From positions 7,878-71,877 of the forward strand of contig CAZOSA010000001.1 of assembly GCA_964582155.1 (NCBI GenBank): DNA of 64,000 bases, in the 5' to 3' direction. A program made the position numbers and the translations under genes. Origin of the DNA: an uncultured Enterobacteriaceae bacterium. GTDB taxonomy: Bacteria > Pseudomonadota > Gammaproteobacteria > Burkholderiales > SG8-39. Below, piece by piece: positions 1 through 64,000 of the stretch (the first letter of the stretch is position 1; every line of letters begins with the position of its first letter). The notes beneath the pieces are model-generated. The model searched no databases and had not been told where the DNA came from. It saw nothing but the letters and a program-made list of their open reading frames with translations.

Positions 1-297
1 GGCACGCCGGAGAAGTGCCCGGTCTGGCCGCTGCACCTGGTCTATTCGGACGACGCCAGGCGCGCCTGGGTGCAGAAGGGCTGCACCACGGCGGGCATCG
101 GCTGCCTGGAGTGCAAGCAACCGGTGATCGATGCGGTGCTGGCGGAGCTCGCGCCGATGCGCGAGCGCGCCCAGACTTACCTTGATGACCCGACACTGGT
201 GAAGAGCATCATCGCCGACGGCTGCGACAAGGCGCGCAAACTTGCCGTGGAAACCATGCGCGACGTACGCGATGCCATGGGCCTCACCTATACCTGA
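1..297 (+). CDS. trpS: tryptophan--tRNA ligase, C-terminal fragment (5' end upstream of window)
   Basis: Frame 1 is open from base 1 to TGA 295-297. The translation GTPEKCPVWPLHLVYSDDARRAWVQKGCTTAGIGCLECKQPVIDAVL...DAMGLTYT resembles the C-terminal anticodon-binding part of long bacterial TrpRS and carries a 4-Cys motif. Confidence 0.8.
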   Translation, partial: GTPEKCPVWPLHLVYSDDARRAWVQKGCTTAGIGCLECKQPVIDAVLAELAPMRERAQTYLDDPTLVKSIIADGCDKARKLAVETMRDVRDAMGLTYT

Positions 298-1103
298 TGA
301 GCGCACCCGCGCCGCTGGCGCCTGCCACCCCGTTCGCCCGTATCTACGGCGAGCCTCTGATCGAATTCCCGCACGACCTGTACATCCCGCCGGATGCGCT
401 CGAAGTGATCCTCGATGCTTTCGAAGGGCCGCTCGACCTGCTGCTTTACCTGATCCGCAAGGAAAATCTCGACGTACTCGACATCGCGATGGCGCCGCTG
501 ACACGCCAGTATCTCGAGTACGTGGAAGTGATGCGCTCCAGGAATCTCGAGCTCGCCGCGGAATACCTGGTGATGGCGGCGATGCTCATGGCGATCAAAT
601 CGCGCCTGCTGCTGCCACGGCCGCCTTGCGCCGAGAGAATCGAAGATGACCCTCGCGCCGAACTGGTGCGCCGGCTGCTGGAGTACGAACAGTTCAAGAA
701 AGCGGCGCAGCAGCTCGACCAGCTGCCGCAGGTCGGCCGCGATGTGATGGCGGTCTCGGTGTGGGTCGAGCGCACGGTTGCCGAGCGCCTGCCCGATGTA
801 AATCCGCAGGATCTGGCCGAGGCCTGGCGCACGCTGCTGCATCGTGCGCGCATGTCGGCGCACCACCGCGTGTCACGCGAGGAGCTTTCGGTGCGCGAGC
901 ACATGAGCGGCGTGCTGCGCCGGCTGCAGGAGCGGCGTGTGCTCGAGTTCGGCGAGCTGTTCGATCCCGCGCGCGGCGTGGCGGTGCTGGTAGTGACGCT
1001 GCTGGCGGTGCTGGAGCTGGCGCGCGAGTTGCTCCTCGAGATCACGCAGTCGGAAAGCTTCGCGCCGATTTACGTAAAATTGGCCCATGCCGAACCCGAT
1101 TGA
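297..1103 (+). CDS. scpA: segregation and condensation protein A (kleisin)
   Basis: 268-aa ORF with [33 protein letters not shown], typical of ScpA. The ATG shares one nt with the trpS TGA, and scpB follows. Confidence 0.9.
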
Positions 1104-1674
1104 GGCCAAGCGCATCCTGGAGGCGGCGCTGCTCGCCTCGCAGGAGCCGCTGTCTCTTGCCGACCTCAAGCGCCTGTTCGACGATCAGGTCGGCGGCGAT
1201 ACGCTGAACAACCTGCTCGCCGAGCTGCGCGGGGACTGGGAGGGCCGTGCCGTCGAGCTGGTGAGCCTGGCGAGTGGCTGGCGCTTTCAGACGCGCCTGG
1301 AGTTCCAGCCGTTCGCAGAGAAACTGCAGCCTGAAAAACCGCCACGCTACTCGCGCGCCGTGATGGAGACGCTGGCCATCATTGCCTACCGTCAGCCGGT
1401 GACGCGCGGCGACATCGAGGACATCCGCGGCGTGGTGGTTTCGACGCAGATCATCCAGACCCTGGAGAACCGCGGCTGGATCGACGTCGTCGGGCACCGC
1501 GAAACGCCGGGCCAGCCCGCGCTGTACGCGACCACCAGAACTTTTCTCGACGACCTCGGGCTGCGCTCGCTGCAGGAGCTGCCGCCGCTCGAGGAGATCG
1601 CCAGGACCCTGCAGCTTGAGCCAGCCCCGGCCCCCGCAGTCCCCGAAGCCGCCAACGAGCCCGCCGCAGCCTGA
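1087..1674 (+). CDS. scpB: segregation and condensation protein B
   Basis: 195-aa ORF overlapping the scpA end by 17 nt. [32 protein letters not shown] is the winged-helix signature of ScpB. Confidence 0.9.
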
Positions 1675-2404
1675 GCGGCTGCAGAAGCTGCTCGCTGCGG
1701 CGGGATTGGGCTCGCGCCGCGAGATCGAGACCTGGATCGCGGCCGGACGCCTGAAGATCAATGGCGCAGCAGCCAAACTCGGCGACCGCGCCGCGTCAGG
1801 CGACCTGATTGAACTGGATGGCAAGGCCCTGACGCTGAAGGCTGCAGGTGCCCAGCCTCGCGTCCTCCTGTATCACAAGCCTGACGGCGAGATGGTGACT
1901 CGCTCGGATCCCGAGGGCCGGCCCACCGTATTCCAGCAGCTGCCTGCGATTCCCGGCGGAAAGTGGGTGGCCGTGGGCCGCCTGGACATCAACACCGCGG
2001 GCCTGCTTCTGCTGACCGACTCCGGGGAAATCGCCAATCGCCTGATGCATCCGCGCTACGAAGTGGAGCGCGAGTACGCCGTGCGGGTGCTCGGCGAGTT
2101 GCGCCCCGAGGAGAGCGCCAGGCTGCTCGCGGGGATCGCCTTGGAGGATGGTGCGGCGCGCTTCGACAAGCTCGAGCCTTCCGGTTCCGCTGAAGGCGCC
2201 AACCGCTGGTACCGCGTGGTGTTGCGCGAAGGCCGCAACCGGGAGGTGCGGCGCCTGTTCGAGGCCATCGGGCGCAAGGTCAGCCGCCTGCTGCGCGTGC
2301 GCTATGGCCCGGTGGAACTGCCGCGCGACCTGCGACCCGGCCGATGGATCGAACTGGACGCGAAAAGGGTGGCGGAGATTGTGAAAACGCTGAAAAGCGG
2401 TTAA
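1616..2404 (+). CDS. rluB: 23S rRNA pseudouridine synthase B (RsuA/RluB family)
   Basis: S4-like [22 protein letters not shown] followed by the catalytic [15 protein letters not shown] motif. The start is uncertain: the ORF-track start overlaps scpB by 59 nt and I saw no nearer canonical start. Confidence 0.85.
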
Positions 2405-2426
2405 ACTTCAAGCCGTTTCATGTGGG

Positions 2427-2446
2427 TGGGCTTCGGCCCATTTTTT
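2427..2446 (+). terminator. candidate rho-independent terminator after rluB
   Basis: TGGGC-TTCG-GCCCA (5-bp GC-rich stem, UUCG loop) followed directly by TTTTTT (2441-2446). The stem is short and the T-run abuts the rimP start, so it could instead be an attenuator. Confidence 0.35.
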
Positions 2447-2450
2447 GTTT

Positions 2451-2888
2451 GTGGCGAGCGTGCTGGAAGGCATTCTGGAGCCCACCTTAGCCGGGATGGG
2501 GTTCGAGCTGGTGGACGCGCAAGTGTCCAACCGGGGTCGTTTCCTTCGCATTTTCATGGACAAGCCTGGCGGCATTACGGTGGAGGACTGCGCGGCGGTA
2601 AGCCGCCACCTTTCCCGGGTGCTGGAGGTCGAGGGCATCGACTACGACCGGCTGGAGATTTCTTCGCCCGGCCTGGACCGGGCGCTGCGCAAGGCTGCGG
2701 ATTTTGCGCGCTTTGCCGGCCAGAAGGTCGACGTCAGGATGCGTCTCGCCGACGCGAGCGGCCGGCGGCGTTTCGTGGGCCTGCTGCGGGGGTTCGATGG
2801 GGCTAGCGCAACCGTCGAAGTGGATGGTGCGCTGGTGGCGCTGCAATTGGACGGCATGGACCGGGCGCGGCTCGTTCCAGAACGATGA
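2451..2888 (+). CDS. rimP: ribosome maturation factor RimP
   Basis: GTG 2451 (ORF track uses TTG 2445) gives [25 protein letters not shown], collinear with the E. coli RimP N-terminus. Contains an SSPGLDR motif and precedes nusA-infB. The start is uncertain by about 6 nt. Confidence 0.85.
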
Positions 2889-2901
2889 GCTTGGAGCAAC
2901 G

Positions 2902-4410
2902 ATGAGCCGGGAAATTCTGCTGCTGGTGGACGCGCTGGCGCGCGAGAAGAACGTCAATCGCGACGTGGTGTTCGGCGCGCTGGAGATGGCGCTCGCTTCC
3001 GCCACCAAGAAGCGCTATACCGAGGACGCCGACGTGCGGGTCGCGATCGACCGCAATACCGGCAGCTTCGATGCGTTTCGCCGTTGGAAGGTGGTGCCCG
3101 ACGACATGCCGGAGATAATTCCCGCGCAGATGCTCACCCTTACCGAGGCGCAGGGACGCAATGCGGATCTCAAGCTCGAGGACTTTATCGAAGAACCGAT
3201 CGAGCAGATCCCGTTCGGGCGCATCGGGGCGCAGACCGCGAAGCAGGTGATCCTGCAGCGCATCCGGGACGCGGAGCGCGAGCAGATCCTGAACGACTTC
3301 CTTGCCCGCGGCGACGAGTTGGTCACCGGCGCGGTGAAGCGCATGGAGCGGGGCAGCGCCATCGTCGAGTCGGCACGCCTGGAAGCGTTGTTGCCGCGCG
3401 AGTACATGATCCCCAAGGAAAATCTGCGCGTCGGTGACCGCGTGCGCGCGTGGGTGGCGAAGATCGACCGCGGCGCGCGCGGCCCGCAGCTGATCCTGTC
3501 GCGCACGGCGCCGCAGTTCATCATGAAGCTGTTCGAGCTCGAGGTGCCCGAGATCGAGGAAGGCTTGCTGGAGATCAAGTCGGCGGCGCGCGATCCCGGC
3601 GTGCGCGCCAAGATCGCCGTGCACACCAACGACCGCAGGATCGACCCGATCGGCACCTGCGTCGGCATGCGCGGCTCGCGCGTGCAGGCGGTGACGCAGG
3701 AACTGGCCGGCGAGCGCGTCGACATCGTGCTCTGGTCGGCGGACCCTGCGCAGTTCGTGATCGGGGCGCTCGCGCCCGCCGAAGTCAGCTCGATCCTGGT
3801 GGACGAGGAAAAGCATTCCATGGACGTCGTGGTGGACGAGGAGAACCTCGCCATCGCCATCGGCCGCAGCGGCCAGAACGTGCGCCTTGCCTCCGAGCTG
3901 ACCGGCTGGACCATCAACCTGATGAACGAGGAAGATTCCACCAAGAAGCAGGCGGAGGAATCAACGCGCGTGCGCGAGTTGTTCATCCAGCGCCTGGACG
4001 TGGACGAGGAAGTCGCCAACATCCTGATCCAGGAAGGTTTTTCTACCCTGGAGGAGATCGCCTACGTCCCGATCAACGAAATGCTGGAGATCGAGGCCTT
4101 CGACGAGAACACGGTGAACGAACTGCGCAGCCGGGCGCGCAACGCGCTGCTGGTGCAGGCGATCGCGAGCGAGGAGCAGGTGGAAGGCGTGGACCAGAAC
4201 CTGCTGCAGTTGGAAGGCATGGATACGCAGTTGGCCGCCAAGCTTGCGCAGGGCGGGGTGAAGACGCGGGACAACCTCGCCGACCTGGCCGTGGACGAAC
4301 TTTCGGAGATGACCGGAATCGAAGACGAGCGCGCCAAGACGCTGATCATGGCAGCGCGCGCGCACTGGTTCGAGCAGGAAGACCAGGCGCAGCTCAAGGA
4401 GGCGCAGTAA
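2902..4410 (+). CDS. nusA: transcription termination/antitermination factor NusA
   Basis: ATG 2902 is in frame inside ORF 2704..4410. [18 protein letters not shown] at the N-terminus, S1/KH region [18 protein letters not shown], and an acidic C-terminal repeat region. Confidence 0.95.
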
Positions 4411-4411
4411 C

Positions 4412-6964
4412 GTGGCCCTGACCAGCGTCGCCCGGTTCGCCAGCGAGTTGAAAGTCCCGCCCTCGGTGCTGCTGGAGCAGTTGCGCGCCGCCGGCGTGGA
4501 CAAGGCGGCTGCGGACGATTCCCTCACTGAGGGCGACAAGGCGCGCCTGTTGGAGTACCTGCGAAGGTCGCACGGTTCCGCGGATGCGAAGAACAAGATC
4601 ACCCTGACGCGCAAGCAGTCCAGCGAGATCATCAAGAAGTCCGACACTTCGGGCAAGGCGCGCACCATCCAGGTCGAAGTACGCAAGAAACGCGTGTTCG
4701 TGAAGCGCGATTTCTCCGAGCTGGCCGCGGCGGCAAGTGCTGCGGAAATACCGGCGCCCGCACCGGCGCCAGCCCCCGCCCCGCAAGCTGCCGCGCCGGC
4801 CATCGACGCCAGGGAACTCGAACTGCGCAAGGTCGAGGCGCGACGCCACGAGCAGCTGTCCGAGCTGCAGGCGGCCGAGCTGCACGACAAGCAGGAGCGC
4901 GAGCGGCGCGACGCCGGGCAGAAGATGGCCGAGCGCGAGGCGCAGGCGGCGATCGACAAGGCCCAGGCGCAGCCCGCCGCGAAGGTGGAGGGCACGCTGC
5001 ACGCGCCCAAGGCGGCCGACGCGAAGATCGACAAGAAAGCGAAGAAGGCCAAGCCCACCACCACCATGCGCGACGATTCCGTGCGCCGCCGCACCATCAA
5101 GACGCGCGGCGACATGGGGGGCGGCGTGGGCGGATGGCATGCGCGGGGCGGTTCGCGCCACCGCGGGTCGCCCGCCGAGCAGCAAACCTTCAGCCAGCCG
5201 GCCGAACCGGTGGCGCGCGAGGTGGCGGTGCCCGAAACCATCACGGTGGGCGAGCTCGCTCACCGCATGTCGGTGAAGGCCGCGGAAGTCATCAAGGCGC
5301 TGATGAAGCTCGGCACCATGGCGACCATCAATCAGGTGCTGGACCAGGAAACGGCGATCATCCTGGTCGAGGAAATGGGACACAAGGCGAAGGCGACGAA
5401 GATGGACGATCCGGAGGCCTACCTCGCCGAAGAGTCCACAGAGGCGCCCGCCGGGGGGCCGCGTCCGCCGGTGGTGACCGTGATGGGCCACGTCGACCAC
5501 GGCAAGACTTCGCTGCTCGATTACATCCGCCGCACCAAGGTGGCGGCAGGCGAGGCAGGCGGAATCACGCAGCACATCGGCGCCTACCATGTGGAGACGC
5601 CGCGGGGCGTGGTCACGTTTCTGGATACGCCGGGCCATGAGGCATTCACCGCCATGCGTGCACGCGGCGCCAAGGTCACCGACCTCGTGATCCTCGTGGT
5701 GGCCGCTGACGACGGCGTGATGCCGCAGACGGTGGAAGCCATCAATCACGCCAAGGCGGCCAAGGTACCTTTGGTAGTGGCGATCAGCAAGATCGACAAG
5801 AACGAGGCGGACCCGGAGAAGGTGAAGCGCGAACTCCTGCAACACGGCGTGGTGCCGGAAGAGTTTGGCGGCGACGCGCCCTTTGTGCCGGTATCGGCGA
5901 AGTCCGGGCAGGGGATGGATACCCTGCTCGAGATCGTGCTGCTGCAGGCAGAGGTTCTGGAACTCAAGGCGCCGGTCGATGTGCCCGCCAAGGGCGTGGT
6001 GATCGAGGCGCGCCTGGACAGGGGGCGCGGTCCGGTGGCCACGATACTGGTGCAGTCCGGGACCTTGAAGCGCGGCGACGTGGTGCTCATCGGCGCGGTT
6101 TATGGCCGCGTGCGGGCAATGCTCGATGAGAACGGCCGCCCGGTCGAATCCGCCGGCCCCTCGATCCCGGTGGAGGTGCAGGGTTTGTCCGACGTACCGA
6201 ACGCGGGCGAAGAGATGACGACGCTCGTCGACGAACGCAAGGCACGCGATATCGCGGCGTTTCGACACGGCAAGTACCGCGATGTGAAGCTGGCCAAGCA
6301 GCAGGCGGCGAAACTCGAGAACCTGTTCCAGCAGATGGGCGAGGGCGGGCACAAGGTGCTGTCTCTGGTGATCAAGACGGACGTGCAGGGCTCGCAGGAG
6401 GCGCTGGTGCACGCGCTGACGCGTCTGTCCACCGAGGAAGTGAAGGTCGGAGTGGTGCACGCGGGCGTGGGCGGGATCACGGAGTCGGACGTCAACCTGG
6501 CCATGGCGGCGCGCGCGGTGATCATCGGCTTCAACACACGCGCCGATGCCACGGCGCGCAAACTCATCGAGAGCGCAGGCATCGACGTGCGCTACTACGA
6601 CATCATTTACGAGGCGGTGGACGAGATCAAGGCGGCGCTCTCCGGCATGCTGCCGCCGGAGAAGAAGGAACAGGTCCTCGGCGTGGTCGAGGTGCGGCAG
6701 GTGTTCCGCATTTCCAAGGTCGGCACGGTGGCGGGCTGCTATGTGGTTGACGGCCTGGTCAAGCGCAATGCGCAGGTGCGCGTGCTGCGCGACAACGTGG
6801 TGATCCACACCGGCGAGATCGATGCGCTCAAGCGCTTCAAGGACGACGCGCGCGAGGTCAAGGCCGGGTTCGAGTGCGGCGTCTCGCTGAAGAATTTCTC
6901 GGACCTGAAAGAAGGCGACCAGTTCGAGGTGTTCGAAATCCTCGAGGTGGCGCGTACGCTGTGA
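4412..6964 (+). CDS. infB: translation initiation factor IF-2
   Basis: GTG lies one nt after the nusA TAA. G domain [17 protein letters not shown] and DTPGHEAF, with a Pro/Ala-rich N-terminal linker. Confidence 0.95.
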
Positions 6965-7305
6965 GCCGCGGCCGGCCGCGCAAGGTCGCCGACCAGATCC
7001 AGCGCGAGCTCTCCGAGATCCTGCGGCGCGAGCTGCAGGACCCGCGCCTCAATCTGCTTACCGTGACCGCGGTGGACGCGGCGCCCGACCTGTCCCACGC
7101 CGTGGTCTATTTCACCTGCCTGGACCTGGCCCAGGCGGAGGCGGCGGGGCGCGCGTTGCGCAAGGCCGCGGGCTTCATGCGCAGTCAGCTGGCGCGCCGC
7201 ATCAAGCTCTATACCACCCCGGAGTTGCGCTTCAAGTACGACGAATCGGTGGAGCGCGGCGCGCGCCTGTCACAACTGATCGACAGCGTCCGACCCAAAG
7301 GCTGA
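6961..7305 (+). CDS. rbfA: ribosome-binding factor A
   Basis: GTG 6961 overlaps the infB stop (GTGA). [24 protein letters not shown] is typical of RbfA. The ORF-track start 6874 is an over-extension into infB. Confidence 0.9.
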
Positions 7306-8231
7306 TGCGCCGCGGCCTGGACGGCGTGCTGCTGCTCGACAAGCCGTCCGGGCCGGGATCCAACGCCGCCCTGCAGGCGGTGAAGCGGCTTTATCAGGCA
7401 GAAAAGGCCGGGCACGCCGGTACGCTCGATCCGCTGGCGTCCGGGCTGCTCCTGATCCTGTTCGGCGAGGCCACCAAGTTTTCGCAGCTCGCGCTCGACT
7501 CCGACAAGGAGTACCTGGCAAGCGCGCGCCTCGGCATCACTACCACCACGGCAGATGCCGAGGGCAAGGTCCTGGAACGCAAGGCGGTCGAGGTGCAAGA
7601 GCACGCCATCGAGCCGGCGCTGGCGCGCTTGCGCGGTGCCATCGAACAGGTACCCCCCATGTACTCGGCGCTGAAGCACGCGGGCCAGCCCCTGTACGCG
7701 CTCGCCCGACGGGGCGCAAGCGTGGCGCGCGCTGCGCGCTGTGTGCACATTTATGAACTGCAGCTGTTGCGAGTCGACGGCGACCGCCTCGACCTGCGAG
7801 TCCGCTGCAGCAAGGGCACCTACGTGCGCACCCTGGTCGAAGACCTCGGCCGGGCGCTGGGTTGCGGTGCTCACCTGTGCGCGTTGCGCCGCACGGTGGC
7901 GGGTGATTTTCGCATATCGGATGCGGCGACCCTCGAGCAGATCCAGACCGCGACGCCGGCCGAACGCGACCACAGGCTGTTGCCGGTGGAGCGCCTTCTC
8001 GCGGGCCTGCCGAGGGTGGACCTTGCCGGCGCATTGGCCCAGCGATTCGCCCAAGGCCAGACTGTCCGTCTGGACCGGCCGCTGACGGGGCGCTGCGCAG
8101 TGTTCGGCGCGCGAGGCGGGCTGTTGGGGTTGGGCGAGAGTGGACCGCAAGGGGAATTGCGGCCCCGGCGCCTTTTCGCGCGAACGCCGGATTCCACGCA
8201 AGCGGCTGAAAAACATCCAACAACCTTGTGA
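7305..8231 (+). CDS. truB: tRNA pseudouridine(55) synthase
   Basis: LLLDKPSGPGSNAALQAVKRLY..KAGHAGTLDPLASGLL contains the catalytic Asp motif. The ATG shares one nt with the rbfA TGA. Confidence 0.95.
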   Translation: MRRGLDGVLLLDKPSGPGSNAALQAVKRLYQAEKAGHAGTLDPLASGLLLILFGEATKFSQLALDSDKEYLASARLGITTTTADAEGKVLERKAVEVQEHAIEPALARLRGAIEQVPPMYSALKHAGQPLYALARRGASVARAARCVHIYELQLLRVDGDRLDLRVRCSKGTYVRTLVEDLGRALGCGAHLCALRRTVAGDFRISDAATLEQIQTATPAERDHRLLPVERLLAGLPRVDLAGALAQRFAQGQTVRLDRPLTGRCAVFGARGGLLGLGESGPQGELRPRRLFARTPDSTQAAEKHPTTL

Positions 8232-8255
8232 AGCCTCGCGGCTGTCGGTTAAAAT
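8226..8255 (+). promoter_or_regulatory. candidate sigma70 promoter of rpsO
   Basis: TTGTGA (8226-8231), an 18-nt spacer, then TAAAAT (8250-8255), about 34 nt upstream of the rpsO ATG. Motif match only. Confidence 0.4.
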
Positions 8256-8288
8256 GCCGGCCTACACAAGACAAAAGCAGGAGTAAGC

Positions 8289-8558
8289 ATGTCTTTGCAG
8301 GTTGCGCAGAAAGCGCAAGTCGTCCAACAGTACCAGCGCTCCGGCAAAGACACCGGCTCGCCCGAAGTGCAGATCGCGCTGCTCACCGAGCGCATCAACA
8401 GCCTGGCTGGCCACTTCAAGTCGCACGTCAAGGACTTCCATTCCCGGCGCGGGCTGCTCAAGCTCGTGTCGCAGCGCCGCAAGCTGCTCGATTACCTGAG
8501 GCGCACGGATGCGGACAAGTACCGCTCGATCATCGAGCGGCTCAGTCTGCGCAAGTAA
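8289..8558 (+). CDS. rpsO: 30S ribosomal protein S15
   Basis: 89 aa, [44 protein letters not shown] at 8279-8283 serves as the SD. Confidence 0.97.
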
Positions 8559-8582
8559 TTCCCACTGATGCCGCTGCAATGG

Positions 8583-8609
8583 ACGCTCATCGCTCGATGA
8601 GCGTTTTTT
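8583..8609 (+). terminator. rpsO terminator / pnp leader hairpin
   Basis: ACGCTCAT-CGCTCG-ATGAGCGT is a perfect 8-bp stem followed by a T-run (TTTTTGTTT). It sits in the rpsO-pnp spacer, where E. coli has a terminator and an RNase III-processed leader. Confidence 0.65.
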
Positions 8610-8637
8610 GTTTGCGGGCCACCACCGAGGACATCCT

Positions 8638-10752
<2,115 letters not shown>

Positions 10753-10765
10753 GCGGCTGCCGCGC

Positions 10766-11191
10766 CTACTTCGCGACCTGCTTTTCGCGCAGCTCGTCGA
10801 GCGTCTTGCAGTCGATGCACAGGGTGGCCGTGGGCCGCGCCTCCAGGCGTTTCAGCCCGATCTCGACGCCGCAACTCTCGCAATAGCCGTATTCGTTGGC
10901 GTCGATGCGCCCGACGGTCTCGTCGATCTTCTTGATCAGCTTGCGCTCGCGGTCGCGATTGCGCAGTTCCAGCGCCATGTCGGATTCCTGGGTGGCGCGG
11001 TCGTTGGGATCGGCAAATACCGTGGCCTCGTCCTGCATCGTGTGCACGGTGCGGTCGATCTCCTCGGACAGCTCCGACTTGAGCTGCTCCAGCATCTTGC
11101 GAAAATGCGACCGCATTCTCGCGTTCATGTAATCTTCGCCCTTCTTCTGCGCATAGGGTGTAAAGCTTTTCCTGCTCAGCTCGAGTGGCAT
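10766..11191 (-). CDS. dksA: RNA polymerase-binding transcription factor DksA
   Basis: 141 aa with a coiled-coil region and the C4 zinc finger CESCGVEIGLKRLEARPTATLCIDCK. Confidence 0.93.
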   Translation of the reverse strand: MPLELSRKSFTPYAQKKGEDYMNARMRSHFRKMLEQLKSELSEEIDRTVHTMQDEATVFADPNDRATQESDMALELRNRDRERKLIKKIDETVGRIDANEYGYCESCGVEIGLKRLEARPTATLCIDCKTLDELREKQVAK

Positions 11192-11224
11192 TTCCTGCGC
11201 CAGCCTGAAAAATGAAAGGCGCCC

Positions 11225-11253
11225 TTTTTAGCAGAAAAGCCCCTCAGCAGCAA
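11225..11253 (-). promoter_or_regulatory. candidate dksA promoter
   Basis: On the minus strand: TTGCTG (11253-11248), a 17-nt spacer, then TAAAAA (11230-11225). AGGAA SD lies just upstream of ATG 11191. Weak motif match only. Confidence 0.3.
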
Positions 11254-11266
11254 GCCGGAAAAAGAG

Positions 11267-11272
11267 TATCAT
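11267..11272 (+). promoter_or_regulatory. candidate -10 element for the tRNA cluster
   Basis: TATCAT lies 12 nt upstream of the mature tRNA-Pro 5' end and is followed by a GC-rich discriminator (TGGCGCCC). The -35 is poor (TCAGCA). Confidence 0.25.
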
Positions 11273-11284
11273 TGGCGCCCTTTT

Positions 11285-11361
11285 CGGGGTGTAGCGCAGC
11301 CTGGTAGCGCGCTTGCTTTGGGAGCAAGATGTCGGGAGTTCGAATCTCTCCACCCCGACCA
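11285..11361 (+). tRNA. tRNA-Pro (anticodon TGG)
   Basis: Hand-folded cloverleaf: acceptor CGGGGTG/CACCCCG, D stem GCGC/GCGC, anticodon stem CTTGC/GCAAG with loop TTTGGGA, T arm GGGAG-TTCGAAT-CTCTC, encoded ACCA end. Confidence 0.9.
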
Positions 11362-11377
11362 GAAGGAAGCCCGGCGG

Positions 11378-11454
11378 CTGCCCGTAGCTCAACCGGATAG
11401 AGCACCAGCCTTCTAAGCTGGGGGTTGTGGGTTCGAGTCCCGCCGGGCAGACCA
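11378..11454 (+). tRNA. tRNA-Arg (anticodon TCT)
   Basis: Acceptor CTGCCCG/CGGGCAG (C1:G72), D stem GCTC/GAGC, anticodon stem CCAGC/GCTGG with loop CTTCTAA, T arm GTGGG-TTCGAGT-CCCGC, encoded ACCA end. Confidence 0.88.
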
Positions 11455-11473
11455 GTAGAATTGGCGTCGCAAT

Positions 11474-11549
11474 GGTGGCCGTAGCTCAATGGTAGAGTCC
11501 TGGATTGTGATTCCAGTTGTTGTGGGTTCGAGTCCCATCGGTCACCCCA
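11474..11549 (+). tRNA. tRNA-His (anticodon GTG)
   Basis: Extra G(-1) opposite discriminator C, acceptor GTGGCCG/CGGTCAC, anticodon stem CTGGA/TCCAG with loop TTGTGAT, T arm GTGGG-TTCGAGT-CCCAT, encoded CCA end. Confidence 0.9.
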
Positions 11550-12411
11550 CATCTTCCCGGCGCGGCAAGTCCTCGCGCGGCAACAGGAACACCTGACCCG
11601 TCCCCGCCGCGGTCTGCGGCCAGACGAAGGGCGTTTGCGGGAAGGCTCGCTCCAGCGCCCTGCGATTCCGCCCGATCTCGCACACCAGCAACCCCTTGGG
11701 CTCAAGGTGGCCGAACGCTTGCCGCAGCACGAGTCGCACGAGTGCCAGTCCATCTGCGCCTCCGGCGAGCGCCAGGCGCGGCTCATGCCGGTACTCGCGC
11801 GGCAGGGCGCCCATCGAAGAAGCATCCACGTACGGCGGATTGCCGACGATCAGGTCGTAGCGGCTCGCTCCAAGGCCCGACATCAAGTCCGAGCGCAATA
11901 GTCGCACCCGGCTGCGCAGTCGATGGCGCGCGACATTTCGCTTCGCGACCGCGAGCGCGCCTGAGGACAGGTCGGTTGCATCGACGCGCGCGCGCGGAAA
12001 TGCTTGCGCGGCCAGCACGGCGAGACAACCTGAGCCAGTACACAAGTCGAGCGCGCGCTTCACTGGGCGGCGCAGCCAGAGCTGCAAGCGGTCCTGCAGC
12101 AGTTCTGCAATGTGTGAACGCGGGATGATGACGCGCCGGTCGACGTAGAACGGCTGGTCCGCAAGCCACGCCTCGTTGAGGAGGTAGGCGACCGGAATTC
12201 TTTCCCGGATACGGTGCTGCAGGAGGCGATGGATGCGAGCGGCTTCGCGTGGGCTGACCACGCGCTCGGCGGCGGCATCGAACGGCAGTCCAAGTCCGCG
12301 CAGCACCAGGAAAACGGCTTCATCGCGCGCTGTCGAGGTGCCGTGGCCGTAATGCAGGGGCGCCTTGCGCAGCCGCCGCGCAACCTCGCGCACCAGCTCC
12401 CGCAGGATCAA
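11542..12411 (-). CDS. prmB: 50S ribosomal protein L3 glutamine methyltransferase (PrmB-like)
   Basis: This is the C-terminal part of artefactual ORF 11542..13305. HYGHGTSTARDEAVFLVL, SAM motif LDLCTGSGCLAV, and catalytic GNPPY, collinear with E. coli PrmB. The proposed TTG start overlaps the dapE stop (TTGA), but the N-terminus could be longer. The 3' end overlaps tRNA-His by 8 nt on the other strand. Confidence 0.8.
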   Translation of the reverse strand: MILRELVREVARRLRKAPLHYGHGTSTARDEAVFLVLRGLGLPFDAAAERVVSPREAARIHRLLQHRIRERIPVAYLLNEAWLADQPFYVDRRVIIPRSHIAELLQDRLQLWLRRPVKRALDLCTGSGCLAVLAAQAFPRARVDATDLSSGALAVAKRNVARHRLRSRVRLLRSDLMSGLGASRYDLIVGNPPYVDASSMGALPREYRHEPRLALAGGADGLALVRLVLRQAFGHLEPKGLLVCEIGRNRRALERAFPQTPFVWPQTAAGTGQVFLLPREDLPRREDVG

Positions 12412-13535
12412 GGCAGCAGCGCGCGCAGCGTGTCGAGGTAAATGCGCGGCAATTGCTCGAGCGCGGCGAGCTCGATGTGCTCGTTCAGCTTGTGGATGCT
12501 GGAATTGACCGGGCCGAGCTCGACGACCTCGGGGCAGATGTCGATGATGAAGCGCCCGTCGGAAGTCCCGCCGGCGGTCGACAGCTGCGGCGCGCGGCCC
12601 GCATGTGCTTGCACCGAGCGCTGCACCGTTTCGATCAGGCGTCCTTTGCCGCTGAGGAAGGGCTTGCCGCCCAGCGTCCACGCGATGGCGTAGTCCAGGC
12701 GGTGCTTGCGCAGCACCTCCTCGAAGCGCGAGCGCAAGGATGCCTCGGTGCTGGCGCTCGAGAAGCGGAAGTTGCACAGCATCACCGCGGTGCCGGGGAC
12801 GATGTTCTCCACGCCCGTGCCGGCATTCAGGTTCGAGACCTGGAAGCTGGTCGGCGGGAAGGCTTCGTTGCCGCGGTCCCACTCGATGGAGGCCAGCTCG
12901 GCCAGTGCCGGCGCCAGCAGGAGGATCGGGTTCTTCACCTGCTCGGGATAGGCGATGTGGCCCTGCACGCCGTGCACGGTGATTCTCGCCGACAGGGAGC
13001 CGCGCCGGCCGATGCGCACGCCGTCGCCCAACGCCGCGGTTGAGGAGGGCTCGCCGACGATGCAGTAATCGAGGGTCTCGCCGCGCTGCTTCAGCCGCTC
13101 GACGACGCGCACCGTGCCATCGGATGCGGGACCTTCCTCGTCCGAAGTGATGAGCAGGGCGATCGAGCCTGCATGCCCCGGGCGTTCCGCCACGAACTGC
13201 TCCACCGCGACAACGAAGGCGGCGATCGAGGACTTCATGTCGGCGGCGCCGCGGCCGTAGAGCCTGCCGTCGCGCACTGTCGGGACGAATGGGTCGGAGT
13301 GCCACTGTTCGAGCGGGCCGCTGGGCACCACGTCGGTATGTCCGGCGAAGCAGAACACGGGGCGGGCGCTGCCGCGCCGGGCCCAGAGGTTGGTGACACC
13401 GTTGCTGCCGGCATCTTCGCAGCGGAAGCCGGCCCGGGCAAGGCGCGCGGCCAGCAGGGCCTGGCAGCCTGCATCCTCGGGCGTTACGGACCTGCGGCCG
13501 ATCAGCTCCCGGGCGAGTTCGAGGGCTGAATTCAC
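12408..13535 (-). CDS. dapE: succinyl-diaminopimelate desuccinylase
   Basis: 375-aa M20 peptidase with FAGHTDVVP and LITSDEEG metal-ligand motifs, in a dapC/dapD context. Confidence 0.93.
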   Translation of the reverse strand: MNSALELARELIGRRSVTPEDAGCQALLAARLARAGFRCEDAGSNGVTNLWARRGSARPVFCFAGHTDVVPSGPLEQWHSDPFVPTVRDGRLYGRGAADMKSSIAAFVVAVEQFVAERPGHAGSIALLITSDEEGPASDGTVRVVERLKQRGETLDYCIVGEPSSTAALGDGVRIGRRGSLSARITVHGVQGHIAYPEQVKNPILLLAPALAELASIEWDRGNEAFPPTSFQVSNLNAGTGVENIVPGTAVMLCNFRFSSASTEASLRSRFEEVLRKHRLDYAIAWTLGGKPFLSGKGRLIETVQRSVQAHAGRAPQLSTAGGTSDGRFIIDICPEVVELGPVNSSIHKLNEHIELAALEQLPRIYLDTLRALLP

Positions 13536-13536
13536 C

Positions 13537-14658
13537 TCAGGTGGTCATGTTGATCTTGATCAACGGCACGGAGACCTGTCCGGAGGTGATCTGGCCCGCG
13601 GTGGCCTGGTTGATGAGCCACAGCATGTTGGTGGAAGAATCCGCGTTCAGCATCGCCTCGTCCTGGGTGATCTGGCCTTCCACGAACAGCTTGAACAGCG
13701 ACTGCTCGAAGGTCTGCGAGCCCGGCGCCATGCTTTTTTCCATGGCTTCCTTGATCTCGTTGATCTGGCCCCTCTCGATCAGCTCCGCGATATGCCGCGT
13801 ATTGAGCAGCACCTCGCAGGCCACCCTGCGCTGTCCCGCCTTGGTGCGCACCAGGCGCTGGGAAACCACCGCCTGCAGCGATGCCGAGAGGTCCAGCAGC
13901 AGCGAGGTGCGATTCTCCAGGGGATAGAAACTGATGATCCGGTTCATCACGTGGTAGCTGTTGTTGGCGTGCAGCGTCGCCAGGGCCAGGTGGCCGGACT
14001 GCGCATACTGCAGCGCCATGGACATGGTCTCGCGATCGCGGATTTCGCCGATCAGGATGCAGTCGGGCGCCTGGCGCAGGGCGTTCTTGAGTGCCACGTG
14101 GAACGCCTTGGTGTCGGTGCCGATCTCGCGCTGGTTGACGATGGACTTGCGGTTCTTGAAGATGAACTCGACCGGGTCTTCGAGCGTCAGGATGTGGCCC
14201 GACTTCTCGGCGTTGCGGTAGTCGATCATCGCGGACAGGGAGGTTGTCTTGCCCGACCCGGTGGCGCCGATCATCAGGACCAGGCCGCGCTTTTGCATGA
14301 TGATTTCCTTCAGCACCGGCGGCAAGCCGAGGGAATCGAGCGGCGGCACCGCGCCCGGGATGTAGCGCACCACCACTGCGGGCGTGCCTTTTTGCCGGAA
14401 CGCGCTGATGCGGAAGGTGCCCACGCCTTCCATCGTGTAGGCGGTGTTCAATTCAAGCTCTTCCTCGAACTCGCGCACCTGGTGCTCGTTCAGCACCTCG
14501 TAGAGCAGGGTTTGCACCGCGCTGGGAGTGAGGATGGTCTGGTTCACCGGCATGGCCAAACCGTTGATCTTGATGTTGATCGGCGCGCCGATCGACAGGA
14601 AGATATCCGAGGCCTTCTTATCGGCCATCAGCTGGAACAGGCGTTTCATCGCCGACAT
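13537..14658 (-). CDS. PilT/PilU-family type IV pilus retraction-type ATPase (PilU-like)
   Basis: 373 aa with Walker A GATGSGKTT, Walker B/Asp box CILIGEIRD, and His box GHLALATLHANN (the PilU-like HANN variant). Its stop lies 1 nt from the dapE start. Confidence 0.85.
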   Translation of the reverse strand: MSAMKRLFQLMADKKASDIFLSIGAPINIKINGLAMPVNQTILTPSAVQTLLYEVLNEHQVREFEEELELNTAYTMEGVGTFRISAFRQKGTPAVVVRYIPGAVPPLDSLGLPPVLKEIIMQKRGLVLMIGATGSGKTTSLSAMIDYRNAEKSGHILTLEDPVEFIFKNRKSIVNQREIGTDTKAFHVALKNALRQAPDCILIGEIRDRETMSMALQYAQSGHLALATLHANNSYHVMNRIISFYPLENRTSLLLDLSASLQAVVSQRLVRTKAGQRRVACEVLLNTRHIAELIERGQINEIKEAMEKSMAPGSQTFEQSLFKLFVEGQITQDEAMLNADSSTNMLWLINQATAGQITSGQVSVPLIKINMTT

Positions 14659-14690
14659 GGCATACCTCCAGGGTGCGCTACCCCGCTAGT

Positions 14691-15512
14691 TTAATCCCCC
14701 CGGAGCAACTCGTTCAGGCTGGTTTTCGCCCGCGTCTTCGCGTCCACCCGCTTGACGATGACCGCACAATACAGGGCGCAGCTCCGATCGCCCGAGGGCA
14801 GCGTGCCGGCGACCACCACCGAGCCCGCGGGCACCCGTCCGTAGTGGACCTGACCCGATTCGCGGTCGAAAATCTTCGTGCTCTGACCGAGGAACACGCC
14901 CATCGAGATGACGCTGTTCTCCTCCACGATCACGCCCTCGACCACCTCGGAGCGCGCGCCGATGAAACAGTTGTCCTCGATGATCACCGGGCTGGCCTGC
15001 ACGGGCTCCAGTACGCCGCCGATGCCCACGCCGCCCGAAAGGTGGACGTTCCTGCCGATCTGGGCGCAGGAGCCAACGGTGGCCCAGGTGTCCACCATGG
15101 TGCCCTCGTCGACGTAGGCGCCGACGTTGACGTAGGAGGGCATCAGCACCACATTCTTCGCCAGGAACGCGCCGCGTCGCACCATGGCGGGCGGCACCAC
15201 CCTGAAGCCACCGCGTGCGAAAGCCGCGCTGTCGTAGCCGGCAAACTTGCCCGGCACCTTGTCGAAATAATTGGTGCAGGCGCCTGCCATCAACCGGTTG
15301 TCCTCCAGCCTGAACGAAAGCAGCACCGCCTTCTTCAGCCACTGGTGGGTGATCCATTCGCCACGTCGCTTCTCGGCGATGCGCAGCGTGCCGGCATCCA
15401 GGCCTGCGAGCGCAAATTCGATCGCAGCGCGTAGCTCCCGGGGTGCTGCGGCGGGGTTGAGGGAGGCCCGGTTCTCCCAGGCCTGGTCGATGATGCTCTG
15501 GTGTTTCTCCAT
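14691..15512 (-). CDS. dapD: 2,3,4,5-tetrahydropyridine-2,6-dicarboxylate N-succinyltransferase
   Basis: ATG 15512 inside ORF 14691..15704 gives [20 protein letters not shown]. Hexapeptide-repeat beta-helix region; 273 aa. Confidence 0.93.
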
Positions 15513-15519
15513 GGGTCCT

Positions 15520-16686
15520 CTACAGATTGCGCGCCAGCTGCCCGAGCCTTTGCACCGCTTCAACGCACTGCGCGAGCGGGGCGACCAGGGCGATGCGCAC
15601 GTGGTTGCGGCCGGGATTGGCGCCGTGTGCATCGCGCGCGATGAAGCTGCCAGGCAGCACCAGCACATTATATTGGCGCTGCAATTCCCGTGCGAAGGCC
15701 GCATCGTCGACCGGCGTACGCACCCAGAGGTAGAAGCCGCCGCCGGGCATCGCGGTGCTCAGGGGCGCGCCGATCAGGGGAAGCACGGCACGGAATTTCT
15801 CCGCATACAGCTTGCGATTGGCGCGCACGTGTTCCTCGTCGCCCCAGGCGGCGATCGACGCCTGCTGCACCGGCAGGCTCATCGCGGAGCCATGGTAGGT
15901 CCGGTACAGCAGGAAGCGCTGGAGCAGGGCGGCGTCGCCGGCGACGAAGCCCGAGCGCATGCCGGGAGCGTTGGAGCGCTTGGAGAGGCTGGAGAAAACC
16001 ACCAGCCGCGCGAAGCCGGGGCGGCCAAGCTGCTGCGCCGCCTGCAGCGCACCGAGCGGCGGGTGCGCCTCGTCGCAGTACAGCTCCGAATAGCACTCAT
16101 CGGAGGCGATGACGAAGCCGTGGCGGTCCGACAGCTCGAACAGTTGCTTCCAATCCTCGAGCTGCAGCACTCGGCCGGTAGGGTTGGCCGGCGAGCAGAC
16201 ATAGGCGAGTTGCACGCCGCGCCAGTCGATTTCGTCGAAACCCATGCCGTCGTTCTGGTACACGGGCAGCGCGCCGGCCAGGAGGGCGGCGCCTTCGTAG
16301 ATCTGGTAGAAGGGATTGGGGCAGGCGACGCGCGCCGCGCCTGCGGCCGGGTCGATGATGGTCTGCGCGAACGCGAACAGCGCCTCGCGCGAGCCGTTCA
16401 CCGGCAGCACCTGGGTCGCGGGGTCGATCGAGGGCAAGGCATGGCGGCGTATCAGCCAGGCGGCGATCGACTCGCGCAACGCCAGCGTGCCGGCGGTCGC
16501 GGGATAGGCGGACAAGCCCTCCAGCGACGCGGCCAGCGCCGCCTTCACCAGCTCGGGCGTCGGGTGCTTCGGTTCGCCGATCGACAGGTTGATGGGCCGC
16601 AGCGCCGCGTTCGGCGTCACCCCGGCGAGCAGGGCGCGCAGCTTCTCGAACGGATAGGGCTGCAGGCGTCCGAGGAGCGGGTTCAA
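15520..16686 (-). CDS. dapC: succinyldiaminopimelate transaminase
   Basis: TTG 16686 overlaps the queF stop (TTGA) and gives (M)[19 protein letters not shown], the typical DapC N-terminus. [12 protein letters not shown] and class I/II aminotransferase features. The upstream part of the ORF-track entry overlaps queF out of frame. Confidence 0.88.
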
Positions 16687-17057
16687 ATCGCGGCCTTCCA
16701 GCCGCGCTTGCGATGTTCGGCGACAACTGCGGTGACGATGCCGCCGCGCACATTGAAGCAAGCCGTGAGCCGCATGTAGCGCGGCCGGGCGGCATGCACC
16801 AGGTCGTCGAGAATCCGGTTGGTCACGGCCTCGTGGAAAGCGCCCTCGTTGCGGAAGGACCAGAGATAGAGCTTGAGCGACTTCAGCTCCACGCACAGCC
16901 GGTCGGGCACGTACTCGAGCTCAAGCTGCGCGAAGTCCGGCTGCCCGGTGAGCGGGCACAGGCAGGTGAATTCCGGCATCTGCATACGGATGCGATAGTC
17001 GCGTTCCGGCGACGGGTTGCGGAATGTCTGCAGGCGCTTGCTGGGACGCGAGGTCAT
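16683..17057 (-). CDS. queF: NADPH-dependent 7-cyano-7-deazaguanine reductase (unimodular QueF)
   Basis: [18 protein letters not shown] and the [17 protein letters not shown] QueF motif. I took ATG 17057 as the start; the ORF track begins at TTG 17081. No clear SD precedes either. Confidence 0.88.
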
Positions 17058-17128
17058 CGAAAACGCGGTGCTGCGCGGCAAGATGCGAGCGCGCAGATGG
17101 TATCATTTTCAAAACGAGAACACGCTGC

Positions 17129-20100
17129 GTGCGACTCAACCAGATCCGGCTCTCAGGCTTCAAGTCCTTCGTCGACCCGACCTCGATTCACTTTCCAGGT
17201 CAGCTCGTGGGCATCGTCGGGCCCAACGGCTGTGGCAAGTCCAACGTGATCGACGCGGTGCGCTGGGTGCTGGGGGAATCGCGTGCCTCCGCCCTGCGCG
17301 GCGACTCCATGCAGGACGTGATCTTCAACGGTTCGGGCAATCGCAAGCCGCTGGCGCGGGCGAGCGTGGAACTCATATTCGACAACGCGCTGGGTCGCGC
17401 CGGCGGCCAGTGGTCGCAGTACGCCGAGATCTCGGTAAAGCGCGTGCTGCAGCGCGACGGCGAGTCGACCTACCACATCAACGGCCAGCATGTGCGCCGG
17501 CGCGACATCACGGATATCTTCCTCGGCACCGGCCTCGGGCCGCGCGCCTACGCGATCATCGAGCAGGGCATGATCTCGCGCGTCATCGAGGCCAGGCCCG
17601 ATGAGCTGCGGGTGTTCCTGGAGGAAGCCGCAGGCATCTCGCGGTACAAGGAGCGGCGCAGGGAAACCGAGCACCGCCTGGCCGAGACGCGGGAAAACCT
17701 CGCGCGCGTCACCGACATCCGGCTCGAGTTGGGCGCGCAGATCGAGAAGCTCGATGCGCAAGCGAAGGTCGCCACCCGCTATCAGGAACTTCAGGCCGAA
17801 TTGCAGCTCAAGCAGCACCTGCTTTGGTTCCTGCGCCGGCGCGACGCCGCTGCCGAGCGCGAGCGCCACGCGCGGGAGATCGCGCAGCAGGCGATCGAAC
17901 TGGAGTCCGGGGTCGCGAGCCTGCGCGAGGTCGAGAGCAGGGTCGAGACGGCGCGTGTTGCGCACTATGGCGCGGGTGACAGCATGAACTCCGCGCAGGC
18001 GGCGCTGTATGCGGCCAATGCCGAGGTGGCGCGCCTGGAATCGGAGTTGCGCCATGTCCAAGAGACACGCCAGCGCCTGGAGTTCCAGCACGCCGAGCGC
18101 GGGACGCAGCTGGCATCCTGGCGCGAGCAACGCGCACAGCTGACCCAGGCGCTGCACCTGTGGGTGGGCCGCGCCGAAGGCGCGCGCAAGCGGGCGGCCG
18201 GTGCGCAATCGCGGCTCGCCGCCGAGAACGCCAGGTTGCCGGAAGCCGAACGCGCGTTTCACGCGGCGCAAGAGCAGCTGGGCGAGGCGCGCAGCCAGCA
18301 ACTGCGCGCCGAAAGTCGCGCCCAGCTCGAGCAATCAAACCTGGCCCACCTCGATCGCGGCTTGGAAACGCTGGCGCTGCGGCGCGAACGGCTGGCGGGC
18401 GAGCGGCAATCGCTGATGCAGCCGGATGCGCAGGCGCTTGCCGCCCAGGAGCTGCGTCGCGGGGACACTGATGCCGCGATCGCGTCTGCCGGGGAGGCAC
18501 TGAACCTGCTGCAGGGCGCCTGCGATGCGCTCGACGCCGATCGCGCTGCTGCCGGTGACGGGCTGTCCGTGGCCTCGAAGGAGCACGCGGCGGCCGAGGC
18601 GCAGTTATTCACGTTGCAGCAGATCCAGGCAGCTGCCGAGGACAATGCACCATTGCGCGACTGGCTTGCCCGCCACGGGTTGAGCGCATTGCCGCGTTTT
18701 TGGCAACAGGTGCGTATCGAGCCCGGTTGGGAAGTGGCGGTGGAATCGGTGCTCCGGGAGCGTCTGCATTCCCTGGATCTGGGCGAGGGGTCGGGGCTGG
18801 ACGCCGTGGTCGCGGATGTGCCGCCGGTCAAGGCCAGCGTGTTTCGCCGCGGGCCGGTCGGCACCGTCGCAGCGCTTGCCGGGCAAACTTCGCTCGCCGC
18901 AAAAGTGCACGCGGCCAACCCGGACCTGGGTGGCGCGCTGGCGGACTGGTTCGCGCATGCGTTCGTGTGGGAGGGCACGCCGGACGCGACGCAGCGCGAG
19001 CGGCTGCCTGCGGGGACGCTGCTGGTCAATCGCGAGGGGCACCAGTTCACCCGGCATACCGTGTCTTTTCATGCGCCGGATCCGGCGGATGCGGGCTTGC
19101 TCGCGAGGCAAGCGGAAATCGATTCCCTGCAGGGGCGCGTGCTTGCGCTGGCGCAGCGGGTCGCAGTGGCGCGCGCACACAGCGAACAGGCCGCTGCGGC
19201 CCTGGAAGCGCGCCAGAACGAGATCGAAGCGGCACGCGACGCACTGACGGAGCGCCAGCAGCGGCGCCACGAAGTGCAGATCGAGCTGCTGAAGCTGCAG
19301 CAGTCGCAGGAGCGCTACCGCGAGCGCAGCGCGCTGATCGACAGGGAAATTGCCGAGATCGCCGGCGAGGTGCAGCGCGACGAAACGCGGCGCGCGCAAT
19401 GCGCGCAGGCCGTGGCCCGCGCGGCGCAGGAAATCGCCGCGGCCCGCGCGCACCTGGAGACAGTACGCGCCTCGCACGCGCAAGCGCAGAGCGCACTTGC
19501 GGCGCAGCGCCAGGCGGGTCAGCAGGCCGAACGTGATGCGCAAGACGCGGTTTTCGGCGAGCGCGAATGCACCTCGAAGATCGCCGAGGTCGACAGTTCC
19601 GTGCGCCTCATCGATCAGCAAATCGAACGTGCCGATGGCGAAGTGGCGAAGCTCACCGAGGAACTTGCCGTGGATCCCGTGCCCGCCGTGCGCGCCGCGC
19701 TGGACGCGTCGGTCGAGGAGCGCATCGTGCGCGAGAAGGTGCTGGCCGAAGAGCGCAACGCGGTTGAAGCGGCCGCACTCGCATTGCGCGCTCTGGAAGA
19801 GGAGCGCCTGCAGGTCGAAACCAGGCTGGCGCCGCTGCGCGATCGCATCAACGAACTGCGGCTCAAGGAGCAGGCGGCGCAGATCATCCACGACCAGCAT
19901 GCAGAACAATTGAGCGAGGCCGCAGCCGACGAACCGCGGCTCGCTGCGGAGGCCGAGCACGCGCCGCGGCCTGCCTCGCTGCATGGCGAGATCACCCGGG
20001 CCACGCAGGCGATCGGCGCGCTGGGCGCGGTCAATCTGGCGGCGCTGGAGGAACTCAGGACCAACCAGGAGCGCAAAGGCTACCTCGATGCGCAGGCGGC

Positions 20101-20644
20101 CGACCTGGACGAGGCCGTGCACACGCTGGAAGACGCCATCCGGCGCATCGACCGTGAGACGCGCGAGCTGCTGCGTGAGACTTTCGACAGTGTGAACCGG
20201 CATTTCGGTGCGCTGTTCCCGGTGCTGTTCGGCGGCGGCGAAGCTCGGCTGATCATGACCGGCGAGGAGATTCTGGACGCGGGCGTGCAGGTCATGGCGC
20301 AACCGCCCGGCAAGCGCAATACCAGCATCCATCTGCTGTCCGGCGGCGAGAAGGCGCTGACTGCGATCGCGCTGGTGTTTTCCATGTTCCAGCTCAACCC
20401 GGCGCCTTTCTGCCTGCTCGACGAGGTCGACGCGCCCCTGGACGACAGCAACACGGTACGCTTCTGCGACCTGGTCAGGAAGATGGCGGCGCAAACGCAG
20501 TTCCTGTTCATCAGTCACAACAAGATCACCATGGAAATGGCGGCGCAGCTGATCGGGGTCACCATGCCCGAGTCCGGCGTGTCGCGCGTCGTGGCGGTGG
20601 ACATCGAGGAGGCGCTGCGCATCCGGGAGGAGCTCGCCGCCTGA
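17129..20644 (+). CDS. smc: chromosome segregation protein SMC
   Basis: GTG 17129 gives (M)RLNQIRLSGFKSFVDPTSIHF. Walker A GPNGCGKSN, long coiled coils and hinge, signature LSGGEKALTAIAL, Walker B LLDEVDAPLD. Followed by zipA-ligA. Confidence 0.95.
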   Translation: MRLNQIRLSGFKSFVDPTSIHFPGQLVGIVGPNGCGKSNVIDAVRWVLGESRASALRGDSMQDVIFNGSGNRKPLARASVELIFDNALGRAGGQWSQYAEISVKRVLQRDGESTYHINGQHVRRRDITDIFLGTGLGPRAYAIIEQGMISRVIEARPDELRVFLEEAAGISRYKERRRETEHRLAETRENLARVTDIRLELGAQIEKLDAQAKVATRYQELQAELQLKQHLLWFLRRRDAAAERERHAREIAQQAIELESGVASLREVESRVETARVAHYGAGDSMNSAQAALYAANAEVARLESELRHVQETRQRLEFQHAERGTQLASWREQRAQLTQALHLWVGRAEGARKRAAGAQSRLAAENARLPEAERAFHAAQEQLGEARSQQLRAESRAQLEQSNLAHLDRGLETLALRRERLAGERQSLMQPDAQALAAQELRRGDTDAAIASAGEALNLLQGACDALDADRAAAGDGLSVASKEHAAAEAQLFTLQQIQAAAEDNAPLRDWLARHGLSALPRFWQQVRIEPGWEVAVESVLRERLHSLDLGEGSGLDAVVADVPPVKASVFRRGPVGTVAALAGQTSLAAKVHAANPDLGGALADWFAHAFVWEGTPDATQRERLPAGTLLVNREGHQFTRHTVSFHAPDPADAGLLARQAEIDSLQGRVLALAQRVAVARAHSEQAAAALEARQNEIEAARDALTERQQRRHEVQIELLKLQQSQERYRERSALIDREIAEIAGEVQRDETRRAQCAQAVARAAQEIAAARAHLETVRASHAQAQSALAAQRQAGQQAERDAQDAVFGERECTSKIAEVDSSVRLIDQQIERADGEVAKLTEELAVDPVPAVRAALDASVEERIVREKVLAEERNAVEAAALALRALEEERLQVETRLAPLRDRINELRLKEQAAQIIHDQHAEQLSEAAADEPRLAAEAEHAPRPASLHGEITRATQAIGALGAVNLAALEELRTNQERKGYLDAQAADLDEAVHTLEDAIRRIDRETRELLRETFDSVNRHFGALFPVLFGGGEARLIMTGEEILDAGVQVMAQPPGKRNTSIHLLSGGEKALTAIALVFSMFQLNPAPFCLLDEVDAPLDDSNTVRFCDLVRKMAAQTQFLFISHNKITMEMAAQLIGVTMPESGVSRVVAVDIEEALRIREELAA

Positions 20645-20672
20645 TCGCGGCGAGCTGGCCGCCGGCCTGGCC

Positions 20673-21590
20673 ATGAGCGACCTGCAGATCGGGCTGTTGG
20701 CGCTCGGGGTGCTGGTGGTGGTCGGCGTCCTCGGTTACAACGCCGCGCAGGAACGGCGGGCGCAGCGTACTGCCGAGCGCGCCTTTCGTTCCGGCCACGA
20801 CGACGTACTGATGGAAGGCGCCGCGCAGCGCCAGGAACCGACGTTTGAAGCCTCACCGCGTCGCGCCGCCCTGCAGACGGTGCTGCCCGACAATCGCCTG
20901 GACTACGTGATCGAACTCGCGCTGCGCAAAATGGTTTCAGCGGCCGAGGTCGCCGAGCGCTGGGCGCCCTACGAGCACCGCTTTGCCGGCCGGGCATTGA
21001 TTGCCGTCAGCCCGGACCGAATCGCCTGGCGGCCGCTCGCCGCCGCCGGCAACTGCGCCGCAGCACGGGCAGCTTTACAGCTGGCGAGCCGCGCCGGTCC
21101 GGTCGGCGAGGCCGAGCTGATCGAGTTTCGCGCCGCGGTGGATACGCTCGCCGCGCACATCGGCGGCAATGTTTCGGCGCCTGAGATCAAGCAGGCCGTC
21201 GAAGCTGCCCGCGAACTGGACCGGCTGTGCTCCGACTCGGATATCCAGGTGGTGCTGCACGTGGTGCCGCAACCCGGAGGCGCGTTTGCCACAGACGCGC
21301 CGGCGGTCGCGGAGGAGGCCTTTGGCGTGGGCCGCAGGGACGATGGCGGGTACGTGCTGGCGCTCGATGTGCCGCGCACCCCGGAGGTGCGCCGCAGCTA
21401 CGACGCGATGGTGCTCCACGCGCGCGACCTGTGCGTCGCGCTAGGCGGCATCATCGTGGACGACAATGGCCGGCCGCTGGACGAACGCGCGCTCGCGGCG
21501 ATCGGCGCGCAGCTCGACGCGGTGCGCAGCGCCCTGGAGGCGCGCGGCATCGAGCCCGGCAGCCCGGCGGCGCTGCGACTTTTCGCCTGA
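20673..21590 (+). CDS. zipA: cell division protein ZipA
   Basis: N-terminal TM helix LQIGLLALGVLVVVGVLGY, a linker, and a C-terminal ZipA-like domain ending GIEPGSPAALRLFA. Shows smc-zipA-ligA synteny. Confidence 0.8.
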   Translation: MSDLQIGLLALGVLVVVGVLGYNAAQERRAQRTAERAFRSGHDDVLMEGAAQRQEPTFEASPRRAALQTVLPDNRLDYVIELALRKMVSAAEVAERWAPYEHRFAGRALIAVSPDRIAWRPLAAAGNCAAARAALQLASRAGPVGEAELIEFRAAVDTLAAHIGGNVSAPEIKQAVEAARELDRLCSDSDIQVVLHVVPQPGGAFATDAPAVAEEAFGVGRRDDGGYVLALDVPRTPEVRRSYDAMVLHARDLCVALGGIIVDDNGRPLDERALAAIGAQLDAVRSALEARGIEPGSPAALRLFA

Positions 21591-23693
<2,103 letters not shown>

Positions 23694-23698
23694 TACCC

Positions 23699-24574
23699 AT
23701 GCCACGTCCCCTGCGCAAAGCGGTTTTCCCGGTGGCCGGCTTCGGCAGCCGCTTCCTGCCCGCCACCAAGGCGAGCCCGAAGGAAATGCTGCCGATCGTG
23801 GACAAGCCGCTGATCCAGTACGCGGTGGAGGAGGCAGCCGCGGCCGGAATCACCGACTTGATCTTCATCACGGGCCGCAACAAGCGCGCCATCGAGGACC
23901 ACTTCGACACGGCCTATGAGATCGAGTCCGACCTCGAGGCGAAGGGCAAGCGCGCCCTGCTTGAGGTGGTGCAGGGTGTCCTGCCTGCTGGCTGCCGCTG
24001 CATCTACATCCGACAGCCCGAGCAGCTTGGCCTGGGCCACGCGGTGCTGTGCGCCCAGCCGGTGGTCGGCGACGAGCCCTTCGCCGTGCTGCTCGCCGAC
24101 GACCTCATCGATGGACAACCGCCGGCACTGGCGCAGATGGCGCGGCATTTTGCCGCCGAAGGCAGCTCGATTCTCGGCGTGGAGGAAGTCGCCCGCGAAA
24201 ATACTGCAAGCTACGGCATCGTCAGCACGGAGCGACCCGAGGCGCAGCTGAGCGCGATTCGCGCCATCGTCGAGAAACCGAAGCCCGAGGTGGCGCCGTC
24301 GACGCTCGCCGTCGTCGGGCGCTATGTACTGACGCCGCGCGTGTTCGAAAAACTGGCGACCGTAAAACCGGGCAGCGGTGGAGAAATCCAGCTTACCGAC
24401 GCGATCTCCGCGCTGCTGGCGGACGAACGCGTCCTGGCTTATCGCTTTACCGGCAAGCGCTACGACTGCGGCTCCAAACTGGGCTATTTGCAGGCCACGG
24501 TGGAGTTGGGGCTGAAGCATGGTGAAGTCGGCGCGGCGTTCGCGCGTTTCCTCGCTGGACGCCGTGATGCCTGA
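23699..24574 (+). CDS. galU: UTP--glucose-1-phosphate uridylyltransferase
   Basis: ATG 23699 inside ORF 22844..24574 gives [41 protein letters not shown]. Confidence 0.93.
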
Positions 24575-25115
24575 CGTGAAGGCAGCCTGGGAGTTCCTGG
24601 AGAACTCGGACCTGGTCGCAGGCGCGGGAGAAATCCAGAAGGCGATCGAACGCCTGGCCGCAGAGATCACGCAGGCGCTTTCCGGGCAATACCCGCTGGT
24701 CCTGGTCGTCATGGGCGGCGCGGTGGTATTCGCCGGGCAGATGCTGCCCAAGCTGCGTTTCCCGATCGATTTCGACTACGTGCATGCCACCCGGTATGGC
24801 GCAGCGATCCGGGGCGGCGGCATCGACTGGAAGGTGACCCCGCCCGAGGACGTACGCGGGCGCATGGTGCTGTTGCTCGACGACATACTGGATGGCGGCG
24901 AGACCCTGTGCGCCATCCGCGACAGGCTGCTCGCCCTGGGTGCGAGGAAAGTGTACTGCGCGGTGCTGGTGGAGAAGACGCTGGCCCGCGCGAAACCGGT
25001 TACAGCCGACTTCGTCGGCCTGCGCATCCCGGACCGCTTCGTATTCGGCTGCGGCATGGACGCCAAAGGCTACTGGCGCAATCTGCCGGAAATCCGCGCC
25101 ATCAAGGAGCCATGA
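24567..25115 (+). CDS. hpt: hypoxanthine-guanine phosphoribosyltransferase
   Basis: ATG 24567 overlaps the galU end by 8 nt. PRPP-binding motif [14 protein letters not shown]; 182 aa. Confidence 0.85.
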
Positions 25116-25852
25116 TGCTTGCAGTCATAGGCGGCAGCGGCCTGTCGCAGCTCGCCAGCCTCGAAGTCACGCAGCGCAAGGTGGTGCGCACGCCCTATGG
25201 CGAGCCCTCGGGCGCGCTGACCTTTGGCCGCATTCGCGGCAAGACCCTGGTGTTCCTCGCACGTCATGGTTACGGCCACACGGTACCGCCGCATGAAGTC
25301 AATTACCGCGCCAACCTCTGGGCGTTGAAGGAGCAGCAGGTTGCGGGCGTGGTGTCGGTCGCTTCCGTGGGCGGCATCCGCCGCGACGTGGGGCCGGGCG
25401 TGCTGCTGGTTCCCGACCAGATCATCGATTACACCTGGGGGCGGCGCTCCACTTATTTCGAGGGCGCCGGCGCCCCGGTGACGCACATCGATTTCACCGA
25501 GCCGTACACACAGTCCCTGCGCCAGCGCATTCTGGCCGCCGCTGTGGCATGCGGGGAGCGCATCATCGATGGCGGTGTGTACGCCGCGACGCAGGGGCCG
25601 CGTCTGGAGAGCGCGGCCGAGATCAACCGCCTGGAGCGCGACGGCGCGGACATCGTCGGCATGACCGGGATGCCGGAAGCGTCGCTGGCGCGCGAACTGG
25701 ACCTGGATTACGCCGCGGTTGCGGTAAGCGCGAATTTCGCTGCCGGCCGGGGTGATAGCGCGCATTCCATCCCGCTGGAACGCATCGAGGCGGTGCTCGC
25801 CGAGGCCATGGGGCGGGTGCGGCGCATCATCGAACAGCTGATCGCGGCATGA
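25112..25852 (+). CDS. mtnP: S-methyl-5'-thioinosine/thioadenosine phosphorylase (MtnP/MTIP family)
   Basis: ATG 25112 overlaps the hpt stop (ATGA). [14 protein letters not shown].., [49 protein letters not shown]. From memory it closely resembles the Pseudomonas MTI phosphorylase. MTA versus MTI specificity cannot be judged by eye. Confidence 0.85.
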
Positions 25853-26382
25853 TTCGCGCGGTGCTCAGGATGGGCGAACCTGGACTGCTCTGCGTCGCCA
25901 AACCGGTCGAGCGCTTCGGCACCCCGGAACTGGCTGCGCTCCTTGGCGACATGCGCGACACCATGGAGCATCTGAGCGGGGCGGGGTTGGCGGCCCCGCA
26001 GATCGGCGTCGGCCTGCGCGTGGTGATCTTCGGGGTGAAATCCAACCCGCGCTACCCGCAGGTCGAGGAGGTTCCCGACACCGTGCTGATCAATCCGGTG
26101 CTGGAGCCCCTCGGGTCGGAGCTGGAGGAAGACTGGGAAGGCTGCCTGTCGGTTCCCGGCATGCGCGGCGTCGTGCCGCGCCACCGGCGCCTGCGCTACG
26201 CGGGATTCAACGAACTGGGGCGCCGCTTCGAGCGTACGGTCGAAGGCTTCCACGCGCGCGTCGTGCAGCACGAGTGCGACCACCTGGACGGCATCCTGTA
26301 TCCGATGCGCATCCGCGATTTCTCGAAGTTCGGCTTCATCGAGGCGCTGTTTCCCGGGCAGGAACTGCCGCCGGAGGAATGA
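25849..26382 (+). CDS. def: peptide deformylase
   Basis: [16 protein letters not shown] and QHECDHLDG metal-binding motifs. The ATG overlaps the mtnP stop (ATGA). No adjacent fmt. Confidence 0.9.
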
Positions 26383-26385
26383 GCG

Positions 26386-28953
26386 CTAGCGGACCTGAAG
26401 CTCTTTGAGCAATTCCTGCTCGAGCTGCAGCACTTCCTTCTGGTTCGACAGCGCCTCTCCCGAGACCAGGAAAACGTCCTCTGCGCGGTCGCCCAGCGTA
26501 TTGATCTTCGCGGTGTGCAGGTTGACGCGGTGCATGGCGAGGTTGCGGGCGATGCCGTACAGCAGACCCGGGCGATCCGCGGCGACAATCGACAGCACCT
26601 GGTAGGTGCCGCGCTCGTCGGGCCGAAGGCTGACTGCCGGCGAAATCGGGAAGTGGCGCACGCGCCGCGACAGCCGCCCCCCGCGCGGCGACGGCAGCGG
26701 CTCCTGGGACGCGAGCTCCTGCGGCAGCTCCTTTTCGATCAGCTCGAGCAGGTCGCGGTAATGCGCGCCGGGGCCCTGGCCCATGATCAGGAAGGTGTCC
26801 AGGGCGTAGCCGTGCTTCGTGGTGTGAATTTTCGCCTCGACGATGTTGAAGCCGGCGCGCTCGAAGTAGCCGCAGATGCGCGCGAACAGGGCTTCCCGGT
26901 CGGGCGTGTAGATCATCACCTGCAGGCCCTCGCCGATCGGGGCCAGCCTCGCCTTGACCACCGGCGCCGGCGTGCCGACGCGGTAGTGCAGGTTGCGAGT
27001 CTGCCAGGCGATCTCCTGGGCGTCGTGGCGCAGGAAGTAGGCCGTGTCGAGCTGCGCCCAGAACTCGTCCTTGACGCTGTCCGAGAGCGCATAGAGCCGC
27101 AGCAGCCGGGCCGCTTCGGCCTGCTTCTCGGCCAGCGCCGCGTCGAGTCCCTGCGTCTGGCCGGTCAGCGCACGGCGCGTGGCGCGGAACAGGTCCTCGA
27201 TCAGCTTCGCCTTCCAGGCATTCCACACCCTGGGACTGGTGCCGCGGATGTCCGCCACGGTCAGCAGGTACAGCGCGATCAGCCGCCGCTCGCTGCCGAC
27301 CTTGCACGCAAAGGCCTGCACCACTTCGGGGTCATGGATGTCCTCCTTTTGCGCGGTGCCCGACATGCTCAGGTGGTGCTCGACCAGGAAGGCCGCCAGG
27401 TCGCCATCCTCGCGCGCCAGACCGTGGCGCCGCGAAAAGGCGCGCACGTCGCTCATGCCGAGTTCGGAATGGTCGCCGCCGCGTCCCTTGGCGATGTCGT
27501 GGTACAGGGCCGCGACGTAGAGCAGCCAGCGCCGCTCGAAGCCGTCCATCAACTGGCTGCACAGCGGGAACTCGTGCGCAAACTCCGTCATCGTGAAGCG
27601 GCGCAGGTTGCGCACCACCATCAGGATGTGCTGGTCCACGGTGTAGACGTGGAAAAGATCGTGCTGCATCTGGCCGACGATGCGCCCGAACTCGGGCAGG
27701 TAGCGCCCCAGCACGTCGTACTGGTTCATGCGGCGGAACTCGTGCACGATGCCGCGACGCTGCTGCAGCATTTGCAGGAACATGAGTTTCGCCACCGCAT
27801 CGCGCCGCAGCCTGGCGTCGACCCGAGCGCGCGCGCGCCAGAGGGCGCGCAGCGTCGGCGCGGTCATGCCGCGCAGCTCCTGGTGTTGCTGCAGGAGCAG
27901 GAAGGATTCCAGGATCGAGCGCGGCTCGCGCTCGAACAGGTCCTCGCGGCAGGCTTCGAGGCGCTCGCCCCGCACCTGGAAGCGCTCGTTCAGGGGGCGC
28001 GCTACCAGATCCTGTTGCGGAAGCAACCGGGCCTCGAGGTTCTGCAGCAGGATGGTATTGAGCTGCGTGACCCCCTTGGCCGTGTGGTAGTAGCGCTGCA
28101 TCAGCTGTTCGCTCGCGCGCCGCGTCGTCGACCCGCGGCAGCCGCATTGCTCGGCGAGCGCGGCCTGGTAGTCGAAGACGATCCGATCCTCGCGCCGCCC
28201 GGCAAGGTAGTGCAGGCGGATGCGCAAATCGTGCAGCAGCGCCTCGTGGCGCGCGAGTTGCGCAGCCTCCGCGGGCAGCAGCAGGCCCCGGCGGCGCAGC
28301 TCGCGCCACCGCCAGCCCAGCCCGCAGGCGCGCGCGATCCACTGGATGGTGTGCAGGTCGCGCAGCCCTCCGGGCGCCTCCTTCAGGTTGGGTTCCAGGG
28401 CGTAAGCCGTGTCCTGGTGCTTGGCGTGGCGCTGCTCCTGCTCGAGGATCTTGCCTTTGAAGAAGGCGGGGACGTCGAGCGAGCGCTGCATTGCGCCGGC
28501 CAGCTTGTGCAACAGTGCCCGGCTGCCGGCCAGGTGCCGGGCCTCGAGCAGCGTGGTCTGGATCGTGACGTCGCCCGCGCCGGCCTCGACACACCCGCGC
28601 ACCGTACGCACGCTGTGTCCCACTTCCAGGCCGATGTCCCAGAACATCCCGACCAGCCGCTCCAGGCGCTCGCGTTCGGCGGCGCTGGGCTCGCGCGCCA
28701 GCAGCACCAGGATGTCGATGTCGGAACTGGGAAACAACTCGGCGCGACCGTAGCCACCGGTGGCGAGCAGCGTCGCGTTGGAAGCGGGCTGAAAATCGCG
28801 CCACAGGCCGCGCAGAATGCGGTCGATGAGCCGCGTATGACCACGCAGCAGCCTGGGGGGCGACGGGCGGCGCTGGTAGGCTTCGCGCAGGGCATGGCGC
28901 CCGGCCTGCAGCGACTCGCGCCACTCCACGGCCGGCACCAGGACGGCGCTCAT
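26386..28953 (-). CDS. glnD: bifunctional uridylyltransferase/uridylyl-removing enzyme (PII)
   Basis: 855 aa with an N-terminal nucleotidyltransferase (GGYGRAELFPSSDIDILVL), an HD domain (LYHDIAKGRGGDHSELG) and two C-terminal ACT-like domains. Confidence 0.95.
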   Translation of the reverse strand: MSAVLVPAVEWRESLQAGRHALREAYQRRPSPPRLLRGHTRLIDRILRGLWRDFQPASNATLLATGGYGRAELFPSSDIDILVLLAREPSAAERERLERLVGMFWDIGLEVGHSVRTVRGCVEAGAGDVTIQTTLLEARHLAGSRALLHKLAGAMQRSLDVPAFFKGKILEQEQRHAKHQDTAYALEPNLKEAPGGLRDLHTIQWIARACGLGWRWRELRRRGLLLPAEAAQLARHEALLHDLRIRLHYLAGRREDRIVFDYQAALAEQCGCRGSTTRRASEQLMQRYYHTAKGVTQLNTILLQNLEARLLPQQDLVARPLNERFQVRGERLEACREDLFEREPRSILESFLLLQQHQELRGMTAPTLRALWRARARVDARLRRDAVAKLMFLQMLQQRRGIVHEFRRMNQYDVLGRYLPEFGRIVGQMQHDLFHVYTVDQHILMVVRNLRRFTMTEFAHEFPLCSQLMDGFERRWLLYVAALYHDIAKGRGGDHSELGMSDVRAFSRRHGLAREDGDLAAFLVEHHLSMSGTAQKEDIHDPEVVQAFACKVGSERRLIALYLLTVADIRGTSPRVWNAWKAKLIEDLFRATRRALTGQTQGLDAALAEKQAEAARLLRLYALSDSVKDEFWAQLDTAYFLRHDAQEIAWQTRNLHYRVGTPAPVVKARLAPIGEGLQVMIYTPDREALFARICGYFERAGFNIVEAKIHTTKHGYALDTFLIMGQGPGAHYRDLLELIEKELPQELASQEPLPSPRGGRLSRRVRHFPISPAVSLRPDERGTYQVLSIVAADRPGLLYGIARNLAMHRVNLHTAKINTLGDRAEDVFLVSGEALSNQKEVLQLEQELLKELQVR

Positions 28954-28954
28954 G

Positions 28955-29752
28955 TCACTGCAGGGGCGGCGGCGCGGGTGTGCCGGAAGAAGTGGTCAGC
29001 ACCTCGCAGCCGCTCTCCGTCACCAGCACCGTGTGCTCCCATTGCGCCGAAAGGCTGTGATCCTTGGTGACGATGGTCCAGCCATCCGCCAGCTCGCGGA
29101 TGCCGGACTTGCCGGCATTGATCATGGGCTCCACGGTGAAGGTCATGCCCGCCTCGAGCCGCAGTCCAGTGCCCGGTTTGCCGTAGTGCAGGATCTGCGG
29201 GTCCTCGTGGAATTTGCGGCCGATGCCGTGGCCGCAGAATTCGCGCACCACGGAATAGCCGTGCTTTTCCGCGTGCGTCTGGATTGCCGCGCCCAGGTCG
29301 CCCAACTGAGCGCCGGCGCGCACGCGCTCGATGCCGCGCCACATGCATTCGTAAGTGACCTCCGCCAGCCGGCGCGCCTGGATGCTTGGCTCGCCCACGT
29401 AATACATGCGGCTGCTGTCGCCGTGGAAACCGTCCTTGATGACCGTGACGTCGATGTTCAGGATGTCGCCGGGCTTGAGCACCCGCTCCCCGGGGATGCC
29501 GTGGCAGACCTGGTGGTTGACCGAGGTGCAGATCGACTTGGGAAAGGGCCTGTAGCCGGGCGGAGCGTAGTTGAGCGGCGCTGGCGTCGTGGCTTGCACG
29601 TTGAGCATGTATGCGTGGCACAGGTCGTTCAGCCGCCCCGTCGTCACTCCCGGTTTCACGTAAGGCGCGATGTAGTCGAGGACCTCCGCGGCAAGGCGGC
29701 CGGCAATCCGCATCCTGCCGATCTCCTCGGGAGACTTCAGTGCGACGGGCAT
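28955..29752 (-). CDS. map: type I methionyl aminopeptidase
   Basis: 265 aa with metal-ligand contexts ILNIDVT, GHGIGRKFHE, FTVEPM and WEHTVLVT. Confidence 0.95.
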   Translation of the reverse strand: MPVALKSPEEIGRMRIAGRLAAEVLDYIAPYVKPGVTTGRLNDLCHAYMLNVQATTPAPLNYAPPGYRPFPKSICTSVNHQVCHGIPGERVLKPGDILNIDVTVIKDGFHGDSSRMYYVGEPSIQARRLAEVTYECMWRGIERVRAGAQLGDLGAAIQTHAEKHGYSVVREFCGHGIGRKFHEDPQILHYGKPGTGLRLEAGMTFTVEPMINAGKSGIRELADGWTIVTKDHSLSAQWEHTVLVTESGCEVLTTSSGTPAPPPLQ

Positions 29753-29772
29753 CTGGGGAAAAAGGCTGATTA

Positions 29773-29781
29773 TGCTAGAAT
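29773..29781 (+). promoter_or_regulatory. candidate extended -10 promoter of rpsB-tsf
   Basis: TGCTAGAAT (TGn + TAGAAT) lies about 125 nt upstream of the rpsB start. No good -35 is present, consistent with the extended -10 class. Motif match only. Confidence 0.4.
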
Positions 29782-29906
29782 TTTGGCCTGGCCTGCATCG
29801 CGTTTAACAGCGCAGCGGGCCAAATTTCCCGCCTCGGCCGGTTAGGGTGCCCGTAAGGGTTTTCAGTTCGACCGCGGCGGCAGACATCAACCCTAAGGAG
29901 TGCAAA

Positions 29907-30653
29907 GTGTCGGCAAGCATGCGTGAAATGCTGGAGGCGGGGGTCCATTTCGGACACCAGACCCGCTACTGGAACCCGAAGATGGCCCCCTACATCTTCG
30001 GTCACCGCAACAAGATCCATATCATCAACCTGGAAAAGACCCTGGCCATGTACCAGGACGCGCTGAAATACGTGCGCCAACTGGCGGCCAATCGCGGCGC
30101 CATCCTGTTCGTGGGCACCAAGCGCCAGGCGCGCGAGATCTTGCGCGAGGAGGCGCTGCGCTGCGCCATGCCGTTCGTCGATCATCGCTGGCTCGGCGGC
30201 ATGCTGACGAACTTCAAGACCGTCAAGCAATCCATCAAGCGGCTCAAGGAGATGGAACAGATGGCGCAGGACGGGACGTTCGAAGGCATGGCGAAGAAGG
30301 AGGCGCTCGGCCTGCAGCGCGAATTGACCAAATTGCAACGTTCGCTGGGCGGGATCAAGGATCTTTCAGGCCTGCCGGACGCGCTGTTCGTGATCGACGT
30401 CGGCTACCAGAAGGGCGCCATCGCCGAAGCGGTCAAACTCGGCATTCCCGTGGTCGGAGTGGTCGATACGAACCATTCGCCCGAGGGCATCAGCTACGTG
30501 ATTCCCGGCAACGACGACTCGAGCCGCGCGATCCGGCTGTACGCGCGCGGCATCGCAGACGCGGTGCTGGAAGGCCGCTCGAATTCGGTCGAAGAGGTCG
30601 CCGCGGCGTCGCGCGACGAATTCGTCGAAGTCGCCGAGGGGAGTGGCGACTGA
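29907..30653 (+). CDS. rpsB: 30S ribosomal protein S2
   Basis: GTG 29907 is preceded by AAGGAG (29895-29900). (M)[25 protein letters not shown] is the typical S2 N-terminus. Confidence 0.95.
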
Positions 30654-30676
30654 ACCGGCGGCATACATGGACCATA

Positions 30677-30700
30677 GGGGGGCCCTTGGCCCCTTTTTTT
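30677..30700 (+). terminator. rpsB-tsf intergenic hairpin (attenuator/terminator)
   Basis: GGGGCC-CTT-GGCCCC is a 6-bp GC stem followed by TTTTTTT (30694-30700). Confidence 0.55.
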
Positions 30701-30720
30701 GATCTTGGGAGCATGACGCG

Positions 30721-31578
30721 ATGGCGCAGATAAGCGCGGGCCTGGTAAAGGAACTGCGGGAACTTACCGGGCTCGGGATGATGGAATGCAAGAGGGCGCT
30801 CGCCGCTGCGGGCGGCGACCTGAAGAAGGCCGAGGAGCTGCTGCGCATCAAGAGCGGCGCCAAGGCGAGCAAGGCGGCCGGGCGTATTGCCGGCGAGGGG
30901 GTCATCGGGGCATGGCTGTCTGCCGACGCGAAGCTGGGCGCGCTGGTCGAGGTGAATTGCGAAACGGACTTTGTGGCGAAGAACGAGGACTTCATCGCTT
31001 TCGCACGGGAACTGGCGGAGGCGGTTGCGAAGAACAAGCCGGCGGACGTGCAGGGGCTGGCGAGTTTCGAGGCGCGCCGACAGAGCCTGGTGCAGAAGAT
31101 CGGCGAGAACATCTCCATCCGGCGCTTCGAGCGCATTCAGGCGGCGGGGCGCCTCGCGCTGTACCTGCACGGCGTGAAGATCGGTGTGTTGGTGGATCAC
31201 GATGGTACGGAGGACCTTGGTAAGGACCTGGCGATGCACGTTGCGGCCAACAAGCCACAGTACCTCTCGAAGGCCGAAGTGCCGGCCGAGGTCGTGGCGC
31301 GCGAGCGCGACATCGCCGCGGCGCGGGCCAAGGAGTCCGGCAAGCCACCTGAGATCGTCGCAAAGATGGTCGAGGGCGCGCTCAACAAGTTCCTCGCCGA
31401 GATCACGCTGCTCGGCCAGCCATTCGTCAAGGACGACAAGCTGTCGGTGGAGAAGGTGCTGGCGTCACGCAAAGCGAAGCTGAATGGCTACCGCTTCCTG
31501 GTGGTGGGAGCGGGCATCGAAAAGAAAAGCACTGACTTTGCCGCCGAAGTGATGGCCACGGCAGGAGCCGGGCGTTAA
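30721..31578 (+). CDS. tsf: elongation factor Ts
   Basis: [30 protein letters not shown]-like N-terminus and [16 protein letters not shown]. Confidence 0.96.
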
Positions 31579-31587
31579 GCGCGCACC

Positions 31588-32322
31588 ATGAAGCCGCGCG
31601 AAGCTGGCGTCGCCGCGAAGTACAAGCGCATCCTGCTCAAGCTGTCCGGAGAAGCGCTGATGGGCGACGATCCCTACGGCATCAACCGGCAGACGATCGA
31701 GGCGATCGTCGAGGAGATCGCCGCGGTGGTGCGCATGGGAGTCGAGATCGGCGTGGTGATCGGCGGCGGCAACATTTTCCGCGGCCTGGCGCCGGGCGCT
31801 GCCGGAATGGACCGCGCCACCGCGGACTATATGGGGATGCTGGCCACAGTGATGAATGCCCTGGCGCTGCAGGATGCCATGCGGCGCGCGGGGCTTGACT
31901 GCCGGGTGCAGTCTGCGCTCAATATCGAACAGGTGATCGAGCCCTATATCCGCGGCAAGGCCATCCGCTATCTCGAGGAAGGCAAGGTCGTGGTGTTCGC
32001 CGCCGGTACCGGCAACCCGTTCTTCACCACGGATACGGCGGCTGCGCTGCGCGCCAGCGAGGTCGGCGCGCAGATCGTGCTCAAGGCCACCAAAGTGGAC
32101 GGCGTCTACACCGCCGACCCGAAAAAGGACGCGACGGCCACGCGTTTCGAGCGCCTGACGTTCGATGAGGCCATCCAGCGCAACCTCAAGGTGATGGACG
32201 CCACCGCGCTGACGCTGTGCCGGGACCAGAAGCTGCCGGTGAACGTGTTCAGCATTTTCAAGAAGAATGCATTGCAGCGCGTGGTCGCCGGCGAGAACGA
32301 GGGCACGCTGGTGCACATCTGA
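31588..32322 (+). CDS. pyrH: UMP kinase
   Basis: [15 protein letters not shown].. and [11 protein letters not shown] motifs. Confidence 0.95.
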
Positions 32323-32333
32323 CGGGGAGCCCT

Positions 32334-32891
32334 ATGCTTGCCGAGCTCAGGAAGACCACTGAACAGAAGATGCACAAGAGCGTGGACGCGTTCAAGGTGG
32401 ACCTGTCCAAGGTGCGCACGGGGCGGGCGCACACCGGGCTGCTCGATCACATCACGGTGGACTACTACGGCACACCGGCACCACTCAACCAGGTGGCCAG
32501 GATCACCCTGCTCGATGCGCGTACCATCGGTGTAGCCCCTTTCGAAAAGAAGATGCTGCAGGCGGTGGACAAGGCAATCCGCGAGTCCGACCTGGGGCTC
32601 AATCCCGCGAGCATGGGAGATACCGTGCGCGTGCCGATGCCCGCGCTCACCGAGGAGCGGCGCAGGGAACTGATCAAGGTGGTAAGACACGAGGCCGAGA
32701 ACGCGCGCGTGGCGGTACGCAATCTGCGGCGCGACGCCAACCATCACCTCAAGGAAGCGCTGAAAAAGAAGGAGGTTTCCGAGAACGACGAGCGCCGGGC
32801 GCAGGACGAGGTGCAGAAACTCACCGATCGCTCGATCGCCGAGATCGACCAGCTGCTGCAGCAGAAGGAAGCCGAGTTGCTGGCGGTCTAG
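32334..32891 (+). CDS. frr: ribosome recycling factor
   Basis: ATG 32334 inside ORF 32217..32891 gives [33 protein letters not shown]; 185 aa. Confidence 0.95.
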
Positions 32892-32898
32892 GCGCTGC

Positions 32899-33687
32899 GT
32901 GACCCACGACAGCTCCACGCAAGCGATCCCGCAGCTCGGCGACGTGCCCAGGCACATCGCCGTGATCATGGACGGCAATGGCCGCTGGGCGAAGCAGCGA
33001 CACCTGCCGCGCTTCGCCGGGCATCGTCGCGGGGTCGAGGCGGTACGCAGCACCGTGCAGGCCTGCGCCGAGCGCGGCGTGCAGTTCCTGACCTTGTTTG
33101 CCTTCAGTTCTGAAAACTGGCGCCGTCCCGCCGAAGAGGTTGCGCTGCTCATGCAGTTGTTCCACGGCGCGCTGAGCAACGAAGTGGACAAGCTGCACCG
33201 CAATGGCGTTCGCCTGCGCCTGGTGGGCGACCTCGGCCGATTCGACCCGCGCTTGCGCGCGCTGATAGAACAGGGCGAGCGCCTGACGGCTGCAAACGCG
33301 CGCCTCACGCTCACCATCGCAGCAAATTACGGCGGCCGCTGGGACATCCTGCAGGCACTGGGTCGGCTGCTGCGCGAACGTCCGGAGGCGGCGCACGCCC
33401 CTATCGAGGAAGCGCAGCTCGCGCGCCACCTGTCAATGAGCTACGCGCCGGAGCCCGACCTGTTCATCCGCACGGGCGGCGAGCAGCGCATGAGCAATTT
33501 CCTGCTGTGGCAGCTGGCTTACACCGAGCTTTACTTCACCGATACGCTTTGGCCCGACTTCGACGGCGTGGCGCTCGATGCCGCGATTGCGTCCTATGCA
33601 CGCCGCGAGCGCCGTTTCGGTCGCACCAGCGACCAACTGGAGGAGGCGAAGCGCGTCGCGTCCGCGCGGACCAGTGCGACTGGCTGA
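32899..33687 (+). CDS. uppS: di-trans,poly-cis-undecaprenyl-diphosphate synthase
   Basis: [27 protein letters not shown] and [23 protein letters not shown] motifs. Confidence 0.94.
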
Positions 33688-34498
33688 AGGCCTGTTGCTG
33701 CGGGTGGCGACGGCAACGGTGCTGCTGGGAGGACTGCTCGCCGCCCTGTTTCTCTTCGACAGAGCGCAACTTGCCGTGTTGCTGGGGACCGTCATCGCGC
33801 TGGCGGGGCACGAATGGGGCCGGCTGGCGGGATTGGGCCGGTCGAACGCGGTGCTCTACGGAATCGTCGGTGGCGCGCTTTTCGGCACTGCGGCGTTTGC
33901 GTTGCGCGCGGCGCCTGGCGCGCAGGCGTGGCTGTTTGCCGCCAGCGGGTTTTTCTGGATTGCGCTGGCGCCCGCATGGATGCGCAACGGCATTGGCCAC
34001 AGTGGGCGCGCAATGCTCGCCGCTGCCGGCGTCGTCGTACTTGTGCCAGCGGGCCTGGCGGTGCTTGCGCTGCCCGCGGAGCGGCTGTTGCTGGTCCTGG
34101 GGTTGGTGTGGATCGCCGATACCGCCGCCTATTTCGCGGGACGCGCATTCGGCATGCACCAGCTCGCGCCCACGCTCAGCCCTGGCAAGACCTGGGAAGG
34201 CGTGGCCGGCGCCGTTGCCGCCACCCTGATCTACGCTATCATCTGCGCGGTACCAGGCGCGCCGTTCGCACATAGCGTGCGCAGCGTGGGCTGGGTTCCG
34301 TATCTGAGTGGAGTTGTTCTCCTGTGCGCACTCAGCATCGTGGGCGACTTGTTCGAATCCGCCCTCAAGCGGCGGGCCGGCGCCAAGGACAGCGGGCGCC
34401 TGCTTCCCGGGCATGGTGGCGTACTTGACCGCATCGACAGCGTGACGTCTACTTTGCCGATCGCCGCATTACTACTCGACTGGATGTCCGCGACTTGA
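33674..34498 (+). CDS. cdsA: phosphatidate cytidylyltransferase
   Basis: Multi-TM protein with the signature [28 protein letters not shown]. The start is uncertain: GTG 33674 overlaps the uppS end, and the ORF-track start 33578 is an over-extension. Confidence 0.88.
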
Positions 34499-35712
34499 CG
34501 CCGCTATCCGTGCGCGATGCCACCCACGGACCTTTGGGCCTGGTGCTGCTCGGCGCCACGGGCTCGATCGGTGCCAGTACCCTCGACGTGGCATCGCGCC
34601 ATGCCGACCGATACGCCGTCCAGGCGCTGACTGCGCACAGTTCGGCCGAGCGCCTGCTGGAGCTTTGCCGGCAGCATCGGCCGCGCCGCGCCGTGCTTGC
34701 GGGCTGCGCGGAAGACGACGTGCTGCGCCGGCGCTTTGCCGAAGTCGGATGCGAACTGCTGTTCGGCGCGCAAGCGCTTGAGGAAGTGGCGGGCGCGCCT
34801 GACTGCGACGCCGTGATTGCCGCGATCGTGGGGGCGGCCGGCCTGCCTGCCACGCTGGCCGCGGCGCGCGCCGGCAAGCGCCTGCTGCTTGCCAACAAGG
34901 AAGCGCTGGTCATGGCGGGGCCGCTGTTCATGCGCGCGGCGCGCGAGGCGGGCGCCGCGTTGCTGCCGATCGACAGCGAACACAATGCGGTGTTCCAGTG
35001 CCTGCCTCGGGACGGCAGCGGGGTAAGCCTGCGCGGCGTGCGCAGGATCCTGCTGACCGCGTCGGGAGGGCCGTTCCGCACCACGCCCATCGAGCGCCTG
35101 CATGGGGTGACGCCGCAGCAGGCGTGCGCGCACCCCAATTGGGTCATGGGGCGCAAGATTTCCGTCGATTCCGCGACAATGATGAACAAGGGGCTGGAAG
35201 TCATCGAGGCGCACTGGCTGTTCGGCCTGCCGGCGAAAGCCATCGAAGTTGTGATCCACCCGCAGAGCATCGTGCATTCGCTGGTCGAGTATGTCGACGG
35301 CTCCTTGATCGCGCAACTCTCCAACCCCGACATGCGGGTACCGATCGCGCATGCCCTCGGCTTTCCCGACCGGATCGAGTCCGGCGCGCGGGCGCTCGAT
35401 CTCGGTGCGGTGAGCCAGTTGTCTTTCGAGCGACCGGACCTGGCGCGGTTTCCGTGCCTGGCTCTCGCCTATGATGCATTGCGCGCCGGTGGCACGGCGC
35501 CCGCAGTGCTGAACGCCGCGAACGAAGTCGCGGTTGAGGCGTTCCTGGCGGGCCGCCTGCGTTTCACGGCGATCGCCCAAGTGGTCGAAGACGCGCTGGC
35601 ACGCGTGGCCGGCGGGACCGGGGAGGAGCTCGACGGCATACTTGAAGCCGACGCACGTGCCCGGCGTGCGGCTGCGGAAGTCGTAAACCGTCTCCTGGGA
35701 CAGGCTGCGTGA
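34495..35712 (+). CDS. dxr: 1-deoxy-D-xylulose-5-phosphate reductoisomerase
   Basis: [20 protein letters not shown] motif, LANKEALV and PIDSEHNA. The TTG start overlaps the cdsA stop (TTGA). Confidence 0.94.
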
Positions 35713-37073
35713 CGCTGCTGCACACAGTCCTCGCGTTCATCGTGGCGCTGGGCGTGCTCATTGTGGTGCACGAGTATGGCCACTACCTTGTCGCGCGACT
35801 GTGCGGTGTCAAGGTGCTGCGCTTTTCGGTGGGATTTGGGCGCCCGTTGGCGTCCTGGCGGCTCGGCCATGATCAGACCGAGTGGGTCATCGCCGCCATT
35901 CCGTTCGGCGGCTATGTGAAGATGCTGGACGAGCGAGAGGCGCCGGTGCCGCCTGCGGACCTGGACCGTGCTTTCAACCGGCAGAGCGTTGGCGTGCGCT
36001 TTCTGATCGTCATCGCAGGGCCCTTGTTCAACTTCCTGTTTGCGATTGCAGTGTATGCCGGCCTTTACATGCACGGGCTGCCGGAAGCGCGGCCGGTGGT
36101 GGCGGAACCGCCGCCTGCAACGCTCGCTCGCGCCGCCGGATTTCGAGGCGGCGACCTGGTGCGCGCGGTCGACGGGCGGGAAGTGTCGACTTGGCAGGAC
36201 CTGCGCTGGCGCGTGGTGCAGGCCGCATTGCAGCGCCAGCAACTGAGCGTCGAAGTCATCAACGAGCGCGAGCAGATATCGACGTTGGTATTGGATTTGA
36301 GCGGCTTGCCGGTTGCGGAGGTCGAAAGCGACGTTCTGGAGCGCATAGGCCTGGGACTTTTTCGCCCGAAGCTGGCGCCTGTTCTCGGACAGGTGGTCCC
36401 CGGCAGTGCCGCGGAAAAGGCGGGGCTTGCCGCAGGCGACAGGATAACGCACGCCGAAGGCCAGGCGCTTGCAACCTGGGACGACGTGGTGAAAGCAGTG
36501 CGGCAAAGGCCGCAGCAGCCTCTGCGTTTGGGCATCGAGCGTGCAGGCGTGAGCATGCAGGTCGAAGTGACACCGGAGGCGGTCTCCGTGAACGGAGCAC
36601 GGATCGGGCGCATCGGGGCCGCGCCAGAGATTCCCGCGTCGCACGCCCAGAGAATTTTTGTGGAGGTTCGCCACGGCCCGCTCGCCAGCTTGACGCACGC
36701 CATCGCCAAAACCTGGGACATCTCCGTGTTCAGCTTGAAGATGCTGGGCATGATGCTGGTCGGAGAGATTTCCTGGAAATACCTGTCGGGTCCGGTGACG
36801 ATCGCCGATTTTGCCGGACAGTCCGCCCAGCTGGGCTGGATACCCTACGTCACCTTCCTGGCGCTGATCAGCATCAGTCTTGGCGTGCTCAATCTGCTGC
36901 CGATCCCGCCGCTCGACGGGGGCCACCTGATGTACTACCTGTTCGAGCTCATCAAGGGCAGCCCCGCTTCCGAGCGCGCCATGGACCTGGGGCAACGCGT
37001 GGGCATCGGCCTGCTGTTGATGCTGATGGCGTTCGCGTTCTACAACGATCTGACCCGGCTGTTCGCCGGCTGA
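35709..37073 (+). CDS. rseP: RIP zinc metalloprotease RseP
   Basis: [14 protein letters not shown] HExxH motif, PDZ region, and [13 protein letters not shown]. The GTG overlaps the dxr stop (GTGA). Confidence 0.94.
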
Positions 37074-37087
37074 GACCGGACCTGCCG

Positions 37088-39373
37088 ATGCACATGCGCC
37101 TGGTCGCGGCGCTCGCTTGGGCGTTGCTGGTCGCGACCGGGGCGGCGCAGGCTCAGTCTTTTCGCCCCTTTATCGTCAAGGACATCAGGGTCGAAGGCGT
37201 TCAACGCACTGATCCGGGCACGGTGTTCAGCTATCTGCCGGTCAAGGTCGGAGAGATGCTCACCGAACTGAAGGCGCAACAGGCGTTGCGCGCCTTGTTC
37301 GCCACGGGATTTTTCAAAGATGTACGGCTGGAAACCGAAAACGACGTGCTGGTGGTCCGGGTCGAGGAGCGCCCGGCGATCGCGCAAGTGGATTTTGCCG
37401 GCGTCAGCGAGTTCCAGCCCGACGCCCTGAGACGCGTGCTGCGCGACCTGGGCCTTGCCGAAGGCCGCATCTTCGACCGCTCCGCGCTGGACCGCGCCGA
37501 GCAGGAGCTCAAGAGCCAATACCTCTCGCGCGGCAAGTACGCCGCCGAGGTGCAGACCACCGTCACCCCGCTCGAGCGCAATCGCGTGGGCATCAGCTTC
37601 GCGGTGATCGAAGGCGAGGTGGCGAAAATCCAGGGCATCCATATCGTCGGAGCCGGCGCGTTCGCGGAACAGGAGCTGCTCGACTTGTTCGTGCTGCGCA
37701 CCCCAGGCTGGCTCACCTGGTATACAAAGCACGACCAGTACTCGCGCCAGCGGCTGGCCGCCGACCTGGAAACACTGCGCTCCTATTACCTGGACCAGGG
37801 CTACCTCGATTTCAACGTCGAATCGACCCAGGTGTCGATCACGCCGGACCGCAAGGACATCTACATCACGATAAACGTCGTCGAAGGCGACAAGTACACC
37901 GTGTCCGACGTGCAGCTTTCGGGGCAGCTGCTGGTGCCGCGCGAGGAGCTGGAAAAGCTGATTCGAATCAAACCAGGCGACGTGTTCTCGCGCCGCAAGC
38001 TGACGGAGTCCACGAAGGCGATCAGCGATCGCCTGGGCAACGACGGCTATGCCTTCGCCAATGCGAACGCAGTGCCGCAGGTGGACAAGGCAAAGCGCAC
38101 GGTCGCCTTCACCATCCTGCTGGACCCGGGTCGGCGCGTATATGTGCGCCGCATCAACGTGGTCGGCAACACCAAGACCCGGGACGAGGTGGTGCGGCGC
38201 GAAATGCGCCAGCTCGAGGGAGCGTATTACGATGCGTCCAGGATCCAGTTGTCGCGCCGGCGCGTCGATCGCACCGGTTACTTCAGCGACGTGAGCGTTG
38301 AAACGGCGCCCGTCGAGGGTTCGCCCGACCTGGTCGACGTGACCTACACGGTCGAAGAGAGACCCACCGGCGCCCTGATGGTCGGCGTGGGCTTCTCCTC
38401 GGTCGACCGCCTGATTGTCTCCGCGTCGATCACGCAGCCCAATGTTTTCGGCAGCGGCAAGTTCCTTTCTCTCGAGGTGAACAGCGGTACCGTGAACAAG
38501 GTCTACGCCTTGTCGTACGTCGATCCGTACTACACCGTGGACGGCGTCAGCCGGGGATTCGACGTCTACAAGCGCAGCGTCGATGCCTCGACGCTGACCA
38601 TCGGCGCTTACAAGACGGATACGATCGGTACCGGGATCAAATTCAGCTATCCGGTGTCCGAGCGCGATACGGTGAGCTTTGGCGCCAGCATGGAAGACGT
38701 CGAGCTGCAGACGTTCACCAGCAGTGCGTTCGCCCACAAGGATTTCGTCGCCAGTTTCGGCAATCAGTACAGGTACGGGTCCTTGACTACGGCGTGGACG
38801 CGCGACACCCGCAACAGCCTGATCCTTACTACGGAGGGCGGGCTGTCGCGCATCAGCGGGGAGTTCTCCGGAGGCGACCTGGAATACTACCGGCTGGGAT
38901 TCAATCAGCAGTTCTTCCAGCCGCTTGGCCGGACGTTCACGCTGTTCCTGAACGGCGACATCGGTTACGCGAGCGGCCTGGGAGGCAAGCCCCTGCCGTT
39001 TTTCAAGAACTACTATGCCGGCGGTCCGGGAACGGTGCGCGGGTACAGGGATTATTCGCTCGGCCCGCGGGACCCGGAGGGCAACTCTTTGGGCGGCACG
39101 CGGCGTATCGTTGGCAATATCGAGCTCCTGTTCCCGGTCCCCGGCGCGGCGCAGGACAAGTCGCTGCGCTTGAGTACCTTTGTAGACGCCGGGCAGGTCT
39201 ATGCGCTGGGCGAAAAGCTGTCGTTGTCGGAGCTGCGCTACTCGGCAGGAGTGGCGCTGTCCTGGAGTTCGCCGCTGGGTCCCCTGCGGCTGTCGTTAGC
39301 GCACCCGCTCAACGAGCGCAAGGGGTTCGATCGCGTGCAGAGGTTACAATTCAAATTTGGCACCACTTTCTGA
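37088..39373 (+). CDS. bamA: outer membrane protein assembly factor BamA
   Basis: ATG 37088 inside ORF 35882..39373. Signal peptide MHMRLVAALAWALLVATGAAQA, POTRA repeats, and a C-terminal beta-barrel ending RLQFKFGTTF. Confidence 0.95.
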   Translation: MHMRLVAALAWALLVATGAAQAQSFRPFIVKDIRVEGVQRTDPGTVFSYLPVKVGEMLTELKAQQALRALFATGFFKDVRLETENDVLVVRVEERPAIAQVDFAGVSEFQPDALRRVLRDLGLAEGRIFDRSALDRAEQELKSQYLSRGKYAAEVQTTVTPLERNRVGISFAVIEGEVAKIQGIHIVGAGAFAEQELLDLFVLRTPGWLTWYTKHDQYSRQRLAADLETLRSYYLDQGYLDFNVESTQVSITPDRKDIYITINVVEGDKYTVSDVQLSGQLLVPREELEKLIRIKPGDVFSRRKLTESTKAISDRLGNDGYAFANANAVPQVDKAKRTVAFTILLDPGRRVYVRRINVVGNTKTRDEVVRREMRQLEGAYYDASRIQLSRRRVDRTGYFSDVSVETAPVEGSPDLVDVTYTVEERPTGALMVGVGFSSVDRLIVSASITQPNVFGSGKFLSLEVNSGTVNKVYALSYVDPYYTVDGVSRGFDVYKRSVDASTLTIGAYKTDTIGTGIKFSYPVSERDTVSFGASMEDVELQTFTSSAFAHKDFVASFGNQYRYGSLTTAWTRDTRNSLILTTEGGLSRISGEFSGGDLEYYRLGFNQQFFQPLGRTFTLFLNGDIGYASGLGGKPLPFFKNYYAGGPGTVRGYRDYSLGPRDPEGNSLGGTRRIVGNIELLFPVPGAAQDKSLRLSTFVDAGQVYALGEKLSLSELRYSAGVALSWSSPLGPLRLSLAHPLNERKGFDRVQRLQFKFGTTF

Positions 39374-39389
39374 AAAACTCGGGATCCGC

Positions 39390-39908
39390 ATGCGGCTAGT
39401 CCACGCAGCATTTGCAATCGCGCTTGTGCTGGCGGCAGCAGCGCTGCCGGCGCGCGCGGAGGGGGAAAACCGCATCGGCTTCGTCAACACCGCGCGCATC
39501 CTGCGCGATGCTGCGCCGGCAGTGCGCGCCCAGAAGAAGATCGAAGCGGAGTTTGCCAAGCGGGACCAGGAGCTCGCCAGGATCGCCGATCAGGTCAAGC
39601 GCATGCAAGACGAGTTGGAGCGGCAGGGCGTCACGATGTCGGAGAGCCAGCGCCGCGCCAAGGAACGGGATTTCAACGATCAGAACCGGGATTTCCAGCG
39701 CCGCCAGCGCGAGTTCCGCGAGGATCTGAACCAGCGGCGCAATGAGGAACTGGCGCTGGTGGTCGAGCAGGCGAACCGCGTGATCCGGCAGATCGCCGAG
39801 CAGGAAAAGTACGACATCATCTTCCAGGACGCCGTTTACGCGAACCCGCGCATCGACATCACCGATCGCGTGATCAAGGCGCTCGAGGGCAAGCCGCCGG
39901 CGCGCTGA
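39390..39908 (+). CDS. skp: periplasmic chaperone Skp (OmpH family)
   Basis: ATG 39390 gives signal peptide [23 protein letters not shown] followed by a charged coiled region. Located between bamA and lpxD. Confidence 0.88.
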
Positions 39909-39909
39909 G

Positions 39910-40950
39910 ATGCCGGGCCCGCTTTCCCTCGGCGAGATTGCGTCCACGCTTGGCGGGCGCGTGGTCGGCGACGCCGCGGTGCTGATCGAGCAGGTCGGCT
40001 CGCTGGAGCACGCGGGCGCGCGGCACATCGCCTTCCTCGCCAGCCCGCGTTACAAGGCACGGCTGGCAGATACCCGGGCCGGCGCGGTCGTCCTGGCGCC
40101 GGATGCGGAAGGGCTCACGGCGCTGCCGCGCATCGTCTGCGACGATCCGTACCCGTACTTCGCGCGCCTGTCGCAACTATTCAATCCACTGCCGGTGCCG
40201 CTACCCGGATGCCACGCCGCGGCGCGGATCGATCCTGGTGCCCGCCTGGCGCCGAGCGCGCGCGTCGAGGCTGGCGCGGTGATTTGCGCCGGCGCCGACA
40301 TCGGCGAGCGCGCGTGGATCGGGGAGGGCTGCTACGTCGGCACGGACGCGGCGATCGGCGCCGACAGCCGGCTTTTTCCTTCGGTGGTGGTTTATGCGGC
40401 CTGCCGCATCGGCGCGCGCGCCATCGTGCACTCAGGTGCCGTCATCGGCGCGGACGGCTTCGGCATGGCGCAGGAGGGAGGGCGCTGGCTCAAGGTCCCG
40501 CAGATCGGCCACGTGCTGATCGGCGACGACGTCGAGATCGGCGCCAACACCACCATCGACCGCGGTACGGTGGATGACACGGTCATCGAGGACGGCGTGA
40601 AGCTCGACAATCAGATTCAGATCGGCCACAACTGCCGCATCGGCGCGCACACGGCGATCGCCGGGTGCACGGGCGTGGCGGGCAGCGCGCAAATCGGGCG
40701 GCGCTGCACCATCGGCGGCGCGGCGATGATACTCGGCCACCTCAGCATCTGCGACGACGTGCACGTTTCCGTAGCGACCGTGATTTCGCGCTCCATCCGC
40801 AAGCCCGGCACCTACACCGCCATATACCCTTTCGACGACAATGCCTCCTGGGCGCGAAATGCCGCGCTGGTTCGACATCTGGCGGAACTCGCCGATCGTG
40901 TGCGCGTGCTCGAGAAGCGCGCCAAACCGAGGAAGAAGAACGATGTCTGA
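39910..40950 (+). CDS. lpxD: UDP-3-O-acylglucosamine N-acyltransferase
   Basis: 346 aa with hexapeptide repeats, upstream of fabZ-lpxA-lpxB. Confidence 0.93.
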
Positions 40951-41395
40951 GATGGATACGCTGCAAGTCCTCGAGTACCTGCCGCAGCGCTATCCGCTGC
41001 TGATGATCGACCGTGTGCTCGAGTGCGAGCTGGGCAAGCGCATCCTGGCGCTGAAGAACGTCACCATCAACGAGCCGCACTTCACCGGGCACTTCCCGGG
41101 CCGGCCGATCATGCCCGGCGTCATGATCCTGGAGGCCATGGCGCAAGCCTCGGGCATCCTGGTATTCCGCACCCGCGGCGCCCCGCCGGACACGAATGCC
41201 GTCTACTACTACGCGGGCATCGACAAGGCGCGCTTCAAAAAGCCGGTGGTCCCGGGCGACCGCCTCGAGATCGAGGCGACCATCCTGGCGCACAGGCGCT
41301 CGATCTGGAAATTTTCCTGCGTGGCGCGCGTGGACGGCGCCATCGCGGCGGATGCCGTGATTCTGTGCACCGAGCGCATTCTGGGGCAAGGGTGA
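40943..41395 (+). CDS. fabZ: 3-hydroxyacyl-ACP dehydratase FabZ
   Basis: ATG 40943 overlaps the lpxD end by 8 nt. [13 protein letters not shown] and [11 protein letters not shown] motifs. Confidence 0.95.
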
Positions 41396-42174
41396 GCGCA
41401 GGGCAGGTGCATCCCACCGCCATCGTTCACCCGCGGGCGCGCCTTGCGCCGGACGTCGCGGTGGGCGCCTACTCGATCATTGGCGAGCGGGTCGAGGTGG
41501 GCGAGGGCAGCTGGATCGGCCCCCACGTGGTGATCGAGGGCCGCACGCGCATCGGGCGCAACAACCGCATCTTCCAGTTCGCTTCCATCGGCGCGCCGCC
41601 GCAGGACAAGAAGTACGGCGGCGAGGACACCGCCGTGGAGATCGGCGACGGCAATACGTTGCGCGAATACGTCACCATCAACCGCGGCACGGCCCGCGAC
41701 GCCGGGGTCACCCGCGTCGGTGACGACAACTGGATCATGGCTTACGTGCACTTCGCGCACGACTGCCAGGTCGGCAGCCACACGACCTTCGCCAATTTCT
41801 GCGGGCTGGCGGGCCATGTGTCTGTGGGCGACTGGGCGATCCTCGGCGGCGCCACCCTCGTGCACCAGTTCGTACATGTCGGCGCGCACAGCTTCACCGG
41901 CATGGGCGCCTACCTGGCCCTGGATCTGCCGCCCTACGTGATGGCGGCGGGGAACATGGCCAAGCCCTACGGCATCAACAGCGAGGGACTGCGGCGCCGC
42001 GGCTTCAGCGCCGATACCATTGCCCGGATCAAGCGCGCGTACCGCACGCTCTATCGCTCGGGGCTGGGGCTGGAGCAAGCCAAGCGCGAGCTTGCTGCGC
42101 AGGCAGATCAATGCGCGGAGGTCGGTATGCTGCTGGAGTTCCTCACGCGCTCCCGGCGCGGTTTGATCCGCTAG
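41392..42174 (+). CDS. lpxA: acyl-ACP--UDP-N-acetylglucosamine O-acyltransferase
   Basis: GTG 41392 overlaps the fabZ stop (GTGA). VHPTAIVHPRARLAPDVAVGAYSIIG hexapeptide repeats and a C-terminal helical domain. Confidence 0.94.
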   Translation: MSAGQVHPTAIVHPRARLAPDVAVGAYSIIGERVEVGEGSWIGPHVVIEGRTRIGRNNRIFQFASIGAPPQDKKYGGEDTAVEIGDGNTLREYVTINRGTARDAGVTRVGDDNWIMAYVHFAHDCQVGSHTTFANFCGLAGHVSVGDWAILGGATLVHQFVHVGAHSFTGMGAYLALDLPPYVMAAGNMAKPYGINSEGLRRRGFSADTIARIKRAYRTLYRSGLGLEQAKRELAAQADQCAEVGMLLEFLTRSRRGLIR

Positions 42175-42178
42175 AGCC

Positions 42179-43339
42179 GTGGGCGAACGAGCAACCCGCG
42201 TCGCCATGGTGGCGGGCGAGGCTTCCGGCGACCAGCTTGGCGCCCACCTGATCGCCGCCCTGAAGGCGAGGCGACCCGAGCTGCACTTCGGCGGCATCGG
42301 CGGCCCCCGCATGGAGGCGCAGGGCTTCGATGTCGCGGTGCCGATGGACAAGCTGGCGGTCCGCGGCTACTCGGAAGTGCTGCGCCATTACCGCGAAATC
42401 ATGCGCATCCGGCGCCAGCTGGGCGACGCGCTCCTCGAAGACCCGCCGGGCCTGTTCATCGGCGTGGACGCCTCGGACTTCAACCTGGATCTCGAGCGGC
42501 GGCTGAAGGACGCGGGCATCCCCACGGTGCACTATGTGAGCCCTTCGGTCTGGGCCTGGCGCGGCTGGCGGGTACGGCGCGTGGCGCGATCCGCCACGCA
42601 TCTGCTGGCCATGTTCCCCTTCGAGCCCGCGCTGTACGAGAAAACCGGGCTGCCGGTGACCTACGTCGGCCACCCGCTCGCCGACGTGATCCCGATGGAG
42701 GTGGACAAACCGGCGGCGCGCGCGCAGCTGCGTCTGCCGTCGCGCAAGCTGATCATCGCCTTGCTTCCCGGCAGCCGGCGCTCGGAGCTCGAGTACATGG
42801 CCGAACCCTTCGTGCTCGCCGCGCACCGGCTGCGCCAGGAGATTGCCGACGTGCATTTCGTCTGCCCGCTGGCGACGCGCCAGACGCGTGACCTGTTCGA
42901 GGCGACGCTGCACGCCCATGAGCGCACCGACCTGCCGCTCACGCTGCTCTTCGGCCACTCGCACGAGGCGCTTGCCGCGGCGGACCTTGCGCTGGTCGCA
43001 AGCGGCACGGCGACGCTGGAAGCGGCGCTGTACAAAACGCCGATGGTCATCACCTACCGCCAGTCGCCGCTCTCCTGGGCGTTGCAGCGCCACATGCTTT
43101 ACCTGCCGTATGTGGGCATGCCCAATATCCTTGCCGGAGAGCCCCTGGTGCCGGAACTGGTGCAGGGCCAGGCGACCCCCGCCGCGCTGGCCGCCGCGCT
43201 GCTCAACCTGCTGCGCGACACGGCGCTGCAGCGCAGACAGGTCGAGAAATTCCGTGAGTTCCACGCGCTGCTGCGGCAGAACACGGCGGAGAAGGCGGCA
43301 AACGCGGTCCTCGGCGTGCTCGACGCTGGCCGTGCCTGA
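42179..43339 (+). CDS. lpxB: lipid-A-disaccharide synthase
   Basis: [19 protein letters not shown]-terminus; 386 aa. Confidence 0.93.
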
Positions 43340-43904
43340 GCGCCTCATCTGCGGGGTGGACGAGGCAGGCCGCGGGCCCATCGCCGGACCGGTATTCGCG
43401 GCCGCGGTCATGCTGGACCCGCAGCGGCCCATTGACGGGCTGAAGGACTCGAAGCTTCTGGCGCCGAGGCGCCGCCAGGCGCTGGCCGAGTCGATCCGCA
43501 GCAAGGCGCTGGCGTGGGCCGTCGCGAGCGCCAGCGTTGAGGAAATTGACCAGCTCAACATCCTCCATGCCACGCTGCTGGCGATGCGCCGCGCGGTGGA
43601 GGGCCTTGCGGTAACACCGTACGAGGCCTGGATCGACGGCAATCGCTGCCCCGCGCTGGGCTGCGCCGCGCGGGCGGTGATCGGCGGAGATCGCAGTGTG
43701 CCGCAGATTTCCGCGGCGTCGATCCTCGCCAAGACCGCGCGCGACGCCGAGATGCTGCGCCTGCACGACCGGTACCCGCGTTACGGCCTGGACCGGCACA
43801 AGGGGTACCCGACGCCCGAACATCTCGCACGGCTCGCTCGCTACGGCGCCTGCGAGATCCACAGGCGCTCCTTTGCCCCGGTGCGACAGGCGCTCGGCGC
43901 ATGA
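43332..43904 (+). CDS. rnhB: ribonuclease HII
   Basis: GTG 43332 overlaps the lpxB end by 8 nt. [16 protein letters not shown] and DSKLL motifs. Confidence 0.92.
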
Positions 43905-44692
43905 GTACGCTGCGCTCGCGAGAAAACCCGCGCGTGCGCCGGTGGCGCGCCCTGACGCACGACGCCCGCTTGCGGCGCAGCGAGCGCTGCGCCCTGCTCG
44001 AAGGGCCGCATCTGGTCGCCGCCTGCCTCGATGCCGGCGCACGCCCGAAGGCGCTCCTTGTCAGCGAATCGGGCCTCGCGAAGCCGGAAATCGCCGGCCT
44101 CGTGCGCCGCGCGGCGCTCGACCCGGTCACCCTGCCTGACGCGCTGTTCCGATGGGTGGCGGATGCGGCAACGCCGGCCGGGCTCGCCGTGGAGATCGAA
44201 CTGCCCGGTACCGCGCCGGGCCCAGGGGCCTCGCGGCACTGCGCTTTTCTCGACGGCGTGCAGGATGCCGGAAACGTCGGTGCGATATTCAGGAGCGCGG
44301 CGGCCTTCGGCGTGGACACGGCTGTGCTGGGACGCGGCTGCGCCGATCCCTGGTCACCGAAGGTGCTGCGTGCCGGGATGGGAGCGCACTTCCTGCTGCG
44401 GATCGTCGAAGCCCCCGACCTCGCGGCGGTCCTGGCGGAATTCCGCGGCACCTTGATCTGCGCAACTGCGGCTGGAGGCCAGGCACCGGCCTCGCTGGAC
44501 CTTACTGGCGCGGTGGGGTGGATTCTTGGGGCGGAGGGGCAGGGCGTCAGCGACGCAGTCGCGGCGCGCGCCCGGCTGCGCGCCAGTATCCCGCTGGTCA
44601 AGGGCGTAGAGTCGCTCAACGTGGCCGCGGCCGCGGCGATCCTGTTCCACGAGCGGGCGCGGCAGTTCAGTACACGTGGCGCTCGATCCTGA
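43901..44692 (+). CDS. TrmH/SpoU-family RNA 2'-O-methyltransferase
   Basis: SpoU domain motifs [29 protein letters not shown] and [15 protein letters not shown]. The ATG overlaps the rnhB stop (ATGA). Confidence 0.85.
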
Positions 44693-45491
44693 GCTCGCGC
44701 AGGATGGTGGTGGCGATTTCCTCGATCGACTTGGCGGTGGAATTGATCCAGCGGATGCCCTCCCGACGCATCAACTTCTCGGCCTGCTCGACCTCATAGC
44801 GGCAGTTCTCCAAGTCGGCGTAGGTGCTGCCGGGCCTGCGTTCCTGACGAATCTCACGCAGGCGCTCCGGCGCAATGCTCAGGCCGTAGAGCCGCGCCTT
44901 GCAGGACAGCAGCGCGGGCGGCAACTGCCGGCGGTCGAAGTCCTCGGGGATCAGGGGATAGTTCGCCGTCTTCAAGCCGAACTGCAGCGCCAGGTAAAGG
45001 CAGGTCGGCGTCTTGCCGCTGCGTGATACGCCGACCAGGATGACGTCGGCCTGTTCGAGTTCGCGGTTCGAGGCGCCATCGTCGTGCGCCATGGAGAAAT
45101 TGATGGCCTCCATGCGGTGCGCATACCCCGGCTTGTCCATGGCGCTATGCGAGCGCCCGATTGTCTTGTTGGACTTCACGCCCAACCCGGCCTCCAGCGG
45201 TTCGATGAATGTTTCGAAGAAGTCCACGAACAACGCGTCGGCCTTGCGCACCAGCGCACGCAGTTCGCCGCTCACCAGCGTCGAAAACACGATCGGCTGG
45301 CCGTGGCCGTGGTCGCGCTCCGCCTGGATGCGCGCCCGGCAGTCCTCGGCCTGATCGGCGGAAGTGACGAACGGCAGGGTGACCTGATGAAAGTCGACGC
45401 CCTCGAACTGCGTCAGCAGACTGTGGCCCAGGATCTGCGCCGTGATTCCCGTGCCGTCGGAGATGAAGAACACGGTGCGGCGCTGCGGCAT
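44667..45491 (-). CDS. ppsR: PEP synthase regulatory protein (bifunctional kinase/pyrophosphorylase, DUF299)
   Basis: VFFISDGTGITA N-terminus and P-loop GVSRSGKTPT. Divergent from ppsA. Confidence 0.93.
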   Translation of the reverse strand: MPQRRTVFFISDGTGITAQILGHSLLTQFEGVDFHQVTLPFVTSADQAEDCRARIQAERDHGHGQPIVFSTLVSGELRALVRKADALFVDFFETFIEPLEAGLGVKSNKTIGRSHSAMDKPGYAHRMEAINFSMAHDDGASNRELEQADVILVGVSRSGKTPTCLYLALQFGLKTANYPLIPEDFDRRQLPPALLSCKARLYGLSIAPERLREIRQERRPGSTYADLENCRYEVEQAEKLMRREGIRWINSTAKSIEEIATTILRELRIERHVY

Positions 45492-45512
45492 GGCGGATAA
45501 AATATCAGGGAA

Positions 45513-47903
45513 ATGCGCGTCGCGTGGCTCAAAGATGTCCGCATGTCCGACCTGCCGCAGGTCGGCGGCAAGAACGCGTCGCTCGGCGAGATGATCGGCG
45601 CCCTGTCCGAGGCGGGCATCCGGGTTCCAGGCGGTTTTGCTACAACGGCGGACGCCTTTCGTGAATTCCTTGCGGCGGGTGACCTGGGTCAGCGCATCGC
45701 GAGGCGCATCTCCGAATTGAACACCGCAGACGTCGAAGCGCTGGCGCGCTGCGGGTCCGAGATCCGGGCCTGGATCGAGGCGGCTCCATTTCCTGAAAAA
45801 TTAGAATCAGATATAAGGTTGTATTATCAGAATATTACAGAACTATATTCAAGTGATGTCTCGTTTGCTGTGAGGTCTTCGGCCACAGCCGAAGACTTGC
45901 CCGACGCCTCCTTTGCCGGTCAGCAGGAATCCTTTTTAAACATCCGCGGCGCGGACAACATCCTGCAAGCGATCCGCCATGTATTCGCCTCCTTGTACAA
46001 CGACCGCGCCATCTCCTACCGTGCCCACCAGGGCTTCGCGCACGGCGATGTAGCGCTGTCGGCGGCCGTGCAGCAAATGGTGCGCAGCGACCTGGGGGCG
46101 AGCGGTGTCATGTTCACCCTGGACACGGAGTCCGGGTTCCGCGATGTGGTCTTCATCACCTCCTCCTACGGCCTGGGCGAGATGGTGGTGCAGGGCGCGG
46201 TCAATCCGGACGAGTTCTACGTGCACAAGCAGATGCTCGAGCGCGGCAAGCCTGCGGTGATCCGGCGCGGGCTCGGCTCAAAGCTGCAGAAAATGGAATT
46301 TACGTCTACCGCTGCCGCCGGACGTTCCGTGCGCACCGTCGAAGTCGCCACTGCGGATCGGCTCCGGTTTTCCCTGGCCGACGCCGACGTGCTGGAGTTG
46401 GCGCGAGCCGCGCTCGCGATCGAGAAGCATTACGGAGGGCCGATGGATATCGAGTGGGGCAAGGACGGCAAGGACGGCCTGCTCTACGTCCTGCAGGCAC
46501 GCCCGGAAACGGTCAAGTCGCGCGCGCGCGGCGAGACCGAGAAGCGCTACCGGCTCAAGGAACGCGGCCGCGTATTGGCCAGCGGGCGCGCCATCGGGCA
46601 AAAGATCGGCGCCGGCAAGGTGCGCTTGGTCGCCAGCGTGGCTCTGATGTCGAGCGTGAAAAAAGACGACGTGCTGGTCACCGACATGACCGACCCGAAC
46701 TGGGAGCCAGTGATGAAGCTCGCCTCGGCGATTGTCACCAATCGCGGCGGGCGCACCTGCCATGCCGCGATCATCGCTCGCGAGCTCGGCATCCCCGCGG
46801 TGGTCGGCTGCGGCGACGCCACGGAGCGACTGCACGATCGCCAGGCGGTCACGGTGTCCTGCGCTGAAGGCGATACGGGCAACGTTTACGAGGGAAACCT
46901 GCCGATTGAAGTGAGCTCCGTCGAGCGCGGCGAGATGCCCGAGATTCCGGTGAAAATCACCATGAACGTAGGCAACCCGCGGCTCGCGTTCGATTTCGCC
47001 CAATTGCCCAACGCCGGGGTCGGCCTGGCACGCATCGAGTTCATCATTAACAACGAGATCGGCGTGCACCCGCGCGCCTGCCTGGAGCATGCGGCGCTTC
47101 CTGCGGAGTTGCGCGCCAAGGTGCAAGCCGCGGCGAGCGGCTACGCCGACCCGACGAGCTTTTTTCGCGAGAAGCTGGTCGAGGGCGTTGCCACCATTGC
47201 GGCCGCTTTCTGGCCCAAGCCGGTGATCGTGCGTCTGTCCGACTTCAAGTCGAACGAGTACCGCAAGCTGCTGGGCGGCGAGCGCTTCGAGCCGGAGGAA
47301 GAGAACCCGATGCTGGGATTTCGCGGCGCTTCGCGTTACCTGGCCGAGACTTTTCGGCCCTGTTTCGAACTTGAATGCGCCGCCCTGCGCAAGGTGCGCG
47401 GCGAGCTCGGCCTTACCAATGTCGAGCTGATGGTGCCCTTCGTGCGCACCGTGGACGAGGCGCGGCGGGTGATCGAGTTGCTGTCGCGCAACGGTCTGCG
47501 CCGCGGCGAAGACGGCCTCAGGATCGTGATGATGTGTGAGTTGCCCTCCAACGCGCTGCTGGCCGACGCCTTCCTCGAGCACTTCGACGGTTTTTCCATC
47601 GGTTCCAACGACCTTACGCAGCTCACGCTCGGCCTGGATCGGGATTCCGGCCTGGTGGCCGAGATATTCGACGAGCGCAATCCTGCTGTGAAGGCGTTGC
47701 TGGCCATGGCGATCCGCGCCTGCCGCAAGCAGGGCAAATATGTCGGTATTTGCGGCCAGGGCCCTTCGGACCACCCGGACCTCGCGATCTGGCTGATGGA
47801 GCAGGGCATCGACAGCCTGTCGCTCAACCCGGATACGGTCGTCGCCACGTGGCAGGCGCTCGCCGCAGCGCCACCGGCGCCGCGGCGTTCAGCGGCTGCG
47901 TAG
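45513..47903 (+). CDS. ppsA: phosphoenolpyruvate synthase
   Basis: [30 protein letters not shown], phosphohistidine loop [24 protein letters not shown], and C-terminal [12 protein letters not shown]. Collinear with E. coli PpsA throughout. Confidence 0.96.
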
Positions 47904-48332
47904 CAGCTTTTGCTTGTCGCGCTGCCACTGCTTTTCACGCTCGGCCGCCCGCTTGTCGTGCTTCAACTTGCCGCGCGCGAGTCCCATCTCCAGCTTGATG
48001 CGCCCCTTGCTGAAATGCAGGTCGAGCGGGATCAGCGCGTAGCCGCGCTGCTGCACCTTGCCGATCAGGCGGCGGATTTCCTCGGCATGCAGCAGGAGCT
48101 TGCGCGTGCGCCCGGGGTCCGGTGTGTAATGCGTGGACACCGTTGCGAGCGGCATGATGTTGCCGCCGATCAGCCACAGTTCTTCCGCCTTGATCAGCAC
48201 GTAGGCATCCGCCAGCTGCGCGCGGCCCGCGCGGATCGCCTTGACCTCCCAGCCCTCGAGCGCGAGGCCGGCTTCGTAGCGTTCCTCGATGAAGTAATCG
48301 TGGAAGGCCTTGCGGTTCTGGGAAATCGACAT
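47889..48332 (-). CDS. smpB: SsrA-binding protein SmpB
   Basis: ATG 48332 inside ORF 47889..48380 gives [36 protein letters not shown]. Confidence 0.95.
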
Positions 48333-48364
48333 GGGCGCACTCGGGCTGAAGCCGCGATTCTCCC

Positions 48365-48808
48365 ATGAAGCGCATCGCACGCTCCGCCATTGTCGAGCAC
48401 GCCGCAGCCGCGATGTACGCGTTGGTCGAGCGCGTCGAGGACTATCCGCAGTTCCTGCCCTGGTGCCGGGAGGCGCGCGTGCGCGAGCGCGCCCCGGAAC
48501 GCACCGTGGCGACGCTGGCCGTAGGCTTGAAGGGATTGCGCTACGAGTTCACCACGGAGAACTCGAACCGGCCGCACGAAGCGATCGACTTGCAGCTGCG
48601 CAAGGGTCCGTTCCGCCACTTTGCGGCACACTGGCGCTTTCGCGCGCTGGGCGAGCATGCTGCGCGCATCGACTTTGCGATGGAATATGAATTCTCGGGC
48701 GCCGTCGTTTCCAGGGCGCTCGGGCCCCTGTTCGACGCGATCGCCGACAGCATGGTCGACGCCTTCAAGCGCCGGGCGGACTCGGTGTATGGCCAAGCTG
48801 CGCATTGA
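48365..48808 (+). CDS. ratA: SRPBCC/RatA-family protein (ribosome association toxin RatA / CoQ-binding homologue)
   Basis: 147 aa with [17 protein letters not shown]. Divergent from smpB and followed by rnfH, as in the E. coli ratA-ratB/smpB arrangement. Confidence 0.85.
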
Positions 48809-49049
48809 GGTGGTCCAGGCGCTGCCGGGCCGCCAGGATCAGGTGGCGTTGGAACTCGAGGAGGGCGCCACGGTGCGCATGGCGCTGGCGGCCGCGGGCA
48901 TGCCTGGCGGCCATGCCGTGGGCATTTACGGCCGGCGCACGTCGCTGGACGCCCGCCTCGCCGACGGCGATCGCGTGGAGATCTACCGGCCGCTGCGCGC
49001 GACTCCGAAGGAGTCGCGCCGCCGCCGCGCCCTCAGGGGGCAGCGCTAG
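48789..49049 (+). CDS. rnfH: RnfH-family ubiquitin-fold protein (UPF0125, RatB/PasI-like)
   Basis: ATG 48789 inside ORF 48621..49049 gives [29 protein letters not shown]...GDRVEIYRPL. Overlaps the ratA end by 20 nt. Confidence 0.82.
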   Translation: MAKLRIEVVQALPGRQDQVALELEEGATVRMALAAAGMPGGHAVGIYGRRTSLDARLADGDRVEIYRPLRATPKESRRRRALRGQR

Positions 49050-49055
49050 GCCGGC

Positions 49056-49532
49056 TCAGCCGCACCAGTCGCGGACCGTCGCACGCGCTTTCTCGGTTTC
49101 GGCAGCCCGCGCGTCGTCCTCGAGGTAGTAGCGCTCGCCCTGCGCGTTGGTGCGCGAGATGCGCTGCCCGCTTTCGAAAGTGGCGAGGGATTCCCGCGCG
49201 CGAGCGCAGTTCTCCTGTTTGGCCTCCGTGTCCTTGCGCGCCTGTTCCGTTTTTTCCTGTGCCTTCTGCGCGTCCATCTGGCGCTTGCGGAACGCCTGCT
49301 CCTGCTCCACCGGGGTGAGCGGACCTTTACGCGCGTCCTCTGCGGTGGCGTCCGGCGAGGCTGCCGGCGCCGAGGGACCGGCGGGCGCGATGATCGTCTT
49401 TGCCTTCACGCCCGGCGGCGGCGGAGTATTCGTGTAGTGCACCTTGCCGTCCTTGTCTACCCAGCGGTACATCTGCGCCGACGCAACGGCGGTGAAAACC
49501 AGCATCGAGCCGAGAACCAGGAGTCGCATCAT
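49056..49532 (-). CDS. secreted DUF4124-like protein
   Basis: This is the terminal 158 aa of artefactual ORF 49056..51128. Signal peptide MMRLLVLGSMLVFTAVASAQ, then MYRWVDKDGKVHYTNTPPPP (DUF4124-type motif, recalled from memory) and a charged helical tail. Confidence 0.7.
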   Translation of the reverse strand: MMRLLVLGSMLVFTAVASAQMYRWVDKDGKVHYTNTPPPPGVKAKTIIAPAGPSAPAASPDATAEDARKGPLTPVEQEQAFRKRQMDAQKAQEKTEQARKDTEAKQENCARARESLATFESGQRISRTNAQGERYYLEDDARAAETEKARATVRDWCG

Positions 49533-49550
49533 GGTGAATTCCTCTTCTGA

Positions 49551-51077
<1,527 letters not shown>

Positions 51078-51084
51078 GATCGGG

Positions 51085-53530
<2,446 letters not shown>

Positions 53531-53531
53531 G

Positions 53532-54371
53532 CTACTTTCCGGTCCAGCGCGGCGGGCGCTTCTCCACGAACGCGCGCACGCCCTCCCGGAAATCGGCGCT
53601 GCCGTAGGTCTTGGCAACCAGGTCATCGCCGTCGGGCAGGGCGCGGGATTCCTGGATGCGGCGCACTGCTTCCTTGGTGACCCAAAGCGTGATCGGCGCG
53701 TGCGAGGCAATTTTCTCGGCCATCTCCCGCACCCGCGCATCGATCGTCTCGGCAGGTGCAATCTCGTGGACGAAGCCCGCGGCGAGCGCCTCGTCGGCCG
53801 AAAGGAGACGGGCCGTGAAGATCATCTCCTTGAGACGAGATGGCCCGAGAAGGTCCATGTAGCGTGCGTAGTTCTTCATCGACAGGCAGTTACCGAGCGT
53901 GCGGGCAATTGGCGCGCCGAAGCGGGCGTCCGGCGTCGCGATGCGAATATCGGCGCCGGCGGCGATGCCGAAGCCGCCTCCCACCGCGAAACCCTGGATC
54001 TGCGCGATCACCGGCTTTTTGACGCGCGCGATACGGCCCGTGCGTTGGTCGCCGTCGCGCTCGTAGCGCAACCCGTCCTCGGCGCCTTCGAATTTGGTGA
54101 ACTGGCTGATGTCCGTGCCCGCGACAAACGCCTTCCCCCCCGCGCCCTTGAGCACCAGGACGCGGATCGACTCGTCGGCATCGACCTCCTCGCAGGTCTC
54201 GTAGAGCCGCTGGTACATATCCCAGGTCATGGCGTTGCGCGCCTCGGGGCGGTTGAAGGTGACCGTGACGATGGGACCGTCGCGCGTGACAAGCACGTGG
54301 TCGCTGGGCGAAGGGGTGGTTTCCACGGGAAGCAGGGTTCCTCGATTCGGGTTCGGCGGGAATCGTATCAT
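53532..54371 (-). CDS. enoyl-CoA hydratase/isomerase-family protein
   Basis: Crotonase fold motifs NRPEARNAMT, KGAGGKAFVAGTDI and GFAVGGGFGIAAGADIRIA. The start may lie downstream of the annotated ATG. Confidence 0.85.
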   Translation of the reverse strand: MIRFPPNPNRGTLLPVETTPSPSDHVLVTRDGPIVTVTFNRPEARNAMTWDMYQRLYETCEEVDADESIRVLVLKGAGGKAFVAGTDISQFTKFEGAEDGLRYERDGDQRTGRIARVKKPVIAQIQGFAVGGGFGIAAGADIRIATPDARFGAPIARTLGNCLSMKNYARYMDLLGPSRLKEMIFTARLLSADEALAAGFVHEIAPAETIDARVREMAEKIASHAPITLWVTKEAVRRIQESRALPDGDDLVAKTYGSADFREGVRAFVEKRPPRWTGK

Positions 54372-54458
54372 CAGGCGCCGAACGGAGTTATGCTACGGCG
54401 CCCGGGAACAGCAGGCGCTCTTGTCTGCGGGGATTTTTCAATGAGGAGGAACCTTCAG

Positions 54459-55445
54459 ATGTACACACAGCGTCTGCTTTTGGCTTTGGCTCCGTCCATC
54501 GCACTGCTCCTGGCGTGCGCCGGCGATGCACTTGCGCAGGTGAAATACCCGTCGAAGACCGTCGAGGTGGTGGTGCCCTATGCCCCCGGCGGCGGCACCG
54601 ACAACCTGATGCGCATGATCACCGGCATCATGGACGAGAACAAATGGTCCCCGGTGCCGATCAACGTGAACAACCGCGCCGGGGGCAGCGGCGCGGTCGG
54701 CTACACTTACCTGATTAACAAGCGGGGCGATTCCCACGTGGTGGCCGGCGCCACCCCGATGGTCGTCTCGGGCAAGATCGAGGGGCGGCTGTCGGGGAAC
54801 CACCGCGACGGCATGACGATGCTGATGATCGTCGCCATCGACGAGCTCATGCTCACGGTGCGCACCGAGTCGCCATTCAAGACCGTCGACGATTTTGTCA
54901 ACGCCGCGCGCGCCAAGCCCGACCAGCTCACCGTGGGCGGCACCGCCACCTACAGCGAGGACCACATCTTCACCCACCTGTTCGAGCAGGCGGCGAAGAT
55001 CAAGGTGAAGTACGTGCCCTTCAATTCGGGCGGTGAGGTGACGGCGGCACTGATGGGCGGCCACATCGATGCCAGCGTCATGAATCCGAACGAGGTGGTG
55101 GCCCAGGTCGAGGCGGGCAAGGCGAAGAACCTTGCAGTCGCCGCGCGCAAGCGTCTTGCCGACGCCCCGGACGTGCCGACGTTCGCCGAGAAGGGCTACG
55201 AGTTCTATTGGGAGCAGATGCGCGGGGTCGTGGGGCCGGCGAACATGGCGCCCGAGGCGGTGGCCTGGTGGCAGGACACGCTGAGGAAGGTGACCGCGAC
55301 GAAGAAGTGGCAGGATCTGTACATCAAGCGCAATCTGCTGACGCCGACCGCGTGGGTGGGTGACGAAGCCAACAAGTACCTCGACGGCCTCACCGGCAAA
55401 TACCAGAGCGCCCTTGGCGCGCTAGGCGCCCTCAAGAAGAAGTAG
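54459..55445 (+). CDS. tctC: tripartite tricarboxylate transporter substrate-binding protein (Bug/TctC family)
   Basis: ATG 54459 is preceded by GAGGAGGA. Signal peptide MYTQRLLLALAPSIALLLACAGDALA, then KYPSKTVEVVVPYAPGGGTDNLMR, typical of the Bug family. Confidence 0.88.
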   Translation: MYTQRLLLALAPSIALLLACAGDALAQVKYPSKTVEVVVPYAPGGGTDNLMRMITGIMDENKWSPVPINVNNRAGGSGAVGYTYLINKRGDSHVVAGATPMVVSGKIEGRLSGNHRDGMTMLMIVAIDELMLTVRTESPFKTVDDFVNAARAKPDQLTVGGTATYSEDHIFTHLFEQAAKIKVKYVPFNSGGEVTAALMGGHIDASVMNPNEVVAQVEAGKAKNLAVAARKRLADAPDVPTFAEKGYEFYWEQMRGVVGPANMAPEAVAWWQDTLRKVTATKKWQDLYIKRNLLTPTAWVGDEANKYLDGLTGKYQSALGALGALKKK

Positions 55446-55463
55446 GCGCAGGGGCTGCCCACG

Positions 55464-55919
55464 GTGCGCCGCGCCGACCGCATCGCCGGGGCGATGCTGC
55501 TCGCGTTTGCCGTGTCATTCTCTGCGGGCGCACTCAGTCATTACACCTACTCGGGACCGGGCGGCCCGGGGTCGGCGTTCCTGCCGTTCTGGCTGGGCGT
55601 CATCATGTCCCTGCTCGCCGGGCTGCTGCTGGTGGGCGCCCTGCGCTCGCGCGATCCCGGGGCCGAATGGCTGCCCCGGGGCGAGGGGCTCAGGCGGATC
55701 GCCGTGGTGCTGGGCGTCACGATTGCCTTTGTGGCGCTGCTCAATGTTGTGGGCATGATCCTGGGAACGGCACTGTTCCTGATCGTCCTGATGCGAGCCC
55801 TCGATCGCAACCCTTGGCCGCTCACCCTGTCGGTGGCGGCTGCGACCGCCGGGCTCAACTACCTGGTCTTCACCTACTGGCTGCGGGTGCCTTTCCCCGT
55901 GAGCGTGCTCGGGATCTGA
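55464..55919 (+). CDS. tctB: tripartite tricarboxylate transporter TctB-family small membrane subunit
   Basis: 151 aa with about 4 hydrophobic segments, located between tctC and tctA. Confidence 0.78.
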   Translation: MRRADRIAGAMLLAFAVSFSAGALSHYTYSGPGGPGSAFLPFWLGVIMSLLAGLLLVGALRSRDPGAEWLPRGEGLRRIAVVLGVTIAFVALLNVVGMILGTALFLIVLMRALDRNPWPLTLSVAAATAGLNYLVFTYWLRVPFPVSVLGI

Positions 55920-55930
55920 GCGGCGGGCCG

Positions 55931-57454
55931 ATGGACTTTTTCGCCAACCTCACGATGGGCTTCACGGTCGCGCTGACGCCATTCAATCTGCTCATGGCGA
56001 CCGGCGGCGTGACCGTAGGCATTCTGATCGGCGCGCTGCCGGGCATCGGACCGCCTTCTGGGGTCGCGCTGCTGCTGCCGCTCACCTTCGGCATGGAGCC
56101 CACCTCCGGGATCATCATGCTGGCCGCCCTCTACGCGGGCTCGATGTACGGCGGAACCATCACCTCGGTGCTGATCAACACGCCGGGAGAATCCGCATCG
56201 GTCGTCACCTGCCTCGATGGCTACCAGATGGCGCTGCAGGGACGCGCGGGGCCGGCGCTGGGCATCGCTGCAATCGGCTCGTTCATCGCAGGCACGATCG
56301 GCGTGGTCCTCCTGATGCTGGTGTCGCCGGCGCTCGCGCGCTGGTCTCTTTCCTTCGGCCCGCCGGAGACCTTCGCTCTCATGCTGCTCGGTCTCACGAC
56401 GGTCACCTTGCTCACCGGGGATAACGCACTGAAAGGCTATATCAGCATGGTGCTGGGGCTCATGCTCGCCATGGTCGGCTTCGACATCATCTCCGGGGAC
56501 GCGCGCTACGCCTTCGGCATCCCCGAGATGATGGACGGGATGGACTTCCTGCCGGTCGCAATCGGCTTGTTCGGGCTGGGGGAAGTGCTGGCCGGGGCGG
56601 AGGTGGCTGCAGGCAACACCATCCTCCAGGGGCGCTACGGCATTCGGGACGTGTTGCCGAGCGCCAAGGACTGGATGCGCAGCCGCTGGGCCATCGTCCG
56701 CGGCACGGTGCTCGGATTCTCGGTCGGTCTTCTGCCGGGCGCCGGCCCGACCGTCGCGTCGTTCCTTGCCTACACGGTGGAAAAGAAAGTCTCGAGGCAC
56801 CCGCAGGAGTTCGGAAAGGGCGCGATCGAGGGCGTGGCCGGGCCCGAGTCGGCCAACAACGCGGCGGCGACCGGGGCCATGGTCCCGATGCTGACGCTGG
56901 GCATCCCGGGCTCGGCGACGACTGCCATCATGCTCGGCGGCCTGATGATGTGGGGGCTGCGGCCGGGGCCGCTCCTGTTCGAGAAGAACCCCGAGTTCGT
57001 CTGGGGGCTGATCGCCTCGCAGTACATCGCCAACGTCATGCTGCTCGTCCTCAGCACCGCGTTCATCCCGCTGTTCGTGCGGGCGCTGCGGGTTCCCTAC
57101 GCCATCCTCATGCCGCTCATCATTGTCTTCTGCATTACCGGGGCCTATTCGCTGAAGAACAGCGTCTGGGACGTGGGACAGATGCTGGTGTTCGGGGTGC
57201 TCGGTTACGTGATGAAGAAGCTCGGCTACTCGCCTGCCGCCCTGGTACTCGCACTGGTGCTCGGGCCGCTGGCGGAACGCGCGCTGCGCCAGTCCCTGAT
57301 CATCTCCGACGCGGGGCTGGGCATCTTCTTCCTGCGACCCATCGCCGCCGTGCTCACCGTGGCGGCCCTGGCGGCAGTGGCGGTGCCTGTGGTGCGCGCC
57401 ATCCTGGCGGTGGTGCGCGGTCGCAAGCTCGCGGCCGCGTCGGGTGGCGGCTGA
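55931..57454 (+). CDS. tctA: tripartite tricarboxylate transporter permease TctA
   Basis: ATG 55931 inside ORF 55667..57454. MDFFANLTMGFTVALTPFNLL; a 507-aa polytopic membrane protein with GALPGIGP and the GxxxG-rich TctA pattern. Confidence 0.9.
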   Translation: MDFFANLTMGFTVALTPFNLLMATGGVTVGILIGALPGIGPPSGVALLLPLTFGMEPTSGIIMLAALYAGSMYGGTITSVLINTPGESASVVTCLDGYQMALQGRAGPALGIAAIGSFIAGTIGVVLLMLVSPALARWSLSFGPPETFALMLLGLTTVTLLTGDNALKGYISMVLGLMLAMVGFDIISGDARYAFGIPEMMDGMDFLPVAIGLFGLGEVLAGAEVAAGNTILQGRYGIRDVLPSAKDWMRSRWAIVRGTVLGFSVGLLPGAGPTVASFLAYTVEKKVSRHPQEFGKGAIEGVAGPESANNAAATGAMVPMLTLGIPGSATTAIMLGGLMMWGLRPGPLLFEKNPEFVWGLIASQYIANVMLLVLSTAFIPLFVRALRVPYAILMPLIIVFCITGAYSLKNSVWDVGQMLVFGVLGYVMKKLGYSPAALVLALVLGPLAERALRQSLIISDAGLGIFFLRPIAAVLTVAALAAVAVPVVRAILAVVRGRKLAAASGGG

Positions 57455-57500
57455 GGAGATTCAGGCTGGGGTTTCCCGGGCGGTTCGAGTTGGAGCCACC

Positions 57501-58460
57501 CTATACGACGCTCGAGTTCAGGGGCTGAAGCCGTTCCCGGCTGGGAGCCTGCACCACGCCCTTCTCGCAAATGATCGCCGTGATCAGGTCGGCTGGCGTC
57601 ACATCGAACGCCGGGTTTCTTACGGTTATTCCTTCCGGCGCCCAGCGCTGGCCGCGGTAGCCGGTGACTTCATCGGCAGGGCGCTCCTCGATCGGGATCA
57701 TCGAGCCCTCGCTGATGCTGGCGTCGAAGCTCGAGAGCGGCGCGGCCACGTAGAAGGGCAGGCCGTGGCGACGTGCGAGCACCGCGAGCGTGTAGGTGCC
57801 GATCTTGTTCGCCGTGTCGCCGTTGGCCGCGATGCGGTCCGCGCCGACGATCACCAGGTCCACATCCTTGCGGCTCATGAGGTGGCCCGCCATGTTGTCG
57901 GCGATCAGCGTGCACGCAATGCCTTCCTGCATGCATTCCCATGCGGTCAACCGCGCGCCCTGGAGGTAGGGCCTGGTTTCACACGCGATGACTGAAACAT
58001 CCTTGTCGCGCGCCGAACGGATGACGCCCAGCGCCGTGCCGTGACCGGAGGTGGCCAGCGCGCCGGTATTGCAGTAGGTCAGGATGCGGGCGCCCTGCGG
58101 GATCAGCTTCGCGCCATGCGTGCCGATTGCGCGGTTCACGGCGAGGTCTTCGGCGAAGATCGCCTCGGCTTCGGCTTTCTTGTCCGGCGCCCGGCGCATG
58201 CGCTCCAGCGCCCAGAACAGGTTGACGGCCGTGGGCCTGCTTTTTCCGAGGATTTCGTAGGAGGACTCCTCGGGCTGCAGCGCGATACCGAACGCCGCCG
58301 CGCAGCCGATGGCCGGCGCGCCGCGCACCGCCATGTCGCGGATCGCGGCGGCGACGTCAGCAGCGGTCCGGCAGGTCAGGTAGACGATTTGATCCGGCAG
58401 CAAGCGCTGGTCCAGCACTTCCAGCGCATTCCCAGTCCAGCGCAGGGCCTGGACTTTCAC
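57501..58460 (-). CDS. mtnA: S-methyl-5-thioribose-1-phosphate isomerase
   Basis: This is the terminal 319 aa of artefactual ORF 57501..59303. (M)KVQALRWTGNALEVLDQRLLP, VRGAPAIGCAAAFG, CNTGALAT and GADRIAANGDTANKIGTY. The GTG start overlaps the upstream gene's stop (GTGTGA). My manual base count here differed by 1 nt from the ORF track, so I followed the track. Confidence 0.88.
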   Translation of the reverse strand: MKVQALRWTGNALEVLDQRLLPDQIVYLTCRTAADVAAAIRDMAVRGAPAIGCAAAFGIALQPEESSYEILGKSRPTAVNLFWALERMRRAPDKKAEAEAIFAEDLAVNRAIGTHGAKLIPQGARILTYCNTGALATSGHGTALGVIRSARDKDVSVIACETRPYLQGARLTAWECMQEGIACTLIADNMAGHLMSRKDVDLVIVGADRIAANGDTANKIGTYTLAVLARRHGLPFYVAAPLSSFDASISEGSMIPIEERPADEVTGYRGQRWAPEGITVRNPAFDVTPADLITAIICEKGVVQAPSRERLQPLNSSVV

Positions 58461-60427
58461 ACCAGCTTTTCCGTGCCGCCGTCCACCGGCACCTGCGCCG
58501 CCGTGGTCTTGGAAAAGAGCGGACCGCACATCTCGGCGGTGAGCTCGGCCACGTCCTTCGACGACACTTCGGTCCTCAGCAGGTTGTTCCTCTTGTACTG
58601 CTCCACGCTCAGGTTGTAGGCCCTGGCGCGCGAGGCGAGTACCTCGTCGGTCCAGAGCGCCGTGTCGTAGACGGCATTCGGGTGGATGGTGTTGATGCGG
58701 ATGCCGTCCCTGGCCCACTCCAGCGCGGCCACGCGCGCCAGCTGGTTGAGCGCCGCCTTTGACACCGAGTAGGCAGCCGCGCCCATGCCCGGCGCCGGCA
58801 CGTTCTTGGAGCCGATCACCACCACCCGACCGCCGCGTGGCGCGAGCTTGAGCAACCCGTGGCAAGCTTGCATGAGCAGAAGATTCGCATCGACGTTCAC
58901 TGCCATCGCGCTTTTCCACATCTCGGGGGCGATGTCCGTGATCGCCTGCGAGGCGGGAAAGATGCCGGCATTGAGGACCAGCATGTCCACGCCGCCGAAT
59001 CGCTTGACTGCGGCATCCATTGCGGCCTGAATGGCTTTCGCGTCCGTAAGATCGCAAGCGAGGCCCAGGTAATCCTGGCGCTTGAAGAGGTTCACGATTG
59101 CGGGATTGCGGTCCAGGCCAGCCACCGCGGCGCCGCGTTTGAGGAACGCTTCGACGCAGGCTTTGCCGATGCCGGAGGCGGCGCCGGTCACGAGCGCTAC
59201 TTCTCCGGCGAATATCGGCGGGTTGCCGCCTTTGTTCAGCTTGGCCTGCTCGAGGTCCCAGTATTCGATGTCGAACGTGTGCTTGTCCTGCAGCGCGTGC
59301 CATCCGCCGAGTGCTTCGGCGCGCAGGATGACGTCGATGGTGTGCTCGTAGAGGTCTTCGACGATGCCGGTGTCTTTCGCGGTGCGGCCGAACGCGGCAA
59401 AGCCCAGTTCCCGATCGAGCGCCATGCGGGGCGCGCTATCCAGGATGGTCTTGGGTTCCCTGGCCGCCTTCGCATTGCGCTCGAAGTATTCGCGGTATGC
59501 GACGCCGAATCCGGCGACGTCTTTCCCCAGCATGGGCAGCGGCTTGGTGCGGATCACATGGTCCGGCGTGGCCGGCCCGCCCTGCGAGATGCGCGCTACA
59601 TCGGGATGGCGCGCAAAACCGAGGAAGCGCGGCGTGTCGTTGCAGCGGCACAGCAGAGGGAAGCCCGCCAGCGCGGAAACGTCATGGCGCAGACTTGCCG
59701 CTGCCTCGCGCTTGAACGCGGGGGCGGATACGGGCGGCAGGCCGATGCTCCATGCCTTGTGCGCCTGCAGGTATTTCTCGGCCAGCGACACCAGGTCGAT
59801 CATCAGCTCGTAGGACTCGCGCGCATCCGCGCTGAACGAGAACACCCCGTGCGACAGGAGCACCATGCCGACAGTGTTTTTCGTCGCCTGCCGCGGAAAC
59901 TCGCGCGCGCAGTAAGCGGCGAGGTCGAAGCCGGCCATGATGTACGGGATGACCACCACCTTGCTGGCGTAGATGTCGCGGATGCGCTTCTCGCCGTCCG
60001 GCGAGTTTGACACCGAAAGCACCGCATCGGCGTGGGTGTGGTCCACGTACTTGTGCGGCAGGATGGCGTGCAGGATGGTTTCCACCGACGGCGCCGGTGC
60101 GCCTGCGCGCAGCGTATGGGTGGCGAGCTCGTTGACCATCTGCGGATCCGACAGACTGGGCAGCGACGCGAGCCGTCGCACGTAGTCCAGCTTCACCGGA
60201 GAGAATCCGGCCGCTTCGATGGTCTCCATGTCCCAGCCGCTCCCCTTCACGTAGAGGATCTCTTCCTCCTCGGCGAACAGGTTCTTCTCTCGCAGCTTGA
60301 CCGAGGTATTGCCGCCGCCATGCAGCACCAGGGACTTGTCCCGCCCAAGCAGGCGGGAAGTGTAGACGCGCAGCCCGAGCGCGCCGGGGAACTGCGCGGC
60401 TTCGGCTTCATTCCACAGGCTCTTCAT
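58457..60427 (-). CDS. bifunctional class II aldolase/adducin-domain + short-chain dehydrogenase fusion protein
   Basis: ATG 60427 inside ORF 58457..60577. The N-terminal half carries LVLHGGGNTSVKL and DHTHADAVL (class II aldolase-type His ligands). The C-terminal half is an SDR with VALVTGAASGIGKA (TGxxxGxG), NAG, and catalytic YSVSKAALN. Confidence 0.85.
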   Translation of the reverse strand: MKSLWNEAEAAQFPGALGLRVYTSRLLGRDKSLVLHGGGNTSVKLREKNLFAEEEEILYVKGSGWDMETIEAAGFSPVKLDYVRRLASLPSLSDPQMVNELATHTLRAGAPAPSVETILHAILPHKYVDHTHADAVLSVSNSPDGEKRIRDIYASKVVVIPYIMAGFDLAAYCAREFPRQATKNTVGMVLLSHGVFSFSADARESYELMIDLVSLAEKYLQAHKAWSIGLPPVSAPAFKREAAASLRHDVSALAGFPLLCRCNDTPRFLGFARHPDVARISQGGPATPDHVIRTKPLPMLGKDVAGFGVAYREYFERNAKAAREPKTILDSAPRMALDRELGFAAFGRTAKDTGIVEDLYEHTIDVILRAEALGGWHALQDKHTFDIEYWDLEQAKLNKGGNPPIFAGEVALVTGAASGIGKACVEAFLKRGAAVAGLDRNPAIVNLFKRQDYLGLACDLTDAKAIQAAMDAAVKRFGGVDMLVLNAGIFPASQAITDIAPEMWKSAMAVNVDANLLLMQACHGLLKLAPRGGRVVVIGSKNVPAPGMGAAAYSVSKAALNQLARVAALEWARDGIRINTIHPNAVYDTALWTDEVLASRARAYNLSVEQYKRNNLLRTEVSSKDVAELTAEMCGPLFSKTTAAQVPVDGGTEKLV

Positions 60428-60450
60428 GGAGCGAATTATACTTTTGCGCG

Positions 60451-60873
60451 ATGCTCCGAATTGAACTGATGGACTGGCTCGCGGCGCGCGCCGACGCGAG
60501 CCGTATCCGCTTGACGGTGTTCGTCGAAGAACAGCGCGTGCCGCCAGAGATCGAGATGGACGCCCAGGACGCCGCATGCGTGCACGCGCTCGCCTACGCG
60601 CAGGGCAGGGCGGTGGGCACCGGCAGGCTGCTGCCCGACGGTCACATCGGCCGCATGGCGGTACTCAAGGAGTGCCGCTCCCGCGGCGTGGGCGGCGCCA
60701 TCCTCGAACGCCTGATGCAGGAAGCCCGCAACAGGGGCATGAGGCAAGTCGTCCTGTCAGCGCAGACGCACGCCCTCGGGTTCTACCGCAGGCACGGATT
60801 CACGGAGGAGGGCGAAGCCTACGAAGAAGCAGGCCTGCCGCATCAGAAGATGCGGCGCACGCTGAATTCATAG
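60451..60873 (+). CDS. GNAT-family N-acetyltransferase
   Basis: 140 aa with the acetyl-CoA motif RMAVLKECRSRGVGGAILERL and FYRRHGF. Confidence 0.82.
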   Translation: MLRIELMDWLAARADASRIRLTVFVEEQRVPPEIEMDAQDAACVHALAYAQGRAVGTGRLLPDGHIGRMAVLKECRSRGVGGAILERLMQEARNRGMRQVVLSAQTHALGFYRRHGFTEEGEAYEEAGLPHQKMRRTLNS

Positions 60874-61502
60874 CGCAGCGTAGCTTCATCGCCGCCGTCG
60901 CTATCAAAGCTGCGCTCGGCGAAACGCATCCCGTCGCCGTACATCAGCACGCTCGAGCAACGGGTGCCGTAACGCCCGTCGACGATCTTTGCCTTCGCGA
61001 GAACGCCGAACAAGGGTTCCACGGACACCGGACAATCCCGGAATCGCTCCTTGTGTTCCTCGACCTCCGGTGTGTCCAGCAGCAGATTGCCCAGTCCATA
61101 CCATCCAGGCTCGAGCCGCCGGGGCTCGCCGTCGCGATTGGATAGCCACCACAGTTCCGCGCCGTCCGAGGCGAGCAGGTTGAAGCCGCTGAAGGTCGAT
61201 TTTCGTTCCGCCAGCTCCTTTATGGCGACGCCCTCCAGGTAGCGCGTGACGAGCGCGCCGCGCGACTCGGCGGCGCCGGGTTCCGTTGCGCCCCGGTAGT
61301 TGGTGACCGCGGCGAAGCGCCCGCCGCGCGACACCGCCATCCACGTGCCCTGGGCCTGAAGGTCGCGGCCCGCAAGCACCTCGGGATGATCGTCCCAGAA
61401 CGTCGCGCGCGCTGCGGGACGGCCGTGGAACTCGTCGCGGTTGGCGGCAACGACGAGCGGGAAGCGCGCATGCACCTTCCACGCAACGAGGACTAAGCAC
61501 AT
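60843..61502 (-). CDS. NRDE-family protein (DUF833/TANGO2-like)
   Basis: MCLVLVAWKVHARFPLVVAANRDEF has the N-terminal Cys and the NRDE motif. The 3' end overlaps the GNAT gene by 31 nt (convergent). Confidence 0.8.
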   Translation of the reverse strand: MCLVLVAWKVHARFPLVVAANRDEFHGRPAARATFWDDHPEVLAGRDLQAQGTWMAVSRGGRFAAVTNYRGATEPGAAESRGALVTRYLEGVAIKELAERKSTFSGFNLLASDGAELWWLSNRDGEPRRLEPGWYGLGNLLLDTPEVEEHKERFRDCPVSVEPLFGVLAKAKIVDGRYGTRCSSVLMYGDGMRFAERSFDSDGGDEATLRYEFSVRRIF

Positions 61503-61750
61503 ACGAAGCGCTCGACGTGTCGTTCCACGCCGAGTCTTGCGCCCTCACGCTCGAGGAGCGCCTCGAAAGGCCGTTCCTCGCGCACGTCCTCGTACACTTC
61601 CATGTAGGTCGCAGGCTCGTCGCGCCTTCGCATCCAGCGCCCGCGCACACCGGTCGCCGTTTCGATCGTGCGGAAAAGTTGCCGCACCTCTTCCTGCAAC
61701 TGCGAAACGCGGCCCGCTTCGACCCGGTAATAGACGTAGTAGCTCGTCAC
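61493..61750 (-). CDS. small conserved hypothetical protein (DUF4936-like, from memory)
   Basis: This is the terminal 85 aa of artefactual ORF 61493..62521: (M)TSYYVYYRVEAGRVSQLQEEVRQLF...RHVERFVCA. The GTG start overlaps the ygfZ stop (GTGA), and the 3' end overlaps the NRDE start by 10 nt. Confidence 0.6.
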   Translation of the reverse strand: MTSYYVYYRVEAGRVSQLQEEVRQLFRTIETATGVRGRWMRRRDEPATYMEVYEDVREERPFEALLEREGARLGVERHVERFVCA

Positions 61751-62667
61751 GCCGCGTAGGGCAGGGGCAACAACTCGAGTTGCGGCCCGTCGGCGGCGCC
61801 GAGCCGGATCGGACTGGCGCTCTCCAGCGAGCTGATTTGCACAACGGCTAACACCTCGGTACCGCCTGCCGGCGCCGGCGCGGCATTGACGACCGTGCCG
61901 CTCGCCTGACCGGGCAGGGCGGCGGCATACAGTTCGCTGCCAGGCGCCGCCGCAGCGGCGACACGTGCGCGCACCATGCGGCGCTTGAGTACCCCGCGAT
62001 ACTGGGTGCGTGCCACAATTTCCTGCCCTGGGTAACAACCCTTCTTGAAATCGACTCCGCCCAGGCGCTCGAGATTCACCATCTGCGGCACGAACAGGTC
62101 CTGGGTAGCCTGCACCACCAGCGGGCGGCCGGCGCGGATCTCCTCCAGAGCCCAAACCTCGTCGCCGGCGTCGCCCAGTGCATCGAGTAGACGCCCGCGC
62201 TGCGTCACCGGCGCCACCAGCAGGAAGCGCTGCTCGGAAACCCGCACCACCGTCACATCGGCCGCACGCCCGACCGCGAGATCCGCTTCGGGCACCGCGA
62301 ATCCCAGCGCCGCCAGGCGCCCAGCGGACTGCGGTCCCCAGAGTCCGACCTGCACCCACGATTCGCTGGCGTCGACGAGTTTCGCCTTGGCGCGCAGGAT
62401 GAACATGGACAGGCGCTTGGCGATGGCCGGCGCGATGTCGCGCGAAAGTTGCAGAAGAAATCCGCCCGCCTGCGGCACGACGAGAAAGTTCGCCAGCAGC
62501 CGGCCCTTCGCAGAACACCAACCAGCATTGCGCGCACGATCCTGCGCCAGCCCCGACACATCGCTGGTCAGCTGTGCATGCAGGAATTCACGCGCCTCCT
62601 CGCCCGTGCACGACAACAGGCCGAGCCGCCTCAGTTCCGCCGCGGCGTGGGAAACCTTGGTGTCCAT
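61747..62667 (-). CDS. ygfZ: folate-binding Fe/S-cluster repair/tRNA-modification protein YgfZ (CAF17 family)
   Basis: 306 aa with the family signature FKKGCYPGQEIVART. Confidence 0.88.
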   Translation of the reverse strand: MDTKVSHAAAELRRLGLLSCTGEEAREFLHAQLTSDVSGLAQDRARNAGWCSAKGRLLANFLVVPQAGGFLLQLSRDIAPAIAKRLSMFILRAKAKLVDASESWVQVGLWGPQSAGRLAALGFAVPEADLAVGRAADVTVVRVSEQRFLLVAPVTQRGRLLDALGDAGDEVWALEEIRAGRPLVVQATQDLFVPQMVNLERLGGVDFKKGCYPGQEIVARTQYRGVLKRRMVRARVAAAAAPGSELYAAALPGQASGTVVNAAPAPAGGTEVLAVVQISSLESASPIRLGAADGPQLELLPLPYAA

Positions 62668-62704
62668 CGTAGAATGCCTGCAGCGATTCTATTCCGATTC
62701 CGCG

Positions 62705-64000
<1,296 letters not shown>

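Follow-up and report, generated by a model that had tools for sequence, protein, structure and literature searches.

The protein encoded directly upstream of mtnA in this soil betaproteobacterium is a single-chain fusion of a class II aldolase-fold domain, a central domain, and a short-chain dehydrogenase (SDR). Judging from the genes involved, we consider it probable that the fusion is a variant of the DHAP shunt: it would cleave MTRu-1-P or 5-deoxyribulose-1-P, and its NAD-type SDR would handle the released aldehyde. A preliminary description of the 64,000-nucleotide stretch of DNA analyzed here (the window) had proposed that the fusion carries out both the aldolase and the aldehyde redox steps after MtnA. 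That prediction is supported by conserved linkage to mtnA, by replacement of Ald2, by the missing MtnB, MtnC, MtnD, and rhamnose genes, and by membership in a family other than RhaEW. The literature that we consulted, which was mainly freely accessible, held no description of an aldolase-SDR fusion in the salvage of MTA or 5'-deoxyadenosine.

The open reading frame of the fusion starts with an ATG at 60427. The motifs originally quoted for this 656-aa aldolase/SDR fusion were all found in its translation (LVLHGGGNTSVKL at residues 33 to 45, DHTHADAV at 129 to 136, TGAASGIGKA at 414 to 423, and YSVSK at 553 to 557), and Pfam analysis confirmed both domains (Aldolase_II at residues 21 to 219, 66.7 bits; adh_short at residues 410 to 593, 144 bits). 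The stop codon of the fusion overlaps the start codon of the isomerase gene, as had been described: within ctgGTGTGAaag, the TGA (58459 to 58457) shares nucleotides with the GTG (58460 to 58458). The closest relatives show the same end-to-start abutment of the two genes, and most others have gaps of 0 to 30 nt. The isomerase is MtnA. It scored 414 bits with TIGR00512 (cutoff, 279) and 424 bits with NF004326, better than with the eIF-2B models or the ribose-1,5-bisphosphate isomerase model TIGR00511 (160 bits versus a cutoff of 314), and its gene is the sole IF-2B family member of the assembly. The remaining neighbors of the fusion encode GNAT, TANGO2, and TctA/TctC proteins, and no sugar genes flank it. 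What looked like a gap of 415 bp before the fusion is filled by a conserved divergent GNAT gene. No riboswitch or other RNA element was found with Rfam between 57000 and 62000 at an E value of ≤1, and a promoter scan at the operon gave no match.

TABLE 1 Coordinates of the fusion, its domains, and associated salvage genes in the window
Feature	Position	Strand	Basis
Purine phosphoribosyltransferase gene, abuts phosphorylase gene; base salvage	24519..25115	+	Pfam Pribosyltran, 71.6 bits
S-methyl-5'-thioinosine (MTI) phosphorylase gene	25112..25852	+	NF006599, 394 bits (cutoff, 223)
mtnA, S-methyl-5-thioribose-1-phosphate isomerase, 319 aa, GTG start	57501..58460	-	TIGR00512, NF004326
4-nt GTGA overlap of fusion stop and mtnA start (translational coupling)	58457..58460	-	Sequence read
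Fusion gene, 656 aa (aldolase/central domain/SDR), NF006196 family	58457..60427 (including stop codon)	-	ORF and translation
Class II aldolase-fold domain, residues 1 to 228	59744..60427	-	Pfam PF00596, invariant columns, structure comparison
Central alpha/beta domain, residues 229 to 405	59213..59743	-	No Pfam family; confidently folded in model
Classical SDR domain, residues 406 to 656	58460..59212	-	Pfam adh_short and adh_short_C2, invariant columns

The catalytic sets of both domains were invariant across 28 sequences. In the aldolase-fold domain, the invariant positions are H36-GGGNTS, K61-G-S-G, E116, H130, H132, and H193. The domain match, the conserved Glu expected to serve as acid/base, and the three His residues place it in the class II (metal-dependent) aldolase/adducin superfamily, and from their motif positions the three His residues would be the metal ligands. 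The C terminus is a classical SDR (TGxxxGxG, NAG, and a catalytic N-S-Y-K set), with TGxxxGIG (414 to 421), NAG (486 to 488), N511, S540, Y553, and K557 all invariant. D439, which sits at the end of beta-2, suggests that this SDR is of the NAD type. The AF2 model of the fusion has a pLDDT of 86.5 and a pTM of 0.86, and the Foldseek matches to the full model were dominated by SDRs, with FabG-like SDRs at a TMt of about 0.8. The central domain had no Pfam match, and no structural match above Z 3.6 in a comparison that barely covered that part. Its invariant positions are GPxTPxH..TK (284 to 295), R334, H362, R369, and Y389.

Model scores assign the fusion to the NCBIfam family NF006196 (PRK08324.2-4, bifunctional aldolase/short-chain dehydrogenase), to which it matched at 1028 bits (cutoff, 831) over residues 1 to 655 and model positions 1 to 656 of 657. 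It does not belong to the RhaEW equivalog TIGR02632 (RhaD_aldol-ADH), scoring 400.3 bits against a cutoff of 567.75. A wide protein search with the fusion returned relatives at ≥80% identity only. RhaEW (Bacillus subtilis YuxG and Chloroflexus aurantiacus Caur_2283), an L-rhamnulose-1-P aldolase fused to an L-lactaldehyde dehydrogenase, has the same three-part architecture in one chain and can be aligned with the fusion over its full length. Both SDRs appear to be of the NAD type, and the two proteins are predicted to follow a common logic, the cleavage of a deoxy-ketose-1-phosphate and the removal of the aldehyde. The substrate of RhaEW, L-rhamnulose-1-P, is 3R,4S, the C4 epimer type, whereas MTRu-1-P is 3R,4R like fuculose-1-P, and the expected substrate of the fusion thus has the opposite C4 configuration. 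In vitro, RhaEW converts a deoxy-ketose-1-phosphate to DHAP and the oxidized aldehyde with NAD+ and is inactive with NADH (PMC3870299). Unlike RhaEW, which is encoded in rhamnose utilization loci of genomes with rhamnose isomerase and kinase (PMC3870299), the fusion was never found in rha loci here and is linked to mtnA, mtnP, and apt instead.

The MTI/MTA phosphorylase gene noted previously lies 32 kb from the fusion-mtnA pair, and its assignment was borne out (Table 1); the MTAP model TIGR01694 scored 267 bits, just below its cutoff of 275. The enzyme is likely to be the supplier of MTR-1-P. The adjoining purine phosphoribosyltransferase gene is of a family that is also found between mtnP and mtnA in the fusion-mtnP-apt-mtnA clusters of some other genomes. 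The genome therefore holds two components expected of a DHAP shunt, MtnA and a supplier of MTR-1-P or 5-deoxyribose-1-P, and lacks the third, a FucA-like aldolase of about 215 aa of the Ald2/DrdA type. As the preliminary description had stated, no mtnB, mtnC, or mtnD was found in the window; a search of the whole assembly (2.66 Mb, 450 contigs, 87% complete) likewise found none of these genes, mtnD (ARD) included, and no ald2, nor a RuBisCO-like protein, MtnK, or a rhamnose isomerase of either type (PF06134 and TIGR02629). The best match to the MtnB model TIGR03328 in the genome scored 48.5 bits (cutoff, 137) and was another gene; the fusion was not among the matches. The six other class II aldolase-fold genes of the genome are of the PRK07044/PRK06486 type or OtnC, and none is FucA-like. 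As the genome is 87% complete, these absences are provisional, and so is the conclusion that the host has no other known enzyme for the MtnA product.

In order to survey gene neighborhoods, 201 genomes of the same order as the host were sampled. MtnA was encoded in 110 of them and MtnB, at its cutoff, in only 2, which indicates that the fate of the MtnA product in the order is mostly noncanonical. NF006196 was found above its cutoff in 27 genomes, and recurrent linkage, for which the preliminary description had suggested looking, was indeed observed: mtnA was within the same cluster at 26 of 28 evaluable fusion loci (directly downstream at 22, upstream at 1, and at 3 behind a PNP_UDP_1 phosphorylase gene with or without a Pribosyltran gene), and a further locus had the phosphorylase only. 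This adjacency recurs across many families and hence is not due to chance. Short forms of the same subfamily, in which the SDR is absent or degenerate, directly precede mtnA in 16 more genomes. They retain every invariant of the aldolase-fold domain, E116, H130, H132, and H193 included, and of the central domain. The occurrence of SDR-less forms beside mtnA indicates that MtnA is partnered chiefly by the aldolase part and that the SDR is accessory. In a tree of the N-terminal halves, the short forms and a sister subfamily from one family (f105) lie on long branches.

A second arrangement was seen in 42 other genomes among the matches listed, where a FucA-like aldolase of about 215 aa adjoins mtnA. 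These neighbors scored 205 to 236 bits with NF005984 and only 62 to 77 bits with the MtnB model (cutoff, 137); this is the classic mtnA-ald2 layout of the DHAP shunt. None of the 42 was among the roughly 50 genomes that encode a fusion or a short form, for the 150 of 424 aldolase matches listed. Families f29 and f60 each include both solutions, in separate genera; for one genus (g45), the alternative solution is a free-standing aldolase that does not adjoin mtnA. The DHAP shunt (MtnP, or MtnN with MtnK, followed by MtnA and Ald2/DrdA) is known from Rhodospirillum rubrum, Rhodopseudomonas palustris, extraintestinal Escherichia coli, and Bacillus thuringiensis (PMC5893883 and PMC13474568). The present system resembles it in the phosphorylase and MtnA of the host, in the gene position relative to mtnA, in the predicted products, and in that MtnB, MtnC, and MtnD were not found; MtnK and MtnA occur beside the sister subfamily. 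It differs in that a remote RhaE-type domain with a central domain and an SDR takes the place of Ald2/DrdA and in that entry in the host is via a phosphorylase of the MTI type instead of the MTA type. Canonical methionine salvage has MtnA and MTRu-1-P in common with it, and MtnB has the same fold as the aldolase domain.

Linkage to mtnA is not universal. It is lacking in some gammaproteobacterial metagenome-assembled genomes (MAGs) and in most members of a family from another class of the phylum (f90), where mtnA or mtnP was within 1.5 kb at only 3 of 19 loci and the context was housekeeping. All of these genomes still possess mtnA, as did every fusion genome checked unless it was incomplete; in f90, mtnA is near universal and co-occurrence says little. 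The sister subfamily in f105 lies 5 to 9 kb from mtnK-mtnA (MtnK, 512 bits) in a cluster that also holds a sugar ABC transporter and a SorC-type regulator. Full-length fusions in genomes without mtnA (G124 and G164) belong to another subfamily. The preliminary description had named two outcomes that would speak against its proposal, clustering with rhamnose/fucose RhaEW enzymes in phylogeny and context with no activity on MTRu-1-P, and a complete canonical mtnBCD pathway elsewhere combined with unconserved mtnA linkage; we observed neither.

In the reading that we favor, the fusion and mtnA would make up the lower part of a route of the DHAP-shunt type that serves 5'-methylthioadenosine and probably also 5'-deoxyadenosine. 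The nucleoside would be deaminated and then phosphorolyzed by the MTI phosphorylase to 5-methylthioribose-1-P or 5-deoxyribose-1-P, which MtnA would isomerize to the ribulose-1-phosphate. The aldolase domain, of the zinc type, would cleave this to DHAP and 2-(methylthio)acetaldehyde or acetaldehyde, and the fused SDR would convert the reactive aldehyde on the spot, most likely by oxidation to the acid, by analogy with RhaW, or alternatively by reduction to the alcohol. A bolder version, which we advance only tentatively, is that of an oxidative, channeled DHAP shunt: 2-(methylthio)acetate or acetate would be formed with NAD+ in the same protein, as by RhaW, the central domain could couple the two sites, and such a module would be common across Pseudomonadota, concealed by its rhamnose name.

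The choice of aldol cleavage merits scrutiny. By sequence comparison, the aldolase domain branches deeply. A phmmer search with it against all PDB chains, even at an E value of ≤10, recovered only 3m4r and no FucA, RhaD, MtnB, or DrdA. This structure matched by sequence at 148 bits and about 40% identity and aligned at Z 30.6, with an rmsd of 1.8 for 212 residues. It represents the N-terminal class II aldolase domain, solved in isolation, of a functionally uncharacterized but conserved protein from Thermoplasma acidophilum, so it offers no functional information for the fusion. In fold comparison, FucA (2opi, Z 18.2), APIP/MtnB (4m6r, Z 17.0), RhaD (1gt7, Z 16.5), AraD (Z 16.1), and YgbL were tied at Z 16 to 18, which makes a dehydratase or an epimerase compatible with the fold. 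As the domain is also remote from Ald2, MtnB, RhaD, and FucA in sequence, the decision between aldolase and dehydratase depends on the homology with RhaEW and on the genomic surroundings.

It is conceivable, if unlikely, that the fusion works with MtnA by other chemistry or on another 5-substituted ribulose-1-phosphate, be it through AraD-like epimerization, redox isomerization by the SDR, or a third catalytic site in the center. AraD and decarboxylases that share the fold match it as well as the aldolases do, the central domain contains His, Lys, Arg, and Asp residues that are invariant and has no known fold match, and MtnA-family isomerases accept several 5-substituted ribose-1-phosphates (PMC6079011). 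However, aldol cleavage is the simpler explanation for the precedent set by RhaEW and for the replacement of Ald2 at its position, and there is no positive evidence for any specific alternative. We think it improbable that the domain is an MtnB-like dehydratase of MTRu-1-P, with the SDR reducing the resulting diketone or enol, which would extend methionine salvage by a new, oxygen-independent route. Linkage to mtnA would fit this equally well, the Glu and three-His constellation is common to MtnB/APIP, and a new product fate would be needed, as MtnC and MtnD were not found. Against it, RhaEW, the closest characterized relative, couples an aldolase to the oxidation of the aldehyde, MtnB models do not recognize the fusion, the slot that it occupies is filled by FucA-like aldolases and not MtnB in sister genomes, and SDR-less forms beside mtnA would leave an unstable diketone without a known consumer. 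Similarly improbable is a RhaEW-type or other aldolase/dehydrogenase for rhamnulose-1-P, fuculose-1-P, or a similar deoxy-sugar phosphate with mtnA nearby by accident, which the JGI family name ("rhamnose utilization protein RhaD"), the full-length TIGR02632 match, and the unlinked genes in f90 and the gammaproteobacterial MAGs would favor but which the TIGR02632 score below its cutoff, the NF006196 score above its own, the lack of rhamnose isomerase and flanking sugar genes, the linkage recurring in many families, the exclusion of the small Ald2-type aldolase among the matches listed, and the co-occurrence with mtnA outside the other subfamily all contradict.

SAM chemistry unavoidably yields MTA and 5'-deoxyadenosine as inhibitory by-products, and every cell needs a means for their disposal. 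If the fusion is the DHAP-shunt variant that we propose, it and its SDR-less relatives would cover about 45% of the MtnA-bearing genomes sampled (roughly 50 of 110). The fused SDR would also be a concrete candidate for the aldehyde step of the DHAP shunt, for which a 2026 review describes the converting enzyme as separate and still unknown (PMC13474568). The proposal, if true, would correct the rhamnose utilization misannotation in thousands of environmental genomes and would have consequences for metabolic models that describe how soil and aquatic bacteria salvage sulfur and carbon.

All four motifs quoted in the preliminary description for an aldolase/SDR fusion are found in the 656-aa translation. 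As described there, the fusion stop codon overlaps the GTG start of mtnA, its TGA having three bases in common with the GTG at 58460-58458; the final bases of the fusion ORF, including the junction with the mtnA start, read ctgGTGTGAaag. The downstream gene had been taken for an MTR-1-P isomerase gene, and its product indeed scored 414 bits with TIGR00512 (cut-off, 279) and 424 bits with NF004326, compared with just 160 bits (cut-off, 314) for the ribose-1,5-bisphosphate isomerase model. mtnA is the sole IF-2B family gene of the assembly. Analysis of the proposed MTI phosphorylase gene likewise upheld its assignment as S-methyl-5'-thioinosine phosphorylase (NF006599, 394 bits; cut-off, 223). 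The MtnA proteins of the organism's own family are about 29 residues shorter than those of the order's other families (319 aa versus ~345 aa), a difference that appears as one gap in tblastn alignments.

Coordinates of the features discussed (window positions unless a genome or locus is named)
Feature	Location	Strand	Details
Fusion ORF	ATG at 60427 to TGA at 58459-58457	minus	656 aa
mtnA	57501-58460	minus	GTG start, 319-aa frame ending at 57501
MTI phosphorylase gene	25112-25852		
Phosphoribosyltransferase gene	24519-25115		abuts phosphorylase gene
GNAT acetyltransferase gene	60451-60873	plus	140 aa, Acetyltransf_10 71.7 bits
TANGO2/NRDE-family gene	60843-61502	minus	PF05742 158 bits, convergent with GNAT gene
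Tripartite tricarboxylate transporter genes (TctC-type receptor, TctA)	53466-57454	plus	
Five paralogous ~255-aa "aldolase II superfamily" genes	own genome (G000), contigs C260, C25, C131, C90, C120 (L001, L002, L004-L006)		
Short forms inspected	L125:3880-5382, L129:5141-6682, L130:3384-4565		
Cluster of locus L171	G317:C1:635000-650000		AsnC regulator, mtnA, mtnK (512 bits), sugar-type ABC transporter (ATPase, permease, binding protein), sister-subfamily fusion, SorC-type regulator

The GNAT gene is divergent from the fusion, with start codons 23 bp apart; its position is kept in 71 of 80 related contigs, and it is possibly tied to polyamine or SAM by-product metabolism. In most related contigs the TANGO2/NRDE gene remains upstream of the fusion, even in L122, at only 35% identity. 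Within the 23-bp divergent spacer, a perfect TATAAT (60435-60440, minus strand) stands 7 nt ahead of the fusion ATG, so that the fusion-mtnA transcript may have little or no leader. No promoter was called in the consensus scan because a good -35 element is lacking. The TctC/TctA genes stop 47 nt from the mtnA 3' end on the opposite strand, and the 659-aa TctC ORF is probably over-extended, since its domain spans only residues 398 to 617.

Pfam domain analysis of the fusion revealed an Aldolase_II domain (residues 21 to 219) and a classical SDR domain (residues 410 to 652). NCBIfam divides aldolase/SDR fusions among about a dozen equivalogs, and the protein lies above the cut-off of NF006196 (1,028 bits versus 831). 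It is named "bifunctional aldolase/short-chain dehydrogenase" by NCBI and "rhamnose utilization protein RhaD" by JGI. With the model of the rhamnose enzyme RhaEW (TIGR02632), its score of 400 bits is below the cut-off of 568. In an alignment of 28 members (57 to 82% identity), the invariant residues are H36-GGGNTS, K61-G-S-G, E116, H130, H132, and H193 in the aldolase domain; GPxTPxH..TK (284 to 295), R334, H362, and R369 in the central domain; and TGxxxGIG, D439, NAG, N511, S540, Y553, and K557 in the SDR. The catalytic sets of the aldolase and the SDR therefore are both intact. An acidic residue after beta-2 of classical SDRs goes with NAD, not NADP, and D439 at this position would give the SDR a preference for NAD.

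Confident AlphaFold models were obtained for the full chain of the fusion (pLDDT, 86.5) and for residues 1 to 401 (pLDDT, 91.2). By sequence, the aldolase domain has just one relative with a solved structure, the uncharacterized 3m4r. Structural matches to this domain tie (FucA, Z 18.2; YgbL; APIP/MtnB, 17.0; RhaD, 16.5; AraD, 16.1), so that the predicted fold places it in the class II aldolase superfamily but resolves it no further. For the central domain there was no match in this comparison, which barely covered it. Since APIP/MtnB ties with FucA, RhaD, and AraD, a dehydratase in place of an aldolase would be compatible with the fold, but this reading fits less well, being the poorer fit to the gene context.

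The source is a 2.66-Mb MAG in 450 contigs with 87% completeness, and related contigs are almost all from uncultured soil or freshwater Burkholderiales/Betaproteobacteria MAGs. mtnB, mtnC, and mtnD had been reported missing from the window. A whole-genome search of this 87% complete MAG extended that observation: there was no MtnB match above the cut-off (best, 48 bits) and no MtnC or ARD/MtnD, nor were a RuBisCO-like protein, MtnK, or either type of rhamnose isomerase found. Six further class II aldolase-fold genes are present, five of the ~255-aa PRK07044/PRK06486 type and one 3-oxo-tetronate-4-phosphate decarboxylase gene, and none of the six resembles FucA/Ald2. Apart from the fusion, no candidate consumer of the MtnA product is visible in this genome, 13% of which is missing.

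A fixed sample of 201 genomes, all from the GTDB order of the MAG, gave MtnA above the cut-off in 110 genomes, MtnB in 2, and NF006196 in 27, plus a few contig-cut fragments. Thirty fusion loci were fetched, of which 2 were too short to judge. The suspected linkage to mtnA proved recurrent: mtnA follows the fusion immediately, on the same strand, in 22 of the 28 evaluable loci and directly precedes it in 1. In three loci (G043, G149, and G062), the fusion is followed by a PNP_UDP_1 phosphorylase gene, an optional Pribosyltran gene, and then mtnA; in another (G084) the phosphorylase adjoins the fusion and mtnA is 28 kb off; and in the last the fusion is unlinked. Five genomes with an unlinked fusion (gammaproteobacterial and Burkholderiales MAGs) each carry mtnA elsewhere. 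Two genomes without mtnA (G124 and G164) carry full-length fusions of another subfamily (~400 bits). Among close relatives, synteny of the GNAT/TANGO2-fusion-mtnA block was seen in 63 of the 71 contigs that could be evaluated, which adds little because of shared ancestry.

In 42 other sample genomes (among the 150 of 424 matches listed), a top-scoring Aldolase_II gene of ~215 aa lies beside mtnA, mostly directly downstream. Five FucA-like genes were scanned, four adjoining mtnA and the fifth (G187) representing the standalone aldolase of genus g45, which is not linked to mtnA. These gave 205 to 236 bits with NF005984 and ~188 with the ribulose-1-phosphate aldolase model but only 62 to 77 with the MtnB model (cut-off, 137), on which the true MtnB of G117 reached 176. 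A ~215-aa aldolase gene beside mtnA is the mtnA-ald2 layout that has been published for the DHAP shunt (PMC5893883; PMC13474568). Among the matches listed (150 of 424), none of the 42 genomes overlaps with the ~50 carrying a fusion or short form, a displacement counted over related, not independent, genomes. The solution differs between genera in families f29 and f60 (among the matches listed), and genus g45 includes one genome with the fusion cluster, its other genomes having a FucA-like aldolase that stands alone, without linkage to mtnA. Fusion-linked MtnAs score higher with TIGR00512 (~437 to 467 bits) than Ald2-linked MtnAs (~385 to 425 bits).

The short forms come from 16 more sample genomes, in which the protein directly before mtnA matches only the first ~390 to 500 positions of NF006196. 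Three were inspected (393, 500, and 513 aa). Of the NCBIfam models, NF006196 matches them best; they have an Aldolase_II match and no SDR match, and the invariant residues of the aldolase and central domains are retained. In the two longer proteins, a C-terminal remnant can be aligned to the SDR start, with the glycine motif gone. Judged by this alignment, the remnant comes from an SDR that has decayed; fusion therefore would be the older state, and the aldolase and central part would be what MtnA needs, with the SDR dispensable. SDR loss is the pattern expected if the SDR only detoxifies an aldehyde that other dehydrogenases also handle. In one genome (G099:C110:27145-29630), the short form and the adjacent mtnA contain in-frame stops (one TAG and one TAA, respectively), which may reflect joint decay of the pair.

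Beyond the order, NF006196 was above the cut-off in 40 of 301 genomes of a phylum sample. Most carriers belong to one family of another class (f90; ~2-Mb genomes), where the fusion usually lies among housekeeping genes (lnt, gpsA, and smr on one side, DUF2782 and thiE on the other) and, in just 3 of 19 loci, has mtnA or a phosphorylase gene no more than 1.5 kb away. Of the 39 other phylum-sample carriers, 36 have mtnA; its co-occurrence in f90 is weak evidence because mtnA is near-universal there. In family f105, a sister-subfamily fusion (~535 bits) lies 5 to 9 kb from mtnK-mtnA (MtnK, 512 bits; cut-off, 275). Between and beside these genes lie those of a sugar ABC transporter and a SorC-type regulator. 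The L171 spacing recurs in at least seven genomes of genus g197, which also hold a second, more RhaEW-like fusion elsewhere. This cluster looks like a candidate uptake-and-catabolism island for 5-deoxyribose (5-deoxypentoses) or methylthioribose, in which the fusion appears to stand in for the aldolase. In a tree of N-terminal halves, the fusions of fusion-mtnP-(apt)-mtnA clusters (L126, L127, L128, L131, and L170) form one well-supported clade covering four families and one genome of the other class, which suggests that the whole cluster transfers horizontally.

In vitro, RhaEW, the only characterized relative, uses NAD+ to turn L-rhamnulose-1-P into DHAP and L-lactate, is inactive with NADH, and yields no product without NAD+ (PMC3870299). 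The data show the gene identities, the coupling of fusion and mtnA, the conservation, the displacement, and the intact active-site residues; by analogy with RhaEW, we infer which substrate is used, that it is cleaved, and which way the redox step runs: the aldolase would convert MTRu-1-P (or 5-deoxyribulose-1-P) to DHAP and (methylthio)acetaldehyde (or acetaldehyde), and NAD-linked conversion of the aldehyde by the fusion would follow. Substrate stereochemistry is a point against a simple transfer from RhaEW. Among DHAP aldolase substrates, rhamnulose-1-P is 3R,4S and MTRu-1-P is 3R,4R; the C4 configuration differs, so a changed preference at C4 would be required of the fusion subfamily. The DHAP shunt has been described in two variants, with MtnP or MtnN/MtnK entry, and its aldehyde-reducing enzyme is stated to be unknown (PMC13474568). 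The accessible reviews and primary papers on the shunt do not mention an aldolase-SDR fusion.
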